In this document: positions 1 through 64,000 of the stretch, in pieces | Numbering within the stretch: position 1 is the stretch's first letter | Layout: the number at the start of each line of letters is the position of its first letter | Position numbers and translations under genes: made by a program | Source of the DNA: Gemmatimonadota bacterium | GTDB lineage: Bacteria; Gemmatimonadota; Gemmatimonadetes; Gemmatimonadales; GWC2-71-9 | Direction: 5' to 3' | Length of the DNA: 64,000 bases | Assembly (NCBI GenBank): GCA_039586365.1 | Contig: JBDHKN010000005.1 | Coordinates: 32,001-96,000 of the forward strand | Notes under the pieces: model-generated | Seen by the model: only the letters and a program-made list of their open reading frames with translations | Told to the model about the DNA's origin: nothing | Database searches by the model: none

Positions 1-1590
1 GAGGACAGGTCGCAGCTCATAGTACATCCAGCGCATCCACGACAACTTCGGGCGCGAACGGAGGTTGGCGCCGCCGCTCAACTTCTTGATCCCGGGGCGC
101 GGAACAAATCCAAGTGACGGATCAAACGCATCACCGACCTGCATGTAGGTGAGTGCAATGTCCCAGGTGTCGTTCGGATAGTCGATCTTCGCGCCAAAGG
201 CCTTCTTGTCTCCCTCCAAGCCTTCGCGATCGGTTACCAACGCCCAGCCACCAACCAGGAAGTTCTTGTTGCCTGCAAAGCGTGACGTTTGATACACGGC
301 GTCGACACCGGTCATCCAGCTATTCGAGCGGCCTTCGGGATCACCGAAAGTGGCAATCGCTCCTATTGACGACTCCTCCAGAATGTTCTGCTCCACCCGT
401 ACCACGCCCATAGTAGCCGCCGGGACCAGACCGTCCACGTCACCGGTACGCACGGTGAGGCCACCAAAGTTGGTGTTCCCTACCCGGCCGTTCACCTTCC
501 CTCCCATACGGAGCGGCACCGTCTCTCCGTCGAACAATCCGATGCGGCGACTGTGAAACGGCATCAGATCGACCTGGTGGAAGCTCTGCAGACCAAGGCC
601 AAAGTCGAAGATATCGGCGCCTTCGAGGAAGAACGTGCGCTTCTCCGGGAAGAACAACGAGAAACGCGTGAGGTTGGTACGCCTGGTGTCTACCTCCGTC
701 TCGGCAAAATCGGTGTTGACGGTGAGTGAGGCCAACATGTTGGCACCGATCCGCTGTGTGACGTCGAGGCTCGGTTCCACTGAGCCTTCCGTGTCGACAT
801 CGAAGTCGGGCTTCTCGAACCCGGAGACTACAGCCGGACGAACGGTCAACCCCAGACCGAAATTGAAGTCGGGCAGACCTGTCAAGCGACCTGCGCGGAT
901 CGATTGCGAGATCTTGGCGTCGCGCGTGGGACTGGCCCACCTGCTGGTCTCTTGAAGCCGCTGGAGACGCCGCTCGACATTGAACCCCCACTCATCCAGG
1001 GCGGCGTTGAAGCCCAGACTCTGGATCGGAATCCGGACCTCGGCCGACCAACCCTCCGGACCACGGTGAGTTGCCGCTTCCCACACTGCATCCCAATCGC
1101 CGTTTTCCCCCTCTCCCTGGTTAGCAACCAGCGCGTCGTAACGGGCACCGCTCGGATTCAGCGCGAAGATGTAACCGGAACGACCATCCAAGAATGTGTC
1201 CAGGATGAACTTGACGTGGTCCTCGCTCCTGAGCTCAGAGTCTCGAGCCTTGGAGTAGCTGACGATCCCGCCCGGATCCGGATCGTGACACACCACGCCG
1301 AGCACGATGACACGAGAGTCGGCCAACAACCGAACCACCGTATTGCCGGCAAGTACACCACCCTCGACTGGCTCGGTCATAGTGAGTTTGCTGATCTGGT
1401 CCGCTCCCTGCCACTCTGGTTCGTCCAATACTCCGTCGAGGATCAGACCATCGCCGAGCGCTCCGATCCGGAGCGTAGGACGGCCATTATCCTGAGCAGA
1501 TAGACCCAGCGAACATGTGGTTAGTGCGACCAGCAGCGGTAGGACAGCGTTCGAAACGCAATGAGCAGATCTATGTCGTGCAAGACTCAT
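1..1590 (-). CDS. CBM9-like/DUF5916 family exported or outer-membrane protein (3' end runs off the window)
   Basis: Not in the ORF track because it is truncated. Manual translation from ATG 1590 gives MSLARHRSAHCVSNAVLPLLVALTTCSLGLSAQ...LDGVLDEPEWQGA...DHVKFILDTFLDGRSGYIFALNPSGARYD, a signal peptide plus a CBM9-like N-terminus. Confidence 0.75.
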   Translation of the reverse strand, partial: MSLARHRSAHCVSNAVLPLLVALTTCSLGLSAQDNGRPTLRIGALGDGLILDGVLDEPEWQGADQISKLTMTEPVEGGVLAGNTVVRLLADSRVIVLGVVCHDPDPGGIVSYSKARDSELRSEDHVKFILDTFLDGRSGYIFALNPSGARYDALVANQGEGENGDWDAVWEAATHRGPEGWSAEVRIPIQSLGFNAALDEWGFNVERRLQRLQETSRWASPTRDAKISQSIRAGRLTGLPDFNFGLGLTVRPAVVSGFEKPDFDVDTEGSVEPSLDVTQRIGANMLASLTVNTDFAETEVDTRRTNLTRFSLFFPEKRTFFLEGADIFDFGLGLQSFHQVDLMPFHSRRIGLFDGETVPLRMGGKVNGRVGNTNFGGLTVRTGDVDGLVPAATMGVVRVEQNILEESSIGAIATFGDPEGRSNSWMTGVDAVYQTSRFAGNKNFLVGGWALVTDREGLEGDKKAFGAKIDYPNDTWDIALTYMQVGDAFDPSLGFVPRPGIKKLSGGANLRSRPKLSWMRWMYYELRPVL

Positions 1591-1803
1591 CTGGCTTCTC
1601 AGATATGCAGTGTAAGTGTCGGCTATTGACTACCGGCTGCGCAGGATGGACTCCGGGCCGACCAGAGGAACACAAGCGACACCGTGCGCATAAGTATACA
1701 CTGAGCCCGCCCTGGTGGCTGCGAATCACATGCGCCCGACGCTTTGCTGACGCGCGCGGCTCCAGACGGGCTGGTCCACGGCATTAATTGTGGCATTGAT
1801 GTC

Positions 1804-1838
1804 AAACGCCCCGGGGTGTCTCCTGCATCCCCGGGGCG
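1804..1838 (-). terminator. Putative intrinsic terminator
   Basis: 10-bp inverted repeat CGCCCCGGGG (1807-1816) / CCCCGGGGCG (1829-1838), followed by a short T run on the minus strand, downstream of 1909-3039. Confidence 0.55.
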
Positions 1839-1843
1839 CCTAC

Positions 1844-1906
1844 TGCTCCCCGCTCTCGGCTCCCTGCTCCCTGTACTCTGCTCCCCGCTCCCCGCTCTCG
1901 GCTCCC
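1844..1906. repeat. Degenerate 7-bp tandem repeat, 9 units (consensus NGCTCYC)
   Basis: tgctccc-cgctctc-ggctccc-tgctccc-tgtactc-tgctccc-cgctccc-cgctctc-ggctccc, directly after the stop codon at 1909. Confidence 0.85.
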
Positions 1907-1908
1907 CG

Positions 1909-3039
1909 TTACGGTGTAAACTCTCCGTGAATCCCCAACCGAAAGCCGCGCAACCAATACTCCACGCCCTGCAGTTTCGTTTGGCCGGTGACCGCATCAG
2001 CCTGGAGGACGACTGCGAACTTGCGGTTGGTCTGGAAGCGCAAGTCCGCACCGCCCCGCAGGGACAGACCTGCCTGCTTTGTGGGACCCGTCGGATTGTC
2101 AACTGGCGCTTGCTCCGAAGTGCGGAACTCGGCCCGCGGTGCTAGCGTCCCACGCCGCCCCATACGAAACTCCCACCGGGCTCCGGCGGCGAACAGGTTA
2201 CCCTTGGGAAGGGACTGGGCTCCGAGGACAGTGCTGCTGAGTTGCGGGTTGGTCCGATAGACGTCGAAGCCGTACACAACGAGCGAGGATGGCCCAACAG
2301 CTTGGTTGAGTGATAGATAGCCAACGATTCGATCGCCCACACCGTTTTGGACAACGCCGCCCAGCTGGTCTGCTCCCCGAACTGCGTAGATCCCCGCGAC
2401 TCGCAAATAGGTGCGCTGGCCGAGCGGGCCTTCGAGACCCGCCCTGAAGCGGCCCTCGTTGCCTGGTCTCAGTGAGGGGTCGCCGAACACGGCATGGTAC
2501 CTGAAGGCTGCTCTATACGTTGCACCAAAGCCCAAAGCGAAGACCCCCACAGGTACGGCACCAACGAAACCGCCGCCCACACTACCCCCATTTCCCAGCT
2601 CATTGGTGGTGAGCCCGATGATGTCACTCGAAATCGCCCCCACGACGGATAGCTCGTCCTGCCTAACCGTCTTTATACCGGTCGGGATGACTCCGTGGGC
2701 TATGACAGATAGCCGACTGGGGATCACCTCGACAGTGAGCCGCAGTTCGGTGTCAATCACGCCTGACATCGTCTGGTCACGTACTACTGTGGGATTCTGA
2801 GATTTCAGCTCGACGTCGGTCCACCCAGTCGAGATTGTGAGGTTGGTGCGGCGACCGAAGCTCGCATCAATGCCTACGGGGACGGTGAATTCGCTCAGGA
2901 AGTCGAAAACGAAACCGTCCTCGAATTTGTAGTGCTCGGCGAAGAATGCCGCGTGCGTGGCAACAGCAACCTGCCCCTCGAGTGGAGCGACGGCACACAG
3001 CAACGCCAGTACCGAAACTGTCTTGGCGGCGTGTCTCAT
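1909..3039 (-). CDS. Hypothetical outer-membrane beta-barrel protein
   Basis: Signal peptide (MRHAAKTVSVLALLCAVAPLEG), alternating amphipathic strands and an aromatic residue near the C-terminus (GEFTP). ATGA overlap with the upstream gene. Confidence 0.65.
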   Translation of the reverse strand: MRHAAKTVSVLALLCAVAPLEGQVAVATHAAFFAEHYKFEDGFVFDFLSEFTVPVGIDASFGRRTNLTISTGWTDVELKSQNPTVVRDQTMSGVIDTELRLTVEVIPSRLSVIAHGVIPTGIKTVRQDELSVVGAISSDIIGLTTNELGNGGSVGGGFVGAVPVGVFALGFGATYRAAFRYHAVFGDPSLRPGNEGRFRAGLEGPLGQRTYLRVAGIYAVRGADQLGGVVQNGVGDRIVGYLSLNQAVGPSSLVVYGFDVYRTNPQLSSTVLGAQSLPKGNLFAAGARWEFRMGRRGTLAPRAEFRTSEQAPVDNPTGPTKQAGLSLRGGADLRFQTNRKFAVVLQADAVTGQTKLQGVEYWLRGFRLGIHGEFTP

Positions 3040-4412
3040 GGTAGCCTGAAGATGATGCGGACAGTGCCCACCGTGATGGGTGATTGACCTTGGTTTGCGA
3101 CGGTTGTGCCCGGATTAGAGGCCGTTGTCTGAGCCCCCCTGGCCGTTGTCTGCGTCTGATCGACGACCCGCACCAACTCCGCCTGTGTCGCGGCGACGTC
3201 CAATTCCGCGGCACCGATGGCTTGGTTGGCCGCATCCTCAAATGTGGCCACGAACACGGCATCGGGAGCTGGGACGCTTTCGGCGGCATTCACTGTCACA
3301 CTAGTCGGGGCAGCTGCCTCAACGACGGGGGCCATTGTGTTCGCTTCAAACCGGTCGCGAGCCATCTGGAAATCCGGATCTTCGCGAACTGCGTCGGCAT
3401 AGTATTGGGCGGCCGCCGAGTAGTTTCCCCTGTCTTCCTCCAGTAGGCCGTGCGAATAGGCCAGAAACGCAAGCATGCTCTGAGTTCCGTTCTCCAGAAT
3501 GAGGCGCCGCTCCGCAGCGGAGAGCAGGTAGCCCATCTGACCTGCGAGTGCCACCACCAGTTCCTTCTCCAGCCGCATCAGATCCTGCTTGCGACCGGCG
3601 AAGTACTGGGTCCCCGCAATTTCCCCGGTCGACTGCACCACAGACGCTTCGAGCCGCATTTGGCCTTCCGGAGGGATCGCTGCTAGGCCTTGAACCAGGC
3701 GTCCAGCCTGAAGCAGCCGCCCTATTCTCGACGCTGTAGTAGGGTCCACCTGTTGAGTCTGAGACAGCGCCAGCTCATCCATCAGCACACCCACCTGCAG
3801 TCGCTCCACCATCCTGAATCGCTGCAACAGCGCCAGGTCGGAAGTGAGCATCTGCGCAAGGCCGCGAGACAGAGGTTGGTACATCGAGTCGGCGGCAATC
3901 TCGAGTGGTAACACGGCAACGACCTCGGGATCGGCAGGTACCTGCGCCAGCTCGGCCTCTCGAGCAAGTGCGGCTTGCGCGGCTTGCGTTGTCTTGGCCC
4001 GCACCGCAAGAAGCTCACGGGCACCCACAGCCGCAGCACCGGCTGCACCACCGTAATCCCCGATATAGGAGCGGTACAGCTCAATTGCCTCCTCGTAGTT
4101 GCCAGCTCGTTCGGAACACTGGCCGACAACGAGCGGCCCGAGTGCATTCCTCGGTTGCAGCCGCATTCCGGCACGCGCCACCACTACTGCGGTATCACAC
4201 TGCTCGGCCACGAAGAGAGCTGCTGCGTAACGCAGCAGCGTTGTGCCGTTGTCAGGATCTTGCGCCAACCGCTGCTCTAGCACAGGAATCTCGTTGGGCG
4301 ATACTTCCGTAAACTGCCCGCTCCCACACCCGATCGATGCGACTGTGGCCACTGTGAAGAGAACCGATGCTGAACGGAATTGCACACTGAGGCGGGCAGA
4401 TGCATCACCCAT
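3036..4412 (-). CDS. TPR-repeat lipoprotein with a CsgG/TolB-N/FlgO-like domain
   Basis: Lipobox-like VASIG-C, TPR-like helices, and VAVLPL...SRGLAQMLTSDL...FRMVERLQV...TASRIGRLLQAGRLVQG, typical of CsgG-like domains. Start placed at ATG 4412. Confidence 0.7.
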   Translation of the reverse strand: MGDASARLSVQFRSASVLFTVATVASIGCGSGQFTEVSPNEIPVLEQRLAQDPDNGTTLLRYAAALFVAEQCDTAVVVARAGMRLQPRNALGPLVVGQCSERAGNYEEAIELYRSYIGDYGGAAGAAAVGARELLAVRAKTTQAAQAALAREAELAQVPADPEVVAVLPLEIAADSMYQPLSRGLAQMLTSDLALLQRFRMVERLQVGVLMDELALSQTQQVDPTTASRIGRLLQAGRLVQGLAAIPPEGQMRLEASVVQSTGEIAGTQYFAGRKQDLMRLEKELVVALAGQMGYLLSAAERRLILENGTQSMLAFLAYSHGLLEEDRGNYSAAAQYYADAVREDPDFQMARDRFEANTMAPVVEAAAPTSVTVNAAESVPAPDAVFVATFEDAANQAIGAAELDVAATQAELVRVVDQTQTTARGAQTTASNPGTTVANQGQSPITVGTVRIIFRLP

Positions 4413-4596
4413 TTCACAGCTCCGACACGCTGAAGTGCACTTAGAGAACGGGACCAAACAGCCTGATCCCGCAGGAGACTGAACTTGCTCTTGGTGTACT
4501 ATAACGTCAAGATGTCGGAGCAAGCCTCATGCCGTGGGCCGTTCGAGGGAACACAGAGGAAAGATCGGTGAGATTCAGAACAGCTGGGCGAAACGC

Positions 4597-4785
4597 TTAT
4601 CCAGCCTGCAGCATCTCTCGCATTCGGCGCGCCAACGACTCTATCTCTCTGAGCGACGTCGCAGTTTCATCATCGTACTGATCTGCACCGAGCAGCAGCA
4701 GCTGTGTCTCAGCCAGGATGGCTGAGAGAGGATTGGAGAGATCGTGCCGCAGTTTACGGATTCTCTCGTCCTGTTCCAGCGTCAT
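4597..4785 (-). CDS. Stand-alone HisKA (dimerisation/phosphoacceptor) domain protein, 62 aa
   Basis: H-box LRHDLSNPLSAI followed by a second helix; no HATPase domain. Confidence 0.75.
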   Translation of the reverse strand: MTLEQDERIRKLRHDLSNPLSAILAETQLLLLGADQYDDETATSLREIESLARRMREMLQAG

Positions 4786-5069
4786 TCAGCGATTGAGCGA
4801 TAGAGATCGCGGAAGTGGTGGTCCCGGAGATCACGCACGGACTGCCACAGGTCGTTTTCGTTCGTCGCACAGAAGATCTCAGCCGTGGCCGGCGCAGCAC
4901 CGATCTCCTCGGAACCGAATATCAATTTCGCACGCCAGGTGCCGTCTTCAGCCCGCCTGACCTGAAGTCTGAGTGGGATTTCCTCCCCGCCGTAGAGCAT
5001 CGGGGGAATCTCGTGCACAACAGGTTCGGACCGGTCTGAGGCCCCGTACCGCAGCGGATTAGCCTGCAT
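4782..5069 (-). CDS. Hypothetical protein, 95 aa
   Basis: AGGA RBS upstream, ATGA overlap with the HisKA gene, globular composition. Confidence 0.7.
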   Translation of the reverse strand: MQANPLRYGASDRSEPVVHEIPPMLYGGEEIPLRLQVRRAEDGTWRAKLIFGSEEIGAAPATAEIFCATNENDLWQSVRDLRDHHFRDLYRSIAE

Positions 5070-5203
5070 TTATTATCCTGTTGGTTTGCGCAAATATAAA
5101 AGTATCCTTGACTTACGCAATAGTGAGCAGGCGCTCGCGTAGGGACGGATCCGTGGCAACAACAGCACATGTAGGATCCATATGGAGCGGTGTTGAGGCA
5201 ACG

Positions 5204-6319
5204 CTACAAGGCAAACGGCACCGGCATGAAGGTCACCACAAACAGCAACACGGTCGCCCAACCGAGCGGGAATCGGCTCCTGGGAAGCGCTCGATGCCTG
5301 TCCAGCACCGTGGGATGGCCGATGTGGCCGCTACCCAACAGCAGCGTGAAGCCAGCCCAAAGCCACCAGAAAGGAAAGTCGAATCCCAGGACGATCAGCG
5401 AGAACCAGACCAGGATTCCTATGAACTTCTGTCGTTCCCGCACCAACGCGTACAGTACGTGGCCGCCATCCAACTGTCCCAAGGGAAGTAGGTTCAACAT
5501 TGTCACCAGCACGCCAAACCACCCCGCCTGAGCCAGCGGATGAAGCACAACTGTCCCTTCACCCACGAGCCACAGGCGGGCCCACTGGGTGATGAGAGAG
5601 TCGCCCAGGTAAATGCGATACTGGCCAAACACCACGACCAACTGTGTGGGGCCCACTTCATTGATTACGTCCGACCGCTGCAGACCTATGAGGAGCACAA
5701 AGAGCGCGACCACGAATCCCAGCCACGGCCCCGCTGCCCCGACATCCATCAACTGCCGCCGATCAACGACCGGACTCCGCAAGCGGATGAATGCACCAAA
5801 GGTCCCGATGACATTGATGAACGGAGGAGCGGGAAGGAAGAATGGTGGTGACGCGTTGATCGAGTATCGCTTGGCAACCACGTAATGCCCCATCTCGTGC
5901 GCCAATAATATGCCCATCAGCGCGACGGCGAAATCCAGCCCGACATCGACTCTCAGCTGCAGGACCCAGTGGATGAACTGGCTGCCGAAGTTGGGAACCT
6001 CTCGCAGCGAGACGGGTCCGGCTACATCTGCTCCCGAGAGCAGGGCCCCCCCCATCCACACCGTAAGGAACGAGACGGAGAACAACAGGCCGTGGAGCCA
6101 CCAGCGCTCCTTCGCGGTAGGCCCGATGCTCCTGATCAGTACCATTCTCCCAGCGCCATCGCCGTGCGCCCAATAGTGGGTTCCCGGCCACTCTTTGAGA
6201 GCGGCCGCAAACTCGGGGGACGGACCGCGGTGTTCGGGCTGCACGACCGCATCGATGATCTCGCGGTCACGGGCGGTGACAGTGCGCCAGACAGTGAAGA
6301 ATCTGACTAGCGGAACCAT
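5204..6319 (-). CDS. Site-2 protease (peptidase M50)
   Basis: HEMGH zinc motif, NLLPLGQLDGGH motif, multiple TM segments. Confidence 0.92.
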   Translation of the reverse strand: MVPLVRFFTVWRTVTARDREIIDAVVQPEHRGPSPEFAAALKEWPGTHYWAHGDGAGRMVLIRSIGPTAKERWWLHGLLFSVSFLTVWMGGALLSGADVAGPVSLREVPNFGSQFIHWVLQLRVDVGLDFAVALMGILLAHEMGHYVVAKRYSINASPPFFLPAPPFINVIGTFGAFIRLRSPVVDRRQLMDVGAAGPWLGFVVALFVLLIGLQRSDVINEVGPTQLVVVFGQYRIYLGDSLITQWARLWLVGEGTVVLHPLAQAGWFGVLVTMLNLLPLGQLDGGHVLYALVRERQKFIGILVWFSLIVLGFDFPFWWLWAGFTLLLGSGHIGHPTVLDRHRALPRSRFPLGWATVLLFVVTFMPVPFAL

Positions 6320-6486
6320 GCGGCCTCTTGACGCCCCCGGAAAACCTGGATATCATAACGTGCTTTCACATCTAGATACCCCCGAACTGCAATCCGACTC
6401 TCATTGTGCACGCGGCTGCGCCGCGCACCACTAGTGACTGCGCTTGACAGCAGTAGGTAACCCTCCTAAACACGGAGTCCCTTCAA

Positions 6487-7737
6487 GTGGACATCGCAGA
6501 ACTGAAAAAGAAATCGATCCCGGAGCTGCACGCGATGGCCGAGGAGTTGAACATCACCAACTACTCTGGCCTCCGCAAGCAGGACTTGATCTTTAGAATC
6601 GAACAATCGCTGTTGGACTCCGACACGGTATTGCGTGGTGAAGGTGTTCTGGAAATCCTTCCCGAGGGGTACGGATTTCTCCGCAGCCAGGATTGGAACT
6701 ATTTGTACGGCCCCGACGACATATACGTCAGTCCCAGTCAGATCAAGCGGTTCGACCTGCGTACTGGAGACACGATTCTCGGGCAGGTCAGACCTCCTAA
6801 AGATGGGGAGCGATACCTCGCTCTCCTCAAAGTCGAGACGGTAAATTTCGAGGAGCCAGAGAAAGCCAAGCACCGCATTGGCTTCGACAATCTGCGACCG
6901 AGGTATCCCGAGCGGCGCATTCCGCTAGAGCGCGTGGACGGGGATCTGTCCATGCGGGTCGTGGACATTTTGGCCCCCATAGGCTGCGGGCAGCGCGGTT
7001 TGATCGTGTCACCACCCAAGGCCGGAAAGACAATCCTCCTCCAGAAGCTGGCCAACTCGATCACCGAGAACAAACCTGACGCGACACTGATCGTCCTCTT
7101 GATCGACGAACGACCGGAAGAGGTCACTGACATGGAAGAGCACGTGGACGCCGAAGTGATCTCGTCCACGTTCGATGAGCCGGCAGATCGCCACGTGCAA
7201 GTGGCTGACATGGTGCTCGAGAAGGCAAAACGACTGGTCGAGCACGGGCGCGATGTAATCATCCTGCTCGACTCAATCACCCGCCTGGCCCGCGCTCACA
7301 ACGTGGTTATCCCGCACTCCGGCAAGATCCTCTCTGGCGGCGTGGACGCCAACGCCCTACAGAAACCAAAGCGGTTCTTCGGCGCAGCCCGGAACATTGA
7401 TGGTGGGGGATCACTGACCATCATCGCCACCGCTCTCATCGAGACCGGCAGTCGCATGGACGAAGTGATTTTCGAGGAGTTCAAAGGAACCGGCAACATG
7501 GAACTCGTCTTGAATCGGAGCATTGCCGATAGACGTGTATACCCCGCCATCGACGTGCAGCGGAGTTCCACTCGGAAAGAAGAGCTCTTGCTCGATCCAG
7601 ATGAGCTGAACAAGACGTATCTGCTGCGCAACTTCCTGGCGGACATGCCCACTGTCGAGGCAATCGAGTTCTTGCTCGAGCGGATGAAGCGGGCCAAGAC
7701 CAACCAGGATTTCTTCGCCACAATGCAGCAAGGGTGA
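6487..7737 (+). CDS. rho: Transcription termination factor Rho
   Basis: [15 protein letters not shown], Walker [27 protein letters not shown]. Confidence 0.98.
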
Positions 7738-8225
7738 CGGGGCAGCGGAACGGCAGCACTGCGGGACGGCAACACGGATCGCCGCACAACCCCGGGGAGT
7801 TGCCGCTGCGGGGCCGCGTACTGGCAATCGACGTTGGCGATAAACGCATCGGTCTTGCACTCTCCGATCCCACACAAACGCTGGCTCAACCTCTCGCTAC
7901 ACTCACCCGCCGCGTCGGAAAACGTTTCCCGATGGGCAAGCTCAAGCAATTCATCGACACTCATCGCCCGGTCGCGCTGCTGCTCGGTCTGCCGCTTGCT
8001 CCCGACGGCTCGGAGGACGAACGAGCAGTCGCGGTGCGAGAGGTAGGCGCTCTCCTGATGGCGAAAGCCGAGCTGCCAGTTGCGTATTGGGACGAGCGTA
8101 TGAGTACCGCGCGTGTACACTCAGCGGTGAGAGAGTGGGGTGGTACACTTGGCAGGAAGGGCGACGTTGACCAACTGGCCGCTACTGTATTTCTCCAGAC
8201 TTACCTCGACAGCCGCCGATGCTGA
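7734..8225 (+). CDS. ruvX: Holliday junction resolvase-like protein RuvX/YqgF
   Basis: [31 protein letters not shown] motifs. Exact start uncertain. Confidence 0.92.
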
Positions 8226-9202
8226 AACGTCTCGCTCTGCTGCTGGCAGTCGCATCGATGAGTTTGATAGGTTGCAGTCGAGGCAACCAGGCCGATACCA
8301 CGGTGCGTGTGACGATACCTCGAGGCGCCACGCTGACGGCAGTTGCGGAGACTCTGTCCGCACGTGGCGTCATTCAGTCACCGAGCCTGTTCAGATTGTA
8401 CGCCAGGGTGACCGGCCGGGAACGGGCGATCCAGGCTGGCACGTACGAGTTCCAAACCGGCCTTTCACCGCGCCAAGCTCTCGCTGTGCTTGTATCGGGA
8501 AGAGAAACACTAGAAGCCTTGTCGATCCCTGAGGGACTCATGCTCTTCGAGGTGGCGGAACGGGTGAATCGGCAGATCGGCCTGCCCGCTGAGAGCTTGC
8601 TCGCTGCTGCTCGCGATAGTGCTCTAACGGCGACCTTGGGTGTAGAGGCCGAGACCCTGGAAGGATACTTGTATCCGAGCACGTACTATGTGCGGGTGGG
8701 AGCCACAGCTTCGGAGGTCGTGGAACAGATGGTGCGCGAGTTTGAAGCCCGCTGGCAACCGGAATGGAATGCCAGACTTGCTGAACTGCAGCTATCGCGC
8801 CACGAAGTCGTCACTCTCGCATCCATCATCGAAGGTGAGGTCCAATTCCCACCAGATGGCAGGTACGTGTCTTCCGTCTATCACAACCGGCTTGCGCGGG
8901 GCATGCGGCTGCAAGCCGACCCCACGGTCATATATGCTCTGGGGCGACGGCGGCGGCTGTATGAACGAGACTATCAGACTCCATCACCTTACAACACTTA
9001 CTTGATTGATGGTCTGCCCCCGGGCCCGATCGGCCAACCCTCTGAGAGCAGCATCGAGGCGGCACTGTACCCGGTTCGCACCAACTTCCTGTATTTCGTT
9101 GCGCGGACGGACGGGAAGCACGTCTTTTCCCGAACTTACCGTGAACATTTGACCGCAGTGGCAGAGGTGCGCCAGATGGAGAGGGAGCTAGGCGCGAGGT
9201 AG
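8219..9202 (+). CDS. mltG: Endolytic transglycosylase MltG
   Basis: LEGYLYP, LASIIEGE, LQADPTV, SPYNTY...GLPPGPI. Confidence 0.95.
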   Translation: MLKRLALLLAVASMSLIGCSRGNQADTTVRVTIPRGATLTAVAETLSARGVIQSPSLFRLYARVTGRERAIQAGTYEFQTGLSPRQALAVLVSGRETLEALSIPEGLMLFEVAERVNRQIGLPAESLLAAARDSALTATLGVEAETLEGYLYPSTYYVRVGATASEVVEQMVREFEARWQPEWNARLAELQLSRHEVVTLASIIEGEVQFPPDGRYVSSVYHNRLARGMRLQADPTVIYALGRRRRLYERDYQTPSPYNTYLIDGLPPGPIGQPSESSIEAALYPVRTNFLYFVARTDGKHVFSRTYREHLTAVAEVRQMERELGAR

Positions 9203-9207
9203 TGGGC

Positions 9208-9864
9208 TCAGCCGGGGGACTCCGATTCGACAATGTCGCGGAGTTCGCGGGCTGCCTTCTCGGCGTCCGGAACTCCGAATATGGCGCTAATGACGGCAAT
9301 ACCTTGAGCACCTGCTCGTAGGACGTCGCCGGCGTTCGACTGGCGTATTCCCCCGATCGCGATAACCGGCATACCGCGTGGCGCCTTCCGGGCTAGTGCT
9401 CTAAAGCCTGCGATCCCGATCGGATTACCGGCATCTGACTTGGTGTCGGTCCTGTAGATGGAACCAATACTCCAATAATCGACATCTGCCCGGAGTGCGT
9501 CACCGGCTTCTTCAAGCGTCCCGACTGATACACCTATTCGCATCGGCCTGGGAGCGAACTTCCGCACCAGAACCGGCGAGATGTCTGCCGCGCCGAGATG
9601 CACGCCGGCCGCCCGTGCTGCTAGGGCCACGTCGGCCCGATCGTTCACATACACGGGAATCGACAGAGAGGCGATAAGCTGTTGCGTAATCCGAAGGACT
9701 TCGTTGGCAGGAGTGCCTTTCAGCCTCACTTGTACGGCGGTTGCCCCTCCTGCCTGCGCCGCACTACAACTATCCACTATGGAGTCGGCCGTGAGAAACG
9801 GCGGTCCCGCGATGGCCAGTAGTCGGACGTCGAGTGTCATTAGGGCTGGGACAAACGGGCACAA
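9208..9864 (-). CDS. thiE: Thiamine-phosphate synthase
   Basis: QVRLK, VNDRADVA, GVHLG, TDTK, IAIGGI motifs. Start may instead be ATG 9840. Confidence 0.85.
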   Translation of the reverse strand: MCPFVPALMTLDVRLLAIAGPPFLTADSIVDSCSAAQAGGATAVQVRLKGTPANEVLRITQQLIASLSIPVYVNDRADVALAARAAGVHLGAADISPVLVRKFAPRPMRIGVSVGTLEEAGDALRADVDYWSIGSIYRTDTKSDAGNPIGIAGFRALARKAPRGMPVIAIGGIRQSNAGDVLRAGAQGIAVISAIFGVPDAEKAARELRDIVESESPG

Positions 9865-9955
9865 GGCTGCGCCATTGCAGATACTTAGAGTACCAGGTGG
9901 GTCCAGTCAATGGCTGGGTGTTGACAGCAAAATCCGGCACCGCAAGGTTGGAGCC

Positions 9956-10831
9956 ATGCCACGACGCGTTACCTCCGTTCGACGGACAGCACAGATACAG
10001 CGGGTCCTGATCAGCATCCTGGCTGCCAACATCATCGTGGTGGTGGTGAAGCTCGTCATCGGTGTTAGAGCCGGTTCTCTCGCGGTACTCAGCGACGTGG
10101 TGCACTCCTCGGTCGACGCGATGAACAACGTGCTCGGCTTGGTGGTCGTATTGGTGGCCAGCCGAGCACCGGACGAGGACCATCCCTACGGACACCAAAA
10201 GTTCGAGACCTTGGGCGCCCTCGCGATCGTAGCTTTCCTGTCCGTGACCGCCTTCGAGGTCGTCAAAGGGGCAATCAAACGGCTGGCGGCTGGAGCCCCC
10301 ACGCTTCACATTACCGGCATAGAGGTATCTCTGCTGGCCGGGACTCTGGTGATCAACTTCCTTGTGGCCGCGTACGAGTCCCGCAAGGGTCGTCAGCTCC
10401 ACAGCGACTTCCTGCTTGCCGATGCAGCCCACACCAAAGCTGATATTTTCGTTACATTGGGAGTGCTCTCAGGAGTGCTGCTAGCTCGAGTGGGAGTCAC
10501 GTGGGCCGACCCGATCGTCGCCTTATTGGTCGCTGCAGTGATCGTGCTGTTGGCCTACCGCATCATCACGGGATCAATTCCGGTACTGGTTGACCAACAC
10601 GTGCTTCCATCGGGCACAATTCGGTCTGCGGCAGAGGAGGTCGACGGAGTAGTCCGGGCCTATGACATTCGCTCACGAGGATCGCGGGAGCGGGCATTCG
10701 CCGAACTCACCATAGCAGTGAACGGGAGCACGAGTGTGGAGCGAGCGCACGAGGTTGCCGATGCCGTTGAAGGACACCTGCGCCTGCATCTCCGGCTGCA
10801 CGAGATCATAGTGCACGTCGAACCATGTTGA
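9956..10831 (+). CDS. Cation diffusion facilitator family transporter
   Basis: HSSVD, DEDHPYGHQKFE, ADAAHTKAD, C-terminal VHVEP. Start MPRRVT follows a GGAG RBS. Confidence 0.92.
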   Translation: MPRRVTSVRRTAQIQRVLISILAANIIVVVVKLVIGVRAGSLAVLSDVVHSSVDAMNNVLGLVVVLVASRAPDEDHPYGHQKFETLGALAIVAFLSVTAFEVVKGAIKRLAAGAPTLHITGIEVSLLAGTLVINFLVAAYESRKGRQLHSDFLLADAAHTKADIFVTLGVLSGVLLARVGVTWADPIVALLVAAVIVLLAYRIITGSIPVLVDQHVLPSGTIRSAAEEVDGVVRAYDIRSRGSRERAFAELTIAVNGSTSVERAHEVADAVEGHLRLHLRLHEIIVHVEPC

Positions 10832-11631
10832 GCAGTCCTCGTCCCCGCCCGCGGCCACTGCGTCAGCAATCGCTCCGACAAGAGTATGAGGAGTTTGTGC
10901 TCCAGCGGATCGAGGAGTACAAAGAACAGTTGTCACGCACAGAGCTCTTGGCCATTGCCGACGAGGCCGTGCGTGAGTTGGAGGTCAGCGCGGAAGAGCA
11001 ACTGGTGCTCACAGAGGTGTTGGTGTTGGAGCACGTGGACCGCCTAATAATGAGACGTCTCCGCCTGCCAACGTTCCGCCGCTGGCGAGAGCGATATCTG
11101 GAACTGCGCAAGTCACAACAGAATCCTGAGCATTGGGACCTCGATCCAACCACCCCTCTCGTCGAGCTAGCGCATCGCCTGGACGAATCAGACATGGTGT
11201 TGGTAGTGGGAGGCGGTGCAGCCCCTGCTGGCTTCTACCTTGCGGCGCACGAGTGGCCTGCCCTCCTGATCGATCAGGAGCTCAGGACCGTTGAGGCGGT
11301 CGAGGCTCGGGCCGCTGCCGAGGGTCTCAGGTCACGCATCCAAGCCCTGGTCGTAAGCATGGCAAACTGGTTCCCAGACGTCACTCCCACCCTGACTGTG
11401 ATCGAGCCGAGAGCGGTCAGCGAGCTGGATCCCCAGGTTCGGACCAGGGCCATGGACTCATTCAAGTCGCAGACTGCCTCAAGGGGAGTGCACTTCGTGC
11501 TGCCAGCCGACCGAAGAGACGGTGTTATTCCCTTCGCAGCCGAGGCACTTCAGGAACACTATGCGGACTGGTGGGTTCAGAGGACCCGGAGTGACCATGC
11601 CAACTGGGGATTCCTCGCGATAAAGCCGTGA
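10825..11631 (+). CDS. Hypothetical protein: helical N-domain plus degenerate class I methyltransferase-like domain
   Basis: Coupled to the CDF gene. VLVVGGG...FYLAAH...LLID resembles SAM-MTase motif I and the acidic post-beta2 residue. Confidence 0.55.
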   Translation: MLSSPRPRPRPLRQQSLRQEYEEFVLQRIEEYKEQLSRTELLAIADEAVRELEVSAEEQLVLTEVLVLEHVDRLIMRRLRLPTFRRWRERYLELRKSQQNPEHWDLDPTTPLVELAHRLDESDMVLVVGGGAAPAGFYLAAHEWPALLIDQELRTVEAVEARAAAEGLRSRIQALVVSMANWFPDVTPTLTVIEPRAVSELDPQVRTRAMDSFKSQTASRGVHFVLPADRRDGVIPFAAEALQEHYADWWVQRTRSDHANWGFLAIKP

Positions 11632-11651
11632 CTAACCTGCTAAACGTTGCA

Positions 11652-11672
11652 GGGCCGGCAGCGTGCCGGCCC
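11652..11672. terminator. Hairpin between convergent genes
   Basis: GGGCCGGCA-gcg-TGCCGGCCC, flanked by a further ACGTTGC/GCAACGT pair. Confidence 0.5.
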
Positions 11673-11711
11673 CATTACGCAACGTACTGCAACGGCTACT
11701 GTGAACTCGGT

Positions 11712-11885
11712 CTAGCGACGCTTCGCCCGAGCCTTCTTCTTAGTGGCCTTCTTCTTAGTGGCCTTCTTCTTGGTGGCCTTCTTCTTGGTGGCCTTCTTCT
11801 TGGTGGCCTTCTTCTTCACAGCCTTCTTCTTGGTGGCCTTCTTCTTCACAGCCTTCTTCTTGGCGGCCTTCCTCTTTGCTGGCAT
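11712..11885 (-). CDS. Histone H1-like basic repeat protein, 57 aa
   Basis: MPAKRKAA(KKKA[V/T])8KKKARAKRR with a strong AGGAGG RBS 5 nt before the ATG; encoded by 15-bp tandem repeats. Confidence 0.85.
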   Translation of the reverse strand: MPAKRKAAKKKAVKKKATKKKAVKKKATKKKATKKKATKKKATKKKATKKKARAKRR

Positions 11886-11985
11886 GCCTACCTCCTGTTG
11901 GTGGGTCAAGCCCCGCCATTCTCGACGGGACGGTTGCCTGAGCGACATACGATGCCACTCATTGTCTCCTGCTCTCTACTCTCTG

Positions 11986-13392
11986 CTACAACACTTCGCT
12001 GCTCTCACGCTCACGACCTAGGACATCACCGAGTTCGCTCCGCTGTATGGCGTCGGACCCGACCGTGAAGTGAAAGTCACGTACGACCACAGGTGGCACT
12101 ACTACAGGCACACCCAGGCCACCCGACTCTGAGGCAACTACTCGCACTGCCGATCCTATCGACTCCACGTTGTTCAGAATCGAGATAATGCTCTCCTTGA
12201 ACCACATATTGCTCACAGGCAGGACTATTCGCCCGTCCTCGATGAGAAACATCCCATCGCGCGTGAGCCCCGTGTACGTCAGTCGACGGTGGTCCACTGG
12301 CCGAACGTACCAGAACCTCGTTACCAGCAGCCCTCGGTCGACGGTAGATACCAGGTCGTCAACCGTTCCCTCACCACCGGTGAGTTTGATTCCGCCCCCA
12401 TGCAGCAGGGGCTCTCGACCCTGCCGACTTGCCCAGTAACGGTCATACTCGAGGTTCTGCAGGACTCCGTTCTCTATCCACGTCGTGTGACGCAGCGGTG
12501 TGCCGTCAGCGGCGAACGGACGGGCCAGCAGATCGGGGTCAGTTGGATCTGACAGCACCGAAAGGCGCTCGTCGATTACCTGCTCGCCGACCCTGTTGCC
12601 ATCCCCATTCCGCGAGAAGAAGGAGCGACCTTCATCTGCAGCTCTGGCAACCAAGGCGGCTTGTAGCAGTGTTATCAGGTTGCCGACAGCGGTCGGTTCC
12701 AAAACGACCGTGTAGGCTCCGACATCGACCGCCACGGCGTTTACACTCTGCCGTGCTCTGTTGATGGCCCGCTCCGCGAGTTCTCCCGGTGGGAGCATTT
12801 GCTCCCAATCGTTGTGGGTAGTGCCAGCCCAGGCTGACCCAGTTCCGTCCGTGGTTTGCACCGTCGTTGTATGGGATGCGAGGGTCGACTGGTGGTACGC
12901 GAACAATCCTGCGGTGTTCAGCAACGCCTCTGACCTAGCCCGAGTTTGGATGAACCCACCGGCGATCAAATCCGTTGAAGACGCCCGCTCAGTGACTGCC
13001 CGCACCGCGGTCACAAAGTCTTCATCCCCCAACTCATTTGTGCTGTCGAAAAACGCGGCACTGGGCAAATACTCTTGAGGGCCGAGGGGAGGCATGGTCT
13101 CCGGATCATCGGGGGCAAGCTGCGCCAACTCTTCAGAGCGAGAGACTGCGTCTTCAACCGCGGTGTCGCGCAGATCGTTCCACGTCACGGCTGCCCGCTT
13201 CTGACCGAATGTGGATGCTACGGTCACCTCTGCATCCGAGGCATCTCCCGATACCGTCATCTCATTGCGCGCATATCTAGCGAACCGAGTCAGCCCAGAA
13301 ACTAGCGTCACTTGCGCTGCATCTGCTGAGCTGTGCGACATGACCCTCTCGCACACCTCACGCGCATCGGCTTCGGTAAGAAACTCCGCCAT
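11986..13392 (-). CDS. TldE/PmbA-family protein
   Basis: YTVVLEPTAV, GRSFFS, RGLLVTRFWYVR, TGLTRDG; downstream partner of TldD. Confidence 0.88.
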   Translation of the reverse strand: MAEFLTEADAREVCERVMSHSSADAAQVTLVSGLTRFARYARNEMTVSGDASDAEVTVASTFGQKRAAVTWNDLRDTAVEDAVSRSEELAQLAPDDPETMPPLGPQEYLPSAAFFDSTNELGDEDFVTAVRAVTERASSTDLIAGGFIQTRARSEALLNTAGLFAYHQSTLASHTTTVQTTDGTGSAWAGTTHNDWEQMLPPGELAERAINRARQSVNAVAVDVGAYTVVLEPTAVGNLITLLQAALVARAADEGRSFFSRNGDGNRVGEQVIDERLSVLSDPTDPDLLARPFAADGTPLRHTTWIENGVLQNLEYDRYWASRQGREPLLHGGGIKLTGGEGTVDDLVSTVDRGLLVTRFWYVRPVDHRRLTYTGLTRDGMFLIEDGRIVLPVSNMWFKESIISILNNVESIGSAVRVVASESGGLGVPVVVPPVVVRDFHFTVGSDAIQRSELGDVLGRERESSEVL

Positions 13393-13404
13393 CGGCGACT
13401 CTAG

Positions 13405-15003
13405 CTAGACCGCCGTGTTGACGACTCTGAAGTCATGAAACCGCGCTGCCGGACACCCATGGCTCGCCGCATTTAGCTGCGTGGGCTGACCTTTGGCATC
13501 ACCGATCGTCCCGCAGAGCTGATAGCTACGAGCACCACCCAGCATATCCAGAGAATTCCAGAACTCCAATGTATTCCCCTGATAAGCTGTGTCCTTGAGC
13601 ATGCGGGTGATTCTCCCGCCGCGCACTTCATAACACACATGAGCGCCGAACTGGAAGTTGTATCGCTGCTGATCAATGCTATAGGGGCCACGCCCTTTGA
13701 TAAGAATCCCGCGATCTGTGGCGGCAACCAGGTCATCTAGCACAAGGTCGTTCTCTGCCGGCAACAACGAGACGTTCGGCATGCGCTGCAACTGGGCGAC
13801 ATCCCAAGACTCCCCGAACGAACAGCCGTGTGAACGACTGACGCCAGTCAACTCGGCGATCAGCGTCGCTTGCTCGCGAGTCGTCTGGTAGTCCACGAAC
13901 GTGCCATCCTGGATAATGGGCCAGCTGTCGGCGGTGACACCTTCGTCATCCCACCCCACTGTCGCGAGGCCACCCCTCTGAGTCCTATCGCCGATCACGT
14001 TCATGAACTCAGGTCCGTACCGAACTTCACCGATTGCAGTCTCCGGCGGTGCCAGGAATGACGTACCTGCGTAGTTGGCTTCATAGCCAAGCGCCCTGTC
14101 GAGTTCAGTAGGACGGCCGATAGTCTCATGAATGGTGTGGAACAGATTGGTCGGATCAATAATCAAATCGTAGCGACCCGGCTCCACTGCAGTGGCAGAC
14201 AGCATCTCGACAGCCAGCTCCGCCCATTCCGTGGCCCTGCCCGGCAGATCCGCAGCCTCGACATGCTCATATCCCAGTCCCATCGGGGCAATGTCAGTCG
14301 ATGTGTGGGACGCAACGTCACTGGAGTCGGTGGCCACGGCCGTTACTGTCATCGACGGGTAAGACCGGTAAAGTGTCTGCTCAATAATACTGCCGTCTGT
14401 GGAGGCAAACGTGGTTTCCACTTTCACGAAATACATGCTCGACGTCACAAACCGGGCAGCTGACACTGCTGCCGCTACCCTGTTTGCCTCGAGCAGCAGT
14501 TCGGTCTTGTCGCTCATCCTCACAGTGAAAGGGTCTCGCCGGACCGGCGTCATCCATCTGCCGTCCGGATAAGCGGTCACTCTGGCAAGCTGCACGGGTC
14601 GGCGAATTGCTTCGCTGTTTACCTCCGCTTGCTCCACCGCCCGCAACGCGATTCTACTACACTCCTCACGTGTCACAGTCCGACTCGCCGCAAACCCCCA
14701 GGCACCGTTGACCAGTGCCCTCACTCCCACTCCAAAGGTCTCACGGTCCTGCAATTCACTGACACGCTCTTCCTGCGCGGCAACGAACTGGTCGCGTTTG
14801 TTGACGATTCGCACATCTGCATATGTGGCTCGCTTCGAACGAGCGGCGTTCAGTGCAACCAGGCATAGATCTTTGAATGCCGCACCCTGCATGGTTCCCT
14901 GCGGAGTATACCCGAACTTCGGCAGCCAATCACTACCAACTGCGCCCAGTGCAACAGCGGAAAGCGTTGATTGCTTGATGAACTCGCGTCGTGTTCGTGA
15001 CAT
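13405..15003 (-). CDS. TldD-family protein with a twin-arginine signal peptide
   Basis: MSRTRREFIK signal, GVRALVNGAWGFA, ELDRALGYEANYAG, QRMPNVSL, SHGCP. Metal motif reads HETIGR. Confidence 0.9.
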   Translation of the reverse strand: MSRTRREFIKQSTLSAVALGAVGSDWLPKFGYTPQGTMQGAAFKDLCLVALNAARSKRATYADVRIVNKRDQFVAAQEERVSELQDRETFGVGVRALVNGAWGFAASRTVTREECSRIALRAVEQAEVNSEAIRRPVQLARVTAYPDGRWMTPVRRDPFTVRMSDKTELLLEANRVAAAVSAARFVTSSMYFVKVETTFASTDGSIIEQTLYRSYPSMTVTAVATDSSDVASHTSTDIAPMGLGYEHVEAADLPGRATEWAELAVEMLSATAVEPGRYDLIIDPTNLFHTIHETIGRPTELDRALGYEANYAGTSFLAPPETAIGEVRYGPEFMNVIGDRTQRGGLATVGWDDEGVTADSWPIIQDGTFVDYQTTREQATLIAELTGVSRSHGCSFGESWDVAQLQRMPNVSLLPAENDLVLDDLVAATDRGILIKGRGPYSIDQQRYNFQFGAHVCYEVRGGRITRMLKDTAYQGNTLEFWNSLDMLGGARSYQLCGTIGDAKGQPTQLNAASHGCPAARFHDFRVVNTAV

Positions 15004-15410
15004 CAATCTCCTTCCAAGTATCGCATGCGACGGTGCGAATATTATAGATACCTTTAAAACGCGCAATACTCATTCATCACCAACAACACGCTGATCAATG
15101 CAGTTTCTGCCACAGTGGATTAGGGGGGCGTGCAAAACTGGGCTTCACTCGTGCGTCCCGAGCACACTAACGACTTCTGCTTGAGTGGGTCACGCCGGCG
15201 CATGTAAATGTTCATTGACATCAATCGATCGATGCTTCGAGTACTGTACCACTCTGCGAGCAAGAGTGAGACAGCAGGTGCACACTACTGTATGGACCGC
15301 GCGTGACCCTGCAAATTGTAAGAGTAGGTTGCCGGTGGTTACCATCATAGCGCGCCCTGAGCTCACACTCACACAGCGCACGCTTGAGGTTGAAGAACTA
15401 CACAGTGGTA

Positions 15411-17156
15411 TCAGTCTTCTTCCAGCGTCGACAGATCTCCTACTTCTTCCCCCCACTCGAGTGCCCGTAGATAACGCCTGAGGATCTTCCCCGACCTGGT
15501 TTTGGGAAGCTTCTCCGCAAACGCAATCTCGTGGGGCATGGCCAACGGTGACAGCCGCTTGCGGACGAAATTCATGATCTGGAGCTCGAGTTCTTCCGAA
15601 GGTTCATAACCTGGATTCAAAGCTACGAACGCCTTGACTACCTCCATGTTGATCTCATCGGGCTTACCAATGGCTGCGGCCTCTGCCACGGCTTCGTGTT
15701 CGATAAGTGCCGACTCGATCTCAAACGGACCAACCAGGTGTCCTCCTGTGTTGATCACATCGTCGTCACGACCAACGAACCAGAAGTACCCTTCGTGGTC
15801 CATACTGGCACGATCGCCAGACACATACCACAGATCTGGATTGCTGCGAAGTTCATCGGGCTGGTCGCCGGAGTTGGCGCCAATGAACTTGCTGCGGTAG
15901 ACGTCCGGCATCCCCCAGTATGTGCGGAACATAGCTGGCCAACCGGGCCGGAATGCGATCAGTCCGACGTTTCCCGGCTGTCTGATCGGCTCGTGGCTCT
16001 TCAGGTCTAGTACTGTGGCGGAGATCCCTGGAAACGGTTTGCCCATCGATCCGGGTTTGACCTGCATGCCCGGATAGTTGGCGATCATGATTGCGCCCGT
16101 TTCCGTTTGCCAGAACGTGTCATGGAAGGGAAGCCCGAGAGCCTTCTCACTCCAGATGACCGCTTCAGCGTTCAAGGGCTCACCAACAGATACGAGGTGA
16201 CGCAATGACGACAGATCGTACTGCCGTTCTGGATTCCCAGCCTCTCGCATCAATGAACGGATTGCGGTCGGGGCCGAGTACCATACGGTCACTTTGTTGT
16301 CTTGTATGAACTGGTACCAGCGGGCCGCCATGAAACCCGAGTCCAACACGCACTGAGTAACGCCGAGTGACCAGGGACCGATAATCCCATAGCTGGTGCC
16401 GGTCACCCAACCCGGGTCCGCGGTGCACCAGTACACATCCTGGTCAGTAAGATCGAGGACCCAATTGGCTGTCAAAGCCTGACCCCAGATAGAGCTGTGC
16501 ACGTGTAGTGCACCCTTGGGCTGTCCTGTGGTACCGGATGTGTAGTGCAGCACAGAAGGACTCTCGGGATCGGCTGGAAATACGGAAAAGTCACCCGCGC
16601 GCGGTGCCGCTTCGACGCCAAAGAACACTTCTCCGTCCTTGATCTTGGACTCATCTCCATCCACGACTATGACGTATTCCAGGCTGGGTAGCCTGTCTCT
16701 GATCTTGCGGACCTTCTTCACGTGCTTCTGTGTTGTCAGGATGGCCTTTGTCTCAGCATTCGCTAATCGAATCTCGAGTGATTCATCTCCAAATGCTGAG
16801 AAGAGCGGCTGTGCAATGGCACCGAGCTTGAGGATTCCGAGGAACGCGAAGTAGAGAGTGGGAATCTTGTCCATGAATATGCAGACCCTATCACCCTGCT
16901 GGACATCTAATCCCGATAGAAATTGTGCAATGCCATTGGACAATACGCGTAGATCGTCGAAGTTGTAGGTGTGCTTCTTCCCTCCGAATCCTTCCCAGAT
17001 CAAGGCGGGCTTGTCACCTTTACCTTGTGCACATATCCGATCGGAACACAGCGCCCCGATATTCAGAATCTCACCGTCGGTCCATCCCAACAGTTCCTTA
17101 GCGATATCCCAATTGAAATCGCTGACTCTTGTATCATAGGACACGATATTGCTCAT
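15411..17156 (-). CDS. acsA: Acetate-activating ligase (AcsA-like acetate--CoA or acetate--ACP ligase)
   Basis: HYTSGTTGQPKG, ADPGWVTG, SVGEP, DTFWQTETG, PKTRSGK; acetate-pocket residues retained. Confidence 0.88.
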   Translation of the reverse strand: MSNIVSYDTRVSDFNWDIAKELLGWTDGEILNIGALCSDRICAQGKGDKPALIWEGFGGKKHTYNFDDLRVLSNGIAQFLSGLDVQQGDRVCIFMDKIPTLYFAFLGILKLGAIAQPLFSAFGDESLEIRLANAETKAILTTQKHVKKVRKIRDRLPSLEYVIVVDGDESKIKDGEVFFGVEAAPRAGDFSVFPADPESPSVLHYTSGTTGQPKGALHVHSSIWGQALTANWVLDLTDQDVYWCTADPGWVTGTSYGIIGPWSLGVTQCVLDSGFMAARWYQFIQDNKVTVWYSAPTAIRSLMREAGNPERQYDLSSLRHLVSVGEPLNAEAVIWSEKALGLPFHDTFWQTETGAIMIANYPGMQVKPGSMGKPFPGISATVLDLKSHEPIRQPGNVGLIAFRPGWPAMFRTYWGMPDVYRSKFIGANSGDQPDELRSNPDLWYVSGDRASMDHEGYFWFVGRDDDVINTGGHLVGPFEIESALIEHEAVAEAAAIGKPDEINMEVVKAFVALNPGYEPSEELELQIMNFVRKRLSPLAMPHEIAFAEKLPKTRSGKILRRYLRALEWGEEVGDLSTLEED

Positions 17157-17218
17157 TCATTGACTCCAAACTGTGCTTTGAATCTGTTCCCCGGTGCGGG
17201 GTGGCGAACTGACCAACC

Positions 17219-19468
17219 TCACGTGCGGATCTCTGACAGCACGGGGACTCCGGACTTCTCAGTCCCCACCACCATCCTTGGCGATCCGCCACGCATTACT
17301 AGTGATTCTTTGAATACCGGAGCCCTCAGGGTCGTATCGCTGGTCGGAAACCGTGCGGTCCAGCTCTGACTGGGATCGAACAGTCCGATGAGATCGTTGA
17401 GTACGGCAGTCGCCACCGGTAACGCTCCCCCGACCGTGCCAATGAGTACGTTTTCACTGCCATCCGGATAGTGCAGTACCACGACTTGGTTCACATCCTT
17501 GACCATCCCTAAATGACTCTGCGCCCGAACAGCCATGGGTCGCACCGTAGCCAACACTTCGTCCGGTGCGCGTATTGCCATCGCCACCAGCTTGACTCTG
17601 AACTCGAGCTCCGGTGCACGTCTAACGAGTTCGGTATCGACTTGTTCAAGGCCGACAGTCTCAATCTGCTGGCCAACATGTCGCCGACCGGTTGCTTGGG
17701 TAAGCAACAGCATCAGTTTCTGAGCTGTGTCCCAGCCAGATACATCCAATTCCGAATCCGGCTCAGTCAGTTCACGTTCAACGGCTCTGGCAAGCGCCGC
17801 GTCGAGTGTAGCTCCTTGCTCCATGTGTTCCAACATTGTGTTACAGGCACTCGACAACACGGCTTGAAGGTCTCGTACAGTGCGCTGAGACAGCGGCCTC
17901 TCCAGCGAATGGATGAGCGGCCACCCAGCCGCAATCGAATCGTGGTATGCGATGCGAATCCCATGCTGAAATGCCAACCGATCCAACGCTTCGCCGTTGG
18001 CGCGCAGCAGCGCTTTGTTCGGGGTCACTACATGGTGGCGACGGATCAAGGCCTTCTGGACCAGTGGCAACGAGCCAAGCCCACGCGTCAGATCCAACAC
18101 AACGTCAATGTCTTGCCGCGAGACGACCGCATCCGGGTCGTAGCTGACTGGGACGGCGTCAAAGACGGGGTCCAGCTCCTTCTCAGTGTCCGTCTCCGCC
18201 ACCCCAGCAACTTCGATGAGCAGACCATTCCTGGTTGCCAATTGATGGCGTCGTTCCTCAATCAGCCGCAGGAACGACGCGGCAATCTGTCCAGCACCAA
18301 GGATAGCGAGCCGTACGGACCGCAGTTCACGCGCTTCGCGCGTGAACAGAGTCTTGGGCTCAGCGCCGGCTGGGCCACGCAAGATGTCTGCAATCTGGTC
18401 CGTGTCCAACAGGAAGGCGTCGTGACCGTTGGGCGACCGAATCTCTGCATACGCAACATCGCGACCCAGGTGCTCCAGGATGTCCGCCCCTAGCTGTACC
18501 TCAGCTGGTGGATAGAGATTATCCGAGCTGATACCGATCACGATTGTGGAACAGGTAACCCGGTTCAGTGCGCTCACCAGATCTCCCCGCCCCGCACTCA
18601 CATCGTGCAGATCCATCGCGCGGCTGAACAGCAGGTAAGTGAAAGGATCGAAACGCTGGGTAATTCGCCTGCCGTGATGTCTCAGCCAGGATTCGACATT
18701 GTACATTCCCCGCTCTCTCAGCACCGAGCCCGGCGCCTTGAACCAATCCCGACCGAACTTCTCCTCGAGGCCGATGGGAGAGCGGTAACTCATCATCCCG
18801 ACACCCCGCGCCACCATCTGCCCAACTTTGGCCACCACCTCATCTTCGGTGATATCGAGCTCGATTCCACGACGCTGGAGCCAGTTCAGGCCGATCTGAT
18901 AGGGTGATGTGCGCAGCGGCGCCGCCACAACGACAGCTTGGTCGACCATGTCTGGAGCCTCGATTGCCCACTCCCAGGCGATCATCGCTCCCATACTGGG
19001 GCCGATTACCATACTCAGACGTGGTATACCCAGTGCCTCCAAGAACAACCTCTGAACCCGCATCATGTCGAGGGGAGTGAGCAGCGGGAAGCGGTCCAAG
19101 TACGGTTTGCCGTCGCCGGACGGAAACCGCGGTCCGGTGGTCCCGTAGCAGCCGCCCAGGAGATTGGGGCAGAGGACGAAATGTGTGTCGGTGTCTATTG
19201 CCCGACCCGGGCCGATGAGAGGTTCCCACCAACCCAAGGGTTCGTCGGCAAACTCACCCGTAGCGTGGCAGTCGCTAGTCATGGGGTGAATGATGAGCAC
19301 AGCGTTGTCTCTTGCCGCGTTCAGCTCACCCCACGCTTCGTAGCTAATCTGGATTGCCGATAGCTCTCCGCCGTATGCCGCCCGGAACGGTTCAGGCAGG
19401 TCGAGGTGCACAACCTTGCCAAGCTCGACTGTTGGTGAGCTCCACCAGAGATCGCGATGGTCCTTCAT
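17219..19468 (-). CDS. Fusion of a homoserine O-acetyltransferase-like (MetX) domain and a homoserine dehydrogenase-like domain
   Basis: N-half: YEAWGELNAARDN, GGCYGTTGP, GPSMG nucleophile, SSDNLYPP, GHDAFL. C-half: LAILGAGQI, VVTPNKA, EPDSELDVSGWDTAQK, VKLVA. Start placed at ATG 19468. Confidence 0.85.
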   Translation of the reverse strand: MKDHRDLWWSSPTVELGKVVHLDLPEPFRAAYGGELSAIQISYEAWGELNAARDNAVLIIHPMTSDCHATGEFADEPLGWWEPLIGPGRAIDTDTHFVLCPNLLGGCYGTTGPRFPSGDGKPYLDRFPLLTPLDMMRVQRLFLEALGIPRLSMVIGPSMGAMIAWEWAIEAPDMVDQAVVVAAPLRTSPYQIGLNWLQRRGIELDITEDEVVAKVGQMVARGVGMMSYRSPIGLEEKFGRDWFKAPGSVLRERGMYNVESWLRHHGRRITQRFDPFTYLLFSRAMDLHDVSAGRGDLVSALNRVTCSTIVIGISSDNLYPPAEVQLGADILEHLGRDVAYAEIRSPNGHDAFLLDTDQIADILRGPAGAEPKTLFTREARELRSVRLAILGAGQIAASFLRLIEERRHQLATRNGLLIEVAGVAETDTEKELDPVFDAVPVSYDPDAVVSRQDIDVVLDLTRGLGSLPLVQKALIRRHHVVTPNKALLRANGEALDRLAFQHGIRIAYHDSIAAGWPLIHSLERPLSQRTVRDLQAVLSSACNTMLEHMEQGATLDAALARAVERELTEPDSELDVSGWDTAQKLMLLLTQATGRRHVGQQIETVGLEQVDTELVRRAPELEFRVKLVAMAIRAPDEVLATVRPMAVRAQSHLGMVKDVNQVVVLHYPDGSENVLIGTVGGALPVATAVLNDLIGLFDPSQSWTARFPTSDTTLRAPVFKESLVMRGGSPRMVVGTEKSGVPVLSEIRT

Positions 19469-19490
19469 CGAATATCGGGTTGACCCAACC

Positions 19491-20738
19491 TCACATTCCG
19501 AACTTTGCTTCGATTCCCTTCTTGTCCAACCCGAGGATCCCGTAGTTGTCGCCAACCTTGTTGAAGGCCTCGAGTGCTCGCTGCAACATCGAGACGTCGT
19601 GGTCAGCCGACAGCTGAGTTCTGATACGGGCCTGCCCCTGGGGCACCACCGGGAAGAAGAACCCTATGACGTATACACCCTCGTCATAGAGGTCTCGGGC
19701 GAAGTCCTGGCTCAGCTTGGCGTTGAACAGCATCACTGGGACGATGGGGCTCTCACCTTGCTTAATCACGAAGCCAGCATCAGTCAGTTCCTTGCGCCAG
19801 AACTTCGTGTTCTCCTCCAATCTGTCGCGACGCTCTGTGCTGCGGTTGACAATCTCGAGGACCTTGAGAGCTCCCGCAACCAGTGGAGGGGCCATGGTAT
19901 TGCTGAACAGGTACGGCCGCGCTCGTTGGCGGCAAAGTTCCACCAATTCTCTGCGCCCCGAGACACACCCACCAGACGCTCCACCCAGAGCCTTGCCGAG
20001 CGTCGTAGTGATCACGTCGATCCTACCCATGACACCGAAGTGCTCCGGGGTGCCACGGCCGGTCTTTCCGATGAAGCCGCTCGCATGACTGTCATCCAAG
20101 AACACCAAGGCGTCATGTTTCTCTGCTAGATCGCAGATCTGATCCAGCGGCGCCAAGTCGCCATCCATACTGAACACTCCGTCGGTCACGATCATCCTCA
20201 CGCGCTTGTCCTGATGTTCCTCCAACTTCTGCTCGAGGTGCTGCATGTTGGAGTGCTTATAGGTATCAGTCAGCGCCTTGCACAGTCGAATCCCATCCAC
20301 AATGCTGGCATGTACCAGACGGTCGGATATGATCACATCTTCCGGGCCCAGTATTGCCTCGAATACACCGGCGTTTGCATCCATACAGCTAGGAAACAGA
20401 ATCGTGTCTTCGGTACCGAGGAACGCCGAAAGCCTCTCCTCAAGTTCCCGATGAATGTCCTGCGTGCCACAAATGAACCTGACACTCGAAAGGCCGTAGC
20501 CGCGTTCCTCTAGCGCCCTGTGTGCTGCCTCTATGACTTCTGTATGAGAGGATAGGCCCAGGTAGTTGTTCGCGCATAGGTTCACGACCGACCTCAGTTC
20601 TGCGCCGGATGGAAATTCCACTCGAATGTTGGCGGACTGAGGCGAGTGAATGAAGCGCTCTTCCTTGTACAGCCCCTGGTCGCGAATGGAGTTCAGCTGA
20701 GCTTCATACGATTCCCTGAGTGAACCTCGATAGGCCAT
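19491..20738 (-). CDS. kbl: Glycine C-acetyltransferase (2-amino-3-ketobutyrate ligase), PLP alpha-oxoamine synthase
   Basis: CANNYLGLS, SSVRFICGTQD, DGVFSMDG, DDSHA, TLGKALGG, RPYLFSN, ARIRTQ. Confidence 0.93.
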   Translation of the reverse strand: MAYRGSLRESYEAQLNSIRDQGLYKEERFIHSPQSANIRVEFPSGAELRSVVNLCANNYLGLSSHTEVIEAAHRALEERGYGLSSVRFICGTQDIHRELEERLSAFLGTEDTILFPSCMDANAGVFEAILGPEDVIISDRLVHASIVDGIRLCKALTDTYKHSNMQHLEQKLEEHQDKRVRMIVTDGVFSMDGDLAPLDQICDLAEKHDALVFLDDSHASGFIGKTGRGTPEHFGVMGRIDVITTTLGKALGGASGGCVSGRRELVELCRQRARPYLFSNTMAPPLVAGALKVLEIVNRSTERRDRLEENTKFWRKELTDAGFVIKQGESPIVPVMLFNAKLSQDFARDLYDEGVYVIGFFFPVVPQGQARIRTQLSADHDVSMLQRALEAFNKVGDNYGILGLDKKGIEAKFGM

Positions 20739-20739
20739 C

Positions 20740-20988
20740 TCACTCCCCTCCCTGGTGTTTCTTCACGACACGGACGATGTTCTTCACGGTGTCAAACGCT
20801 TCAGCAGATGCCTCTTCGTCGGAGATCGAGATATTGTACTTCTTCTCGAGAAATCGCTTCAAGCTAACCATGCTGAAGCTGTCGACTATACCGCTCGATA
20901 TCAGGGGAGTGTTCTCGTCGAGTTCTGTGTCCTCGTCGTCGTCTTCGAGGTATTCGTTGCGAATGTATTCCAAGACCACTGTTTCCAT
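20740..20988 (-). CDS. Acyl carrier protein
   Basis: Small and acidic, GIVDSFSMV phosphopantetheinylation motif, GAGGAGG RBS before ATG 20988. Confidence 0.9.
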   Translation of the reverse strand: METVVLEYIRNEYLEDDDEDTELDENTPLISSGIVDSFSMVSLKRFLEKKYNISISDEEASAEAFDTVKNIVRVVKKHQGGE

Positions 20989-21059
20989 CGGTTCCTCCTC
21001 ATCACATTGAATCAATCAGCGACCGAGGGTCATGCACTACAGACAGCGAAGGGGACATT

Positions 21060-21440
21060 TCACGCTCTCTCCAACACCACTACGGCCCCTGCGTACTCGC
21101 GCTCGTGGCTGAGGCACAGATGGATTCTGCCAACTCCAAGGGCATTTGCCACCCTCTCGGCCTCTCCTCGGAGCCGTAGCCGTGGTGTTCCCCTGCCATC
21201 CCACGCCACCTTGATATCGTGCCACGACAGCCTGCCAAACAGACCCGTTCCGAGAGACTTGGACAACGCTTCCTTGGCCGCAAAGACCGCGGCGTATGAC
21301 GAGAATGGATGTGGTTGCGTTTGGCAGTTGGCAATCTCGTCAGCTGACAAGAACCCCTCCAAGAATCCCTCACCATGGCGAGTGACTCCGTCTCTCATCC
21401 GTGCGATCTCAGCCAAGTCAATCCCAATGCCTACAATCAT
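21060..21440 (-). CDS. acpS: Holo-ACP synthase (AcpS-type PPTase)
   Basis: IVGIGID, FAAKEALSKSLGTG, LSHE motifs. Confidence 0.93.
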   Translation of the reverse strand: MIVGIGIDLAEIARMRDGVTRHGEGFLEGFLSADEIANCQTQPHPFSSYAAVFAAKEALSKSLGTGLFGRLSWHDIKVAWDGRGTPRLRLRGEAERVANALGVGRIHLCLSHEREYAGAVVVLERA

Positions 21441-22041
21441 CTTGCGCGACTCACTCCGACTCGAGCCCCTGAGCGTTCACGGTCGAGCGCAGTCTCTCGG
21501 TCCGAAACTACACGGAAAAGACATATTCTGGCACCACCACAAGCAGCATTTGTAGATGAGATATCGGCGGCTGGCAGGGAGGATGAGACTCCCGATATGA
21601 GTGTGAGGCCTGTCAGCGACCGCCACATAATCCATATATATGGGACCCAGAGGCGGCCCGCTCGGGCCGCTACGTAGAGTGAGCGCTCACATATGGCAGT
21701 CAGAGGCAGAGGCGCGACCGCACAATGTTCCTGACGCGTCTCGATTGAGGTTTGCCATGGCCACATTCCGAAGTCCAACCGCACCTCAAGTAGTTTCGCG
21801 ATTTCAGGACTTAACCCTCACGCTGGCAACACACTACAGCGTACGGCTGTGCCACCATTAGGGGTCGCGTTTTTTGGCTGGAAGTTCTATTTTGGGAGGC
21901 GTTGTTTGTTGGTGCCGCGGGGATGTGACTCGCAGCACTGACGCAGACCGTAACGCTGATAGTGTTATGAAGCGCAGTGCCGAGCCGCACTGCTTATTGA
22001 CGCGGAACACTGGGATCGAGCCACATACGGAGGTTAGGCTG

Positions 22042-22692
22042 ATGCGGAGACTGTCCAGGGGTTTACTAGCTGTCGTGTTACTCGCGCTTGCGAGCGCGCC
22101 GGCCTCCGCCCAAACGGACGCGTGGAAAAACCGATGGTACTGGGGAGCACAGGGCGGGGCATTCATTTTCCAGACCGCCACGGCCGACTTCAAACGTGCG
22201 TTCAGCTACGGAGGGCACTGGCTCATCACGGCAAACCGTGTCGGCCTGCTCCTTAGCTTTGATCAGCTCAGCTTCAGGACCGGTACTACATCGGCGATCT
22301 CGGACTTCTCCGGTGTCCGCACCGTTGCATTCACGGCTGGTCGCGTAATCGGAGGTGAGCTTGTCGCGATGCCGACCATCGGGGACCTCATTTTTATGGG
22401 AGGCTTCGGGGTTAACATCTATCAGATCACCAACGCCGTGGCAGGTGGCTCATTCTCCTCACCCGCTGAGGAGGCATTGGTCGCTCAATTGGTGGAAGAC
22501 GCGGCCAGCAAAGCGATGGCGCGGATAAGTGCGGGTGTCCAGTACAACTACGAGAGGTGGGGTTTTTTTGCCACGTACACCCTCATCACGCAGGCACGTG
22601 ATTTTCTGATCACCTCCGAACAGCATCGGCTAAGTGGCGGGCTGCGCTACGCTATCACCGCTTCCAGCGAGGCCTTCGATACGGCGCGCTGA
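22042..22692 (+). CDS. Small outer-membrane beta-barrel protein
   Basis: GGAGG RBS, signal peptide ending ASA-Q, amphipathic strands, terminal GLRY. Confidence 0.7.
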   Translation: MRRLSRGLLAVVLLALASAPASAQTDAWKNRWYWGAQGGAFIFQTATADFKRAFSYGGHWLITANRVGLLLSFDQLSFRTGTTSAISDFSGVRTVAFTAGRVIGGELVAMPTIGDLIFMGGFGVNIYQITNAVAGGSFSSPAEEALVAQLVEDAASKAMARISAGVQYNYERWGFFATYTLITQARDFLITSEQHRLSGGLRYAITASSEAFDTAR

Positions 22693-22715
22693 GGATCCGG
22701 TCAATCGTACGTCAC

Positions 22716-22750
22716 GGGCGTGGGTGTCATCACCCACGCCCTTCTTTTTT
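22716..22750 (+). terminator. Intrinsic terminator
   Basis: GGGCGTGGGTG-tcat-CACCCACGCCC followed by TTCTTTTTT. Confidence 0.85.
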
Positions 22751-23356
22751 CAACCCCATTCCCGACCGTTCAGGCCGCGAAAGCCAAGGCGAACCCTGCT
22801 GCATGAATCGGAGCAGCCACGTCTCCGCCCGTGACACGCCGATACGCGGTCCGGCCACTACGGGCAGCGACTTCCTGACAGGAGGATGCAAGATCCTGAC
22901 GGGTCCAGTCACTAACGAAGCGCCGTTCAAAGAACCCGTGATACCCAGTGACTTACACAGCCGTGCGGGGCCAGAACAAAGCGCCTTCATGCTGTCCAGA
23001 CCGCGGCGTGCCCGCATCACTCCAATTCCGCACACAGGCTCCAGTGCGCGAATCAGCACTGCAGTGGGATTACCAGCTCGTTCCGTTACCGCATTCAAGC
23101 ACCAGTGCATCCCGTATATGAAATAGACGTAGGAAACGCCTGGTGACCCGAACAGCACCGCGTTGCGCGCAGTCCTCTTGTTTCCGTACCCGTGATCAGC
23201 GGGATCCTCGGCACCAACATATGCCTCCACTTCCACTATGCGTCCGCCCGTGCGGTGTCCCTCTACATGGCTTTCCAGGACACATCCTAACAAATCGCGC
23301 GCGACACTCACGGTGTCGCGCGCGTAGAAGTCGAGCGGGAGCGGCTCTCCGCTCAT
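22730..23356 (-). CDS. mpg: DNA-3-methyladenine glycosylase (MPG/AAG family)
   Basis: VARDLLG, RIVEVEAY, YVYFIYGMHWCLN, AVLIRALEP, GPARLC, PRIGV. Confidence 0.93.
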   Translation of the reverse strand: MSGEPLPLDFYARDTVSVARDLLGCVLESHVEGHRTGGRIVEVEAYVGAEDPADHGYGNKRTARNAVLFGSPGVSYVYFIYGMHWCLNAVTERAGNPTAVLIRALEPVCGIGVMRARRGLDSMKALCSGPARLCKSLGITGSLNGASLVTGPVRILHPPVRKSLPVVAGPRIGVSRAETWLLRFMQQGSPWLSRPERSGMGLKKEGRG

Positions 23357-23368
23357 TCAACGAACCTA

Positions 23369-25507
23369 CTACCTGTCTGAGTCCTCATCCTCCCCAGGCT
23401 CTGACCCTTGCATGGCACGTTGCAGCGCCGTGGTGATCCTCTTGAGGAAACCACGCCCCTCTGCAGACGACCCATCGGACATTGCGTCTCCGGACGACGC
23501 ACTCGGTGGAACGGCAGCACCAAGGGGCGGGCTGGGAGCAACTGTCGCAGTAGGTGACCCGTGCTCTAGGGGCTGACTGGGCATTTGCTCCTGCACGGGC
23601 TCCGGCCTGGGAGAGCCAGTATCGGTTGTCCTCCTACCCCTACTTCCCTTTCGAACGCCCAACGTACGGCCCTTCGCCTCCTGTCGAGTGACCGCGGACG
23701 CAGTGGAAAGGGTGACCGAGGGAACGTCCTGCTTGTCATCTTGCGTCTCAGCAACGGGAGGCCGTGGTGCCGCACCGCGGGATCCCCGTCGGAATCGTGG
23801 GTTGCGCCTTGGAGTCGTGCCCACTTCAGTTGACGCCACGACGCTGGCTGTTGAATCATGCTGCGACCCGGATTGACGAGGTGACGGCTCGGCGAGCTCG
23901 CCATTCTTGGCAGAGGTCCGCGCCTTTGATCTAGGCGAACGTTTGGTTGCAGTCCTCGGTCGCCGAGTTGAGCGCTTGGCCGGGCTGGGCGCCTCATCAG
24001 CAACCGACTTCCCTGTGGCAGCACCCTCATGTGACGCGAGCTCGGCTGCACCTTCGTCACCCTTAGGTTCGTCCTTGGAAACCCGCAGCCCAGTGGTTCG
24101 TGGGACTGTCTTGCGGCGTGGTGGTTTCGCAGCCTCTTCACCCTGTTTCTCCGATTTCACCGCCACCTCACCCCCGGCTACAGCTTCACCGCTTTCAGGC
24201 GCATCCTTCTTCTTGGCCCTCGATTTGGCGGATTTACGAGTTGTAGCACGAGCCCGGCGTGCCGGTTTCTTCGTTTCCACAATTTCAGTGACTGGTTCCT
24301 GCGACTCCGACTCCGCAACCACGTCGACTGCATCAGTGCCCGGCTCGGGAACACCCACTGCCTCGGCTACAGGAGCCAACCTCAGCTGGTAACCCTCGTC
24401 GTCCCTCTTGATAAGATCAATAATCCCGGCATCATGGGCCTGTCGCAGCATTCGCAAAAAACGCTTTGGCTCAAAAGCTGGTTCCGCCTTGTTGCCTGAC
24501 AGCTCCGTCAACTTGTCCCGAGCCCGATCAGCGTCGGTAGACTCAGCGCCCACTGCACCGAGCGCCACCAATGTTTGACGTAGCAGCTCGAAGCTCTCGC
24601 TCAGGGTGAGACTGGGTGCAGCAGCTGCTTCCGCTGCTCTGCGAGGACCCCGCAGTCGGGACTTGTCATCACTGGCTCTGTCACCGCCGACTTGTGGCAC
24701 TGACACCGGCTCTTGGGCGTGTGGCACGTTGGCGTTGGCGCCAATCTCAATGGCGTATTGGCCGTTATCCATCTTGGCCAGCTTGACCAAGCCACGCTGA
24801 CCCGCCGCCACAACGAACTTGCTAAACCTATTGTACCCCGCATCACGTTCGTCGAAGTTGGGATCCAGCGTTTGCATAACCTGTTTGAGACGGTCTGACC
24901 GCATCACGTCGCCGTCTCTCTGCATCCGCTGTACCGCTTCAACGACGAGTTGCCAGGGGTCTTTGCGAACGTGCTCGACCTCACGTTCCTTAGCCAATCC
25001 CGTCAATTCGTTGTAACTGTAGTACTCGTCGCAGTTCTGCACGAGCAGGTCGCTTGCAGACTCTCGTATTCCGACGCCGATTACGAACTTGCCGTATTCC
25101 TTCAGCTTCAGAACCAATGCCGAGAAGTCGGAGTCTCCTGACAGCAGGATGAAGGTGCCGATCTCGGGACGGATGAAGACAAGCTCGAGCGCATCAATAG
25201 CCAGCCGGATATCGGTTGCGTTCTTCTTGTTCGCACCGAATGCCGGCGCGAAGATGAGATCAATGGAAGCTTCGGATAGCGGGACTATGTACTGAGGGTA
25301 GCGCCGCCAGTCAGCATACGCTCGCTGGACCGAAACTTTGCCCTTGATGATGTCTGAATTTAGTAGTTTGCGAAGCTGATTCTGAAGATCCGAGCGGATC
25401 CCCAGCGTCACATTATCAAAATCGATCAGCAGCGCAGCATTGGGAGCATCGCCCAATGACTCCGACCGGGCGGATCGCTGCGACCGCCCGACTATGGTTT
25501 CTCTCAC
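23369..25507 (-). CDS. NYN-domain ribonuclease with LOTUS/OST-HTH domains and a long low-complexity tail
   Basis: [35 protein letters not shown]-like [17 protein letters not shown]; the C-terminal ~300 aa are rich in R/K/S/P/A/E. Confidence 0.88.
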
Positions 25508-27111
25508 GTGGCACTCAGTTCCAGCCCGACAACCTGCGTCAGCTCTCTTCGCTTCACCTTCCCGCTCCCGGTAAGAGGGAAAGTGTCGAAGAAGCGAACC
25601 AGGTCCGGTACCTTGTAGTCAGCCACCTGATCACGGACAAAATCTCTCAATTCGTCTCCCGTGATGATGGCACCTTCCACCGGTATGACACACGCGCATG
25701 CTAACTCACCGAGAATCTCGTTCGGCACACCAACCACACATGCATCATCGACCGCTGGGTGCGTGCGGAGGACATCCTCCAGCTCGCGCGGAAAGATCTT
25801 GTAGCCGCCACGAATGATCATAGCACTGCGGCGGCCCACAATCGTCACGTACCCACGCTCATCCACAATCGCCAGGTCTCCCGTCAGGAAGAAGCCATCC
25901 TCCGTGAACGATCGTTTGGTCTCCGTCGGCATGCGGTAATATCCCGCCATGACGTTGGGACCCTTGACTGCCAGTTCGCCCACGGCTTCTGGACCGTGCA
26001 GTTCACCCGTCCTGACATCCACCACCTTCACTTGAACTCCATCCAGGGGCCGCCCAACGGTATGTGTGCGCGAGTCTGGTGGGTCGTCATCGCGCGTGAT
26101 GGTCACCGTTGATGCAGCCTCTGTTAGCCCGTAGGCGATCTGAATGTTGCACCACCGTCTGAGCCTTTGTACCAGGTTATCGGATACCGGGCTTCCGGCC
26201 ACGATACCGGTTCTCACGGTGGTGAGCTTGCGGCCCCTGAATGCTGGATCGCGCATCAGAAGCTCGAACATGGTGGGCACTCCGGGGCAGACCGTTATCC
26301 CCTCGGATTCGATGAGGTTGAGAGTCGCAGCGGGGTCAAAACGATCCTGCAGGACGATTGTACCACCCCGCAAGAGCGTTGCAATACCCATGTGCGCCCC
26401 GAACGCTGTGAACAGCGGCACCGACAGCAGGACCCGGTCAGACTCCGACAACTTCAACACATCGCCGGTTCCCTGCGTCGTCGCCGTCAGATTCCGGTGC
26501 GTGAGAACAACCCCCTTAGGCTTGCCCATCGTACCGGACGTGTAGATAATCGCAAGCGTCGCAGACTCCGGATCCAGTGCTGCGGGCTTGGCGTCAACTC
26601 GCCGCCCTCGCCTTAGCAGGTTGCTGAACCGAAACACCCTGTCGTCATACCAGAAATCCTCCTGACCGGCCAAGACCAGGTACTGCAGATCCGGCAACTC
26701 GGTGATCAGCTCGTCGAAAACCTCGAGATAATCCATTTCACCCAGAGACTCCACTGCCACGGCCAGACTGGCCTCAGCGTGTCGCAGCTGATACTTGAGA
26801 TCGCGGTAGCCTAGGGAAGGGTTCAGCGGAACGAGAACTGCACCCAGCCTTGCCGCTGCCAGCATGGTGATTATCCACTCTGGCCGGTTGGGAAGATCGA
26901 CGGCGATACGGTCGCCCGCCTCGATCCCTAGATCCAGGAACGACGCAGCCAACGCCGTGGAGTCAGCATTGACCTGATCATACGTCAGTTTGCGTGATCC
27001 GAGGACCAAGCACTCGCGGTCGGGGTGCTGTTGCGCCCGCTGGGCAAACAGATCCGCCAGGGCGTGCGTCGTCAAATAGACCCTCTCTCCTACACGTCGA
27101 GAATCATTCAA
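25504..27111 (-). CDS. AMP-dependent acyl-CoA synthetase (long-chain type)
   Basis: [35 protein letters not shown]. Confidence 0.9.
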
Positions 27112-27237
27112 GATACCGACTGTGCGGTCGGGCTACAACCGACGAAGCCGCCAATGATACAGAGTGGCAGGAGTGGCGGTGGGGAGGGGGGCGCCAGAAC
27201 GGCCGGCCGATGTTGCTGCCAACCCGGTCCCTCTCAC

Positions 27238-27657
27238 TTACTCTCCTAGTACCTTCACAATCACCCGTTTGCGTCGCTTGCCGTCCCACTCACCATAGAA
27301 GATCCGCTGCCACGGCCCCAGATCCAAATCACCTTCCGTTATGGGCACAATTGCTTCATGACCGATGGTCAGACTTCGCAGGTGTGCCGCACCGTTATCC
27401 TCCCCAGTCATGTTGTGGCGGTACCGCTTGGGATCCCATGGAGCCACCGTTTCCTCCAGCCATTTCAGGATGTCCTGCCACAGACCGGATTCATGGTCGT
27501 TGACGAAGACTGAGGCGGTGATGTGCATTGCAGAGACCAAGACAAAGCCTTCCCCAACACCGCTCTCCCTAACCTGCTCGGCGACTTCATCCGTGATGTC
27601 GACGAGCTCCTGACGGTTCTTGGTGTTGAACCACAAGTAGTGAGTGTGGGACTTCAT
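27238..27657 (-). CDS. yjbQ: YjbQ/UPF0047 protein
   Basis: [44 protein letters not shown]. Confidence 0.9.
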
Positions 27658-27782
27658 ATGGCCTCCGACGGCCACGGTTGGTATGAATAGAGACGGAAGG
27701 GGAGACAGGATCAGCGGTTACATCGATCTTCGTCCGTCTTCCTCCTTTCCCCGCTCTTCAGCCTCGCATGTCGCCGCTTCGA

Positions 27783-28334
27783 TCAGGCCCTCGCCAACTC
27801 ATGTAGAGTACCGGCCCCATAGAACATGCGTATGTACTTTGCCTGCACAGGTGTCAACTTGCGGACGGCCCAAGTTAGGTATACGAAGTGAGGCTCCACA
27901 GGCCGCTTGAGAGGATGCATCCCGCACTGCTCCGGCAGTCGGTTGCCCTTTCTCGTGTTGCAGGTGGAACAGGCCGTCATGACATTGGTCCAATCGTTCG
28001 TGCCGCCGCGCGACAACGGGACCAGATGGTCGCGCGTGAGACATTCACGGAACTTGAACTCGCTCTGGCTGCGACCACAATATTGGCAGGTGTAGTTATC
28101 TCGAGCGAACAAGAACGTGTTGGTCACCTGGCGGCGGAACTTGCGGGGCACGTGAATGAACCTGACGAGCCGAATAACGGTGGGTTTTGGCACCGACAGT
28201 CTAGCGCTGCGGATAAACCGTTTGCCATCTGACTCGACGATCTCTGCCTTCCCGTCCAGGACCAGCCGCAGCGCCCGCCGGACCGGCACGAGTGTCAAGG
28301 GTTCAAATGACGCGTTGAGGGCTAGGCAGCGCAC
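27783..28334 (-). CDS. HNH endonuclease (McrA-like)
   Basis: LALNASFEPL N-terminus, RDNYTCQYC, DHLVPLSRGG...WTNVMTACSTCNTRKGN. Start placed at GTG 28334. Confidence 0.9.
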   Translation of the reverse strand: MRCLALNASFEPLTLVPVRRALRLVLDGKAEIVESDGKRFIRSARLSVPKPTVIRLVRFIHVPRKFRRQVTNTFLFARDNYTCQYCGRSQSEFKFRECLTRDHLVPLSRGGTNDWTNVMTACSTCNTRKGNRLPEQCGMHPLKRPVEPHFVYLTWAVRKLTPVQAKYIRMFYGAGTLHELARA

Positions 28335-28687
28335 TATGGCCCCCGGTTCAAGTACACAACAGCCCGTGGCTCCACGGGAGAGCCCCCGGGTCAGCACAGC
28401 GTTGCCTAATTGTACCGAACGCTGTAAGACGCTGCAATAGGGGAGCTTGTGGAACACATGACTGTTACGATCGGTAACCAGGCGAGGCTCGCGAGCCCAA
28501 ATCGAGGGGCACATCGCAGGCCACATGACTTCGGAGGGCCTGACCTCGGGGGCCAAAAAGATCCCAGTAGCAGGGTTCGAGCCGAGCCGGCGTCCAGCTC
28601 AGAAAGGCCAGCCGAATTCGCGGAGTTCCCGCTGATCACGACGACTGAACCTACCGCGATTTTGGCACCCTGCAAGATGGCTGACTG

Positions 28688-29656
28688 GTGAGGAAGCCAG
28701 TAGTCGTTTGGCTGATCCTGTCCCTGATTTGGGGCTCCACCTGGCTCTTCATCAAAGTCGGCCTGGAAGACCTCGAGCCATTTACGTTTGCGGCGTTCCG
28801 ATTCCTAGTCGCGATCCTAGCGCTGTTGCCCGTTGTGATCGTCCGACGAGTCCAGCTTCCCCAGGACGCAGCCGACTGGTGGCTCATGATCGTCTCAGGT
28901 CTCCTGACGTTCACTGTGACTTACGGGTTGGTGTTCTGGGGCGAGCAGCACATCTCTTCCGGCCTTGCAGCACTACTCTTCGGCACCTTTCCGCTCTTCG
29001 GCCTCCTCATAGCACACGTCAATCTGCCTAGTGAGCGAATGACTCTGACCAAAGTGCTGGGGGTCGTGTTAGGTATTGGTGGTATCGGCCTCGTCTTCTC
29101 CAACGAACTCTCGGTTACCGGAACAGTCGCGTTATGGGGCAGCATTGCCATCGTGGTGGCGGCGGCATGCTCAGCCTACGCCGACGTGTTGATAAAGCTC
29201 AGAGGCGGGCATCTCGATTCCTCGCTGCTCACACTGGTGCAGATGATCGCCGGCGTGATCCCGCTGATACTGATCGGCACGGTAGTAGAAGGGGATCCCC
29301 GTGATTTCACTTGGACTCCCCTGGCAGTCTTCTCCATCTTCTACCTCGGTGTGATCGGATCCGCGCTGGCCTTCGTGCTGTTCTATTGGCTCATCAAACA
29401 CATGGAAGTCACCAAGACCATGCTGCTCACGCTGGTCACACCGCTAGTCGCGGTCTCGTTGGGCGTCGTGTTGCTCGACGAGCCACTTACTTGGCGCACG
29501 ACAGCGGGCGGCACGGCAATTCTCGCAGGGCTGGCGCTCACGGTCTGGCAGGGGACAGTTGAGCTGAGAAATCGGGCCGCGTTCCTGTTCGCAAAGAAGC
29601 CGCGGGCCGTGCAACCAAGCGACGGCCCGCGGGACACAGCTTCCGGTGAGGGCTGA
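28688..29656 (+). CDS. EamA/DMT family transporter
   Basis: IWGSTWLFIK start, about 10 TM segments in two EamA repeats. Confidence 0.92.
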   Translation: MRKPVVVWLILSLIWGSTWLFIKVGLEDLEPFTFAAFRFLVAILALLPVVIVRRVQLPQDAADWWLMIVSGLLTFTVTYGLVFWGEQHISSGLAALLFGTFPLFGLLIAHVNLPSERMTLTKVLGVVLGIGGIGLVFSNELSVTGTVALWGSIAIVVAAACSAYADVLIKLRGGHLDSSLLTLVQMIAGVIPLILIGTVVEGDPRDFTWTPLAVFSIFYLGVIGSALAFVLFYWLIKHMEVTKTMLLTLVTPLVAVSLGVVLLDEPLTWRTTAGGTAILAGLALTVWQGTVELRNRAAFLFAKKPRAVQPSDGPRDTASGEG

Positions 29657-29659
29657 TCC

Positions 29660-31423
29660 CTATGGAGGTGTCAGCAGTTGGAAGTAGCTCGCCACGTTGA
29701 AGCCAACGGGATCCACCTCGAAGATCCTGCTTCTGACGAAGTGACCAGTGGTCGGGAAATACGGCGGTGGCAGGTTGGCCGCACATTGATCGTACGAGTA
29801 GCGCTTGATGTAGCCCCGGCCCGACGTCAAGCCCACGGCACCGCGTTGACGCTGAATGATGCCGCCGGTCAAATAAATGCAGCCGCGTCCGGCGGTTGTG
29901 CCCTCACAAGGTTCATCTGAACTCGATCCGCTGCTGTAGTTCTCCGCGGTAAAGATATCGAGCGCCAGGACAACGCCGTGAATGAACTCGCCGGTGGTCT
30001 CATCATAAGTCCGATACGAGTAGCCGCCCTCCGGGATCACCGGTGCGTTCAGGGTGTTGTCAGCTATGATGATGTCGTCACCGCTGAACATGCCCAGCAT
30101 GTCTGTACATGTGCCGGCTCCTGGGTCGACCGAATACCTTATGTCATCGCCCAGCACGATGTCATCGGTGGCGGCCACGGTCACCTGGCCCCGCAGCATG
30201 CCGCTGATCACCACCTTGCCGGTTACGAAGATCACTCCCTTGAAGTTGGGGTTCAACGCACGATTAATTGGAAACAGGTAGTTGGCGTCAGGCTCTCCCG
30301 CCACGAGGGCACTCACCGGTCCCGGCCACTGTAGCCACCGACCGCCCTCCGGATCGGGCCCTGCATCGAACTGGTTCCAGATTTCATCTGCGCCGCCCAG
30401 GTAACATCGTCTGGTCGCACTCGTCACCGCGGTGAGCCAATTGTGACCACCGCTGGGATGAGAATCCGCCGGTACGAAAGTGGTCCCGTGATAGTCTCCG
30501 CAGTTGACGGAGTTCTCCAGCTGCTTCGTACTGTAGTTGCTGGGGACATCCCCGCTCACCCAATCTGGATCGGTCAGATGTTGGTATACCCGAATGAAGC
30601 CCTCGTTGGCATCGGTGGAATCTCCGTCGCCGTTGAGGTCCAAGGCCTTGAATAGAATCCGAGTGGTAGCCTCCCCTTCTCCTCCAGCCGTATTGCCGGT
30701 GAAATCCGTGTTCCCCGACTGCGCCTGCACCTGGAGCTTCATGAGATCGGCGGTCTGCGGCATGGGAATGGCGGGTGCCCACTCAGTGTAGCCCTGATGG
30801 AAGGTGCCATACACCGCCTGGTAGACGTCTTGACCCGTTGTGACCTCGCTGTGGAACGTCGCGCCGCTGGAGTAGATCCGGATCCGATCGTTCGAGTGGA
30901 CGGGCCCCCAAATCTGGTCGTTGTTGGCAAACCAGATGTTGCCCTCAATCGTAGTGAAATACGCGTACTTGGCGAAGCTCTCCTGTCTGATCTCACCGCG
31001 GCGAACCACCTGGTTGCCAGAGTTGTCTTGAGCAACAGAGACTATGCTACCGAACACGCCGTACTGCCCGCTGGTGATACCTGTGGGGCCCACGTAGGTA
31101 AAGCGGCGCACATCCGGAATCACTCCATTGTTCGCATCGGTAATCGCGACACCATTCTCCAGCGCATTATAGAGGCTGTCGGGGTACAGCGTCTTGTCAC
31201 CGTTTATCCTGGAGCGGGCCTCTTCGATACCGGCTTCGGCAGCGGACTCGAGTACGCTGAGCCGTTCGTTGTACCGGTTGATGGCTGCCGCATTCGTGCT
31301 CATCATCGCAGCACCCACCGATATCGCTGCGACGGCAATCGCGACCAGCAATGCCACTACGAGTGCTATTCCTCGCTCTTCACGCATTCGTTCGTTCAAC
31401 TTCATGGGTGCCTCCGTACTCAC
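29660..31423 (-). CDS. PilX-like minor pilin with a large C-terminal domain (cassette 1)
   Basis: ERG|IALVVAL prepilin-like site lacking E5, AAEAGIEEAR, GPVHSND, YSYD...PPPYFP. Confidence 0.8.
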   Translation of the reverse strand: MSTEAPMKLNERMREERGIALVVALLVAIAVAAISVGAAMMSTNAAAINRYNERLSVLESAAEAGIEEARSRINGDKTLYPDSLYNALENGVAITDANNGVIPDVRRFTYVGPTGITSGQYGVFGSIVSVAQDNSGNQVVRRGEIRQESFAKYAYFTTIEGNIWFANNDQIWGPVHSNDRIRIYSSGATFHSEVTTGQDVYQAVYGTFHQGYTEWAPAIPMPQTADLMKLQVQAQSGNTDFTGNTAGGEGEATTRILFKALDLNGDGDSTDANEGFIRVYQHLTDPDWVSGDVPSNYSTKQLENSVNCGDYHGTTFVPADSHPSGGHNWLTAVTSATRRCYLGGADEIWNQFDAGPDPEGGRWLQWPGPVSALVAGEPDANYLFPINRALNPNFKGVIFVTGKVVISGMLRGQVTVAATDDIVLGDDIRYSVDPGAGTCTDMLGMFSGDDIIIADNTLNAPVIPEGGYSYRTYDETTGEFIHGVVLALDIFTAENYSSGSSSDEPCEGTTAGRGCIYLTGGIIQRQRGAVGLTSGRGYIKRYSYDQCAANLPPPYFPTTGHFVRSRIFEVDPVGFNVASYFQLLTPP

Positions 31424-32598
31424 GGGACAGTAACCAGACTCGACTGTACCATCGATGAAAGCGAAGGGGTGCAGTCCTGCGCAGCCAACGCATAGTAGTA
31501 CTGGTCTCCCGATGCCACGTCTTGATCTTCATAGGTATATGTCGCCTGCCCTGCCGGAATGCTCAGGAGAGGATCACCCCAGTCTGGCTGAGCAGCGAGC
31601 CGACGCCAGATCACGTACCGGGCGACATCGTTCTCGCCGGCGGTTTCGTCTACGGCCTGACCCCAGGACAGCGTCACCACGGGCTCACCACCGGGCAGCG
31701 TACCCCCTGCTGCTGTGAGATTTGTTCCCAGGATCGGTTCATCTCCGCATGATCGCTTGACCTCGAGTCCGGCATTGGGCAGCCAGACGAGTCTCGCCAT
31801 GGACCGCAGGCGTTCATCCGCCCCGGTGCGGCCGTTGGTGGTGGTGAAATTCACCTGTACCGCTCGGACGCTGTCGATGCGAGACGCCGTGCCAGTGTCG
31901 GCCGCCGAACCGTGCAGCGGCACAGAGTGGAACCATGGCAACAGCCCCGGTGCTACCGGTTCGATGCGAGTCGGCGCACTCGGTGGAGTCCGTTCACGGA
32001 AATAGCTGAAGAACGGCTGCCCCGCCGTCTGCAGCAGATTGCGGCCAACTAGTTCCGGACTGTCCTGGTTCACTTGCTTGAACAGCGCGAAATCATCGGT
32101 CCTGGCAGTAGACGAATCCCGGTCAAAGAAGAACACGATCGTCTCGGCCGGGGAGTTACCGACTCCACCGATCGCCTGATAGGACGCAGCTGGATAGACA
32201 TTGGCGCTGTGCGGTATGGTGATTGGCGTGGCTGTCGTCAGCGCAGCCACCGAGCCGGTAGGGGCGTCGGGATCGTAGTAGACCGCCCAAACGTCATTCG
32301 CCACGTTGGTCGCGTAGTCAGCATTGAAGGCGACCACGTCTTCATCGATGTAGATGAGGAACGGCTGGTTGCCCGGCACGTTCGATCCTGCGGTGCGGAG
32401 GTCGAGTTCCAACACGTTGGTCGTGAACCGCAGATTCTGTAGCGCGTCCATTTGCTCCGAGCCCAGGCGGAATCCGCGACTCTGCGAAAGCATCGCTGAC
32501 AACGCAGTAGCCACGATCAGACCGAACACTATCAGTGCGATCATCAGCTCCGGCAGTGTCATTCCCTGCTCGCTTGGCCTCAACGTAGAGCATCTCAT
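31420..32598 (-). CDS. PilW-like minor pilin with a C-terminal Fn3-like domain (cassette 1)
   Basis: QG|MTLPELMIAL, DLRTAG; C-terminal VTLSW...YVIWRR...YEDQDV..GDQYYY. Confidence 0.8.
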   Translation of the reverse strand: MRCSTLRPSEQGMTLPELMIALIVFGLIVATALSAMLSQSRGFRLGSEQMDALQNLRFTTNVLELDLRTAGSNVPGNQPFLIYIDEDVVAFNADYATNVANDVWAVYYDPDAPTGSVAALTTATPITIPHSANVYPAASYQAIGGVGNSPAETIVFFFDRDSSTARTDDFALFKQVNQDSPELVGRNLLQTAGQPFFSYFRERTPPSAPTRIEPVAPGLLPWFHSVPLHGSAADTGTASRIDSVRAVQVNFTTTNGRTGADERLRSMARLVWLPNAGLEVKRSCGDEPILGTNLTAAGGTLPGGEPVVTLSWGQAVDETAGENDVARYVIWRRLAAQPDWGDPLLSIPAGQATYTYEDQDVASGDQYYYALAAQDCTPSLSSMVQSSLVTVP

Positions 32599-32975
32599 GG
32601 TGCAGCCACGGTGACTGATCGGGACACCGGCTGAGCCAACCCGGGACCTTGGACCGATACTGTGATCTTCTTGTGATCGGTCGTCTGACCGAGACCTCCC
32701 ACGCGGACTATGGTGGTCGTCCGCGTGAATCCAGGGAGAGAGGCGAAGCCGCTCTCGGTCCCGCTGTAGGTAGTGTCCAACCCCCCGTAGTTCGGATCCA
32801 TCTGAATCTGATCGATCCGACTATCGACAAGCTGTAATGCAGAGGCTTTGCGATCGCCTACTGTGACGATGTGCAGAAACGAGCCTGTCGTGCTCCCCAG
32901 AGCCAAGATCACGGTGCTGATGACAATCAGGGCCATGAGCACCTCAACCAGGGTGAATCCGCGTTCCGTCTTCAT
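32595..32975 (-). CDS. PilV-like minor pilin (cassette 1)
   Basis: MKTERG|FTLVEVLMAL; start overlaps the upstream stop (TGATG). Confidence 0.85.
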   Translation of the reverse strand: MKTERGFTLVEVLMALIVISTVILALGSTTGSFLHIVTVGDRKASALQLVDSRIDQIQMDPNYGGLDTTYSGTESGFASLPGFTRTTTIVRVGGLGQTTDHKKITVSVQGPGLAQPVSRSVTVAAP

Positions 32976-33559
32976 CAGAAGCCTCGTTGCCACACGCCGC
33001 TGTAACGGTGCCATGAGACGCGTCCGGTGGACCGCTCGACCTCGAGCAACCGCGTGTCGGTCGCGTGAGCACCACTGAGGGTCGCTCGACGCGAGGTTAA
33101 ATACACACCACCACGCTCACTTGCGCTCCCGTTGCGATGGTAGGTGAGCGCCGGTAATCCAGTGAACTTCTTCTTGAAGGTGACCGGCCCCGGGCCCACG
33201 GGATGGGCTGGCGCTCCCCCGGCAGACAGAACCACCTGTTCTCCCAGAGCTACTCCGCGGGTTCGTTCACCGGCATCGAGCAGCCCATTGTTATTGGCAT
33301 CCTCGATCACGCGAATCGCGTTGGTTCCCGCATCGAATGTGATGACCACGTCGTGTTGCGCAGTCACTGCACGACGCTGTGCAGACAGCAGAGTGGTGCC
33401 TACACCTCGCATTGAGCTTTCAATCCGGTACTTCGTGTAATCGAATCGGGGCAGTGCGAAGGCGGCCACTAAACCGATGATTACCACCACGATGAGGAGT
33501 TCGATCAGCGTTACGCCAGCCCGATTGGGTGGTCTCAAATGCAGTACTACAAACGCCAT
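32975..33559 (-). CDS. FimT/GspH-like minor pilin (cassette 1)
   Basis: AG|VTLIELLIVVVIIG...P, AQRRAV, TGRV; GGAG RBS before ATG 33559. Confidence 0.85.
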   Translation of the reverse strand: MAFVVLHLRPPNRAGVTLIELLIVVVIIGLVAAFALPRFDYTKYRIESSMRGVGTTLLSAQRRAVTAQHDVVITFDAGTNAIRVIEDANNNGLLDAGERTRGVALGEQVVLSAGGAPAHPVGPGPVTFKKKFTGLPALTYHRNGSASERGGVYLTSRRATLSGAHATDTRLLEVERSTGRVSWHRYSGVWQRGF

Positions 33560-33561
33560 AG

Positions 33562-33667
33562 TTGCTCCTGGTAGCTCGGCTGCCGTTTCCAAGACCTGCC
33601 GTCTGGCTAACGACCCGTGGCTTTGCGTCCCACGGTTACCCGTGGTTTGCCCTTTTCAGCAAGCAGC
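33562..33667 (-). promoter_or_regulatory. Cyclic di-GMP-I (GEMM) riboswitch
   Basis: Minus strand reads GGGCAAACCACGG-GTAA-CCGTGGGACGCAAAGCCACGGGTC...CAGCCGAGCTACC: GEMM-I consensus with a GNRA tetraloop and residues equivalent to G20, A47 and C92. Confidence 0.92.
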
Positions 33668-33951
33668 ATAGCCGGTGGTGTGCAACCTTGCGGAAGCTGC
33701 GCCTCATTGTCCGGAGGCTACGACAGCCGCGAAGACCTACTGCGCCACTTTCAACATGGTCGTTTCGCCCCTGCAATCACCGTGTGCCACGTCACAGTCC
33801 ACGTACACCTAATATCCTCGTCAGTCACGCGTTTGGCGAGAGTTGGTGGAGTCCGCAACCGACAACGCGATTGCAGGACAAGCACCAGATTCCAGACATT
33901 TGGACCCGCAACATGGACGAACGGCCCGGCGGCACTTAGCTTATCGCAACG

Positions 33952-34815
33952 ATGGCGGACTACGGACTCGTTATTTCGGACCCACCACAGGGTGACGTTG
34001 ACTTTCGCCAAGCGGCTCCCTGTTTCGGCCTGACCCCCGCCGAAGTACGGATGAAGGCCAACTATCAGGTCCCCGAGATCTGGATCGCCGACGTGGACGA
34101 GCAGAAGGTAGAGGCGACCGTCGGACTCCTGCGAAAGGCGGGACTCAGAGTCGCGCACCGCTCGGGAAAGGATCTTCAGAGCATACCGGCCCCCCAAATG
34201 GTGCGATCGTTCCAGTTTGCGGCGAACGGACTCCGAATCAGTCTGGATGGCGGGGAGGCCGAGATCAGCTACGATGCCCCCATGGTCGGGATCTTCTGCC
34301 AACCGCTTCGCAGCGGCTTCGACAGCCGACCAGCGGGACATGACTCCCTCAAGGACCGCATGGCTCACGGCGGTATCGCGCTGGGAGATTCCAAGCGTGG
34401 ATCCAGCTTGGAAGGCATGCTAGCAGCCAAACGACCGCACCTCGAGGAAGCCCCGTTCTTCGATATCTACGAGCTGAAGGATGGCGGAATGATGCGACTG
34501 TCAGTGATCCAGGATGTCGTTGACTTCTCTGGGTTGCCGACGACGCACCGGCGGGCCGCGGACAACATGGCGCTGTTCGTCGCCGAGTGCGCCGATCGGT
34601 TAGTTGAGGCCCGAATCGACCGGCGTCTCGTGGGAATGCGCTGGCGCAGACGGCCGCCGGTGAGCGCCCCACTTCGTGAAGACAGTCGCCGCAAGGGCTT
34701 CTCCTTTGCCACCGCAAAACTGTCACAGCTCCTGGAGTCGATCTCACCTGAGTTGCGGGACGTGAGCGACCCGGACCTCTCATCCAGGCTGGCATATCTC
34801 ACGAGCCGCTCGTAG
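33952..34815 (+). CDS. Hypothetical protein, 287 aa
   Basis: Long ORF filling the gap between the two pilin cassettes, globular composition, followed by a terminator-like hairpin. Confidence 0.7.
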   Translation: MADYGLVISDPPQGDVDFRQAAPCFGLTPAEVRMKANYQVPEIWIADVDEQKVEATVGLLRKAGLRVAHRSGKDLQSIPAPQMVRSFQFAANGLRISLDGGEAEISYDAPMVGIFCQPLRSGFDSRPAGHDSLKDRMAHGGIALGDSKRGSSLEGMLAAKRPHLEEAPFFDIYELKDGGMMRLSVIQDVVDFSGLPTTHRRAADNMALFVAECADRLVEARIDRRLVGMRWRRRPPVSAPLREDSRRKGFSFATAKLSQLLESISPELRDVSDPDLSSRLAYLTSRS

Positions 34816-34846
34816 CTACTAGACAAGAAGCACCATGAGTAGTGAC

Positions 34847-34886
34847 GAAACCGCCGGTCGGCTCCTTCAGCTCGACCGGCGGCTTC
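34847..34886. terminator. Hairpin between convergent genes (probable terminator)
   Basis: CCGCCGGTCG (34851-34860) / CGACCGGCGG (34873-34882). Confidence 0.6.
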
Positions 34887-34912
34887 ACAACGCGCAATGG
34901 GATCACACTATA

Positions 34913-36037
34913 TCAATAGGAGTACAACCAGCCCCTCGAACGCAGCATTGCGCCCGGGGCCGCATTGGTCAAGACCCGTGCCACCGCACAACTCGAGTAC
35001 TGGACCAGAGCGTCACCCAGGATTGAGTTGTCATCCAGGTCGACATTGGCGGCCATCACTGCACCGTTGAAGTGTCCGCCGGTACCCGTCGTCTTGAGCA
35101 CCCCTCTTGTGACTACGATGCCAAAGAACTCAAAACCACCTTGGACCGATAGGTTACCGTCCACCAGCAGAATGCCTTGTCCGTAGCCACCGCTGATACT
35201 CAGGTTCCCCTCCACGTACATGATGGGGAAATAGCCACCGCACGCTGACGCCGGCGCGAGAGGATCGCCCCAGTTGTCCTCGGTGGCAAGAATACACGCT
35301 CCTCCCTGGATGTCCGGCCCGATGCCCGTATGGGTGCCGGGTGTCACCAGCTTGTTCCTCATCAAGACGAGAGCGTCCCAGTCCATGTCGCCATATTGGA
35401 AGAAAGTCGTGCTGTCGATCGTGGCGTCTTCGCTGACCGGCGGCGACCCTGCGATACACGAGTAACTCGGCCCTGCGCAACTTCCTTGGCCATGGAGCTC
35501 ACCCGGAGGCAGCCGTATCCCCGACATGTTCGTGTCCGGATGGCAGTTCATCCATGCGGTCGGATCAGTGTTGGTCCCGTCCACTTTCGCATTGCCACCG
35601 ATCTTGGTTGTTCCTTGGGTCGTGAGCGCGGCCTGCACGTCCATGTCGATCGTGCGCAACCTGACCAAGGCTCCTATGCTCTGCTGTGTTCTGCTGCCCG
35701 CGTCCTGGCCGGTGATATCCACCACAAACAACTCGTTGTTGAGCCTGGTAACCGTGCCGGCATAGCTACCCGATCCACCAGCAGGAGAGCCGTTCACAGC
35801 CACCGAAGAGTCCACGGCGAGCATATTGTAGATGCCAGGTTCCCAGTTCCCAACGGTTTCGCTCAGCCCGTGTTCTGCCACGGCAAACGCCTGTGCCGAC
35901 CGTCGTGTTGAGTTGGCATCCCGCCGCTCCATGACGCCCGACACGACGAACCCGGTGATGACGGTACCGGTCACCACCAAACCTATGATAGCGACCAAAA
36001 GCACCATGCCTCTTTCATTCTTAAAGTACTTCGTCAT
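34913..36037 (-). CDS. PilX-like minor pilin (cassette 2)
   Basis: NERG|MVLLVAII, QAFAVAEHGL, C-terminal GILLVDGNL...FFGIVV beta-helix-like region. Confidence 0.8.
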   Translation of the reverse strand: MTKYFKNERGMVLLVAIIGLVVTGTVITGFVVSGVMERRDANSTRRSAQAFAVAEHGLSETVGNWEPGIYNMLAVDSSVAVNGSPAGGSGSYAGTVTRLNNELFVVDITGQDAGSRTQQSIGALVRLRTIDMDVQAALTTQGTTKIGGNAKVDGTNTDPTAWMNCHPDTNMSGIRLPPGELHGQGSCAGPSYSCIAGSPPVSEDATIDSTTFFQYGDMDWDALVLMRNKLVTPGTHTGIGPDIQGGACILATEDNWGDPLAPASACGGYFPIMYVEGNLSISGGYGQGILLVDGNLSVQGGFEFFGIVVTRGVLKTTGTGGHFNGAVMAANVDLDDNSILGDALVQYSSCAVARVLTNAAPGAMLRSRGWLYSY

Positions 36038-36052
36038 AGTCTCTCGATCCTG

Positions 36053-36931
36053 CTAGAATCTCGGATTGTTACGCAGCGCCACCCGTGAAATCAGCGAGTC
36101 GCGCGCGAAGTCGGTCGTGGCCACACTCTGTCGTACCCGATTGCGGGATTCGCCCCGCAACAGCACCGCGATACTTGCGATGTCGGTGATTGTTCCCGCG
36201 GCGGCGCCGGTACTGTCGAAATAGGCCAGCGTCATCCCGCCGGCGGCGAGCGGCCCTACGAGGGGAAGCGGTGTGGTCCAGGCGCCCGCACGACTGGCGG
36301 TGCGCTGGGCCAGCCACCAACGTCCGCCGGTTGAAAGAAGCGTGAGCTCCTCCAGTTGAAACCCCCGAAGCGGGCTTCCCAAGGTCACCCCGGCCACCAC
36401 CGCGGCTGAGCCTCCGGCAAGTAGCGGAATCTCCACCGACAGATCGGCTGAGGGAGAACCGTCCGCGCAGTTACCGGCAGCCACCGCGGTCACACCCCCT
36501 GCCAGCCAGGCATCGTCGGCTCTGGTGGTCGGATCGCCGTCAACGAAGACGAACACCGAGTCCAGGGCCGCGCTTGGGCCACGGACTCCATAGATGAGGT
36601 CCCGTCTGACAGGCATTGTGACAACCGTCATTGATGCTGCCACGGGCGCGGTGCAGAGAATCCCCGTCCAGCGCATGCTGCGGAACTGCAGCTGTGTCCC
36701 GGTTGCCACGACGATGTCATTCTCGGCTGCGTTCAGCTCCCGTATCACACTGGCTAAGTAGCCAACGCCTGCGCGGAGGTTCTGTCGCACGTCAACCTGC
36801 TGAGTACCGGCCTGGGTAGCCCTTTGGGTATTCACAATTGCTTGAAAGACCACGGTGGCCACTGCCGCGCCCAACCCTAAGGCCATTATCAACTCGATCA
36901 GCGAGAAACCGTTCCGATTCATCGTAGGCAT
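36053..36931 (-). CDS. PilW-like minor pilin (cassette 2)
   Basis: NG|FSLIELIMAL, QNLRAG, terminal VALRN. Start is ATG 36931 or 36922. Confidence 0.8.
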   Translation of the reverse strand: MPTMNRNGFSLIELIMALGLGAAVATVVFQAIVNTQRATQAGTQQVDVRQNLRAGVGYLASVIRELNAAENDIVVATGTQLQFRSMRWTGILCTAPVAASMTVVTMPVRRDLIYGVRGPSAALDSVFVFVDGDPTTRADDAWLAGGVTAVAAGNCADGSPSADLSVEIPLLAGGSAAVVAGVTLGSPLRGFQLEELTLLSTGGRWWLAQRTASRAGAWTTPLPLVGPLAAGGMTLAYFDSTGAAAGTITDIASIAVLLRGESRNRVRQSVATTDFARDSLISRVALRNNPRF

Positions 36932-37296
36932 GTCAGTGCCTTCTCCAATGTGTCCGTACGAGATCGTCCCACAGCAAGTGGATACGTGGAAGTCAGAGTG
37001 ATGTGCCGGACCGGTGTCGTGACAGTGCCGTCGACCGTCCACGCGAGGTTGTACAATCCCTCCTGTACCTCACTGCCGTTGCCTATCCCGTCGCAGCCCA
37101 GGGCCTCGAGCTGCTCGAGACGCTGGTGGGCATAGTACGCAGCCGCTATCTCGCGATCTGATTCTCCCAGTGTCCGGATCACGGAGGCTGTCGCCCCTAG
37201 CATTCCGAGTAAGCCAATCGCGAGCACAACGATCGCGATTAGGACTTCCACCAAAGTGAACCCCGCCTGGCGTTCCGGTTTCTCGATCCGGGTCAC
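36919..37296 (-). CDS. PilV-like minor pilin (cassette 2)
   Basis: QAG|FTLVEVLIAIVVLAIGLLG; GTGA overlap with the upstream gene. Confidence 0.85.
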   Translation of the reverse strand: MTRIEKPERQAGFTLVEVLIAIVVLAIGLLGMLGATASVIRTLGESDREIAAAYYAHQRLEQLEALGCDGIGNGSEVQEGLYNLAWTVDGTVTTPVRHITLTSTYPLAVGRSRTDTLEKALTCLR

Positions 37297-37769
37297 CACG
37301 TGGCCCATCCTATTGGAGAGATTGCCAGCGTATCGGAATGGCCGCCCTTGCCAAACTTCATTACGATCCAACCCGGGGAGGACCCCAAGCCATTGGGATT
37401 GAAGATCACAGAGTCACCGCTAGTAGACACGGTCACGCCAAACCGGTTCCCCAGGTCTTGCACGCCACCAATCGTGTCCACCCCAACTCCCCCTACAGTG
37501 CAACTGGTGACCCATATCTGCGCATTGGCGCCGCTCGTCATGTGCAGTGCACTTCTGCAACCTCGATTGGCTGCGGTACCGCGAGCCCGCGCCAGTTGAG
37601 TCGTGACGGAACGCCTGGCTCCACGAACCGCTTCGCTCGCCATGCCCTTTTTCGCCGTTGGAATGGCCACCGCCGACACTATACCGACGATTGCTAGCGA
37701 TACCATCAGCTCAGTGAGCGTCAATCCCGCGCGACTGCGAACAGCTGAGCGACCTCGCATTTGCTCCAT
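37293..37769 (-). CDS. FimT/GspH-like minor pilin (cassette 2)
   Basis: RAG|LTLTELMVSLAIVG...P, ARARGTA, IFNPNG; GGAGG RBS before ATG 37769. Confidence 0.85.
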   Translation of the reverse strand: MEQMRGRSAVRSRAGLTLTELMVSLAIVGIVSAVAIPTAKKGMASEAVRGARRSVTTQLARARGTAANRGCRSALHMTSGANAQIWVTSCTVGGVGVDTIGGVQDLGNRFGVTVSTSGDSVIFNPNGLGSSPGWIVMKFGKGGHSDTLAISPIGWATW

Positions 37770-37819
37770 CAGTGCCTCCGTCCCCGTGAGCCCGTGAACA
37801 GCATCCCATCCAGCTGAGA

Positions 37820-37835
37820 GGCAACACGAATGCCA
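37820..37835 (-). promoter_or_regulatory. Putative sigma54 (-24/-12) promoter
   Basis: TGGCATTCGTGTTGC has exact GG-N10-GC spacing and lies ~50 nt upstream of the first gene of pilin cassette 2. Confidence 0.7.
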
Positions 37836-38114
37836 CCGATGAGGGAACCGGGCTCCACGACGTACATTGTTGAACAAGGCCAACTTAGCGGGTGTGACCC
37901 AACTCAATCAGTGGGGCAAATCACATTTATGGCCTGCTCGATATGCCAACCGTCAGGCTATTTGCGAATCCTGAGAACCGAACATCTACCGCAGGGAGGA
38001 CTCTGCGTTGGCGAACTCTGACACTTAGCGCAACCAACTGGAGCTGTGACGCATCTAAATTGATAGCCAAACCGGTGAAACCAGCGCCGAGGAAGCGCGT
38101 AGTGACATATAGGC

Positions 38115-38226
38115 AGAGAGCTGCGCCGTGCTGAGCAGCTTGCCGCCAGGCAGGCTACAATCGTCAGGGAGGGGACGATCGGGACCAAGCTAGCCCGGCT
38201 CAGCACGGCGCAGCTCTCTCTTTTTT
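38115..38226 (+). ncRNA. Candidate structured RNA or inverted-repeat element (unassigned)
   Basis: Perfect 22-bp inverted arms (38115-38136 / 38198-38219), an inner helix and hairpin, and a T6 tail. Confidence 0.45.
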
Positions 38227-38286
38227 GGATTCGTTGCGGAGGCGGAGGTTTGTTCGCCGCTACAGCTTAGCCTCCCGAGTCGATCT

Positions 38287-39693
38287 CTAAGGACTCACCG
38301 GCAGGGCGAACTCTTGCGACAGTCTGGCAACCTGTGCTCGGACCGAGTCTCGCGACGATCCTCCCGCCGTGGCCCTACGCTCGACCGAGTTCTCCCACGA
38401 ACGCCTGCGCGCCAGGATCTCTGGGAGCGACTTGTGAACGCTCGCCGCCGTCCCCACCGGCACGTCCGTAAGCGTAACGCCGAGGGACTCCGCAGCTCGT
38501 ACCAGATTGCCTACCAACTGGTGAGCCTGACGGAACGGTACTCCCGCCACGGCCAAGTCGTCAGCCAAGTCGGTGGCCAGCAGAGAGGCGTCAAGGGCCT
38601 GCGACATTATCTCCGGCAGGGGTTCCATCTCTGCCACGGCCCCACCTAGGGCTGGTAGCGTGAGCAAAATGGTGTCGACGGCGTCGAACAGCGGAGCTTT
38701 GTCTTCCTGGAGGTCTTTGCTGTAGCCGGCTGGCAGACCGCGCACCAGCGAGAGGATACTCACCAGATCACCCACCAAACGAGATTGCTTCGCCCGCGCG
38801 ATCTCGAGCACATCTGGATTGCGCTTCTGCGGCAGCAAACTCGATCCAGTGCAGTACGAGTCGGATAGCCGCACGAAGCCGTATTCAGAGGAGGTGTACG
38901 TGAACAGCTCACCTGCCAGGCGGGAAGCGTGCGTCGCGACGAGGGCAAGCACAAAGATGAACTCTGCCACGTAGTCGCGGGAGCCCGTCGCATCAAGCCC
39001 GTTTGAGGCTACGCGCTGGAACCCGAGCGACTGCCGCAGCAACTCGCGATCGACCGCGATTGCTGAGCCGGCCAAGGCAGCGGAGCCGAGTGGCAGCTCC
39101 GAGATGCGATCGGCGGCAGCTGCCAGACGCTGCCGATCGCGCACCAGCGGCCAGGCATGTCCCAGCAGCACATATGCCCATCGGATCGGCTGGGCGCGTT
39201 GGCCGTGGGTGTAGCCCGGCAGGATGAGATCCACTCCCCGCTCGGCCTGGGATACTAGTGCCCGGCCCAGCACGGCGATCTCCCGGTCCACGGCACCGAT
39301 CGCATCCAGGCACCAGAGTCTGAGATCCGTGGCCACCTGGTCGTTGCGTGATCGACCCGTGTTGAGCTTCCCGGCTAACTCACCCACTTCCTCGTATAGA
39401 AGCCGCTCAACCAGCGTGTGGACGTCTTCGTCTTGGGCCCCGTCGCCGGCCCCTCCAGCCAGTCGCGCGGAAACGCGATCCAGGCCCTCCGCGAGTGCTG
39501 CCCGCTCCTCCGCGTCGAGTAAACTTGCGCCCGCCAAGCCGTCAACCCAAGCTGCCGCGACCCGAACGTCGTAGGGCCACAGTCGGTAGTCCACAGAGAG
39601 GCTCTCATTCAGCTTGACTAACGCCTCGTGGGGCCTTGCCTGGAATCGGCCTCCCCAGAGCTGATGCGATTCGATAGTCGGCTCCGTACTCAA
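38287..39693 (-). CDS. argH: Argininosuccinate lyase
   Basis: LWGGRF, GRSRNDQVATD, PGYTH, TGSSLLPQKRNPD, YSKDLQEDK. Confidence 0.96.
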   Translation of the reverse strand: MSTEPTIESHQLWGGRFQARPHEALVKLNESLSVDYRLWPYDVRVAAAWVDGLAGASLLDAEERAALAEGLDRVSARLAGGAGDGAQDEDVHTLVERLLYEEVGELAGKLNTGRSRNDQVATDLRLWCLDAIGAVDREIAVLGRALVSQAERGVDLILPGYTHGQRAQPIRWAYVLLGHAWPLVRDRQRLAAAADRISELPLGSAALAGSAIAVDRELLRQSLGFQRVASNGLDATGSRDYVAEFIFVLALVATHASRLAGELFTYTSSEYGFVRLSDSYCTGSSLLPQKRNPDVLEIARAKQSRLVGDLVSILSLVRGLPAGYSKDLQEDKAPLFDAVDTILLTLPALGGAVAEMEPLPEIMSQALDASLLATDLADDLAVAGVPFRQAHQLVGNLVRAAESLGVTLTDVPVGTAASVHKSLPEILARRRSWENSVERRATAGGSSRDSVRAQVARLSQEFALPVSP

Positions 39694-39813
39694 GCTCCGT
39701 GTCTCAGACGGCTACACTACGCTGCTTCCTGGTCTGCGGCAGTGACAAACTCGGACGTGATCATCTTGCATTGTGGTCGTAGAGAATAACTCCTGCGAGG
39801 TTCTACAGCGCCC

Positions 39814-42024
39814 TCAGTGGCGCACTCCATGATCATGGCCATGCGGCAGGCCGAGGGAGATGCCGCTGGTAAACGGATTGTGGATCGGGCAGTACTCGGT
39901 GGGTTCGGTTCCCGGAACAAACCACTCGTGTGAGGTCGACTCCCGCGGGCACCACCCGGTGGCCAGGTAACCAGTGTCGTGATCGATTCTCAACAGTATC
40001 AAGCTCTCCGGGCGCTGCCACGGCGCGGGAGCAGGACGCCGCTCGTAGACGTCGTTCATGAATGTCGCCCACGCCGGTGCAGCGAGCACTCCCCCGGCCG
40101 ACATCGCCTTTATCTTGCGTGGCTGATCGAATCCCATCCACACAGCAGTAACCAGCTCCGATGTGAAGCCGATGAACCACACGTCAGTTCCATCGTTCGT
40201 AGTACCGGTCTTTCCGCCGGCGGGATGTAGGAAACGGCCATTTGAGCGCACTGCTCTGGCCGCAGTGCCTTGGAGTACCACCGTTTCCAGCATATTCGTC
40301 ATGAGCCACATGTGCTCCTCGTCGAGTATCCGCTCTCGCCTGGTCTGCGGCTCCCACACGATGTTGCCGTTCTCGTCCTCGACCCGAAGGATCCCTACCG
40401 GAGATGCCCGCACTCCGAGCGTGGCAAAAGCGGTGTAGGCCGATGCCATCTCCAGTGGTATGACGGAGGCGGCTCCAATGTGCAAGGAGTGTCCCGGATA
40501 AAGCTGCGTAGAAATCCCGAACCGTCTTGCCTCGCCAATGACGGCCTGCTCCCCGATCTCCATACCCAGCTTGATGGCCACCAAGTTGCGGGACTGCCTG
40601 AGCCCCTTCCGCAGCGTCATCGGACCGCGGTAATCCAGCTCGAAGTTCACGGGCTCCCAGGGCATCGAGTCGCCCGGCTCGCGCACGCTGATCGGGGAGT
40701 CGTCGATGATGTGGCTGAGCGGAATTCCAGACCGCACCGCCGCGGTGTATACAAACGGCTTGAACGTGGACCCGGCCTGGCGCTGGGCCTGGGTGGACCG
40801 GTTCCACTCCGAATCTCCAATGTCACGGCCACCCACCATCGCCCGAACGTAGCCGTCCCTCACGTCCAGCGTCACCATCGCCCCTTGGAGGTATGGCGTC
40901 TCGACCCGCTCCACGTCGGCGTCGCGTTCCTCCAGATCCTGCTGATACGTCAGGTGACGATAGGGCCCATAGTCACCATTCTCTATCTTCTCGAGCTGCT
41001 CCTCCAGGGCCCTCTCCGCCGCCATCTGCATGTCCAGGTCCAATGTCGTGTAGACGCGGAAGCCACCTTCGTAGATCTGCGTCCCAAATCTGTCATATAG
41101 CTGTTGCCGGACCCATTCCACGAAATAGGGAGCCGCATCCTGGAAATCCTGCCGCGAGCTCACCTCGAGGGGATACGCCTTCCACCGTTCTGCCTCCTGG
41201 GCAGTTAGGTACCCTTGGTCGCGCATGAGGTTGATAACCACGTTGCGCTTCTCGAGGGCATGCTCGGGAAACCGCCGTGGATTGTAGTAGTTGGGAGCGG
41301 GCGGCATACCCGCCAACAGGGCGGCTTCCGCCACATTCAGGTGGCGCGCGGACTTTCCGAAATAGGTGTACGCGGCAGACTCGACGCCGTACACATTCCC
41401 GCCCAAGAATATCTGATTCAGATACAGCTCGAGGATCTTGTCCTTGTCGTAGGTGTGCTCGATCTCGAGCGCGACCCGCATCTCGCGCACCTTGCGGCGG
41501 ATGTTCTTGGTGCTCGGCAGCTTCTCAGGAAACACGTTGCGCGCGAGCTGCATGGTGATCGACGAAAATCCCTCGGCGAAGCGCCCTGCCAGCAGATTGG
41601 CTCGGACGGCGCCCAGGATGCGGCGAAAGTCGATCCCGCCGTGTTGGAAGAAGCGCTGATCCTCCGTCGCAATGAAGGCGGCCCTTACCGCCGGAGATAT
41701 CTCGTCCAGGGCTAGAACCGTGCGGCGCTCAATTCCGAGTTCCGTAATGAGCCGACCGTCCGCGGCGTATACCTTTGCCGTCTGGGTGGGCCGGTAGCTT
41801 TCGAGCACAACGATGGATGGGCACGCGGTCCCGGCACAGGCGCGAGTCCAGGAGCCAACGACGACGCCCACACCCAGAGCAGCAAGCAACACGAAGACGA
41901 AGGCACCGATCCGTACGGCACGGGAGTCCTTCAGGTGAGCCAGACGCCGAACTGGCGGGCGACGCGGCTTCCCGCTGGTCCACCCACTAGGTGGTGTGTT
42001 CATCGAGCCCTGGTCGGTATCCAT
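39814..42024 (-). CDS. Class A penicillin-binding protein (PBP1A family)
   Basis: Transglycosylase motifs EDQRFFQHGG and SSITMQLARN; transpeptidase motifs STFK, SRN, KTG. Confidence 0.95.
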   Translation of the reverse strand: MDTDQGSMNTPPSGWTSGKPRRPPVRRLAHLKDSRAVRIGAFVFVLLAALGVGVVVGSWTRACAGTACPSIVVLESYRPTQTAKVYAADGRLITELGIERRTVLALDEISPAVRAAFIATEDQRFFQHGGIDFRRILGAVRANLLAGRFAEGFSSITMQLARNVFPEKLPSTKNIRRKVREMRVALEIEHTYDKDKILELYLNQIFLGGNVYGVESAAYTYFGKSARHLNVAEAALLAGMPPAPNYYNPRRFPEHALEKRNVVINLMRDQGYLTAQEAERWKAYPLEVSSRQDFQDAAPYFVEWVRQQLYDRFGTQIYEGGFRVYTTLDLDMQMAAERALEEQLEKIENGDYGPYRHLTYQQDLEERDADVERVETPYLQGAMVTLDVRDGYVRAMVGGRDIGDSEWNRSTQAQRQAGSTFKPFVYTAAVRSGIPLSHIIDDSPISVREPGDSMPWEPVNFELDYRGPMTLRKGLRQSRNLVAIKLGMEIGEQAVIGEARRFGISTQLYPGHSLHIGAASVIPLEMASAYTAFATLGVRASPVGILRVEDENGNIVWEPQTRRERILDEEHMWLMTNMLETVVLQGTAARAVRSNGRFLHPAGGKTGTTNDGTDVWFIGFTSELVTAVWMGFDQPRKIKAMSAGGVLAAPAWATFMNDVYERRPAPAPWQRPESLILLRIDHDTGYLATGWCPRESTSHEWFVPGTEPTEYCPIHNPFTSGISLGLPHGHDHGVRH

Positions 42025-42093
42025 CTAACCAGAAACGTAGTGAAGGGTGGCCCTAGTTGCCAGCGACTCACCGGCTCACTAACCTTTGCGGCC

Positions 42094-43356
42094 ATGGAGC
42101 ACCTTCTCAACGAACTGGCGTGGCGCGGTCTTCTACACGACGAGACCCCTGACCTGCGGGGGCGGCTCGCCCGGGGCGTAATAACCGGGTACGTCGGGTT
42201 CGATCCGACTGCCCCAAGCCTGCAAATCGGCAACCTGGTTCCCGTGATGCTGTTGGCCCATCTCCAGCGGGCCGGTGGCAAGCCAATAGTCGTAGTTGGT
42301 GATGGTACCGGCCTGATTGGCGACCCCAGCGGGAAGAGCAAGGAACGTCCGTTGCTGGATGCTGCCATTATCGCGGGCAACGCTGAGCGGCAGCGCAGCC
42401 AGTTGGCACAGTTCCTCGAGTTCAACGACTCGGCAAACGGCGCCGAGGTGGTCAACAACGCCGAATGGCTATGTGGACTTGAGCTGGTCCCGTTCCTGAG
42501 GGATGTCGGTAAGTACTTCACCGTGTCCTACATGCTCCAGAAGGAGTCAGTCAAAGGAAGGATGGCGGACGGTATCTCCTACACCGAATTCAGCTACATG
42601 CTCCTTCAAGCGTACGACTTCCTGCATCTATACCGTACTCGGCACTGTGAGCTGCAGCTCGGTGGGTCTGACCAGTGGGGCAACATCACAGCTGGAATAG
42701 AGCTGATCCGCAGGCTCGACGGGGGTGATGCGCACGGAGTATGCGCACCGCTCATCACGACAGCGACCGGTGCCAAGTTCGGCAAGACGGAGTCAGGTGC
42801 AGTCTGGCTCGATCCAGAAATGACGAGCCCATACGAGTTCTACCAGTTCTGGATCAATGCGGACGACCGGGACGTCGAGGCGCACTTGAAGACCTTCACT
42901 TTCATGACCCGCGCTGAAATTTCTCAGCTAATGCAGCAGCACGGAGAGGCCCCCGGGAATCGGATTCCTCACAAGGCAGTCGCCTTCGAAATGACCGCTC
43001 GAATCCACGGGGATGAATTGGCACGCAGCGCAGCGGAGGCGTCGCTTACGATGTTTGGGGAACGCAACCCAGCGGAGGCCAAAGCAGCAACCTGGAAGAT
43101 GCTGGCCTCCGAGCTGCCACACGGACTGCTTCCTTCAGGCTTTGGACCCACCACTCCTGTCGTTGAACTGGTGGTCAGCACAGGACTAGTGAAGTCAAAG
43201 GGAGAGGCGCGCCGGCAGATTCAACAGGGCGGCATATCGGTGAACGGCCAGACGATAAGAGACGTCAATGACAGCGCTGGCGATCCGCTGGACGGGGGGT
43301 ACTACTGGGTTCGGCGCGGCAAGAAGAGCAACTTCATCTTCATACCATCACCTTGA
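42094..43356 (+). CDS. tyrS: Tyrosine--tRNA ligase
   Basis: YVGFDPTAPSLQIGN, QLGGSDQWGNI, KFGKT, C-terminal S4-like domain. Confidence 0.97.
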   Translation: MEHLLNELAWRGLLHDETPDLRGRLARGVITGYVGFDPTAPSLQIGNLVPVMLLAHLQRAGGKPIVVVGDGTGLIGDPSGKSKERPLLDAAIIAGNAERQRSQLAQFLEFNDSANGAEVVNNAEWLCGLELVPFLRDVGKYFTVSYMLQKESVKGRMADGISYTEFSYMLLQAYDFLHLYRTRHCELQLGGSDQWGNITAGIELIRRLDGGDAHGVCAPLITTATGAKFGKTESGAVWLDPEMTSPYEFYQFWINADDRDVEAHLKTFTFMTRAEISQLMQQHGEAPGNRIPHKAVAFEMTARIHGDELARSAAEASLTMFGERNPAEAKAATWKMLASELPHGLLPSGFGPTTPVVELVVSTGLVKSKGEARRQIQQGGISVNGQTIRDVNDSAGDPLDGGYYWVRRGKKSNFIFIPSP

Positions 43357-43521
43357 TCTCCGCCGCCATCACCTCCAGCTCGGCGCGTGGATCCGCGGAT
43401 CGGTACCCTTTCGGGAACCGCCAGCCGATGGTGTCGTTGGTGTATCAGGGCAGAACCTAATCTTCGTACACGACTCGCGAATTGGCACGATGAGCAACTA
43501 TGTCGCTGAATACGCATTCAC

Positions 43522-44685
43522 TTATTCGGACTGCGCCAGAATCGACGTGACCTTTTCCATTTCCTCCGGAGTGTTGTAACAGTGAGGTGCAAGCCGGATC
43601 GCCCCTTCCCGCAACGAGCAGACAACACCCTCTGCCTTGAGACGGCTGTGGGTTTCCTCGGGGCGAGGCGGCACAACGCTCACAATAGCCGATTCATGAT
43701 TCGACTCTGTGGGAGATACGATCGGCATGCCACGCCTGCTAGCGAACTCCACTAGAGGTTGCCGAACTTCACGCAGCCACCGGGCGATATTATCAATGCC
43801 AAGTTCCAGCAGCAGATTGATACTCAACGTCATGGCGAGGAGGTCCTGAAACGGCAACGTATTCAGCTCGAAGCGGCGCGCGTCGCTCCTCAGCCCACCA
43901 ACGTAGCTCGTGAGATTCGAGGTGTCGTCTGTCCCCTCGAATGCCATCCACCCCACGACTGGCGGGGCAAGTACCTCGAGCAACTCCCGGCGCACGTAGA
44001 CGAAGCCCGATCCCCAGGGCGAGAGTAGCCACTTCTGCGCGCCACATGCCAAGATGTCTACCGGTGTCTCCCGAACGTCGAACGCCACTTGGCCGATAGC
44101 CTGAATGCCATCGACAACCAGAAAACATCCCGCTTCACGACAAGCCCTGCCCAGTCGAGCCAAGTCGGCCCTGTAGCCGTTAGAAAACTGAACCAACGAG
44201 ATTGTGAGTGCTCGGATTGCCGGGTCGCGCAGACGTTCCACCAAGTAATCTTCGTCTGGCCAACCTGCAGCTGTCGTCGGCGCAAGCTCCACGTGAATAC
44301 CGCGTTCCCTAAGTCGCAGCCAGGGATAGACGTTGGCCGGAAACTCGCCCTCGGAGACTAGCACCGAATCACCGGGATCGAGGGGCAGTGATTGGGCAGC
44401 AACGTTCAAGCCAAAGCTAGTGTTCGTCGCTAGCCCGATCTCATCGGTACCGGCGTTGAGCAGGCGCGCCACCACCATGCGAGCCTCCTGGAGTGAGTCG
44501 TGCAGCTGGGGAGGATCCAGCAGGTATGGAGCTGCACGCCTTCGAGTGAAATCGTCGAGAAACCGTCTGGTCCTCTCCGGTAGCGGTCCGATAGCGGCGT
44601 TGTCCATGTAAACCATCTCAGCAGCCCAGGGAAACTCGACTTCCCTGATTCTGCGGAACACCGCCCGATCGATTGGCTTGCTCAC
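43522..44685 (-). CDS. Class V PLP-dependent aminotransferase/lyase
   Basis: YMDNAAIGP, VDGIQAIG, QKWLLSPWG (PLP lysine), IRLAPHCYN. Confidence 0.88.
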   Translation of the reverse strand: MSKPIDRAVFRRIREVEFPWAAEMVYMDNAAIGPLPERTRRFLDDFTRRRAAPYLLDPPQLHDSLQEARMVVARLLNAGTDEIGLATNTSFGLNVAAQSLPLDPGDSVLVSEGEFPANVYPWLRLRERGIHVELAPTTAAGWPDEDYLVERLRDPAIRALTISLVQFSNGYRADLARLGRACREAGCFLVVDGIQAIGQVAFDVRETPVDILACGAQKWLLSPWGSGFVYVRRELLEVLAPPVVGWMAFEGTDDTSNLTSYVGGLRSDARRFELNTLPFQDLLAMTLSINLLLELGIDNIARWLREVRQPLVEFASRRGMPIVSPTESNHESAIVSVVPPRPEETHSRLKAEGVVCSLREGAIRLAPHCYNTPEEMEKVTSILAQSE

Positions 44686-44727
44686 TTCTCTAGCATCCCT
44701 TCCCTCTCGAACACACGTGTCGATGTT

Positions 44728-46563
44728 TCAGGCTGAGCGGCGCGGTGTGCGGGTCACTGGTAAGACGTCGAAGTCGTGTAGCCGTTGATATAACCCGCCG
44801 GCAGCGGCCAACTCGTCATGTCGACCGCGTTCGATCAAGCGACCTCTCTGTAGCACCACGATCTGGCTGGCACGGACCACAGTAGATAGCCGATGTGCAA
44901 TCACCAATACAGTTCGGTTCTCCATGAGACGTTCGATTGCCTCTTGCACCAGCCGCTCCGACTCGGTGTCCAGTGCCGAAGTAGCTTCGTCCAAGATCAG
45001 AATCGGCGGATCGCGCAGCAGCGCCCTGGCGATGGCTATGCGTTGCCGTTCTCCGCCCGAGAGCCGCATTCCACGTTCGCCCAAGGTGGTGTGATAGCCT
45101 TGCGGTAGTTGCTCGATGAATTCGTGGGCATTCGCTGCCTTGGCAGCGGCTTCAACCGATGCGCTCGTTGCGTTTTCCTCTTCGCCATAGGCGATATTCG
45201 CCCGCACCGAATCGTTGAAGATCACTGTGTGTTGGCTCACGATGCCCATGGCCCGCCGTAGCGATTTCCTACTGTAGTTGGATATTGGAACACCGTCGAC
45301 CAGCACATCACCCCGCGTCGGCTCGATGAATCGAGGCAACAGATCCATCAGAGTCGACTTCCCCGCGCCTGATGGGCCCACGATGGCGACGACTTCGCCC
45401 GTAGATACCGTCAAACACACATCTTCCAGGACCCACTTGCCGGGCTCGTATGCGTGCCAGACATGACTGAATGAGACCTCCTCCCTGATACCGGGAAACG
45501 CCATTGCTTTGGGCAGGTCTATGTCATCCGGGGGTTCATCGAGTATCTCAAACACTCTCGCAGCAGCCGCGAGCGACATCTCGGCGCTAACTGGAAACTG
45601 AGACAAGGCCTTCACCGGAGAGAGCAACCGAAGGGTGATGGCCATGAACGGAATGAACAGCTCAGGACGCATACCGCTCCCAGCTTCGCTTCCTGCGGAC
45701 ATCCCAAAGACCAGCAGCAGGAGTATGACACCTGCGCCGAGTGTCTCGCTCACCGGATGCGCCAGAACTGCAAGCTTCCGCGCCTTCACAATGCCATTGA
45801 AGTAGCTAGCGACGGCCCCTTCGAAACGGCGGCGTTCATAATCCTCCGCGTTGTGGGCCTTGACTAGTCGGGCTCCCTCGACAGTCTCGCTCATGATCGC
45901 GGCGACCTCTCCCCGGTCGTGCAGGGTTCCCCGTACCCGCAACCGGATGCGCTGCAAGATGGGCCGCATTAGCAGCGCTATCGTGGGAGCCAGGAGCAGG
46001 GTGAGGAGGGTCAAGCGCCACGAAAGTGAGAACAGGATCACGAGGTAGACACCGACCAAGATGACGTTCTGTGTAGCAGACACGAGAGTGGCACTCACCA
46101 CCTGACCCGCCTGCTCAACATCAGCGATCACCCGACTCACCAGTTGCCCACTCTTCATGCGGTGGAAAAACCCAAGACCCAGCTGCTGGATATGGGAGTA
46201 GAGGGTCGTTCGCATATCCCGACCAACTCCCTCTTGGATGCGCGCGCCGAGCGACCCGGCTGCGTAAACTGCAACATTCTTCACAGCCACGGTGCCGATT
46301 ATGAACAAGACTACGTTCCTCAGCGCCTTGCTATGCTCCGTTGAGAGTGCAAAGCCGACCGCGAAATCCAGTACGCGTTCGACGGCCGTTGGCGCAGCGC
46401 TCAGGATGCCGGGCCCAGGGCCGAACAGGAGTCGCAGAAACGGTATCAGGAGTGCGAATGTGAATCCATCCAGCACCGAGGCAACGATAGTCGCGACAAG
46501 GGTGAGCGCCAGAATGCTAGTGTAGGGCCGAACAAAGCCCAGTAGCCGGCGAAAACCGGGCAT
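44728..46563 (-). CDS. ABC exporter, fused TMD+NBD (MsbA-like)
   Basis: GPSGAGKST, LSGGERQR, ILDEATS; TM N-terminal domain. Confidence 0.93.
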   Translation of the reverse strand: MPGFRRLLGFVRPYTSILALTLVATIVASVLDGFTFALLIPFLRLLFGPGPGILSAAPTAVERVLDFAVGFALSTEHSKALRNVVLFIIGTVAVKNVAVYAAGSLGARIQEGVGRDMRTTLYSHIQQLGLGFFHRMKSGQLVSRVIADVEQAGQVVSATLVSATQNVILVGVYLVILFSLSWRLTLLTLLLAPTIALLMRPILQRIRLRVRGTLHDRGEVAAIMSETVEGARLVKAHNAEDYERRRFEGAVASYFNGIVKARKLAVLAHPVSETLGAGVILLLLVFGMSAGSEAGSGMRPELFIPFMAITLRLLSPVKALSQFPVSAEMSLAAAARVFEILDEPPDDIDLPKAMAFPGIREEVSFSHVWHAYEPGKWVLEDVCLTVSTGEVVAIVGPSGAGKSTLMDLLPRFIEPTRGDVLVDGVPISNYSRKSLRRAMGIVSQHTVIFNDSVRANIAYGEEENATSASVEAAAKAANAHEFIEQLPQGYHTTLGERGMRLSGGERQRIAIARALLRDPPILILDEATSALDTESERLVQEAIERLMENRTVLVIAHRLSTVVRASQIVVLQRGRLIERGRHDELAAAGGLYQRLHDFDVLPVTRTPRRSA

Positions 46564-48132
46564 CTATGAGGTCCTGCGCGGCATCAGTAACGCAATTGGA
46601 AGCACGAGTTCTTCGGGGGTCACACCGCCGTGGAGGAAAGACCCTCTGTACCGAGCCTGATACTCACGGAGTTTTGTCGGATACACGAAGAACCGGTCAC
46701 CCGTCGCGAGCAACAGCCTGACACCGATCCGCTTCGCCGGTAGGCCCCAGCTCTGCAGGTCCTCAACAACGATAGCATTCGCCGACGCGTCGGCACGAAG
46801 GTCCTCTCCGAACTTGTACCGCAGGTTTGCCGTGGCATCTCGCTTGGCATATATCGTGGCTGGGCTGTTACAGTGGATCGATCCGTGGTCGGTAGTGAGC
46901 AACACCGGAACGCCCCGTCTCTCGGCCTCCTTGAGCGAGCGAAGCAACGCCGAGTCCTGGAACCAGGTGCGAGTCAAGCTGCGAAGCGCATTAGTGTCCC
47001 GGGCAACCTCGTATAGGATAGCGTGCTCGGCCCGACCATGGGTTAGCTGGTCCACGAAGTTGAAGACCAAGGCCGTCACGCCGCCCCGGGACAGATACGC
47101 CGGAAGACGCTGGAGGAGTGCCTCACTTTCAGTCGCGCTAGACAGCTTCTCGTAGTGCACGGGGATCTCTTTACCCATGAGTTCCCGCAACTGCTCCACG
47201 AGGAGCTCTGCCTCATGCGCGTTCAGACTCTCGTCGTCTCGCGGACCCCACCACTCGGGATGCCGGGCCGCTATCTCGACCGGGAATAACCCACTGAAAA
47301 TGGCGTTACGGGCGAACGGAGTGGCCGATGGCAGTATGCTGAAGTAGTGTGACTCCTCGACGTCGAAGATGTCTGTAACCAGCGGAGTGAGCGACTCCCA
47401 TTGATCCAATCGAAGGCAGTCTACCACCACGAACATGACCCCAGGGTGATTCCGTAGCAGCGGAACGAGGAACTCGCTACACACATCTACTGATAGAGGT
47501 GGCCGGTCGCCTTCGGGACTGTACAGCCACTTTGGATAGTTGATCTTGACATACTCAGCGAAATCGGTGTGGAGGCTGGTCTGGAAGGTCCGCAGCGCCT
47601 CCTTCAACCCGCTCTCGTCACTCATTGACAACCGGACTTCCCAGTCAGCCACCTCCCCAACCAGTTCCATCCACTCCCGCCACCCCAGCCGTGATCCGCG
47701 CTTCAACTCCATCTCACGAAACCTGCTTACGAAGTCACGGGCAAGCCGCTGCTGCCGGATACGGTCTCCCTCAAGCAGTCGCGTCACCACTGACAGGACC
47801 TGTCGTGGATTCACTGGTTTGACCAAGTAGTCATGCAACTCAATGCCAATAGCCTCTCGCATGGTCCCTGCCTCCTCGCTCTTGGTCACCATGACCACAG
47901 GGACTGCGGGATCGATCGAGCGGATCTCGCTTACCAGCTCAAGACCTCGCCTTCCGGGAAGCTGCTCGTCGAGTAGTACGACTCCGTAGGGCTGTCGCCT
48001 GAGCAGGGCAATCGCATCATCGCCGTGCGCTGCCTGCTCGACTTCGTATCCGTTCTCGTTCAAAAAGAGAACATGCGCTCCGAGTGATTCGAGTTCGTCA
48101 TCCACCCAGAGAACTGTCTTAGGTCGAGGCAT
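46564..48132 (-). CDS. PorX-like response regulator: receiver domain plus PglZ/alkaline-phosphatase-fold domain
   Basis: VLWVDD, LLDEQLPG, MVTKSEE, YLVKP; C-terminal VVDCLRLDQW, ILPSATPFARNAIFSG, FNFVD, TTDHG, FLHGG. Confidence 0.88.
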   Translation of the reverse strand: MPRPKTVLWVDDELESLGAHVLFLNENGYEVEQAAHGDDAIALLRRQPYGVVLLDEQLPGRRGLELVSEIRSIDPAVPVVMVTKSEEAGTMREAIGIELHDYLVKPVNPRQVLSVVTRLLEGDRIRQQRLARDFVSRFREMELKRGSRLGWREWMELVGEVADWEVRLSMSDESGLKEALRTFQTSLHTDFAEYVKINYPKWLYSPEGDRPPLSVDVCSEFLVPLLRNHPGVMFVVVDCLRLDQWESLTPLVTDIFDVEESHYFSILPSATPFARNAIFSGLFPVEIAARHPEWWGPRDDESLNAHEAELLVEQLRELMGKEIPVHYEKLSSATESEALLQRLPAYLSRGGVTALVFNFVDQLTHGRAEHAILYEVARDTNALRSLTRTWFQDSALLRSLKEAERRGVPVLLTTDHGSIHCNSPATIYAKRDATANLRYKFGEDLRADASANAIVVEDLQSWGLPAKRIGVRLLLATGDRFFVYPTKLREYQARYRGSFLHGGVTPEELVLPIALLMPRRTS

Positions 48133-48258
48133 GAGATCAAACTTACCGCTCCCGGCTGTCACCCTCAACGCGCCACTCTGGCGGGCCTCTTTGTGCTGGT
48201 CTAATTTCCAGTTTGTTCCCCGAAAGCACTAACGGGGAATCCTGGGGAGATCACACTG

Positions 48259-48660
48259 ATGAACGACCACTTCGCCACTGCCGAGGATCGCTTGATAGCG
48301 CAGCTTCAGAACGAGATTCGAGGCCCCACGCAGAACGGGATCTTCGCGCTGTGGCTCTTCTTGCGCGTCTGTGATGGCATCCTCGCCCCCGACCCACTCT
48401 CCAACCGGGCACGAAAACGCAGACTCGAAGCCTTGGAGCGAAGACTCAGCAGCCTGTCACTACAGCCATTGCTGAGGAGGACACTGCTTGGCACCCTGCG
48501 CGAGTTGAGTCCTGCAACTGCGGACTCCGTAGTGACATCACTTCAGCTCCTAGCGAAACCCGCCCGAGATTCGTTGGGGCCTGGCGCTGGGGAAGCCATT
48601 GCTTTGGCCCTGCGAGCAGCCCAGGGTACGGCGGAGGTGAGTCGACAGGGGCGGCCATGA
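48259..48660 (+). CDS. Hypothetical helical protein, 133 aa
   Basis: GGGGAG RBS and ATGA overlap with the DnaB-like gene. Confidence 0.65.
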   Translation: MNDHFATAEDRLIAQLQNEIRGPTQNGIFALWLFLRVCDGILAPDPLSNRARKRRLEALERRLSSLSLQPLLRRTLLGTLRELSPATADSVVTSLQLLAKPARDSLGPGAGEAIALALRAAQGTAEVSRQGRP

Positions 48661-49520
48661 CTGTTCCGAAACGGATACGCCGAGACTCCTTGACTAGTCT
48701 CGTGGGAAAGGTGGATTCTCTCCCGCGGGGTGAGACCCCGCCGGACACGGTTCCTTCTGGGTTCCCTTCCTTGGACCGGCTACTGGGTGGTGGCTTCCGA
48801 CAGCAAGATCTCATTGTACTGGGTGGCGACGTGGGATCGGGAAAATCAGCATTGGCCTGCGGTTTTGCCCTGCGGGCTGCCATGGAGGGTTACCGAGTAG
48901 CCTACTGTTCTGGTGAGATGGACGAAGACCGCTTGCTCGAACGTGCCCTCGCTATCGAAGCACAGGTACAGGTTGACGAAATCCGATCTGGCGATCTCTC
49001 AGATGCCGCGCGCGCGGCTGTCGGGGCCGCAGCGGTGCGGCTCAGAGACCTACCGATCCGGATTCACCCACTACTGGGCCAACGGTTTCACGAAGCTCTT
49101 GCGCCAGCCTGGGAGGACAGTCCCAAGTTGGTGGTGCTCGACTACCTCCAGCTCCTGCCCCCCCCCGAGAAACATCTCAGCCACGCAGAAGACTGCGCAG
49201 CGGCCATCGGGGCGCTCAAGTCCTCAGCTCTCGAGCGGAAGGTGGCGTGTCTGGCCGTTGCTCAACTCCCTGAACAGAGTGCTGCGAGTGCGGACCGGCG
49301 CCCAAGGTTAAATGATTTCGGCGCACTCGGCTCTGTCAAGCAACACGCCGACATCGTTCTCGGATTGTATCGTGAGGACATGTACTCGGGTGGTCCAGAC
49401 GTCGAGGGTGCGACCGAACTGACAGTCCTCAAGAACCGGAATGGACCAACCGGATTCATCGATCTCTACTTTCACAGACAGTGGATGAGATTCGAAGACA
49501 TGTTGGATCCCACGCGCTGA
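48657..49520 (+). CDS. DnaB-like helicase, C-terminal domain only
   Basis: SGFPSLDRLLGGGF, GDVGSGKS, SGEM, LDYLQL, AQL, ADIVLGLYR, KNRNGPTG. Confidence 0.85.
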   Translation: MTVPKRIRRDSLTSLVGKVDSLPRGETPPDTVPSGFPSLDRLLGGGFRQQDLIVLGGDVGSGKSALACGFALRAAMEGYRVAYCSGEMDEDRLLERALAIEAQVQVDEIRSGDLSDAARAAVGAAAVRLRDLPIRIHPLLGQRFHEALAPAWEDSPKLVVLDYLQLLPPPEKHLSHAEDCAAAIGALKSSALERKVACLAVAQLPEQSAASADRRPRLNDFGALGSVKQHADIVLGLYREDMYSGGPDVEGATELTVLKNRNGPTGFIDLYFHRQWMRFEDMLDPTR

Positions 49521-49681
49521 GTCTCACCCAGACCACCTCACCATCCGCAATCCGTATGGACCTGGGGTCACCGCTCTGGTCCACTGCGTTGTCGGCCCCA
49601 AACCGTGTTCGATATATTCTTGTGTTCGGGCGTATCTTGCCGTTATTGGGCGGCCGAGCGCCCAACCCGCAAGGAGAGCTC

Positions 49682-50431
49682 ATGGCCGGCCATAGCAAGT
49701 GGAAGCAGATCAAGCACAAGAAGGCCGCACAAGACGCCAAGCGCGGTGCCCGTTTCACCAAGATCATCAAGGAAATCACGATCGCCGCGAGACAGGGCGG
49801 TGGTGATCCTGAGGGCAACCCGCGGCTCCGAACAGCGATCGAGAATGCCAAGGCCAACAACATGCCCGCCGAGAACATCGACCGAGCGATCAAGAAAGGC
49901 ACTGGAGAACTCGAGGGTGTGGTGTACGAGGAGGCGACTTACGAGGGATACGGACCCGGTGGTGCAGCCATCATGGTACAGGTAACGAGCGACAACCTCA
50001 ACCGCACGGTCGCCTCGATCCGCCACCTATTCTCGAAGAATGGTGGTAACCTGGGGGCACCGAACTCCGTGGCCTGGATGTTCGAGAAGAAGGGGCAACT
50101 ATGTCTCGACGCAGCCAAGTATCCCGAGGATGAAGTCTTCGAGTTGGTGCTGGAGGCAGGTGCCGAAGACATCGCCACCGAGGAAGGTCAACACCTAATA
50201 ACTGCTGAACCCACCCAGCTGGAGGCCATACGAGCAGCTTTGGAGGCAAAGGGGATCGTAATCGAAGAAGCCGAGATCGCGCTGATACCCCGGAACACTG
50301 TCAGGGTCGAGAGCAAGGAGGCAGAACAGCTACTCAGGCTAGCAGACGCTCTCGAGGAACACGACGACGTCTCCAAGGTGTTCAGCAATTTCGACATCGA
50401 TCAAGAGACTCTAGCGGCGGTCAGCGGGTGA
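49682..50431 (+). CDS. yebC: YebC/PmpR family protein
   Basis: MAGHSKW, NPRLR, YEGYGPGG, DDV..V. Confidence 0.96.
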   Translation: MAGHSKWKQIKHKKAAQDAKRGARFTKIIKEITIAARQGGGDPEGNPRLRTAIENAKANNMPAENIDRAIKKGTGELEGVVYEEATYEGYGPGGAAIMVQVTSDNLNRTVASIRHLFSKNGGNLGAPNSVAWMFEKKGQLCLDAAKYPEDEVFELVLEAGAEDIATEEGQHLITAEPTQLEAIRAALEAKGIVIEEAEIALIPRNTVRVESKEAEQLLRLADALEEHDDVSKVFSNFDIDQETLAAVSG

Positions 50432-50916
50432 CCGTACGTGTGCTGGGGATCGATCCCGGCACGGCCGTCATGGGATATGGCGTAGTCGAGGCCGTGAAAG
50501 GACGGCCTGGACGCCTGGTGGAATGCGGTGTGCTCCGAACAGATGCCCGAGCAGCGGCGGGTGTGAGGCTGGCCGGCATCTACGACGGCGTCGAGCAGCT
50601 CATAGTGCGGCACGGCCCCGCCGCCGTAGCTGTGGAGACATCCTTCTATCGCAAGAACGTGCGTACAACCATTCAACTCGGCCAGGTCCGGGGGGTAGTA
50701 CTACTAGCGGCGGCCAAGGCCGGACTCGATGTGGCGGAGTTCCCTCCCGCCAGCGTGAAGAAGTGTGTGGTCGGAGAGGGACGTGCCACCAAAGACCAGG
50801 TTGGCTACATGGTGCAGCGGCTACTCAGGCTGAAGGAACCGCCTCATCCTGATGACGCGGCTGACGCGTGTGCGATTGCGTTGACTTACCTCATGACTGC
50901 AAGGGCCAGAACGTGA
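50428..50916 (+). CDS. ruvC: Crossover junction endodeoxyribonuclease RuvC
   Basis: VLGIDPG, VAVE, G.G.ATK.QV, DDAADA. Confidence 0.96.
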   Translation: MTVRVLGIDPGTAVMGYGVVEAVKGRPGRLVECGVLRTDARAAAGVRLAGIYDGVEQLIVRHGPAAVAVETSFYRKNVRTTIQLGQVRGVVLLAAAKAGLDVAEFPPASVKKCVVGEGRATKDQVGYMVQRLLRLKEPPHPDDAADACAIALTYLMTARART

Positions 50917-51503
50917 TTGCTGCAGTGCGGGGCACACTGCTGGACAAGGCAACTGACAGAGTAGTGGTAGCTACCTCCGGGGGTGTCAGCTACGAGATCG
51001 CAGTGCCACTCGGTGTGCTGGAAAGGCTGCCCCAGATCGGGCAAGAAGTTGATCTCAAAACCGTCCCGATTGTACGGGATGATGGCTGGTCGCTGTATGG
51101 CTTTGATGACGTTGGTGAGAGAATGGTGTTTCAGCGACTCCTCGGAGTGAATGGCGTCGGTCCGCGTCTCGCCCTAGCCATCGTGTCCAGTTTGAGCGGC
51201 CGTGTAATCCACGCAATCAAGGACGGTGATATCGCCACCCTGTATACTGTCCCGGGCGTAGGTAAGAAGACGGCCGAGCGGATCGTACTCGAGTTGAAGG
51301 ACAAGTTGCGAGACATTGGCGCCCCCGACGGGCAGGGTGAAGATCAACTTCCAGCTGAGCAAGCAGTCTTTGCACTGGTCAACCTCGGATACGGAAGTGC
51401 GGAGGCAGATCGTGCCGTACGCACCGTATTGTCAGAGGGAGGACCAGGCAAGCCCGTTGAGCTGATAAGAGCGGCTCTGCAACTACTGACGAGAGGAAAA
51501 TGA
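50913..51503 (+). CDS. ruvA: Holliday junction branch migration protein RuvA
   Basis: LYGF, VNGVGPRLA, VPGVGKKTAERIVLEL. Confidence 0.95.
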   Translation: MIAAVRGTLLDKATDRVVVATSGGVSYEIAVPLGVLERLPQIGQEVDLKTVPIVRDDGWSLYGFDDVGERMVFQRLLGVNGVGPRLALAIVSSLSGRVIHAIKDGDIATLYTVPGVGKKTAERIVLELKDKLRDIGAPDGQGEDQLPAEQAVFALVNLGYGSAEADRAVRTVLSEGGPGKPVELIRAALQLLTRGK

Positions 51504-51660
51504 AGACAGCGGAATGGGTGTGCACATCGTGTGGCGCTACCAATAGAAAATTGGTCGCCGACCAAACAACTCGAGCCGACGACAGGTGCGTACAATGTCA
51601 CAAGCGGCACTTGATTGAACAGTCCGAGCGACCAGTTCGTTGGCAATCGAAAGAGAAGTC

Positions 51661-52704
51661 GTGACCCGCCCTGAAATCACGACCCCGGAAGTCTTACCCG
51701 AGGAGTCGTCCTCCGAAGCATCGTTGCGACCGCAGCGACTCACGGAGTTCGTCGGACAGGAAGAAGTCAAAACGAGGCTGCAAATCGCCATCGACGCCGC
51801 CCGAAAACGTGGCGAGCAGCTGGATCACACACTCTTCTTCGGCCCACCCGGGTTGGGTAAGACCACGCTGGCCATGATGGTAGCCCGCGAGATGGAAGTG
51901 AACATCCGCACGACAAGCGGACCAGTGCTGGAGAAGTCGGGTGACCTGGTCGGCCTGCTCACGACCTTGCAGCGCGCTGATGTCCTCTTCATCGATGAGA
52001 TCCATAGGCTGCGGCCGACCCTCGAGGAGTTCCTCTATCCCGCGATGGAGGACTTCCACGTGGACGTGCGCCTTGCGGACGGGCCCAACGCACAGACTAT
52101 ACCGATGAAGGTCGAACCCTTCACACTGATCGGTGCATCCACCCGATTCGGCATGCTGACACCTCCAATGCGGGCGCGATTCGGACTCATTGAGCGCCTC
52201 GGCTATTACCCGGCCGAACAGCTTCAGACAATTGTCACCCGTTCAGCCAGAATCCTCAACGTTGCCATCGAGCTTGAGGGAGCACTAGAGATCGCCAGGA
52301 GGAGTCGCGGAACTCCACGGGTGGCAAATCGCCTGCTACGCCGGGTGCGCGACTATGCACAAGTCAAGGCAGACGGCCGCATTACCGAGTTAGTAGCCCG
52401 CGAGGCATTGCTGGGCCTCAACGTCGACGAGTATGGACTCGACGACATGGATGGACGAATCCTGAAGATGATCATTGAGAAGTTCGATGGCGGTCCGGTT
52501 GGTCTGAACACAATTGCCGTTGCTGTCGGCGAGGATCCTGGTACATTGGAAGAGGTCTACGAGCCGTTCCTCATCCAGCAGGGTTTTCTGCACCGCACTC
52601 CACGGGGCCGGGCAGCGACGCCGGCGGCCTATCGACACTTTGGTTACACACCCCCAGTTGGCAACACCCAAGCGGGGTTCTTCGATGACGGGCCGAGTGC
52701 CTAG
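51661..52704 (+). CDS. ruvB: Holliday junction helicase RuvB
   Basis: [30 protein letters not shown]. Start is 51640 or 51661. Confidence 0.97.
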
Positions 52705-53731
52705 ACGCCACCGTACGTGCGACTTCGAATACGAGTACCCCCCCGAAGCCATCGCTCAGCGGCCTCTCTCAGAACGAAGTGCGAGCCGGCTCATGGTCGT
52801 CAATCGTGCTACCGGATCTGTCGAACACCGTTCGTTTAGCAGTTTCCCCACTCTGGCCCAGCCAGGTGACGTGCTGGTCATCAACGTCAGTCGAGTGATG
52901 AAGGCGCGCTTGCGGGGAGTGCGGGAGAACGGGCGTGAAGCCGAAATTCTCCTAACGAGTATGACAGACGACGGCACGTGGCTGGCAATGGTGCACCCTG
53001 GTGGGAAGCTCAAGGTTGGTCGCAAGGTGCAGTTCGGAGACGACTCCGTTGCGGAGGTTGTCGAGGTGGTGGGTGGCGGGTTGAGACGGATCAGGCTGTC
53101 GGGATCCCTGACCGGAGCAGAGTTGATGCAGCGTTATGGATCGGTGCCGTTACCTCCTTACATAAATCGTACACCTGAGGTATCAGACGAGGTCAGCTAC
53201 CAGACAGTGTATGCGAGGGAAGACGGCAGCGTGGCCGCTCCCACTGCTGGCCTACACTTCACCGAAAGGATCCTGGCACAGCTTCGCGAGCATGGCGTAT
53301 TGACAGCAGAGGTGCTGTTGCACATTGGCCCAGGAACCTTCAAGCCGGTGGAGGCAGACGACCCGGGGAACCACAGGATGCACTCCGAGTGGTACTCGGT
53401 CTCTGAGGAAGCAGCGGGATTGGTCGGTCGAGCAAGGCAGAACGGGAACAGGGTGTGGGCAGTTGGCACCACGTCGGCCCGCGTGTTGGAGGCGTTGGGT
53501 GCCAGCGGTGGAGTACGGGCGTCCAGCGGCTGGACGGATCTCTTCATCCGTCCTCCTTACCAGTTCCAGATCGTAGACGCTTTGCTGACCAACTTCCACT
53601 TGCCCCGATCTACCCTGCTCATGCTGGTGGCAGCGTTCGCCGGATACGACACCGTGATGAATTCATACCGGGAGGCGATAGCCCGTGGATACCGCCTGTA
53701 CAGCTACGGCGACGCGATGGCAATCGTGTGA
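52697..53731 (+). CDS. queA: S-adenosylmethionine:tRNA ribosyltransferase-isomerase
   Basis: [43 protein letters not shown]. Confidence 0.96.
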
Positions 53732-54867
53732 CTGTGTTCGAGTTTCGGATCGATAGCACGGATGGGTATGCACGGGCTGGAACTCTGAGTCTGCCGCACG
53801 GGGAGATCACGACTCCGGCGTTCATGCCAGTTGGTACTCAGGGGACTGTGCGGGCATTGTCACCGTTCGACCTCGAGGCTGTGGGCGCCCGGGTAGTCCT
53901 TGCTAACACTTACCATCTGCATGTGCGCCCTGGCGAGGATGTAGTGGCTCAGCTGGGCGGACTACACCGATTCATGGCATGGCCACACCCCATCCTCACC
54001 GACTCCGGCGGATTCCAGGTCTTTTCTCTGGCAGGGTTTCGCAAAGTCGACGAGGACGGCGTCGAGTTCCAATCCCACGTCGACGGACAGAGACGCAAAC
54101 TGACACCGGAAAGGGCTGTCGAGATACAGTGGTCTTTGGGAGCCGACATCGCGATGGCTTTCGACCACGTAGTCCCGGGCCAGGTCGATCACACTACAGC
54201 CTCAGATGCACTGGAACGAACATCACGGTGGCTCGAACGCTGTATCTCTAGACACGAATCGTTGTCAGCCCAGGCTTCGGACAGACAGACCTTGTGGCCG
54301 ATTCTTCAAGGGGCCACGTTCAGCGATCTGAGGCAGATTGGACTGGGGCATGTCACGTCCCTCGCTGACTGGACGGGATTGGCCGTTGGCGGCCTGGCTG
54401 TCGGTGAGCCAAAGGAGATCACGCTAGGCTTACTGGACGGACTGGCTGAGTCGCTTCCAGTCCCGATTCCCCGTTATCTTATGGGTGTCGGCTTCCCCGA
54501 AGACCTGCTACAGGCCGTTGCACGGGGTCTGGATCTCTTCGACTGCGTTGCTCCCACCCGGAACGGACGTAACGGCACCGCGTTCACACCGGATGGACCT
54601 ATCAACATCAGGAACGCAGCCTACCGCCGTGATCCCGCCCCGTTAGATGCGTCCTGTGAATGCGAGGCGTGTCGAACATACAGCCGCGGCTATCTGCGGC
54701 ACCTGTTCGCAGCGGATGAGTTACTCGGGTTGAGATTGCTATCGCTGCACAATGTCCGATTCCTGATCGCACTCTCTGAGGAAGCCGGTGGACAGGTTGC
54801 GGCTGGCCGATTCGCATCGTGGAGCCGCGAGTGGATAACTAGGTACAACGCGCGAGGAAAGCCGTGA
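53728..54867 (+). CDS. tgt: tRNA-guanine transglycosylase
   Basis: TPAFMPVGT, NTYHL, TDSGGFQ, YLMGVG, DCVAPTR, CxCxxC. Confidence 0.96.
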   Translation: MTVFEFRIDSTDGYARAGTLSLPHGEITTPAFMPVGTQGTVRALSPFDLEAVGARVVLANTYHLHVRPGEDVVAQLGGLHRFMAWPHPILTDSGGFQVFSLAGFRKVDEDGVEFQSHVDGQRRKLTPERAVEIQWSLGADIAMAFDHVVPGQVDHTTASDALERTSRWLERCISRHESLSAQASDRQTLWPILQGATFSDLRQIGLGHVTSLADWTGLAVGGLAVGEPKEITLGLLDGLAESLPVPIPRYLMGVGFPEDLLQAVARGLDLFDCVAPTRNGRNGTAFTPDGPINIRNAAYRRDPAPLDASCECEACRTYSRGYLRHLFAADELLGLRLLSLHNVRFLIALSEEAGGQVAAGRFASWSREWITRYNARGKP

Positions 54868-55196
54868 GACTTGACGCCCTCTTTTTGTTCACACCGGCCG
54901 GGGGGTCCCCCGGTGGCGGTATGGCAATATTCCTATTTCAGATGTTGGCGATCCTCGGCATCTTCTACTTCCTGATCATTCGACCCAAAGTGCAGCAGGA
55001 GAAGAAGCATCGTGAGCGTCTGCAGCAGATCAAGCGCGGTGACGAAATCGTGACTGCTGGAGGCATAGTTGGTGAGGTTGTGCACGTCAAAGACGACAAG
55101 CTCACTCTGAAGAGCGGAGAGGCCCGCTTGGTCGTGCAGCGGGAGCGGGTTGCCGACGTTCGATCACCTGGAGAGACACCCGAGAGAAGCAAGTGA
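54864..55196 (+). CDS. yajC: Preprotein translocase subunit YajC
   Basis: FYFLIIRP, GDEIVTAGGI; follows tgt. Confidence 0.93.
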   Translation: MRLDALFLFTPAGGSPGGGMAIFLFQMLAILGIFYFLIIRPKVQQEKKHRERLQQIKRGDEIVTAGGIVGEVVHVKDDKLTLKSGEARLVVQRERVADVRSPGETPERSK

Positions 55197-55729
55197 CTAT
55201 CCGGACAATTCACCTTCTGGGCTCGCCGGTCCTCCGCCAGCGTGCCACGGAGGTAAGGCAGATCGACGATGAGGTGCGGCAACTGGTTGCAGACCTCTTC
55301 GAAACGATGCGAGCAGACGACGGAATTGGACTCGCCTCCAACCAGGTTGGTGAGACGCGACGAGTGGCCGTGGTGGAAGCGGGGGAAGACCCACCGGTCG
55401 TGTTGATAGATCCTGTAATAGTCGAGCAGGAAGGCAAGATCCGCGGTGAGGAAGGCTGTCTATCGATTCCCGAGATCTTCGGCGACGTCGACCGCTCTGC
55501 AGAGATTGTGGTAGAGACTACCTCACTCGAGGGCGAACGGGTGCGGATAGCAGCCTCCGATCTCTGTTCGCGCGCCATTCAACATGAGATCGACCACCTC
55601 GACGGCATCCTGTTTCTCGATCACCTGAGCCCGCTCAAGCGCCGCATGCTGATGAAGAAGTGGAAGAAGCTGCGCAAGGGGAAGACAGGCTACCTCAAGG
55701 AAGTTGCGTCGGCACTGGGGAAGGGCTAG
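55193..55729 (+). CDS. def: Peptide deformylase
   Basis: GIGLAS, EGCLS, QHEIDHLDG. Confidence 0.97.
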   Translation: MTIRTIHLLGSPVLRQRATEVRQIDDEVRQLVADLFETMRADDGIGLASNQVGETRRVAVVEAGEDPPVVLIDPVIVEQEGKIRGEEGCLSIPEIFGDVDRSAEIVVETTSLEGERVRIAASDLCSRAIQHEIDHLDGILFLDHLSPLKRRMLMKKWKKLRKGKTGYLKEVASALGKG

Positions 55730-55732
55730 AGG

Positions 55733-56665
55733 GTGCGACTCGTCTTTTTCGGGACTCCCGATTTCGCGGTACCGTCGCTCAGGGCCCTGGTGGAGGAGGG
55801 CTTCAACGTGGAGTTAGTGGTGACCCGACCTGACCGACCCCAGGGCCGCCATCGCTCCAAGCTCGTACCTCCTCCCGTCAAGGCCGTGGCCCTGGACATG
55901 GAACTGCCGGTACTCCAGCCGGAACGGCCTACTGAACCGGAGTTCATGGAGCACTTGCAGGCGCTCAAGCCCGGATTGGGCGTGGTGGTGGGGTATGGTC
56001 ACATTCTCACGCCTGCGCTCCTCGACCTTCCACCCAAGGGTATGATCAACGTGCACGCTTCGCTCTTGCCCCACCTCCGAGGTGCGGCACCCATCGAGCA
56101 CGCGATTCTTAACGGTGATTGTGAAACCGGTGTGACGATCATGCAAATGGAACCGGAGTTGGACACGGGGCCGATCATACACCAAGTGGCCACTCCCATC
56201 GCTCCAGATGAAACCGGTGGAGAACTCACCGCCCGACTTGCCGAGCTCGGAGCGCTTGCGCTGGTGGAGGCTCTCACACTCATCGAAACCGACACCGCCG
56301 AGCTACATCAACAGGACCATGCGGAAGCCTCGTACGCTCCCAAACTCGGTGCGGAAATGGCCCGCATAGTCTGGGACCGGCCGGCCGATGAGATCGCTCG
56401 ACTGGTCAGAGCACTCGATCCCAGGGTTGGCGCACGTACCACTCTGGGTGACCGTGAGGTGAAGCTCTTCGGACCCAGGCTAGCAGACGAATCGAGAGAA
56501 GACAGCATCCCCGGAGAGATTCTGGAGACCGATCCGGCACTGATAGTCGCTACTGGACAGGGTGCCCTCCAGTTCCTCGACGTCCAACCAGCGGGGCGCC
56601 AGCGCATGGCAGCCACGGCTTGGGTGAGAGGCAAGAACGCCAAGAGAGGTGACCGGTTCGAGTGA
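55733..56665 (+). CDS. fmt: Methionyl-tRNA formyltransferase
   Basis: FFGTPDFA, NVHASLLP, RGAAPI, LDTGP. Confidence 0.97.
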   Translation: MRLVFFGTPDFAVPSLRALVEEGFNVELVVTRPDRPQGRHRSKLVPPPVKAVALDMELPVLQPERPTEPEFMEHLQALKPGLGVVVGYGHILTPALLDLPPKGMINVHASLLPHLRGAAPIEHAILNGDCETGVTIMQMEPELDTGPIIHQVATPIAPDETGGELTARLAELGALALVEALTLIETDTAELHQQDHAEASYAPKLGAEMARIVWDRPADEIARLVRALDPRVGARTTLGDREVKLFGPRLADESREDSIPGEILETDPALIVATGQGALQFLDVQPAGRQRMAATAWVRGKNAKRGDRFE

Positions 56666-57276
56666 ACCGGAGTCTGCCACCACTCCACGCCGTCACCAAT
56701 AGCACGATACTCGGGCTGACGGATTTCCAGCGGCGGGCGACCGAAATCGCCCGGTCTCTCCAGGTCGCACTCCATATCCGGACCGATTCATTGGGTGCAC
56801 GTCGTCTCACCGAGTTGACTCTTACAGCAAAGACCATCTGCAGCGCCAGGGGCGCTCACATCTTCGTGAATGATCGCGTCGATATCGCCTTAGCTTCGGC
56901 CGCCGATGGCATCCATCTCCCGGGCGGAGGCATCCCGACCACATACGTACGTGAGTTGATCGGCCCAGATGTGTGGATTGGCCGGTCTACCCACAGCGTT
57001 GACGAGGCTCTGGTGGCGCAAGATGAGGGAGTTGACTACGTGTTTCTAGGCCCCATTTGGCCCACAACGTCGCACCCGGGACGGCCTGCTCTGGGCACAG
57101 GAGCAATATCAGGTGCCAGAACGGCCCGCGTGATCGCCATTGGCGGTGTGACACCGGAGAGAGTTCAACCCGCTATGGACGCAGGAGCTTATGGTGTGGC
57201 GGCTATCTCCGGGCTCTGGTTGGCACCGGATAGCGGTGCGGCCGTTGAGCGGATGCTGCTATCTTTTGATTCATGA
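56662..57276 (+). CDS. Thiamine-phosphate synthase/TenI-like protein
   Basis: VNDRVDIA, GIHL, STHS, FLGPIWPTTSHPG, AIGG; upstream of thiS-thiG. Confidence 0.8.
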   Translation: MNRSLPPLHAVTNSTILGLTDFQRRATEIARSLQVALHIRTDSLGARRLTELTLTAKTICSARGAHIFVNDRVDIALASAADGIHLPGGGIPTTYVRELIGPDVWIGRSTHSVDEALVAQDEGVDYVFLGPIWPTTSHPGRPALGTGAISGARTARVIAIGGVTPERVQPAMDAGAYGVAAISGLWLAPDSGAAVERMLLSFDS

Positions 57277-57485
57277 GCGGAATGATCAGGGTTGTCGTCA
57301 ATGGACAGGAACGAGACATCGATCGTTCTTCTACCGGCTTGGATCTGCTCCGAGTACTCGAATTGGATCCGCGTACTGTCGTTGTGGAACTGAACGAGGA
57401 AATCGTACGACGACCATCGTTGAGTGAGATTCGGCTGCGCGACGGCGACCGCATTGAGATTGTGCATTTCGTGGGGGGCGGCTGA
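57273..57485 (+). CDS. thiS: Sulfur carrier protein ThiS
   Basis: [20 protein letters not shown]-terminus. Confidence 0.95.
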
Positions 57486-57505
57486 GTATCCGTCTGGAGC
57501 AAGCG

Positions 57506-58303
57506 ATGACAACAAGTGCTACAACGACTGTTGACAGACCACTCACCATAGGCGGCCGCGAGTTCCGGTCGCGCCTCATGGTGGGAACCGGAAAGTACCA
57601 GAACAACACGACCATGGTCGAGGCTATTGAGGCCTCGGGCGCTGAGACGATTACCGTCGCCGTTCGGCGGGTCGACCTCGATCGGAGTAAGCAAGAAGGA
57701 ATTCTGTACCACCTGGACCCCGCCCGCTTCTTTTTGCTGGCCAACACCGCTGGATGCTACACAGCCAACGATGCGATCCGGTACGCCAGACTCGCGCGGG
57801 AAGCCGGCTTCAATGAATTCATCAAGCTCGAAGTCATTGGTGACGAGGAAACCCTCTTTCCTGATGTAGCAGGACTCCTGGAAGCAGCAGAGGTGTTGGT
57901 GAGGGAAGGCTTCAAGGTAATGGCGTATACCAATGATGACCTAATCACTGCTCTCCGACTTGAGGATGCTGGATGTGCGGCAGTCATGCCTTTGGCTTCA
58001 CCGATCGGTAGCGGCCTGGGACTCGTCAATCCTTACACGATTCGGATTATCAAACGTCGGCTGTCGGTGCCGGTGATAGTTGACGCTGGTGTCGGTACAG
58101 CTTCTGACGCGTGCGTCACAATGGAGCAGGGTGTCGACGGTGTTCTCATGAACACGGCGCTGGCAGCAGCGGCAGACCCTGTTGCGATGGGGAGAGCAAT
58201 GAAGTGCGCAGTCGAGGCTGGCCGTCTCGCTTTCTTGGCCGGGCGGATGAAGCAGCGCGAAATTGCTGTACCATCCAGCCCAACCAAAGGTATGCTCGGA
58301 TAG
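57506..58303 (+). CDS. thiG: Thiazole synthase
   Basis: [37 protein letters not shown]. Confidence 0.97.
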
Positions 58304-59569
58304 GTGGCACAGGGAACGGCCGCCCGACAAGCCGCACTCAGCATCCTTCGAGGTGTGCGCACTGGGCAGCCTTTTGACGTAGCGCAACTGGCTGCCGTGG
58401 CAGGGCTGTCAGATTCTGACCGTCGGTTGGCCCACGAAATAGCCGCTGGGGTGCTGCGCGGGCGAACTGAACTCGACCGGCGGCTCCGGCCTTTGGTCTC
58501 GCGTGACTGGAACAGCACAGAACCCGATTTGAAGGACCTACTGCGCATCGGCACCTATCAACTGATGCAACTGAATCGCGTCCCGCCTTATGCAGCCGTT
58601 CAGGCGACGGTGGAGGTTGCCAAAGAGGTCAGAGGTCCTAGGGGAGCTGGATTGGTCAACGCCGTGTTGCGGCGGGTTTCTCTGGATAGAGCACAACCGC
58701 CGCAGCACGGCCAGGGGCGGGACGCCAAGGGGCTCGCCGCCGAGTACTCGCATCCGACCTGGCTCGTTGAGCGGTGGACTCGGCAGTTCGGCCTAGAACG
58801 AACCAGGGCGCTGTTGGAGCACAACAACCGCCGGCCACCGCTCGTCATCCAGCCAGTGAGGTGGTCGCTGGAGAGACTGCAAAATCAGCTGCGGGCTGAG
58901 GGAGTATCGTTCTCTGCAGCGCCTGGCGGCGCGGGCCTGACGGTGGAACGGAGCCGAGTCGAGCGACTCCCAGGGTATGATGTGGGAGGTTTCATAGTGC
59001 AGGATGCCGCTCAGGCTCTGCTCCTTGAGTACGCCAAGATACCAGAGCACGCGATCGTGTGGGACGTCTGCGCGGCACCTGGAGGGAAGACAGCGGTGAT
59101 GAGCCGCAGAAGTCGGGTGATAGCGTCAGAACTGAAACGGGACAGGCTCCCCCGTCTCAGAGAGACCCTTGCACGAACGGCTCCAGGCGTACCAGTCTTC
59201 CTGGCGGACGCCCGCCATCCACCGCTGGCACCGATGACTATGGACGTAACGGTGATCGACGCCCCATGCTCGGCAACAGGGACTATGGGACGACATCCGG
59301 ATGGTCGCTGGCGCATCACTGAGCGGAGTATTACCAGAATGGCCCTCAGGCAAGCTACATTGCTCGAAGGAGCCTGCACGACAGTCCGCACTGGTGGTAT
59401 GATCGTCTACCTTACCTGCTCGCTCGAGCCGGAAGAAGATGGTGAGCAGGTGGATTTATTCCTTGAACGGCATAGCTCGTTTGAACGCGACCGCGATGAC
59501 CTACTCGTCTTCCCACCCGATACAGGAACGGATGGCGGTTTTGGGGCCTGCATGAGACGTGTGCGATGA
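58304..59569 (+). CDS. rsmB: 16S rRNA m5C967 methyltransferase (NusB-like domain + Sun)
   Basis: NusB-like N-terminus (VNAVLR), DVCAAPGGKT, DAPCSATG, TCS. Confidence 0.9.
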   Translation: MAQGTAARQAALSILRGVRTGQPFDVAQLAAVAGLSDSDRRLAHEIAAGVLRGRTELDRRLRPLVSRDWNSTEPDLKDLLRIGTYQLMQLNRVPPYAAVQATVEVAKEVRGPRGAGLVNAVLRRVSLDRAQPPQHGQGRDAKGLAAEYSHPTWLVERWTRQFGLERTRALLEHNNRRPPLVIQPVRWSLERLQNQLRAEGVSFSAAPGGAGLTVERSRVERLPGYDVGGFIVQDAAQALLLEYAKIPEHAIVWDVCAAPGGKTAVMSRRSRVIASELKRDRLPRLRETLARTAPGVPVFLADARHPPLAPMTMDVTVIDAPCSATGTMGRHPDGRWRITERSITRMALRQATLLEGACTTVRTGGMIVYLTCSLEPEEDGEQVDLFLERHSSFERDRDDLLVFPPDTGTDGGFGACMRRVR

Positions 59570-60387
59570 AGTTCCGGAGACACCGACCCCAGTCGTTCGA
59601 GTTGCGGTGGAGAAGTTGGTTCCGCTCGCTGCGGGGGATTGGGCATCTGTGGAACGGTCAGATGGACCGAAGGCGTCGACTCATTGTGGGCGCGTCCGCG
59701 ATTGCAGCAATGTTCCTTTTCGGGTACACAGTTGCGGCCATACTCCTCTTCCCAGCCCCGATTTTCCAGCGCAATCAGGACGTCCCACGAGTCATAGGCC
59801 TCAACTTGGACGACGCGCGGGAGGCCATCGAGCAAGCGCTTCTGGTGGCAAGCGACACGGACGTGGTTTCGCACCCCGAGGCACCATACGGTCAAGTAGT
59901 ATGGCAGGATCCGCCACCCAATGTGGCCGCACCCCGGGGATCGGGGGTAGCTCTATGGGTGAGCCGAGGGCCTCGACCAGTGCCGGTCCCGGATGTCACT
60001 GGATACGAACAGGCTCTCGCGGCGGGCCTAATAGAAGCAGCGGGCCTCCGGGTGGCCAGGATCGACACAAGCGTCGCCCCTCAGGAACGGGGAGTTGTCG
60101 TGAATACCCGTCCCCCAGCCGGCCAGAGTCTCGTTCCCGGAGAAGGTGTGATTCTGTTTGTGAGTGTGGGAGCTCCCACGATAGCTGTCCCCGAACTAGG
60201 CGGCTTCACCCTGGATGAGGCGCGGGAGGCTCTCGAAGAACTCGGATTGGTCCTGGGTTCAACTCGTACCCGCCGCACTCCCGGTGGCGCGCCCGGCTTG
60301 ATTATCGGGCAGGAGCCCGCGGCAGGAACGTTGAGCGCCCCGGGTGCAGCGGTGAATGTTATAGTAATACGAGGAGAACGCCCGTGA
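59566..60387 (+). CDS. PASTA-domain membrane protein (3 PASTA repeats, no kinase domain)
   Basis: Single TM followed by VPRVIG, VPDVTG and VPELGG repeats. Confidence 0.88.
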   Translation: MKFRRHRPQSFELRWRSWFRSLRGIGHLWNGQMDRRRRLIVGASAIAAMFLFGYTVAAILLFPAPIFQRNQDVPRVIGLNLDDAREAIEQALLVASDTDVVSHPEAPYGQVVWQDPPPNVAAPRGSGVALWVSRGPRPVPVPDVTGYEQALAAGLIEAAGLRVARIDTSVAPQERGVVVNTRPPAGQSLVPGEGVILFVSVGAPTIAVPELGGFTLDEAREALEELGLVLGSTRTRRTPGGAPGLIIGQEPAAGTLSAPGAAVNVIVIRGERP

Positions 60388-61052
60388 GTGATGTCCATAT
60401 CGCACCCAGTATTCTAAGCGCCGATCTCGCGAGGCTTGCCGACGAGATAGCCGCCGTAGAGGCAGGGGGAGCAGACTGGATCCACGTGGACGTGATGGAC
60501 GGTCACTTCGTCCCGAATCTCACCGTTGGGTCGGGACTAGTGGCAGCGCTGCGACGCATTACCGAGCTGCCAATCGACGTCCATCTCATGGTCGAGCGAC
60601 CAGAATGGTACATCGCACCATTCGCCGATGCCGGAGCCTCAGTCTTCACGCTACATCCTGAAACCACGGCCCACGTACAGCGGCACCTGGATCAGGTCAA
60701 AGCTTGCGGAATGTTGGCAGGTTTGGCGTTGAATCCTGGTACTCCGTTGGACTATGCACTTGAAGTGATTGCAGACTTAGACCTAATCTTGATCATGACG
60801 GTCAATCCGGGATTCCCTGCTCAGAAGTACATCCCATCCGCCACGAACAAGATTTTCCGGGCTCGCCAACTGTTGGACAGCCACGGTAGTCACGCGCGCC
60901 TCGAAGTCGACGGGGGGATCTCGCGGCACACAATCGGAGAAGCCCGCCGGGCCGGAGCCAATACGTTCGTCGTTGGCTCCGCGATATTTGACTCAGACAA
61001 CCCGACCGGCGAAGTGCAAGAGCTTCGCAGTCGGTGCTTTCAAGTGGTGTAA
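60384..61052 (+). CDS. rpe: Ribulose-phosphate 3-epimerase
   Basis: IAPSILSAD, HVDVMDGHFVPN, DVHLM, EVDGG. Confidence 0.97.
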   Translation: MSDVHIAPSILSADLARLADEIAAVEAGGADWIHVDVMDGHFVPNLTVGSGLVAALRRITELPIDVHLMVERPEWYIAPFADAGASVFTLHPETTAHVQRHLDQVKACGMLAGLALNPGTPLDYALEVIADLDLILIMTVNPGFPAQKYIPSATNKIFRARQLLDSHGSHARLEVDGGISRHTIGEARRAGANTFVVGSAIFDSDNPTGEVQELRSRCFQVV

Positions 61053-61054
61053 TC

Positions 61055-61633
61055 ATGGCAGCAAGGGGTCAATGGATCGCGGTAGGTACCATCGTCACGG
61101 TACTCGCTGCGGCGATCGTGGCAGGCATGGCCTTGTCACCTGACGTGAGGCCAGTGCGGCCGGGTAGCGAAGCACCCGATTTCCAAGCTTTGAATCTGGA
61201 GAATAGCGAGACGGTGAGACTATCTGACCATGAAGGGGAGGTCATCTTGCTGAATCTCTGGGCTACTTGGTGTCCGCCCTGCGAGCGCGAAATGCCGTAC
61301 ATGCAGCACCTGCATGAGACGCTCGGTCCCGCCGGTCTCAAGATCATCGCAGTCAGTCTTGACGCTACTGAGCCCGGCGACGTGCAAGAGTGGGTGCGGG
61401 AACGTAGCCTCACGTTCGACATCTGGCACAACCGTGACGGACACCTCGAGGGCCTCTATCAGACAACTGGATTGCCGGAGAGCTTCGTGATCGATCGCGA
61501 CGGCATAATTGTCAAGAAGGAAATCGGTGCAAGAGAGTGGGACAGCCCGGCTCAAGTAGCGTTCTTTGAGAGGCTTCTTGCGAGAGGCGGTGCCTCTTAC
61601 GAGACAAGTGGACCGAATGCCCGAAATCCATAG
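61055..61633 (+). CDS. TlpA/ResA-like thiol-disulfide oxidoreductase
   Basis: N-terminal TM, NLWATWCPPC..EMP, LPESFVID. Confidence 0.92.
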   Translation: MAARGQWIAVGTIVTVLAAAIVAGMALSPDVRPVRPGSEAPDFQALNLENSETVRLSDHEGEVILLNLWATWCPPCEREMPYMQHLHETLGPAGLKIIAVSLDATEPGDVQEWVRERSLTFDIWHNRDGHLEGLYQTTGLPESFVIDRDGIIVKKEIGAREWDSPAQVAFFERLLARGGASYETSGPNARNP

Positions 61634-62540
61634 GGTACGAGATTGGGTTGTCAAGAACTGGCCCGTCAAACTCACGGCGCTCGTACTGGCCACAGTGCTG
61701 TGGGCGGTGGTGGCCGCACAGGAGACCACTACTCAGCTCGTACCTGTGACACTGGAGGTGCAACCACCGGAAGGACGGGGCTTCACCAGTGAACTGCCGC
61801 AAGTTCAAGCACGGTATGCCGGAACATTGCGGGAGCTGATCAAACTGTACGAATCACCCCCAACGATCCACAAGAACATACCCGACACCATCACAGGAAC
61901 CTCATACATAGTGGAGTTGAGTCCGGACGACCTGGAGACAATCGAAAACGCCAACGTTGTCGCCCAGGAAGTCCAGCCACACGAAATCACCATCACGTTG
62001 GATGACGTTGTACAACGCAGCATCCGGGTGGTTTCGCGCGTGCGCATAGTCCCTGACTCTGCCTATGCCAGGTTCGGTGATATTGCTGTCCTGCCCTCAA
62101 CCATCGTGGCACGGGGACCAGAAGCTCTCGTCAGCGAGATCCGGTCAATCAGCACCATTACGTTAGACACCGGAAACGTGAGATCTCCACTTACACTGAC
62201 AGTGCCACTCGACACCTCTGGTCTCGGCGCGGTCCGAGTCGAACCAGAGAGTGTTCAGGTGACGGCCGAGATCGGGCTTGTCGGCGAGCAGGTCATCATG
62301 GGCGTCGCGGTGTCGCTCCCAGGACCCGAGTGGGAGAGCAGCCCATCCGCAGTGATTGTGACGGTCCGTGGACCGAGTGGACGAGTGATTAACCTAACGC
62401 GTGATAGCGTGCGGGTGGTTGCGCGCCCGAATGAGACAGTGGTCGAGTCTCGTGTGCCGCTGAGGGTCATGCCTCTTCCCGGCATCACGGCTCGGGTCCG
62501 TCCTGACTCAGCGACAGTCAGAAGGCGGGCGGGTGGCTGA
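61617..62540 (+). CDS. CdaR/YbbR-like protein
   Basis: NWPVKLTALVLATVLW N-terminal signature and repeated V.V.GP YbbR domains. Confidence 0.8.
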   Translation: MPEIHRVRDWVVKNWPVKLTALVLATVLWAVVAAQETTTQLVPVTLEVQPPEGRGFTSELPQVQARYAGTLRELIKLYESPPTIHKNIPDTITGTSYIVELSPDDLETIENANVVAQEVQPHEITITLDDVVQRSIRVVSRVRIVPDSAYARFGDIAVLPSTIVARGPEALVSEIRSISTITLDTGNVRSPLTLTVPLDTSGLGAVRVEPESVQVTAEIGLVGEQVIMGVAVSLPGPEWESSPSAVIVTVRGPSGRVINLTRDSVRVVARPNETVVESRVPLRVMPLPGITARVRPDSATVRRRAGG

Positions 62541-63582
62541 CGTGGTATTGGGGATCGAGACCTCTTGCGATGAGACTTCGGCGGCGGTTCTGGTGCGTGA
62601 GGGCGGGCAACCAGAATTGGCCAGCCTCGTGATACTATCGCAGGATGTTCACAGGATCTTTGGCGGAGTCGTGCCAGAGCTGGCCAGCCGTGCACACCTG
62701 ACGGCACTCGACCCGGTTGTGGCCCGAGCTCTCTCGGAGGCGGGACTGCCAATCGAGGCAGTGGATGCTGTCGCAGTCACCGCCGGTCCAGGGCTGGTTG
62801 GCTCGCTGCTCGTGGGTGTCTGCTACGGCAAGGCATTGGCCGCGGTGAGAGGTAGAGACCTCGTTGGGGTCAACCATCTTGAGGGGCATGTGTTTGCAGC
62901 AACTTTGGACGATCCGTACCTGGAACCCCCTTTTGTAGCCCTCCTTGTCTCAGGAGGTCACACGCTGTTGCTGGATGTCTCTGAGTGGGGTCACTATCGG
63001 CTGCTTGGTGAGACACGTGACGATGCGGCTGGAGAGGCCTTTGATAAGGTCGCCAGTATGCTGCAGCTTGGCTATCCCGGAGGTCCTGAGATCGAACGAC
63101 TAGCCCGATACGGCGCAGACCGGTTCAACTTTCCCCGACCGATGTTGACCGCCGGGTTTGATTTCTCGTTCAGCGGATTGAAGACAGCCGTTCTCTACTG
63201 CGTACGCGCGTCACAGAACCTCGCTGGAGAGAAGGCAGATATTGCCGCTTCCTTCCAGGCCGCTGTGTTCGATGTCCTCATTGCCAAAGCGACTGCAGCA
63301 ATCGAACACACAGGGTACACAACTGTAGTGCTTGCAGGTGGCGTAGCGTGCAGCAGGTCCCTAATGACGTGCGCAGCCCAGCGTCTGTCAGGTGTCGCCC
63401 GTGTCGCCGTGGCGCAGCCCCGCCTGAACGCCGACAACGCCGCGATGATTGCCCGGGCTGGATGGTTCCACCTCGAACAGGGACGCAGCACCGATCTCTT
63501 CCTCGATGCGAACGCCCGTATGCCGTGGCCCGGACTCGAACGCCCAACCACATCAAGAACGTCACTGAGGCCCACGCGATGA
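62533..63582 (+). CDS. tsaD: tRNA threonylcarbamoyltransferase TsaD
   Basis: GIETSCDET, GGVVPELASRAH, HLEGH, SGGHT, DDAAGEAFDK, DNAAMIA. Confidence 0.97.
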   Translation: MADVVLGIETSCDETSAAVLVREGGQPELASLVILSQDVHRIFGGVVPELASRAHLTALDPVVARALSEAGLPIEAVDAVAVTAGPGLVGSLLVGVCYGKALAAVRGRDLVGVNHLEGHVFAATLDDPYLEPPFVALLVSGGHTLLLDVSEWGHYRLLGETRDDAAGEAFDKVASMLQLGYPGGPEIERLARYGADRFNFPRPMLTAGFDFSFSGLKTAVLYCVRASQNLAGEKADIAASFQAAVFDVLIAKATAAIEHTGYTTVVLAGGVACSRSLMTCAAQRLSGVARVAVAQPRLNADNAAMIARAGWFHLEQGRSTDLFLDANARMPWPGLERPTTSRTSLRPTR

Positions 63583-64000
63583 CAGTTTACCCGCTGATCA
63601 TCCATGTGGGGCCACTCATGGTCACTGGTTTCGGGATCATGATGATGGTCGCGTTTCTCATGGCCGGTTGGGCCATCCAGCTAAGGCTGCGCGGGATGAG
63701 CCTGAGCATCGCGTACGCCGAACACATCGTAGTGGCTGCAGTCATCGGAGGGATACTCGGTTCCAAGCTGTGGTACGTGATCCTGCACCAGGACTACAGC
63801 CAGTTCTTCTCTCGCGGCGGCCTTGTTTGGTACGGGGGATTCGTGGGAGGGACGGCTGCGGTGCTGCTTAACGGCTGGCGTGAGCGGGTGCCCGCCAGAT
63901 TCACGCTTGAGATCAGTGCAGCTGCCCTGCCACTGGGACATGGACTGGGCCGTGTAGGATGCTTCCTGGTGCAGGACGACTATGGCATCCCCACCTCGCT
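63579..64000 (+). CDS. lgt: Prolipoprotein diacylglyceryl transferase (runs off the window)
   Basis: Manual translation from ATG 63579: MTVYPLIIHVGPLMVTGFG...GGLVWYGGFVGG...GHGLGRVGCFL..DDYG.P. Confidence 0.9.
   Translation, partial: MTVYPLIIHVGPLMVTGFGIMMMVAFLMAGWAIQLRLRGMSLSIAYAEHIVVAAVIGGILGSKLWYVILHQDYSQFFSRGGLVWYGGFVGGTAAVLLNGWRERVPARFTLEISAAALPLGHGLGRVGCFLVQDDYGIPTS

What the first reader, a model, noticed from the sequence alone, without database searches (positions are those of the whole stretch)
15411..21440. Self-contained acpS-ACP-kbl-(MetX::Hom)-acs cluster: candidate acetyl-ACP pathway for amino-acid (Thr/Met-branch) or aminoketone synthesis
Seen: five co-oriented, tightly packed genes (gaps of 1-71 bp) encoding a PPTase, a stand-alone acidic ACP, a Kbl-type PLP enzyme, an acetyltransferase-dehydrogenase fusion and an acetate-type adenylating ligase. 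No fatty-acid synthase gene and no tdh occur in the window. Known: canonical Kbl, MetX and Acs use acetyl-CoA and need no ACP or PPTase, whereas other alpha-oxoamine synthases (BioF, some bacterial Spt) accept acyl-ACP. The ligase keeps the Acs small-acyl pocket (GWVT, SVGEP, FWQTE). Inference: the ligase loads acetate on this ACP; Kbl condenses acetyl-ACP with glycine to 2-amino-3-oxobutanoate; the fusion reduces and/or O-acetylates the product, or draws on the same acetyl-ACP. This would be an ATP-driven acetyl pool insulated from CoA, for example a threonine route from acetate plus glycine. I do not know of a description of this arrangement.
Basis: partly seen in the sequence, partly recalled or inferred. 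Interest (0 to 1): 0.82.

Follow-up and report, generated by a model that had tools for sequence, protein, structure and literature searches.

The report
Acetyl-carrier-protein threonine and homoserine operon
Five tightly packed genes that look like ordinary acetate, threonine and methionine enzymes surround a small dedicated carrier protein; four of them recur together across many uncultured bacterial phyla with changed coenzyme-A sites, so they likely pass acetyl groups on that protein instead of coenzyme A, probably to make threonine from acetate and glycine and possibly to acetylate homoserine.

Summary
The five genes are real (gaps 71/1/22/62 bp). The conserved unit is acpS-acs-ACP-kbl: of 80 loci found through the ACP, 74 have this Kbl subtype directly downstream and 66 an Acs. 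This Kbl and Acs keep their glycine and acetate pockets but are changed where CoA is held (Kbl DALNH to DRLVH, as in ACP-preferring E. coli BioF; Acs lacks the A8 Arg and has a basic patch). A Kbl-ACP complex prediction gave weak support (0.50, controls 0.00). Best reading: Acs loads acetate on the ACP, Kbl joins it to glycine, and an SDR-type Tdh elsewhere in the genome makes threonine; the reverse flow is the main rival. The MetX::Hom fusion is an accessory (5 of 80) but a distinct family that lies beside the module in six gene orders; it keeps homoserine-type catalytic residues, so it probably does not reduce the Kbl product. Four genomes with this operon lack aspartate kinase and Asd, which leaves the Hom domain unexplained. 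No paper searched describes the module; the scan noted the core on at least eight other genomes and this order once. Nothing is tested biochemically.

The parts
21060..21440 (-). AcpS-type phosphopantetheinyl transferase, 126 aa; second copy in the genome (another at C92:99446, 36%)
   Evidence: PF01648, TIGR00516 105.6 bits over cut-off 59.8; near the ACP in 43 of 80 loci; second copy
20740..20988 (-). Dedicated acidic carrier protein, 82 aa, Ser37 in GIVDSFSMVSLK; not the fatty-acid AcpP (which is at C48 in the fab cluster)
   Evidence: PF00550 over cut-off, below cut-off of all 12 NCBIfam carrier families hit; helix II invariant in 78 of 78 aligned
19491..20738 (-). Kbl-type PLP alpha-oxoamine synthase of an ACP-linked subtype ('Kbl-A'), 415 aa; the only Kbl found in this genome
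   Evidence: TIGR01822 over cut-off; 54-55% to E. coli Kbl; subtype positions R140, V/I142, D158, C269, insert 42-46, C-terminal tail
17219..19468 (-). MetX::homoserine-dehydrogenase fusion of a distinct family ('MH'), 749 aa; the only Hom and the only MetX found in this genome
15411..17156 (-). AcsA-type (PRK04319) acetate-adenylating ligase ('Acs-A'), 581 aa; acetate pocket kept, A8 Arg replaced by Leu, basic segment 144-153
   Evidence: near the ACP in 66 of 80 loci

Best explanation
This operon likely runs a small acetyl pool on a private carrier protein instead of coenzyme A, probably in the biosynthetic direction: acetate and glycine to threonine, with the MetX domain possibly drawing on the same pool to acetylate homoserine. 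Steps: (1) AcpS phosphopantetheinylates Ser37 of the ACP (family and motif shown, pairing inferred). (2) Acs-A makes acetyl-AMP from acetate and ATP and transfers the acetyl group to the ACP (pocket shown, acceptor inferred). (3) Kbl-A condenses acetyl-ACP with glycine to 2-amino-3-oxobutanoate (active-site residues shown, donor inferred). (4) A Tdh reduces this to L-threonine: in this genome the SDR-type enzyme at C77:32629-33585, in G059 a Zn-type enzyme in the same operon (genes shown, direction inferred). The overall Tdh/Kbl reaction is near equilibrium (own knowledge); a tiny ATP-charged pool can be held almost fully acetylated whatever the acetyl-CoA/CoA ratio, which would push it toward threonine. 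(5) The MetX domain makes O-acetylhomoserine, from acetyl-ACP (about 35-40%) or acetyl-CoA, using salvaged homoserine in this lineage. My odds: ACP is the acetyl carrier of Kbl-A and Acs-A, either direction, about 75%; the full biosynthetic reading about 40%.
For: Linkage: of 80 loci found by the ACP alone, 78 have a Kbl-family gene (74 with Kbl-A directly downstream), 66 an Acs, 43 an AcpS, in Acidobacteriota, Gemmatimonadota, WOR-3, Eisenbacteria, Zixibacteria, Calditrichota, Planctomycetota and others; no other neighbour exceeds 17 of 80. Kbl-A keeps R28, N57, H143, S190, D215, H218, K249, F278-S279-N280, R371 in 60 of 60 but differs from 42 non-ACP Kbls: R140 in 94 of 95 (K in 1), V/I142 in 95 of 95 against N in 42 of 42, no basic residue at 156-159 in 88 of 95 against 5 of 42. 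E. coli BioF has D-R-L-S-H at the same place and prefers pimeloyl-ACP (PMC12704756, passages). Two genomes where Kbl-A has neither ACP nor Acs-A found (G176, G149; one genus) have Arg at 157. [quoted passage not shown] At the CoA-nucleotide loop Acs-A has a conserved basic segment (K/R144 59, K/R148 58, R150 59, K/R151 56 of 59). Complex prediction Kbl-A dimer plus ACP: weak support, 0.50 against best control 0.00; the mark was reached by 116 of 157 solved and 2 of 215 mismatched pairs, but at 0.60 or under by only 18 of the 157 and by both mismatches; runs agree in at least 94% of contacts, partner pLDDT at least 81. For biosynthesis: no aspartate kinase or Asd found in G000, G059, G112, G312; only 10 of 50 module genomes gave a Hom-domain match to P0002 at 1e-20; 6 of 80 loci carry an ordinary Kbl beside Kbl-A, as expected of isoenzymes for opposite directions; the linked MetX is an acetyl-consuming enzyme. 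Precedent: AasR-AcpR-SPT (PMC9386255, abstract and section 15).
Against: No biochemical test exists. All linkage counts start from the ACP and include related genomes. The complex score is in the range the tool calls more often wrong than right unless likely beforehand. B. subtilis AcsA, a true CoA ligase, also lacks the Salmonella R191/R194 loop, so that loop alone does not discriminate; R532 (Salmonella R584 position) is kept in 59 of 59. That residues 139-159 of Kbl hold the CoA adenosine is recalled from the ALAS structure; my search for it found nothing. Direction: Kbl-A is the only Kbl found in G000, G059, G112, G176 and G149, whereas 118 of 125 family members have a Kbl match, which fits plain replacement of the degradative enzyme; 12 of 13 other module or MH genomes do have aspartate kinase; G000 has ThrB, ThrC and threonine aldolase; in the sister PDH-ACP-AcsA cassette acetyl must come from pyruvate, so AcsA may unload. 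Acs-A was not found in G003 (99% complete), G049 (97%) and G336, which have ACP and Kbl-A. MH: two of its carriers (G400, G409) gave no Kbl-A or ACP match (G400 has Acs-A), and 16 or so metagenome copies stand alone on their contigs; no MetY over cut-off in 0 of 12 MH genomes.
Confidence: 0.4

Rival explanations
1. Same carrier, opposite flow: threonine is oxidised by Tdh, Kbl-A cleaves the product to glycine and acetyl-ACP, and Acs-A runs backwards (acetyl-ACP + AMP + PPi to acetate + ATP), with MH as a side drain of acetyl groups.
For: Kbl-A is the only Kbl found in five family genomes; Tdh genes sit in the locus in 10 (SDR) and about 7 (Zn) of 80 loci; an acetylating aldehyde dehydrogenase in 16 of 80 and a CoA-transferase::GNAT in 11 of 80; ATP-forming Acs is known in Syntrophus and depends on a displaced CoA loop (PMC4992975 abstract; PMC13404658 abstract and section 11); the sister acsA-pdhA-pdhB-pdhC-ACP cassette has an irreversible acetyl source; ACP and Kbl-A without Acs-A found in G003, G049, G336.
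Against: G000 has AckA and Pta for ATP from acetyl-CoA; loci with both an ordinary Kbl and Kbl-A (6 of 80) already have a degradative enzyme; the genomes with this operon lack the aspartate route to threonine.
Confidence: 0.27
2. The enzymes are ordinary CoA enzymes that happen to be co-regulated; the ACP is a regulatory or storage partner, and MetX::Hom is housekeeping methionine synthesis inserted into the operon.
For: All four enzymes pass the cut-offs of their ordinary families; MH is the only Hom and MetX in G000 and keeps the acetyl-type Leu318 and homoserine-binding R221, Y228, D350 in 120 of 120 (PMC6937278 and PMC13683966 passages); MetH is present in 12 of 12 MH genomes, over cut-off in 11; ordinary metX-hom fusions exist in relatives.
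Against: Does not explain a dedicated AcpS, an invariant ACP helix II, nor the parallel changes in Kbl-A and Acs-A; G000 has a second, ordinary Acs; MH has no met or thr neighbours where it stands alone and lies by the module in six orders.
Confidence: 0.15
3. The module makes another product: the aminoketone decarboxylates to aminoacetone (for aminopropanol or pyrazine-type compounds), or the Hom-like domain reduces 2-amino-3-oxobutanoate to a threonine isomer that the MetX-like domain acetylates.
For: MH follows kbl directly in two orders; it has family-wide pocket changes (P62, P157, H509, W516, S540, W579); its canonical substrate supply (LysC, Asd) is not found in four genomes, while all 41 family genomes with ordinary metX or hom have aspartate kinase; an FAD amine-oxidase-like gene follows kbl in 7 of 80 loci.
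Against: K485, E569, D575, D580, K584 of the Hom domain match solved homoserine dehydrogenases; Tdh is present beside or apart; MH is absent from 75 of 80 loci; thrB is kept in 31 of 47 aspartate-kinase-less family genomes, most without Hom, so homoserine salvage looks family-wide.
Confidence: 0.13

Closest known systems
AasR-AcpR-SPT sphingolipid start module of Caulobacter, E. coli B and other Rhodobacteria (PMC9386255; abstract and section 15 read)
   Same: Adenylating ligase, dedicated ACP and alpha-oxoamine synthase travel together; the ligase there ignores CoA and the synthase prefers acyl-ACP.
   Different: Long-chain acyl and serine there; here an acetate pocket and a Kbl active site. 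Kbl-A scores far below the SPT cut-offs; G000 has a separate SPT-like gene at C105.
Tdh-Kbl threonine cleavage (E. coli Kbl, PDB 1FC4; C. necator 7BXP)
   Same: 54-55% identity, all PLP and glycine residues kept, TIGR01822 over cut-off, Tdh genes often near.
   Different: DALNH to DRLVH, KAKRYRY to KALTDTY, SCFD to SCMD, a five-residue insert and a 13-residue C-terminal tail; obligate ACP neighbour.
B. subtilis-type AcsA (PRK04319; PDB 9G79) and the ATP-forming Acs1 of Syntrophus aciditrophicus
   Same: Acetate pocket, P-loop and A10 lysine kept.
   Different: A8 Arg lost, basic segment at 144-153; own clade with support 99/99. Not compared directly with SaAcs1.
MetX-G1 homoserine O-acetyltransferase and homoserine dehydrogenase (PDB 6PUX, 2B61, 3MTJ)
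   Same: Folds, catalytic triad, acetyl-type Leu, homoserine-binding and dehydrogenase catalytic residues.
   Different: Fused; motif changes HALTG to HP(L/M)(T/A), GGSMG to G(P/A)SMG, FEASV to YH(N/D)(S/A)I, NGT to SS(T/A); a clade apart from ordinary fusions; linked to the ACP module; four carriers lack LysC and Asd.
acsA-pdhA-pdhB-pdhC-ACP cassette (Desulfotalea psychrophila, Tropicibacter oceani, Methylocystis rosea plasmids; annotated, not characterised in papers I found)
   Same: A PRK04319-type AcsA without the A8 Arg beside a stand-alone ACP and an acetyl-handling enzyme.
   Different: Different ACP type and separate Acs clade (sisterhood unresolved); pyruvate dehydrogenase instead of Kbl.

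Membership tests
Kbl (2-amino-3-ketobutyrate CoA ligase, TIGR01822) | Score above curated cut-off | tested here: met
   593 bits against 493
Kbl (2-amino-3-ketobutyrate CoA ligase, TIGR01822) | PLP and glycine-binding residues as in 1FC4 | tested here: met
   Aligned to E. coli Kbl and invariant in 60 of 60
Kbl (2-amino-3-ketobutyrate CoA ligase, TIGR01822) | D-x-L-N-H-A-S motif and basic loop shared by CoA-using Kbls | tested here: not met
   N in 42 of 42 non-ACP Kbls, V/I in 95 of 95 ACP-linked ones; basic loop lost in 88 of 95. Role of the loop in CoA binding recalled, not from a call
Kbl (2-amino-3-ketobutyrate CoA ligase, TIGR01822) | Uses acetyl-CoA / CoA | not testable with these tools
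   Needs an enzyme assay
[quoted passage not shown] | Score above cut-off; small-acyl pocket Trp/Val; A10 lysine | tested here: met
   732 against 729 bits; W250, V324, W349, K557 in 59 of 59
[quoted passage not shown] | A8 G-x-R motif | tested here: not met
   G-H-L in 59 of 59; G-E-R in B. subtilis AcsA
[quoted passage not shown] | CoA is the acceptor | not testable with these tools
   Needs an assay
AasR-AcpR-SPT system | Ligase, dedicated ACP and oxoamine synthase co-occur | tested here: met
AasR-AcpR-SPT system | Synthase is an SPT; ligase is a long-chain acyl ligase | tested here: not met
   SPT models 224-326 bits against cut-offs 500-670; ligase best fits acetate-CoA ligase
AasR-AcpR-SPT system | Synthase binds and prefers acyl-ACP | tested here: inconclusive
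   Weak support only: 0.50 against 0.00; no assay
MetX-G1 homoserine O-acetyltransferase | Ser-Asp-His triad, Arg/Tyr/Asp homoserine site, Leu two residues after the catalytic Asp | tested here: met
   S158 119, D316, H349, R221, Y228, D350, L318 each 120 of 120; features from PMC6937278 and PMC13683966 passages
MetX-G1 homoserine O-acetyltransferase | HALTGD motif and TIGR01392 cut-off | tested here: not met
   HPMTSD; 327 bits against 500, although PRK00175 is passed at 342 against 331
Homoserine dehydrogenase | Rossmann GxGxx motif, TxNK lysine, and E/D/D/K substrate and catalytic residues | tested here: met
   Aligned to 3MTJ, 4PG4, 6DZS; 116-120 of 120; their roles are recalled from the yeast enzyme
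Homoserine dehydrogenase | Works downstream of aspartate kinase and Asd | tested here: not met
   Neither found in G000 (86% complete), G059 (96%), G112 (95%), G312 (one contig); both found in G317 and G325
Fatty-acid synthase AcpP | TIGR00517 cut-off and fab-cluster position | tested here: not met
   24.6 against 70.45 bits; the AcpP lies at C48 between fabG and fabF

The most novel reading that the evidence does not exclude
A CoA-free acetyl economy in primary metabolism: one highly conserved carrier protein is charged with acetate by ATP and serves as the acetyl donor for several re-tooled housekeeping enzymes, making threonine de novo from acetate and glycine in bacteria that lack the aspartate route, and feeding a dedicated MetX::Hom family, whose homoserine in these genomes comes from a source other than aspartate kinase and Asd.
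Probability: 0.22. Interest if true: 0.88.

Novelty: new variant of a known kind. Interest (0 to 1): 0.64.

Why it matters
Acetyl transfer in central amino-acid metabolism is taken to run on CoA. If this module works as inferred, genes now labelled acsA, kbl, acp and metX in many uncultured anaerobe and soil lineages are mis-modelled, there is an ATP-driven route between acetate, glycine and threonine that is independent of the acetyl-CoA/CoA ratio, and the AasR-AcpR-SPT design is not limited to lipids. It would also give a natural, orthogonal acetyl carrier for pathway engineering, and a sequence mark (D-R-L-x-H against D-x-L-N-H) for ACP against CoA use in oxoamine synthases that can be tested with two point mutants.

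Tried and rejected
Rejected: (1) MH as a core part: 5 of 80 loci. (2) A lipid or sphingolipid pathway: acetate pocket, Kbl site, and a separate SPT-like cluster at C105. (3) 'No tdh in the genome': the Zn-type model found none over cut-off, but an SDR-type Tdh is at C77. (4) 'No ThrB': my first reading was wrong; ThrB is at C91. (5) G382 as a module without Acs-A: the genome search missed it because the gene is in frameshifted pieces in that assembly; not counted. (6) Retention of thrB as a sign of a new homoserine route: it is kept in 31 of 47 aspartate-kinase-less relatives. (7) MH running backwards from methionine: rejected on recalled thermodynamics, no call. (8) Recent foreign origin: GC3 0.63-0.69 as in flanking genes. 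No result: promoter and terminator scan at chance level; plasmid search with the ACP gave one weak hit; first neighbour clustering was swamped by shadow ORFs; the MH model (pLDDT 80.9, low in the lid) only confirmed the two folds. Fisher tests of MH against Kbl-A (p 0.0008 and 0.011) are not relied on, as kin are not independent. Expression was not examined.
Full report
OBSERVATION. The five ORFs stand on the minus strand at the stated coordinates with gaps of 71, 1, 22 and 62 bp. Family scans give AcpS, a phosphopantetheine-site protein, glycine C-acetyltransferase (TIGR01822, over cut-off), MetX fused to homoserine dehydrogenase, and a PRK04319 acetate-CoA ligase. Codon GC3 matches the flanks. 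The rest of the window is housekeeping; no fatty-acid synthase family turned up in 52 ORFs scanned. The closest named relatives of the operon are Gemmatimonadota.

WHAT IS CONSERVED. A GTDB scan with the 82-residue ACP returned the best 80 of 220 confirmed loci from 34 of 64 parts of the collection. In these, a Kbl-family gene occurs in 78, an Acs in 66, an AcpS in 43 and the MetX::Hom fusion or its MetX half in 5. Of the 78, four (L004, L005, L007, L008) have only a BioF/Kbl-type gene on the other strand, so Kbl-A lies directly downstream in 74; the two loci without any end just after the ACP. The usual order is acpS-acs-ACP-kbl. Variable neighbours are an acetylating aldehyde dehydrogenase (16 of 80), a CoA-transferase::GNAT (11), SDR-type Tdh (10), Zn-type Tdh (9 hits, 2 of them weak), an FAD oxidoreductase (7), and an ordinary Kbl beside Kbl-A (6). 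The ACP has 70% mean column identity and an invariant helix II over 78 sequences; it is not the fatty-acid AcpP. These counts start from the ACP and include related genomes.

KBL-A. I compared 95 ACP-adjacent Kbls with 42 non-adjacent ones; 3 of 140 were left out (one orphan Kbl-A, two with too little flank). Catalytic residues are kept. Subtype marks are R140 (94 of 95, K in 1), V/I142 (95 of 95; N in 42 of 42), D158 (81), C269 (94), an insert at 42-46 and a C-terminal tail with K406; the loop 156-159 has no basic residue in 88 of 95 against 5 of 42. E. coli BioF reads D-R-L-S-H at this place, E. coli Kbl D-A-L-N-H; EcBioF favours pimeloyl-ACP while B. subtilis BioF takes only pimeloyl-CoA (PMC12704756, passages); I did not have the BsBioF sequence. 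That this stretch holds the CoA adenosine is recalled from the ALAS structure; a search found no passage. In G176 and G149 Kbl-A has no ACP or Acs-A found and carries Arg at 157; this is one genus, so one event. A prediction of the Kbl-A dimer with the ACP gave weak support: 0.50 against 0.00 for the best of three controls; 116 of 157 solved and 2 of 215 mismatched pairs reached the mark, but at 0.60 or under only 18 of the 157 and both mismatches; contacts agree at least 94%, partner pLDDT at least 81.

ACS-A. [quoted passage not shown] Where Salmonella Acs has its CoA-nucleotide loop (PMC13404658, section 11) Acs-A has a conserved basic segment, a plausible dock for an acidic ACP (inference). 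Against over-reading: BsAcsA also lacks the Salmonella loop. Three of four plasmid AcsA regions that I opened are acsA-pdhA-pdhB-pdhC-ACP cassettes whose AcsA also lacks the A8 Arg; the fourth has no ACP and keeps it.

THE GENOME (86% complete). Kbl-A is the only Kbl; the other oxoamine synthase is SPT-like. No Zn-type Tdh passes the cut-off, but an SDR-type Tdh is at C77 (best 18 PDB matches are Tdh-type, top E 2e-132). ThrB, ThrC, MetH, MetB/MGL-like enzymes, threonine aldolase, GlyA, glycine cleavage, AckA and Pta are present. Aspartate kinase and Asd were not found, nor in G059, G112 and G312, which have the same operon. In a sample of 301 genomes of the phylum Kbl-A occurs in 10. Aspartate kinase is missing in 48 of 125 family genomes, yet all 41 with an ordinary metX or hom match have it; the only exceptions are the fusion carriers. 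thrB is kept in 31 of 47 kinase-less relatives, which points to family-wide homoserine salvage. The tallies include genomes flagged unpublished (G057, G097, G157, G182); without them the family figures are 40 of 40, 47 of 123 and, for Kbl, 116 of 123 instead of 118 of 125.

THE FUSION. It belongs to a family of at least 120 full-length proteins at 55-72% identity, with both folds confirmed. The MetX half keeps the triad, the homoserine-binding R221, Y228, D350 and the acetyl-type L318 (PMC6937278 and PMC13683966, passages); the Hom half keeps the residues that align with those of solved enzymes. Both halves carry family-wide motif changes and form a clade apart from ordinary metX-hom fusions. 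It lies by the module in six orders: the window's (also G059, G112, G312, G325), acs-ACP-kbl-MH (G390), MH-acpS-acs-ACP-kbl (L138), divergent (L147), convergent two genes away (G536), and MetX half only, convergent (L054); these fall on different branches of a FastTree tree, L138 inside a well-supported group of stand-alone copies. In samples not chosen by the ACP it was found in 2 of 300 (own phylum, without G000), 5 of 120 and 1 of 300 genomes; 6 of these 8 have the module, and a seventh has Acs-A. Many metagenome copies stand alone, without met or thr neighbours. MetY passes its cut-off in 0 of 12 carriers, MetH in 11 of 12. I read it as a homoserine enzyme tied to the module, perhaps by using acetyl-ACP; the substrate of its Hom half in the four kinase-less genomes is unexplained.

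MECHANISM AND DIRECTION. ACP as acetyl carrier of Acs-A and Kbl-A: about 75%. I favour synthesis (acetate + glycine to threonine, 40% for the whole reading) because an ATP-charged private pool can drive a near-equilibrium reaction (own knowledge), because ordinary Kbl often stands beside Kbl-A, because only 10 of 50 module genomes (50 of 79 sent) gave a Hom match with this one diverged query, and because the linked MetX consumes acetyl groups. Degradation with ATP formation (27%) has real support: sole-Kbl status, the PDH sister cassette, and the Syntrophus precedent (PMC4992975, abstract). Aspartate kinase is present in 12 of 13 other module or fusion genomes, so loss of the aspartate route is not general.

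LITERATURE AND SCAN. Searches (open-licence PMC and bioRxiv only; listings seen) returned no paper on this module or fusion family; subscription papers are not covered. No supplements were read; Supplementary Table 4 of PMC9386255 lists AcpR/AasR homologues in other contexts and may bear on novelty. PMC6148460 and PMC9544090 were seen as passages and added only background. The scan has reported the core on at least eight other genomes, this gene order with tdh once and the PDH sister cassette many times; these are unchecked notes, and my evidence is independent of them except for the pointer to PMC9386255.

VERDICT. Real, conserved, apparently undescribed; a new variant of the ligase-ACP-oxoamine-synthase design applied to acetate and glycine, here with a linked MetX::Hom family. 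Untested. Interest 0.64.

Noticed in passing
G000 C105:4685-7997: SPT-like oxoamine synthase followed by a GNAT-like gene and an SDR/epimerase: looks like a bacterial ceramide synthesis cluster in this genome (labels from sequence starts and BLAST).
   Followed up: no
G000 C30:11358-16117: LysW-type amino-group-carrier cluster (lysW, lysX, lysY, an amidotransferase-like gene, lysZ, lysJ); fits a genome without aspartate kinase and Asd.
   Followed up: partly
G000 C77:32629-37352 (L211): Alanine-dehydrogenase-like gene, acetyl-CoA hydrolase/CoA-transferase and SDR-type threonine dehydrogenase in one run; relatives of the last two sit beside the ACP module in other phyla.
   Followed up: partly
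G000 C87:78320-80692 (L212): Two microcompartment-shell-like genes and an acetylating aldehyde dehydrogenase, 44% identical to the one found beside the module elsewhere.
   Followed up: no
L289, L290, L291 (plasmids of Desulfotalea, Tropicibacter, Methylocystis): acsA-pdhA-pdhB-pdhC-ACP cassette in cultured species; its AcsA also lacks the A8 arginine. These strains would allow the acetyl-ACP idea to be tested in culture.
   Followed up: partly
L280, L281 (G176, G149): Kbl-A without ACP or Acs-A found, with Arg at position 157: a natural candidate for reversion to CoA use.
   Followed up: partly
L007 and L030 (one genome): Two copies of this ACP in one genome, one beside acs and an ordinary Kbl, the other in acpS-ACP-kblA.
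   Followed up: no
Family of G000, 47 genomes without aspartate kinase: 31 keep homoserine kinase, most with no homoserine dehydrogenase match: homoserine salvage or another role for ThrB.
   Followed up: partly
G000 C6:34685-36471 and C118:54669-54941: Two further stand-alone carrier proteins, one followed by an adenylation enzyme and an acyl-CoA dehydrogenase, one among radical-SAM and FkbH-like genes.
   Followed up: no
window 11712-11948 (-): 78-residue ORF made of KKATK repeats, histone-like; also present in related loci.
   Followed up: no
window 11986-15066 (-): TldD/PmbA-like pair directly downstream of acs, kept in close relatives only.
   Followed up: no
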